Translations under genes and position numbers: made by a program
Origin: an uncultured Chloroflexia bacterium
GTDB taxonomy: Bacteria; Chloroflexota; Dehalococcoidia; DSTF01; JALHUB01
DNA length: 10,565 nt
Direction of reading: 5' to 3'
NCBI GenBank assembly: GCA_963726245.1
Contig: CAVSBT010000033.1
Span: 1 to 10,565 of the forward strand
Notes under the pieces: model-generated
Told to the model about the DNA's origin: nothing
Databases searched by the model: none
Seen by the model: only the letters and a program-made list of their open reading frames with translations
In this document: positions 1-10,565 of the stretch, in pieces
Layout of the letters: every line of letters starts with the position of its first letter
How positions within the stretch are numbered: position 1 is the first letter of the stretch

Positions 1-1115
1 CGCCCGGCTTCTTCCAGCAGCGTTACGCCCAGCATGACGCCGGACTGGCCGACAGCGCCTGGAGAGGCGGCAGCAGGTCTGGGGCCGGGTAGGCGTCCAG
101 GTACCGGACCGGCGTGGCTGGGAAGAGCAGCAGGTCGGTGTCCTGGCGGCGCAGCGTCTCCACCCAGCGCCGGGCATCCTCGAGGAAGGCGGCGCCGGTC
201 GGCGGCAGGGTCGCCTGGAGCACCGCCAGGCGCCGGCTGCCGGGCCCAACGGCCAGCGGCTCCTCCGGCAGGCGGGCCGCCGGCAGCTCCTCGGTGGGGG
301 CCGTCAGGGCTGAGTAGAGGGCGGGGCGGCGGGCGAAGGGCGGGCCGGTCGCCTCCGCGGGGTCCAGGTCGAAGGTGAGGACGGTCTCCTCCTCCGTCCC
401 GGCCGAGGCCAGCGTCCGGCCCCTGGGGTCGATGACGCAGGAGCGGCCGCAGTAGACGATGCTGCCCGCCTCGATCCCCACCTTGCCCGCTGCCACCACC
501 CAGACCCCGTTCTCCAGGGCGCGGGCCGACATCATGTACTCGGGTTGAGGGTTGGAGAGCTCGCCCGGCTGGCGGCCCCAGCTCACCCAGGCCGTCGAGT
601 CGACGATGACCTGGGCGCCGCCCAGGGCCGAGGCAGCGGGCTATCTCGGGCAGGCGGCCGTCGGCGCAGATGAGGAGGCCCAGCCGACCCAGGGGCGTCT
701 CGAACACCGGGTAGTGGGCGCCGCCCCGGAACCAGCGGCGGTCGAAGTGCCAGAGGAAGCTCTTGTCGTAGCGCCCGGCCAGGCTGCCGTCGGGCGCGAA
801 GAGGAGGGCGGAGTTGGCCACCTCCCCCTCGTCTGACGGGAAGGCGACGCCCACCGCCAGGTAGACGCCGTGCTGGGCGGCCTTGCCCCCGAAGGTGCGA
901 AGGAGGCCGTCGGCGTCCAGAGGCTCGGGCGCGGCGGTACTCCTCCCGAGAGCGCAGGAAGTAGGCGGGGTAGGTGACCTCGGGCAGGACGATGAGGTCG
1001 GCTCGCTCCGCCGCCGCCCGGTCCACCATCTCCAGGGTGTGGCGCAGGCCTTCGGCCGCCTCCTCCAAGTCGAAGGCGCGGAGCTGGACGAGGGCTAGAC
1101 GCGCACCAAGCTCAC
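1..1115 (-). CDS. Carbon-nitrogen hydrolase (nitrilase family), two-domain; frameshifted and truncated at the left window edge
   Basis: Stitching frames gives RLALVQLRAF...ADLIVLPEVTYPAY (catalytic Glu), AGRYDKSFLWHFD (Lys), GLLICADGRLPEIAR (Cys), then ARALENGVWVVAAGKVG and YCGRSCVIDPRG. A second unit starts at RRLAVLQ...DLLLFPA and continues as SGVMLGVTLLEEAG off the edge. The start is probably the GTG at 1115, directly after the upstream TAG, but it is uncertain because of an indel near 1100. Confidence 0.85.
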
Positions 1116-2468
1116 CTACCGAGTTTCACCTGCGCGCATCGCCGAAGCCGAGACGCCAACGGTCGAGTTGATGATACGGATGGCGGCACGCGTAACAGGA
1201 ACCAGGCTTGGTCGATGGATTTTGTCCAGTGTATCCATCGCGTCGAACAGGTAGAACGGCGCAACCAAGGTAGTTCACGATAGGGACGCCTGCGGGGTAG
1301 AAGTTCGCTGCATCCGTTGTCGGCTTCTCTCTGAAAGCCGTTGGCGGCAGGATGTATGAACGTCGCAGGTCTTCAGCCTCGATTGCTTCTCGCACCGCAG
1401 CTTCCAGGCGCGGGATGCGCGACGTGAACCACCAACGTGTTTCTGGCCGTCCGGTCGGATGCAGCTCGCCGCCCACTTCCGACACCTCGCTGTGCGGCAT
1501 GTTCAAGGTGCACCTCTAACACCACGTGGTCGAGTTCGGCACGATGAGATAGTACGAAGTCTGCCTGCCCGGCGCCTCCCGACATGTGTCCTCCGTTGAG
1601 GAGGAACATGAGGCGGTGCGGACGCTCCGCCGGCGGGACGCGCGACCAATAGGCGGCCTGGGCCAGCACCAGCGCGATTCCCGAGCCGTCCTCGACCGCC
1701 GACGCCCACGGGCCGTCGTGGTGCGATCCAACGATCACTGCCTCATGGTCTGCTCCGGCAGCTCGCCAACGATGTTGAATGAGGTGATTGATGCTCGGCG
1801 AGCGTCGACCTCGAGCCTGACTACGACGGGACCCTCGTCGAGCCAGGACTTCAGTCGTTCTCCATCGCCCCCGCTGATCCAGACGCCCGGGATTGGGCGC
1901 GGGTTTCCCATCGTAGGGCACGTAGTATTCACGCGAGTTCCCTGGGTAGCCGGTAAGGACGCCGACAAACCCGCAAGCGCCGGCGGCTATCGCTGACTCC
2001 ATCGCTGCCTGGCCGGCCCGAGTGGCCGGGAGAAGCTGGCTGGCCGCCGCGAACGACCCATCGGGGTCGAACTGCCACGTGGCGACGCGTTGGTACCAGC
2101 TATGAGGCACCCGCAAGAGCGGGAGCTCGCAAAGGGCGATGGCGCCCGTGCACGGCACCGCCGTCGAGCGCAACCAGGGTGGCTTCAAGGTGGTTCGGCG
2201 AACAGAACGGAAGGGCGAAGCAAGGGATCTCGGCCTCGGTACCATCGGCCCTCACGGCCACCAAGGACGAGTGAAGCGGTTCCCAGTAGGGCGTGACCAC
2301 GGGCTCCGCACGGACGCTCTCGAGTCCGAACTCGCGAAACCGGTCCTGTATCCACTGCTCTGCCCATCGATCGGCGGGATAGCCCGGACGCCGCACGCCC
2401 TGCCGGAAGACTTCTTCGATCCAGTTGTAGATCTGGTCCTCCGCCGGAACCATGTCTTCGCGTAGCAC
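1116..2468 (-). CDS. PA-domain / M28 family peptidase-like protein (multiple frameshifts)
   Basis: GTG at 2468 with GGAGGAG RBS at 2475-2481. Pieces across frames: RRPGYPADRWAEQWIQDRFREFGL; PIPGVWISGGDGERLKSWL (PA-domain end); SFNIVGELP; IVGSHHDGPWASAVEDGSG; TDAANFYPAGVP; YLFDAMDTLDKI; ends ...AMRAGETR-TAG at 1116-1118. Confidence 0.75.
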
Positions 2469-2471
2469 TTC

Positions 2472-3259
2472 TTACTCCTCCCCCCGCACACGGTTTCGCA
2501 GCACACCGATACCCTCGATCTCCACCTCCACCACGTCGCCGGGCGCGCAGGGTAGGGGTGGTGCCAGGGGTGCCGGTGAAGACGAGGTCGCCCGGCTCCA
2601 GGGTCATCACGCGGCTGGCGAAGCTGATGATGTGCGCCACGTCGTGGATGAGAAGGCGGGTGCTGCCCCTCTGCTTCACCTCGCCGTTGACGCGCGTCTG
2701 GAGGTCGAGGTTCCGCCGGGTCCAGCTCATCGACGATGCACGGCCCCACGGGCGCGAAGGTGTCGCTGGACTTGGCGCGCCACCACTGGATGTCGCCCCG
2801 CTGCCACTCGCGGGCGCTGACGTCGTTGCCGCAGGTGTAGCCCAGGACGCAGCCCAGCGCCTCGTCCGGCGAGAGGCCGCGCGCCCGTCGTCCGATGACG
2901 GCCACCAGCTCGCCCTCGGCGTCGACGCGTCCAGCGCCAGCAGGGATGACGATCGCCTCCTCCGGCCCGACGACGGCGGAAGGGGTCTTCAGGAACAGCT
3001 CGGGGGCGCTGGGCGGCTCCCGGTCTCGCTCCCCAGAGATGAACCCGCCGCCGGTGGGAAGGTGGTCCATGTAGTTCAGGGCCACGGCGATGATCTTCGA
3101 CGGCCGGACGGGCGCCAGCAGGGTCACCTCTGCCAGGGGCAGCCGGACGCCCGTGGGCCGCCGCTCCCCGAAGAGGTCCCCCTCGAAGGGGAGGACGGCG
3201 TCGCCCTCCAGGAGGCCGCAGGACTCGCCTCCCTGGTGGAGGAAGCGGACGTACTTCAT
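2472..3259 (-). CDS. Fumarylacetoacetate hydrolase (FAH) family protein (frameshifted near 2720 and 2545)
   Basis: ATG at 3259 (MKYVRF) with GGAG upstream. Motifs PSKIIAVALNYMDH, LFLK, DAEGELVAVIG, GYTCGNDVSARE, AKSSDTFAPVGP, TLEPGDLVFTGTPG, PGDVVEVEIEGIGVLRN; TAA at 2472-2474. Confidence 0.92.
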
Positions 3260-3270
3260 CGTCTGTCTCC

Positions 3271-4675
3271 CTACGGCGGCAGCGCGCGTCGGGCCGCCTC
3301 GGTCAGGGCCTCCGACAGCGACGGGTGCCAGTGGACGGTGGCTGCCAGGTCGTAGACAGTGGCCTCCAGGCGCATGGCCAGCACCGCCTGCCCGATGAGC
3401 TCGCTGGCCTGAGGCCCCAGGATGTGCACGCCCAGGATCTCGCCTGTGCGGGCGTCGGCCACCAGCTTGACGACTCCCTCCGGCTGGCCCAGGGCGGCAG
3501 CGCGCGCGTTGGCCGAGAGGTCGGCCAGGCCCACGCGCACCTCGTCGCCCAGCGGCCCGCGCCTCCTCGTCGCTGAGGCCGACGGCGGCGTACTCGGGGT
3601 GGGTGTGTATGCAGCGGGGCACGGCCCGCAGGTCCAGACGGCTCTTCTGGCCGAGGGCGTTCTCGGCGGCGACGCGGCCCTCGTGGATGGCGGCGTGGGA
3701 GAGCATGATGCCCCCTATGGCGTCGCCGGCGCCGTAGAGGCCGGAGACGCTGGTGGCGCCGCCGCCATCGACGGCCAAAGCGCCGTTTTCACTGAGTCGG
3801 ACGCCCAGGGCCTCCAGGCCCAGCCCTTCCAGGTAGGGTACACGGCAGTCGGGCGCCACCACGGCGGCGGCCGGGACGGCGGTATCGCCCGCGGGTGTCG
3901 AGAGCAGGGCACGCCGCTCGCCATCCTCCTCGTCGAAGCCCTTCACCTGCGCCCCGGTTAGCACCCGCAGTCCTGCCGTCTCCAGCGACTGGGCCAGGTA
4001 GCCGGCCAGGTCGCCGTCCTCGCCGGGCAGGATGTGGGGGCCCGCCTCCGCCAGCGTCACGCGACTGCCAAAGGCGGTGAAGAGGAAGGCATACTCCAGG
4101 GCGAAGACCAGGCCGGCGGGCCCGCCGCCCAGCACCAGCAGCGAGGGCGGCGGCTCGGGCAGGGCCAGGGTCTGGTCGCTGGTGAGGACGCCGTCCGGCG
4201 GCAGCCCCGGCAGCGGCGGCGGCACGCCCCGGGCGCCGGTGGCGACGATGACGGCGCCAGCCGAGATCTCCTCGGCGCCGCCCTCGGCGAGCTGCACCGC
4301 CACCCGCAGGCCGGGCGCCTGCCCAGGCGCGAACTGCGCCCGACCGGCTATGTAGCGGACGCGGCGCGAGGCCAGCAGGTTACGGATGCCGGTCGCCACC
4401 CCGCCAGCAAGGCGCGCCTGTCGCGCCAGGGCGCGACTGAAGCTGGGCTCGCCCGTCGAGGGGAGGACGCCCTGGAGGCCCAGCGCCTGGGATTCCAGGG
4501 CGGCGCGCACGGTATCGAGGAGGATGTTGCTGGGGACGCAGTTGAAGCGGACGCAGTTGCCGCCGGCGCTCTGGTGCTCCACCACCGCTACGCCGGCGCC
4601 CAGTTCGGCAGCGCGCAGGGCCGCCGAGTAGCCGGCCGGCCCGCTGCCGATCACTACCAGGTCGAAATCGGGCAT
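3271..4675 (-). CDS. lpdA: Dihydrolipoamide dehydrogenase-like flavoprotein (E3), frameshift near 3550
   Basis: ATG at 4675. FAD motif DLVVIGSGPAGYSAA, redox pair CVRFNC, IVATG, TSVSGLYGAGD, interface domain GEILGVHILG...ASELI and C-terminal HPSLSE. Lies downstream of E1/E2. Confidence 0.88.
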
Positions 4676-4696
4676 ATCGCCCTTCCCTCGTTGACC

Positions 4697-4815
4697 GTAG
4701 GGGCGACCTTTAGGTCGCCACGAGCGTATCCCAACGCTGCGCAGCCGTAAGGACGGAGCTGAAGCTCCGTCCGCGAGGTCGCTAAAACCGGACAGAGCTA
4801 AAGCTCTGTCCCTAC
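4697..4815. repeat. Cluster of three REP-like palindromes, the outer two GTAG-tagged and inverted (REPIN/BIME-like)
   Basis: GTAG-g-GGCGACCT-tt-AGGTCGCC (4697-4719); GGACGGAGCT-ga-AGCTCCGTCC (4751-4772); GGACAGAGCT-aa-AGCTCTGTCC-CTAC (4790-4815). Sits in the E2-E3 spacer. Confidence 0.8.
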
Positions 4816-4827
4816 GGCCCCTAACGA

Positions 4828-6100
4828 TCACTCCTCCGTCACGAGCAGGTCAGGATGCTCCAGATAGTGCTTGACGCGACGCAGGAAGTCGGCGGCGGGG
4901 GCCCCGTCCACCACCCGATGGTCGAAGGAGAGGCTGAGGTTGAGGACGGAGCGCCGCACCACCCGGTCGCCTCTCCGCCGGAGGCGGACTCGCCCAGAGG
5001 GGCCGCTGGCCGCCTCTGGCGAGGAACGCGGGCACCTCCTTCACCCGGCCCACGCCCAGGATGGCGCACTGGGGCGGGTTGACGATGGGCGTGAAGACAT
5101 CGACGTCGTACATGCCGAGGGTCGTAACGGTGAAGGTGCCGCCCGTCACCTCGTCGACGGTGAGGGTGCCCTGGCGCGCCTTCTCGGAGAGCTCCCGCGC
5201 CTCGACGGCGATCTGGCGCAGCGGCTTGCGGTCGGCCTCCCGCACCACCGGCACGATGAGCCCTTCGTCCAGGGCGACGGCCACGCCCACGTTGACCTCG
5301 TCCAGCAGGCGGATGACGTCGCCCTCGAGAGTGGAGTTCAGGCGCGGGTGCTCGGCCAGGGCCAGGGCCGCCGCCTTGACGATGGCATGGGTGTAGGTGA
5401 CGCTCACGCCCCCGCCCGGCTCTGCCTGCCAGCGCTCGCTGAGCTCCTGGCACATGCGCCCGGCCTCCGTCACGTCCACCTCCATGGTGATCGTGAGCTG
5501 GGCCATCGTCTGGAGGCTCTCGTGCATGCGCTGGCCGATGGTGCGACGCACGCCCTTGAAGGGGATGGTGCGACCAGCAGGCGGCGCGGCAGGAGCCAGC
5601 GCCTCCCGGCGGGCGGCGATGGCGCGCTCCACGTCCTCCTGGAGGATGCGGCCGCCGGGGCCCGTGCCCTCCACCTGCGACAGGTCGATGCCCGCCTCCT
5701 CGGCCAGTCGGCGGGCCAGGGGCGAGGCCCGCACGAACTCGCCCGTCTCGCGGGCGGTCGGAGCGCCGCGGCCCGCGCCGGAGGCGGCGGGCGCCGGGGC
5801 TGCTGCCGCGGGCGCTGCCGCGCGCCGGCGGCCATCTCGACCAGCTCAGAGGGAAGCTCCTCGCCCTGGGCGAGGATGCAGCCCACGACGGCGCCGGCGG
5901 GCACGGTGGTGTCCTCGGGCACGCAGGTGGCGGAGGACGCCGGAGGCCTCCGCCTCCACCTCGGCGTTGATCTTCTCGGTGAGCATGCGGAAGATGGGCT
6001 GCCCCTTCTCGACGGGGGCGCCGTCGGGCACCAGCCACTGGGCCAGCGTGCCCTCGGTCATGGTCATGCCCATCTTGGGGAGGACGACGATGGTGGGCAT
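4828..6100 (-). CDS. acoC: Dihydrolipoamide acyltransferase (E2) with one lipoyl domain, several frameshifts
   Basis: ATG at 6100: MPTIVVLPKMGMTMTEG...LTEKINAEVEA (lipoyl Lys about 5972-5974); E3-binding RASPLARRLAEEAGIDLSQVEGTGPGGRI; GGTFTVTTLG, FTPIVNPPQCAILGVG, LSLSFDHRVVDGA; ends HPDLLVTEE-TGA at 4828-4830. Symbol assigned by operon type; the substrate is unproven. Confidence 0.9.
4974..5023. repeat. Palindromic insertion inside the E2 coding sequence
   Basis: Two hairpins: TCCGCC-gga-GGCGGA (4974-4988) and CTCGCCCAGAGG-GGCC-gct-GGCC-G-CCTCTGGCGAG (4989-5023). They separate EVPAF from GDRVVRRSVL, which are normally near-contiguous in E2. Confidence 0.65.
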
Positions 6101-6104
6101 GGTG

Positions 6105-7092
6105 CTACGCCCGCGCCGGCACCACGTTGAGCACGGCGTCCACGATGTTCTGGGCGTTGGGGAGCCAGGCGTCCTCCAGCACCGGGCTGAAGGGCACCGG
6201 CGTGAAGGGCGCCCCGATGCGCTGCGGCGGCGCGTCCAGGTAGTCGAAGGCCTGCTCCGCGATCTGGGCGGCGATCTCCGCGCCGATGCCCCCAAAGCGC
6301 ACCGCCTCGTGGGCTATCACCACCCGGTGCGTCCGCCGCACCGAGTCCAGGATGAGCCCCATGTCCAGGGGCTGGAGGGTGCGCGGGTCGATGACCTCGG
6401 CGTCGATGCCCTGCTCGGCCAGCTTGTCGGCGGCCTTCAGGGCCTCCCACACCATGGCCGAGGTGGCGACAATGGTGACGTCCTTGCCGGGCCGCTTCAC
6501 CTGGGCGACGCCCAGGGGCACCTCGTAGGGCTCCTCGGGCACGTCCTCGCGCTGTCCGTAGAGCTCGCTTGTGCTCCAGGAAGAAGACCGGGTTGTCGTC
6601 GCGGATGGAGGCTATGAGGAGGCCCTTGGCGTCGTAGGCGGAGGAGGGCATCACCACCTTGAGGCCGGGGATGTGGCAGAGGAGGGCCTCCAGGCTCTGG
6701 GAGTGCTGGGCGGCCACCCGGATGCCGGCGCCGCAGGTGGTGCGCACGACGATGGGCAGCCTGGCCTTGCCGCCGAACATGTACTTCATCTTCGCCATCT
6801 GGTTCATGATCTGGTCCATGGCGATGCCGATGAAGTCCATGAACATGAGCTCGACCACGGGGCGCAGACCGCAGGCGGCGGAGCCCACGGCCAGGCCGAT
6901 GATGCCCGCCTCCGAGATGGGCGTGTCCACCACGCGCCGCTCGCCGTACTTGGCGTAGAGGCCGGCGGTGATGCGGAAGGCGCCCTGGTGCTGGCCCACG
7001 TCCACGCCGGCGACGAAGACGTTGGGGTCGCGCTCCATCTCCTGGTGTAGCGCCTCGTTGACGGCCTGCATGTAGAAGAGCTCACGGGTCAT
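6105..7092 (-). CDS. acoB: TPP-dependent 2-oxoacid/acetoin dehydrogenase E1 beta subunit (frameshift near 6550-6570)
   Basis: ATG at 7092 with AGGAG at 7099-7103. Motifs RVVDTPISEAGIIG, GLRPVVELMFMDF, AAQHSQSLEA, DDNPVFFLEHK, EVIDPRTLQPLD, FDYLDAPPQRIG; TAG at 6105-6107. Confidence 0.93.
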
Positions 7093-7112
7093 GGCGCGCT
7101 CCTGGGGCATCG

Positions 7113-7176
7113 CTGTTCCAATGTTCGACTGTTCCACTGTTCGCGAACAATAGAGCACTGGAACAATGGAGCAAGG
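7113..7176. repeat. Tandem-inverted array of degenerate 8-mers
   Basis: ctgttcca-atgttcga-ctgttcca-ctgttc|gc|gaacaata-gagcactg-gaacaatg-gagcaagg: four TGTTC units followed by four GA(A/G)CA units, centred on the perfect palindrome TGTTCGCGAACA (7138-7149). Confidence 0.8.
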
Positions 7177-7270
7177 CGGAATTCCTTGTAGGTGGAGAGC
7201 ACCAGGTGGTACGCGTAGGGTCCTGTGTAGTCGAAGGTGGCGAGACGTGGTGCGAGTTTGCGGCGATAAG

Positions 7271-7297
7271 GGGGCGGACCTAAAGGTTCGCCCCTAC
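7271..7297 (-). repeat. GTAG-tagged REP-like palindrome
   Basis: The minus strand reads GTAG-GGGCGAACCT-tt-AGGTCCGCCCC, closely matching GTAGGGGCGACCTTTAGGTCGCC at 4697-4719. Sits in the E1-alpha/E1-beta spacer. Confidence 0.78.
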
Positions 7298-7337
7298 GGC
7301 TGGGTGTGCTGCTGGCACTCAGACTCGCGGCCTGGTA

Positions 7338-8302
7338 CTACGTGTACACATCCTTCGTCAGGTCCTCGACGCTCGGCGGGGGGCTCTCCTCGCCGAACTT
7401 GATGGCCTCCTCGATCTGCGAGCGCACCTCGGCGATGACGGCCTCCGCTTCCTTCTCGGACAGGACGCCGTCGGCGGCCAGGCGCTGCCGGAAGAGGAGG
7501 ATGGGGTCGCGGGAGTGCCAGTGCTCGCGCTCCTCCGCCGGCCGCTCCTCCTCGCCGTAGCTGGTGCCCACGTGGTCGTAGTAGCGATAGGTCTTGCACT
7601 CCAGCGAGCGAGGGCCCTTCGCCCCGGCGCGCTCGCGCCACGGCCTCGCCCGACGGCGTCGTAGACGGCCAGCACGTCCATGCCGTCGACGCTGCGGCCG
7701 GGCATGCCGTAGGCGGCCGCCCGGTCGGCGATGTCGACGACGGCCATCTCGCGCTCCTGGCGGGTGTACTCGCCGTAGAGGTTGTTCTCGTAGACGAAGA
7801 CCAGGGGCAGGCGGTAGAGGGCCGCCATGTTGGTCGCCTCGTGGACGGGCCCGATGTTGCTGGCGCCGTCGCCCAGGAAGCAGAGGCAGACCTGGCCCCG
7901 GCCCCGGTACTTGCCGGCGAAGGCGGCCCCCACGGCAATGGGAGCGCCGCCGCCGACGATGCCGTTGGCCCCCAGGATGCCCAGGTCCAGGTCGGCGATG
8001 TGCATGGAGCCGCCCTTGCCTTTGCAGTAGCCCGTCGCGCGGCCGAAGAGCTCGGCGTACATGAGACGGATGTCGCCGCCCTTGGCGATGACATGGCCGT
8101 GGCCGCGGTGGGTGCTGGTGATGTAGTCGTCACGGTTGAGGTGGGCGCAGGCGCCGACGGCTACCGCCTCCTCGCCGGCGTAGAGGTGGACGACGCCGGG
8201 GATGCGGGCCTCCTGCGAGAGGCGTCCGGCCCCGTCTTCGAACTCGCGGATGGTGACCATGGTGCGGAACATCTGGAGGAGCTTGTCCCTGGCGATCTCC
8301 AC
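7338..8302 (-). CDS. acoA: TPP-dependent 2-oxoacid/acetoin dehydrogenase E1 alpha subunit (frameshifts near 7650 and 7605)
   Basis: GTG at 8302 with AGGAGG at 8309-8314. Motifs HLYAGEEAVAVG, STHRGHGH, CKGKGGSMHIAD, TPP motif GDGASN...YENN, ARRGEGPSL, ECKTYRYYDH, RDPI; ends KDVYT-TAG at 7338-7340. Confidence 0.93.
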
Positions 8303-8341
8303 GGTGGTCCTCCTGGACGTGCGAATCGAGCGGCAAGAGAA

Positions 8342-8370
8342 ATGATAAGGGCGGGCAGAGTGAGCGTCAA
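8342..8370 (-). promoter_or_regulatory. Sigma70-type promoter of the dehydrogenase operon
   Basis: Minus strand TTGACG (8370-8365), 17-bp spacer, TATCAT (8347-8342), 40 nt upstream of the E1-alpha start. Confidence 0.75.
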
Positions 8371-8453
8371 CGCAGGGGGAGAGAACCAGGAACAGGGAAC
8401 CGGAGGCTCGACCCTGACCCGGGCCTGGGGAGAACACCCTGGCTGGAGGCGGC

Positions 8454-9209
8454 CTACCGGAACATCACGACGCGGCGGAAGCGCTCCAGGTAGCGGCCGG
8501 ACTCGTCCCGCCAGCGCTCCTTGACGAACTGGAGGAACTCGGCGCCGTCGCCGAACTGGGTCTTGTGCTCCAACAGGGCCTGGATCTTCAGGTCGACGAT
8601 GTCCGTGATGTCGACGCAGAAGTTGCCCTTGTCGAAGCTCCAGATGTAGATCTCCTTGACGTTGTGGGGCTCCAGGCCCTCCTCCAGGTGCTCCGGGAAG
8701 TTCCAGCGGTCGCGGGCGGCGGGATAGACGGCGTCGATGGCCACGAGCCCGGCGCAGCGGTGGTCGGAATGGTTCACGAAGCTGTCGCGAACGATGATGG
8801 ACTCCGGGTCGCTTGTGAAGACGGCGTAGGGGCGGATGAGGCGGATATGGCGCACGACGTCGCCCAGCAGCTTCCGGGTGTAGGTCAGCTCGCCGTCCAC
8901 GTAGTCGAGGAAGAAGACGTCCTTCACGCCTAGCCTGCGGGCCGCCGCCCGCTGCTCTTCCTGGCGCAAGGGCGCCAGGCGCTCGGGCGTCATCGCCGGG
9001 TCGGCGCTGCCCTTGTTGCCGTTGGTGCAGACCAGGTAGTAGAACTCCCACCCCTGGCGCGACCAGAGGGCGGCGGTGCCGCCGCAGCCGAACTCGGAGT
9101 CGTCCGGGTGGGCGGCGACGACCAGGGCGCGCTTCACCTCATGTCCCTCGCTCGTCTCGGTGCTTGTCTCCGGCACTGCGAGGCCTTCCAGGCTCGATGT
9201 TCTCTCCAT
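8454..9209 (-). CDS. PIG-L/LmbE family Zn-dependent N-deacetylase
   Basis: Intact 251-aa ORF with LVVAAHPDDSEFGCGGT, TNGNKG, RQEEQRAAARRLGV, NHSDH, VDIT...KIQALLEHKTQ; purine-rich RBS (GAGGGGGAG) upstream of the ATG. Confidence 0.93.
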   Translation of the reverse strand: MERTSSLEGLAVPETSTETSEGHEVKRALVVAAHPDDSEFGCGGTAALWSRQGWEFYYLVCTNGNKGSADPAMTPERLAPLRQEEQRAAARRLGVKDVFFLDYVDGELTYTRKLLGDVVRHIRLIRPYAVFTSDPESIIVRDSFVNHSDHRCAGLVAIDAVYPAARDRWNFPEHLEEGLEPHNVKEIYIWSFDKGNFCVDITDIVDLKIQALLEHKTQFGDGAEFLQFVKERWRDESGRYLERFRRVVMFR

Positions 9210-9279
9210 CTCTCCCCCTCAAGTGCTCAAGGCGCCCTTTCGGGCGCCCGCTCCCTCCCAGGATTCGCTACTACTATCT

Positions 9280-9309
9280 ATTGTAGGGGTCGGCCTGGCT
9301 CCGGGGCAA
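9280..9309 (-). promoter_or_regulatory. Putative sigma70-type promoter for the PIG-L gene
   Basis: Minus strand TTGCCC (9309-9304), 18-bp spacer, TACAAT (9285-9280), followed by an AT-rich tract. Confidence 0.55.
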
Positions 9310-9340
9310 CGGCGGCGATTCGCGCTCGAAGACCCGCAGC

Positions 9341-9520
9341 GATCCCGTAGGAGACATCGATCTGGCGCTGGGTTCGAGGGTTTGAAGGACAGCGCAGACT
9401 GGCCCGGCGGCCTGAGGGAGCCAGCGGGTGGCGCGCAGCCGTCCTTCGCTCGCGAGGAACCGAGGGGTCTGGCTCAAGCTGCGGGCGTCTGTTCGCCCAG
9501 AAGTCCACCCCTGTGGGCTC
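9341..9520. ncRNA. Candidate ~180-nt rod-like structured RNA or non-autonomous element (family unassigned)
   Basis: Nested complementary segments: GATCCCGTAGG/CCTGTGGGCTC at the termini, TCTGGCG/CGCCCAGA, GAAGGAC/GTCCTTC, GCGC/GCGC, CTGGC/GCCAG. No convincing ORF overlaps it. Confidence 0.4.
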
Positions 9521-9550
9521 GAGGAATATGAGCGCCGACGACGCCACGAA

Positions 9551-10150
9551 CTACGGTAGCTGCATGACCCGATCGAGCACGGGGGGCATCGTCCTGGTGA
9601 TGTCGACCGTTCCACCAATGGGGGCTTGGAGTTCCAAGGTCCACCGAGAGTTTGGCCCGATGCTCGGCGGGCCTGTTGCGCTGTCGACATCTGCCAGCCT
9701 TATGGTCAACTGAGCGGTCTCGCCCGGCGCAAGGAGACCGTCGCCGTTGCCGACGATCTCCACGGCCGTATACGGGACATCGGCATCGTATGCTCCGCTG
9801 TCACAGTAGCTGACGACAAGCCGGCCAGTCGTCGAAGTGCCATCCAGCGGTACCGGGTCGCCCGCCCCGCTGGTTCCGACGATGACCTGGATCCTGTCGA
9901 CTGCCAGAGGTTGACCGCTCGCAACGACGATAACAGAGCCACGAACCTCCAATGTCCCGCTGACCCGGCCGAGGCTGGCACGAAAGACCTGATCCAACTG
10001 GTCGGCACCAAGTTCTCCACTCGTGATGGCCACGGTGCCAACAACAAGCGCGGTCCCCAGCAGGCAAACGAGTGCGAGGCCCATGCCGGCCTGACCACTC
10101 TCGCTGGCTGCTGAGAAAAGAAGGCGGAAGAGACTACGTAGGCGTGCCAT
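9551..10150 (-). CDS. arlB: Archaellin-like protein (archaeal flagellin ArlB/FlaB family, type IV pilin superfamily)
   Basis: Intact 199 aa. Basic leader, G|Q putative class III cleavage site and hydrophobic helix; ...SLGRVSGTLEVRGSVI; GDPVPL...LVVSYCD; GNGDGLLAPGETAQLTI; IGPNSRWTLELQAPIGGTVDITRTMP...VMQL. This motif order follows archaellins (LE.kGsV; .dgdlLe.GE; pn..ftlev.pp.Ga.l.i.RT.P). Confidence 0.8.
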   Translation of the reverse strand: MARLRSLFRLLFSAASESGQAGMGLALVCLLGTALVVGTVAITSGELGADQLDQVFRASLGRVSGTLEVRGSVIVVASGQPLAVDRIQVIVGTSGAGDPVPLDGTSTTGRLVVSYCDSGAYDADVPYTAVEIVGNGDGLLAPGETAQLTIRLADVDSATGPPSIGPNSRWTLELQAPIGGTVDITRTMPPVLDRVMQLP

Positions 10151-10203
10151 TGCCTTGAAGGGCGGCGGGGCAACACCTGCGGCATCCTTGCCTCGAATAA
10201 GAC

Positions 10204-10230
10204 AAGCCGGCAGTCCACTGCTGCCGGTTT
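10204..10230 (-). terminator. Terminator-like hairpin upstream of the archaellin start
   Basis: CCGGCAG (10207-10213), 7-nt loop, CTGCCGG (10221-10227); followed on the minus strand by CUUGUCUUAUU. Confidence 0.45.
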
Positions 10231-10353
10231 CACCACTGGCCTGCCCTATGACGGGAGGCTTCGGGGCGTTCGGTGACCAGACTGAGCGCCCTCCGCGAGC
10301 GCTTACCCCGAAGCGGCCTCAACAGTCCGCGCTTGGGAAACGTCGTTTCGCTT

Positions 10354-10565
10354 CTACCAGGGATAACGCCGCTTCAGTCTTCCCGTTACACACACGGCGT
10401 TTGGCGGGGGAGCCTCGTCGCCGTGCGGAGGGCGAGTCCGGTTCTCTGCCAACCGAGCCAAGGTTCCACGAGGGAGAAGGAGCTCGAACGCCGCGGGAGG
10501 GACTTCACTGTCAGGTACCTGGGGCCGCGCGGCCCAATTCACCACCATACGCCGGAAAGCCGCTT
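10354..10565 (-). CDS. Possible 3' end of an unidentified gene entering from the right edge
   Basis: The frame is open from the window edge (AAFRRMVVNWAARP...) to TAG at 10354-10356. No recognisable motif. Confidence 0.3.
   Translation of the reverse strand, partial: AAFRRMVVNWAARPQVPDSEVPPAAFELLLPRGTLARLAENRTRPPHGDEAPPPNAVCVTGRLKRRYPW

Follow-up and report, generated by a model that had tools for sequence, protein, structure and literature searches.

A divergent archaellin gene behind a c-di-GMP-II-clan leader RNA in a Chloroflexota bacterium

Archaella of bacteria were shown to be functional as late as 2025. In archaea, minor archaellins (the hook-region archaellin of Methanococcus and the minor archaellin of Haloferax) accompany the major subunits, and we know of no RNA switch that acts on them. 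Among bacterial filament systems, a class II c-di-GMP riboswitch of Clostridioides difficile, located upstream of the pilin gene pilA1, reportedly works as an "on" switch through a terminator. A literature search found no account of how bacteria regulate archaella: the main texts of two papers on Chloroflexota archaella contained neither "c-di-GMP" nor "riboswitch", and a full-text search for a link between archaellum, c-di-GMP and riboswitch found none in the portions of text that were accessible. The main text of PMC12488501 (as distinct from its supplements and source data) mentioned none of "riboswitch", "c-di-GMP" and "minor". According to the accessible text of the same paper, 243 of 3,780 Chloroflexota genomes possess archaella, and the rarity implied by the original prediction for an archaellin in a bacterium is not supported; c-di-GMP was undetected in archaea, according to the accessible part of PMC10249747.

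The window analyzed here is the entire contig C33 (10,565 bp) of a Chloroflexota MAG, and carries an archaellin gene behind a structured leader RNA (Table 1). This arrangement resembles that of C. difficile pilA1, where a c-di-GMP riboswitch precedes the gene for a type IV filament subunit in a monoderm bacterium; in the window, this gene codes for an archaellin, a protein with archaeal roots, instead of a bacterial pilin. Similar to the minor archaellins of archaea, the protein (referred to as class B; see below) represents a second, less conserved type beside the major subunits, whereas the archaeal genes belong to the arl operon or adjoin it, unlike the window gene. The leader RNA has several elements in common with the c-di-GMP-II clan (CL00127), its helices following one another in the clan's order: P1, a short GGC/GCC helix, a long hairpin with the 5' pseudoknot strand, and the 3' pseudoknot strand GGUGAAACCG; it is likewise associated with surface and matrix genes. 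The fold, the domain order and the phylum are shared with ArlB of Litorilinea aerophila (PDB 9i5h; accessible text of PMC12488501), with which the window protein is 23% identical in the structural alignment; however, the window gene lies outside the arl locus, behind a riboswitch.

Table 1. Positions of the protein and RNA features at the archaellin locus of the window
Feature	Positions	Strand	Basis
Class B archaellin gene, 199 aa + stop	9551..10150	minus	ORF, PF01917, 9i5h_C, AF2, Foldseek
Putative prepilin-type (class III) leader peptide (residues 1-19), last residue Gly19	10094..10150	minus	Conserved Gly
Hydrophobic N-terminal helix, residues 20-64	9959..10093	minus	AF2 helix 19-64; differs from canonical ArlB helix
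Archaellin beta-sandwich globular domain, residues 66-198	9557..9955	minus	AF2 strands, block pLDDT 86-98; Foldseek TM
GNGDGLLAPGE loop, residues 134-144	9719..9751	minus	Aligned with archaellin metal-binding loop of 9i5h_C
Conserved box of 12 nt (GGCAAGGAUGCC), after the terminator and before the start codon	10181..10192	minus	Alignment
Intrinsic-terminator-like hairpin (10227..10207) with U-rich tail	10197..10227	minus	Terminator scan
Riboswitch aptamer, divergent c-di-GMP-II-clan variant with extra hairpin and invariant pseudoknot	10220..10325	minus	R1 match, covariation

Archaellin homology and a divergent N-terminus

The intact 199-residue archaellin-like ORF of the original prediction was confirmed, and its homology to archaellins was well above chance in profile, sequence and structure searches. 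The profile search was positive in its E value (Pfam PF01917, Arch_flagellin: 9e-6, covering profile positions 18-161 of 162), but the score remained below the curated cut-off: 26.6 and 29.5 bits, respectively. No NCBIfam profile matched the window protein. Among the five other Arch_flagellin matches in the MAG, a paralogue on contig C26 passed the cut-off with 40.5 bits, and the two ArlB proteins encoded on contig C9 reached 76.8 and 86.6 bits. The L. aerophila archaellin (9i5h_C) was the best sequence match in the phmmer search (E 2.7e-11), and BLASTP-level likeness to both C9 ArlBs was 42% identity at E of about 1e-39. The AlphaFold2 model (pLDDT 91.5) consisted of a helix (residues 19-64) followed by strands (66-198) and resembled archaellins: the best Foldseek match was the bacterial archaellum of L. 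aerophila (9i5h_C; E 1.8e-12, TM 0.67/0.72), and the best 15 listed matches were all archaellins of archaellum filaments. The stator proteins ArlF and ArlG appeared in this search at E of about 1e-4 only; a stator identity was also considered in BLASTP comparisons and rejected, because E was 29 for the C9 ArlG and 0.003 for the C9 ArlF, against about 1e-39 for the ArlBs. The product of the window gene is a divergent archaellin homologue.

The GNGDGLLAPGE loop had been proposed to match the archaellin metal-binding region. This was correct in coordinates and alignment, but held for the ligand residues themselves only in part. The metal ligands named for the L. aerophila archaellin in the accessible text of PMC12488501 are D121, D127, E131 and E134; in the phmmer alignment to 9i5h_C, two of these four were retained (D137 and E144 of the window protein, equivalent to D127 and E134, respectively), while Ala141 stood at the position of E131, and D121 fell within a five-residue stretch absent from the window protein. 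Glu at position 141 was conserved at a level of at least 90% in the archaellin alignment, which included the C26 paralogue and the C9 ArlBs.

The N-terminus differed more strongly. Gly19 was at least 90% conserved in three archaellin alignments, was directly followed by the hydrophobic helix, and, by our reading of the alignment, matched the Gly preceding the mature N-terminus of canonical ArlBs when shifted by two residues. A leader peptide may therefore be cleaved after Gly19; the site stays putative, since Ser was found at position -2 instead of Lys/Arg and there was no Glu at +5. The latter absence, as well as a helix two residues shorter, also distinguished the protein from L. aerophila ArlB, and in two alignments the helix was shorter by the same two residues than that of canonical ArlBs and without their motif. 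Furthermore, TIGR02537 (archaellin/pilin N-terminal) gave no match to the window protein even at E<=10, in contrast to both C9 ArlBs (27.9 bits) and L. aerophila ArlB; this profile matched 13 of the 54 members of a wider archaellin alignment, the window protein (P0001) not among them. Of the 20 rows aligned with the window protein and the paralogue on C26, 19 had a near-identical N-terminus in common: the two C9 ArlBs and 17 ArlBs of MAGs, one of which was frameshifted further downstream. The canonical N-terminus was absent from the window protein, the C26 paralogue and one protein of another locus (L048), and, judged from their sequences, these three form a divergent subgroup, referred to here as class B.

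Genomic context and archaellum machinery

The host is a soil or sediment bacterium with Dehalococcoidia-type relatives, and its MAG is 83% complete with 6.28% contamination. The bacterial character ascribed to the surrounding genes was borne out by a PIG-L deacetylase and pyruvate-dehydrogenase-type ORFs (the latter named by eye). Many ORFs in the window were apparently frameshifted. The archaellin gene is separated by 415 bp from the end of the contig, where no tRNA, tmRNA or known RNA family was found. The sigma70 promoters described previously were not recovered: a simple scan of positions 9000-10565 gave one promoter-like site, downstream of the gene (9309..9280, minus strand), and none upstream.

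Since the contig is just 10.5 kb long and the MAG is partly contaminated, it may be suspected, also from the frameshifted ORFs, that C33 is a contaminant or chimera, and that its archaellin gene is foreign to the organism with the C9 arl locus. We regard this as very improbable for the following reasons: the C26 paralogue (on a 39-kb contig) is 69% identical to the window protein and has the same RNA leader; copies of this RNA also occur on contigs C17 and C30 of the bin; related loci among species genomes were in 21 of 21 cases from Chloroflexota MAGs; and positions 9400-10565 were spanned with 0 gaps by two independent 1383-nt contigs of other runs. Contigs of two runs (X1 and X5) covered the archaellin stretch piecemeal, and a metagenome scan with a narrow class B alignment led to a single locus.

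The archaellin gene had been regarded as solitary, with no arl genes after it. This is true for contig C33 only. Profile searches of the MAG contigs revealed a complete arl2-type locus on C9 in the order arlB-arlB-x-arlG-arlF-arlH-arlI-arlJ, in which ArlH (279 bits) and ArlI (642 bits) were both over the NCBIfam cut-offs, ArlJ was found at E 3e-134, and ArlG and ArlF were weak profile matches; the arlG-arlF order is as described for Chloroflexota in the accessible text of PMC12488501. The MAG also has the C26 paralogue and three Peptidase_A24 (prepilin peptidase) matches, and the gene is no orphan. Its dispersal from the machinery genes, on the other hand, was verified, C33 being distinct from the contig of the machinery locus. 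Twenty GGDEF matches were also present in the MAG.

Machinery other than the archaellum motor might assemble class B proteins: the MAG encodes additional ATPases (T2SSE) and platform proteins (T2SSF), including two ATPase-peptidase pairs, on C17 and C29. Class B proteins may then be the subunits of an adhesive fibre of their own, one that does not rotate, is assembled by this other type IV filament machine and is switched on with matrix genes. The strong divergence of the filament-core N-terminal helix from canonical ArlB fits such a fibre, as does the RNA switch, which is shared with exopolysaccharide, protease-like and surface genes and absent from the C9 arlB genes (see below). Archaellin-like non-motile fibres are known in archaea: Iho670 of Ignicoccus. 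However, no other filament machine was found beside either class B copy (C33 and C26), the nearest sequences and structures are true archaellins, and the class B gene of L048 precedes a co-oriented arl locus by about 4 kb. A separate fibre is therefore rather doubtful to us.

A structured leader RNA of the c-di-GMP-II clan

The previous proposal that the archaellin gene has its own leader was not only correct but too modest: the leader is a conserved structured RNA with a terminator. A covariance model (R1) was built from the leader RNA of the window, whose own copy scored 95.8 bits. In the model-fitted alignment of 35 sequences, 89.9% of the cells were paired, compared with 24-49% when the partners were slid, and both-side changes were observed in 15 of 18 pairs. 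Plain MAFFT alignments gave similar pairing: 89.5% (90.7% with P1 included), with both-side changes in 13 of 27 pairs, and 95% for helix P1. RNAalifold on the raw MAFFT alignment returned the invariant helix only; the remaining helices were defined manually, after which their pairs were counted. The pseudoknot was 98.5% paired, and since eight of its nine pairs were invariant across 15 sequences, it has no covariation support from within the sequence set; by eye, GCC/GGC in the Rfam GAG consensus and in the C30 copy, where the others have ACC/GGU, is a matched change. The folding energies of the leader were no better than those of shuffled sequences (z -0.8 and -0.6).

The RNA is kin to c-di-GMP-II-GAG and c-di-GMP-II riboswitches. 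Four R1 matches reached RF03169 (c-di-GMP-II-GAG; cut-off 40) with 54.2, 50.2, 46.7 and 44.6 bits, the last of these being the sibling copy on C30 in the same genome as the window, and one R1 match fitted RF01786 (c-di-GMP-II) at 40.3 bits. A further copy (in genome G075) scored 23.8 bits with the Rfam model at the exact site. The three archaellin-linked copies (window, C26 and another locus, L105) gave no Rfam match at E<=10. They differ from the c-di-GMP-II consensus ("GCA") and the GAG variant ("GAG") in a "GAA" triplet, lack the consensus "UGA", and contain an additional hairpin. The 3' tail GGUGAA(A/C)CCG was present in 15 of 15 seed sequences, and the corresponding consensus is GUGCAACCG in RF01786 and GCGAGACCG in RF03169. 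The extra hairpin, inserted before GCCAGUGG, was seen in 17-18 of the 35 aligned sequences. Because of the triplet, the missing "UGA" and the hairpin, the ligand may differ from c-di-GMP, which nevertheless appears to be the most plausible candidate from the kinship of the RNA.

Downstream of the aptamer, the intrinsic terminator was kept at C26 and L105 as well as in the window, and the order aptamer, terminator and archaellin gene recurs at these three DNA loci; by our reading, the over-long ORF calls P0004 and P0008 traverse the same leader. The 5' arm of the terminator shares sequence with the 3' strands of both P1 and the pseudoknot, which makes this region the expression platform, and the overlap suggests an "on" switch. 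The 12-nt box after the terminator was kept in most of the 15 aligned rows and altered in L105. The box may resemble a CsrA site; the MAG encodes two CsrA homologues, and neither FliW nor a bacterial flagellin was found in it at 83% completeness.

R1 found the RNA in 33 of the 93 genomes of the order (49 matches), and the gene contexts of 11 of these matches were read by hand. Outside the archaellin loci, copies were located 5' of Bac_transf genes, WecG/TagA and Wzz genes, genes for HExxH secreted proteins, and surface-protein genes. The gene kinds linked to R1 elsewhere were thus exopolysaccharide, secreted metalloprotease-like and surface-protein ones. Surface and matrix genes are typical of c-di-GMP regulons. 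Two candidate arrangements were rejected. A leader specific to archaellins was discarded because the RNA occurs in genomes with no P0001 match (G075, G082, G083 and G090) and 5' of unrelated genes; a riboswitch before the canonical C9 arlB genes was also discarded, with no R1 match and Rfam rows at chance level only. Six of the 10 other genomes examined had both archaellin and R1 matches, and by coordinates the RNA adjoined the archaellin match in none of these six, including G039 of the same genus. The class B gene of L048 also had no R1 match, and the linkage between RNA and archaellin is therefore patchy.

The departure of the RNA from the Rfam consensus at the "GCA"/"GAG" triplet and the conserved 12-nt box, in a genome with two CsrA homologues, would also suit a plain redundant paralogue that provides another major archaellin, for example for surface variation, and whose leader responds to a signal other than c-di-GMP or acts by protein binding. 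Multiple arlB copies are indeed common in Chloroflexota (accessible text of PMC12488501). On the other hand, the N-terminus of the window protein deviates from an otherwise nearly invariant motif, sibling RNAs from this genome and from its order exceed the RF03169 threshold, and the RNA-associated genes are of the surface and matrix kinds that fit c-di-GMP regulons. We consider a redundant paralogue distinctly unlikely.

Proposed function and significance

The reading that we favor, and hold to be reasonably probable, is that an "on" switch of the c-di-GMP-II clan controls an accessory or alternative subunit of the archaellum family, in which the ligand, the direction of the switch and the assembly are the conjectural parts. 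Transcription of the gene would run through the aptamer and then reach the intrinsic terminator; the ligand-bound aptamer would block the terminator, and the archaellin gene would be read. The product would most likely be cleaved by a PilD-type peptidase, and the processed class B subunit would be passed to the ArlHIJ machine when the second messenger is high. The assembling machine and the role in the filament are both presumed here. A minor or alternative filament subunit, as originally proposed, remains the best functional guess: membership of the archaellin family and dispersal from the machinery have stood, and orphan status has been lost.

A more far-reaching scenario, which we put forward as speculative and rather unlikely, is that the archaellum moved from Archaea to Chloroflexota, and that, after this transfer, one archaellin arisen by duplication gave up the canonical core helix and came under a structurally new riboswitch subclass derived from c-di-GMP-II (with the extra hairpin and "GAA" tail). 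It would thus have become a second-messenger-induced part that caps, stalls or replaces the rotating filament, giving a fibre for attachment whose regulation is shared with genes for exopolysaccharide and proteases. If this scenario is true, no earlier case would be known in which a second messenger controls a machine of the archaellum family.

The leader riboswitch is more novel than the archaellin itself. It represents a branch of the c-di-GMP-II clan that is distinct in structure, is widespread within a single order of Chloroflexota and is missed by current Rfam models. The archaellins of these bacteria comprise one canonical and one divergent type. The locus, a 130-nt RNA and a 199-residue protein, is a small and concrete object for tests. 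If the favored reading is true, an archaeal machine would have been wired, via an RNA switch, into a typical bacterial motile-to-sessile signal.

Archaellin identity and the class B subgroup

The minus strand of the window yielded the predicted 199 residues plus a stop, with the acidic loop GNGDGLLAPGE at residues 134-144. The assignment of this loop to the archaellin metal-binding region held in part: in the alignment to 9i5h_C, D137 and E144 aligned with D127 and E134, whereas the E131 position was Ala and D121 fell in a 5-residue stretch absent from the query (metal-site residues D121, D127, E131 and E134 of the Litorilinea aerophila filament are taken from PMC12488501). Pfam Arch_flagellin was found over nearly the full profile (E 9e-6; residues 34-185 on positions 18-161 of 162), with 26.6 bits below the 29.5-bit cut-off, and the NCBIfam search with this protein gave no match, even at E<=10. 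The best sequence match among solved structures was 9i5h_C (E 2.7e-11, aligned nearly end to end), an entry titled in Foldseek as the bacterial archaellum of L. aerophila. The AlphaFold2 model, built from a 54-sequence alignment (mean pLDDT 91.5), consisted of a helix (19-64) and a beta-sandwich (66-198); in agreement with the original prediction, the best 15 Foldseek PDB matches listed were archaellum filaments without exception, and L. aerophila ranked first among them (E 1.8e-12; TM 0.67/0.72). A stator protein (ArlF/ArlG) was considered and rejected: BLASTP against proteins of the same genome gave E about 1e-39 for the ArlBs versus 0.003 for ArlF and no similarity for ArlG (E 29), and FlaF and FlaG ranked later in Foldseek, at E about 1e-4 only. 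By sequence and predicted fold, the window protein is therefore an archaellin rather than a stator component.

We coined the label "class B" for a divergent subgroup including the window protein and its paralogue on contig C26. In a 22-sequence alignment from this genome and MAG loci, 19 of the 20 other rows had one almost identical N-terminus; these were the two ArlBs of contig C9 and 17 MAG ArlBs, one of which (L050) was frameshifted further downstream. The L050 match loses frame half-way, pointing to a frameshift in that assembly. The canonical motif following the conserved Gly was I-T-G-L-E-T-A-I-I-L-I-A-F-V-V-V-A, whereas the two class B proteins had S-E-S-G, then Q-(A/I)-G-x-G-L-A, and their helix was 2 residues shorter and without Glu at +5. 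The protein of locus L048 was intermediate, with both Arg (-2) and Glu (+5) retained. Conservation of Gly19, at least 90% in three alignments, fits a putative prepilin-peptidase site at which the protein would be cleaved. TIGR02537, the archaellin/pilin N-terminal model, matched 13 of the 54 sequences of the broader alignment, the window protein not among them. An exhaustive representative search returned 237 proteins at E<=1e-3, of which only 7 remained at E<=1e-30, and a word-index search returned 11, 8 of them 63-96% identical, all on 1.2-3.4 kb contigs. No description of the subgroup was found in the main text of PMC12488501. On L048, an arlB-x-arlG-arlF-arlH locus was preceded by a class B gene in the same orientation, some 4 kb upstream, and the interval contained DUF922, an ORF of unknown function and an M23 peptidase; the subgroup is therefore tied to the archaellum.

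Archaellum genes of the genome and assembly quality

The gene had been described as solitary, with no arl genes following. Both descriptions apply to this contig only: six Arch_flagellin matches were present in the genome, including those of an arl run on C9 and the C26 paralogue, and the window is the entire contig C33 (10,565 bp), with the gene only 415 bp from its end, so that "nothing follows" carries little weight. The arl genes, prepilin peptidase and arlB paralogues suggested for a search were all found (the C9 run, three Peptidase_A24 genes and the C26 paralogue, respectively) in this MAG of 2.68 Mb and 46 contigs (completeness 82.8%, contamination 6.3%), together with additional matches to T2SSE (five, of which four exceeded the cut-off) and T2SSF (six). 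The genes of the C9 run, all on a single strand, are listed in the table; their arlG-arlF order is the arl2 arrangement given for Chloroflexota in PMC12488501. The C26 paralogue (69% identical) was likewise isolated, flanked by a tyrosine recombinase and a PCMT methyltransferase. Searches of this 83%-complete MAG gave neither bacterial flagellin nor FliW. All 21 of 21 related loci in the species-genome collection carried Dehalococcoidia or "Chloroflexia" MAG titles. On both C9 and L048, the arl locus was adjoined by an M23 peptidase with a small family-less ORF ahead of it (on L048 there was a DUF922 gene as well); this peptidase may act together with the bacterial archaellum in remodelling the cell wall.

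Nearly every housekeeping gene in window 1-8437 was split over at least two frames (by eye, nitrilase-like, lipoamide dehydrogenase, and E2, E1-beta and E1-alpha of 2-oxoacid dehydrogenase), which suggests single-base indel errors of assembly. The archaellin stretch, 9400-10565, had no indels relative to independent contigs: two sediment-metagenome runs each supplied a 1383-nt contig that covered it in one piece, with 27-29 substitutions, no gaps, and GTG for ATG as start codon in the same frame.

Coordinates and order of the features described in the text
Feature	Position	Strand	Remarks
Archaellin gene	window 9551-10150	-	199 aa
Acidic loop	window 9719-9751	-	
Split housekeeping genes	window 1-8437	-	e.g. 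2252-4831, 4850-6295, 6064-7158, 7338-8437
Aptamer	window 10220-10325	-	
Terminator-like hairpin	window 10227..10207	-	directly 3' of aptamer; 7 pairs, 6 G-C; U-rich tail
12-nt box GGCAAGGAUGCC	window 10181-10192	-	conserved; 3' of terminator
Region upstream of aptamer	window 10330-10400	-	C26 copy: L012 about 5490-5555
C9 run, 1			canonical arlB pair, 76.8 and 86.6 bits
C9 run, 2			236-aa ORF without family
C9 run, 3			arlG-like and arlF-like genes, weak matches
C9 run, 4			ArlH, 279 bits, above cut-off
C9 run, 5			ArlI, 642 bits, above cut-off
C9 run, 6			ArlJ, E 3e-134
C9 run, end			177-aa ORF and M23 peptidase
Gap between the C9 arlB genes	L011 7161-7931		about 770 nt
M23 peptidase region, C9	L011 14432-16201		
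M23 peptidase region, L048	L048 4687-7484		
Frame loss in archaellin match	L050 8001-8607		
Long-hairpin RNA, C17	C17:68664-68810 (L103 3165-3311)	-	
Long-hairpin RNA, L086	L086 1501-1612		
RNA copy, C30	C30:109245-109342 (L104 2746-2843)	-	
CsrA homologues	C38:47916-48062; C17:179972-180127		same genome (G000)

Structure and affiliation of the leader RNA

The leaders of the window gene and the C26 paralogue, approximately 250 nt each, were 81% identical (BLAST), with indels disrupting every reading frame; the coding sequences were about 74% identical by our calculation. Weaker BLAST matches to the leader occurred in 19 of 93 genomes of the same order, four of them lacking a match to the window protein, and an archaellin-specific leader was therefore rejected. 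A 15-sequence alignment contained the invariant blocks UGGUCACC and GCCAGUGGUGAAACCGG with variable hairpins between them. Helices were placed by hand and then counted: in the MAFFT alignment, 89.5% of cells paired versus 28-46% with slid partners, and both-side changes were observed in 13 of 27 pairs, matched by 0 of 500 shuffles. The covariance model R1 matched 33 of the 93 genomes, including 17/17 in the window's own family; its 35-sequence alignment, fitted to the model and biased towards the structure, gave 89.9% versus 24-49% and both-side changes in 15 of 18 pairs. In the longer MAFFT alignment, pairing in the outer helix P1 (CUGUUG with CAGCAG) reached 95%. Pairing between the invariant blocks can give rise to a pseudoknot (98.5% paired, no variation within the set used here). 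The region upstream of the aptamer, conserved between the window and C26 copies and with a CGUUU motif recurring in other genomes, may be a promoter region; a simple sigma-70 scan flagged no promoter there.

Rfam gave no match in the window at gathering thresholds, none at E<=10 in 10050-10565, and none at E<=10 for the copies on C26 and metagenome contig L105. On the other hand, four other R1 matches passed the 40-bit threshold of RF03169 (c-di-GMP-II-GAG aptamer; 54.2, 50.2, 46.7 and 44.6 bits, the last being the C30 copy of the same genome), one fitted RF01786 (c-di-GMP-II) at 40.3 bits, and a 23.8-bit match coincided exactly with the copy in genome G075. The Rfam alignments share their layout with the R1 RNA: P1, a short GGC/GCC helix, a hairpin with the 5' pseudoknot strand in its loop and, last, a 3' tail. 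The window type differed in an additional hairpin directly before GCCAGUGG (letters there in 17-18 of 35 sequences), in having no "UGA" where the consensus places it, 3' of the short helix, and in its 3' tail (GUGAAACCG, versus GUGCAACCG in RF01786 and GCGAGACCG in RF03169). The Rfam-matching siblings, the same layout and these three differences led us to place the leader in clan CL00127 as a divergent branch. c-di-GMP is the probable, though not certain, ligand; 20 GGDEF matches were present in the genome.

Associated genes and predicted switching

Three DNA loci had the order aptamer, terminator, class B gene: the window, where 69 nt separate the aptamer end from the ATG; C26; and L105, where R1 scored 92 bits and a 69%-identical homologue followed after 72 nt. 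In our reading of the alignment, the ORFs of P0004 and P0008, two further homologues, were called too long and include a translation of this same leader. The terminator-like hairpin was kept in all three copies, and its 5' arm, as mapped here, includes the last bases of the pseudoknot 3' strand and the P1 3' strand. Because of this overlap, the ligand-bound, folded aptamer should prevent the terminator and permit read-through; judged by its anatomy, the leader would be an "on" switch. The box 3' of the terminator presumably resembles the CsrA binding consensus, and two CsrA homologues were present in the genome.

The remaining two RNA copies of this genome preceded a secreted HExxH protein on C17 and two tandem surface-protein genes with similar signal sequences on C30; Pfam gave no family for any of these. 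The same HExxH protein followed the RNA in another genome. Other genomes had it before Bac_transf sugar transferases and before WecG/TagA glycosyltransferases with Wzz-like genes behind them (two cases each), and before a metzincin-like protein (weak Reprolysin_4 match). The 11 contexts read among 49 R1 matches all concerned envelope or secreted functions. The copies before the HExxH protein on C17 and L086 had a long-hairpin form, whose downstream gene was read, within the window's family, in G000 (this genome) and G050 only; on C17, a CAP-like protein followed (by eye). The C30 products shared an N-terminal signal ending A-F-x-A-F-E-S-H, then long Pro/Thr-rich stretches; we take this signal to resemble SipW-type signals. 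A tight RNA-archaellin link is counted against by the lack of R1 matches at the C9 arlB genes and at L048, and by the six other genomes with both features, including the same-genus G039, in which the RNA lay beside an archaellin match in 0/6 by coordinates. The gap between the two C9 arlB genes gave neither an R1 nor a meaningful Rfam match.

In a study of C. difficile, c-di-GMP riboswitches were reportedly located ahead of type IV pilin genes. Archaella in Chloroflexota are already established: PMC12488501 counts them in 243 of 3,780 genomes and gives both motility and filament structure for L. aerophila. In PMC10249747, c-di-GMP is described as undetected in archaea. Among the publications listed for archaella and c-di-GMP riboswitches, c-di-GMP-II in Chloroflexota, and c-di-GMP-II-GAG, no title or abstract described the combination that seems to be new here: a non-canonical archaellin subgroup, its dispersal from the arl locus, and its position behind a structurally distinct c-di-GMP-II-clan RNA missed by the Rfam models. 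The bacterial archaellin itself belongs to a known kind, and it is the putatively riboswitch-regulated class B form that differs from the known kinds.
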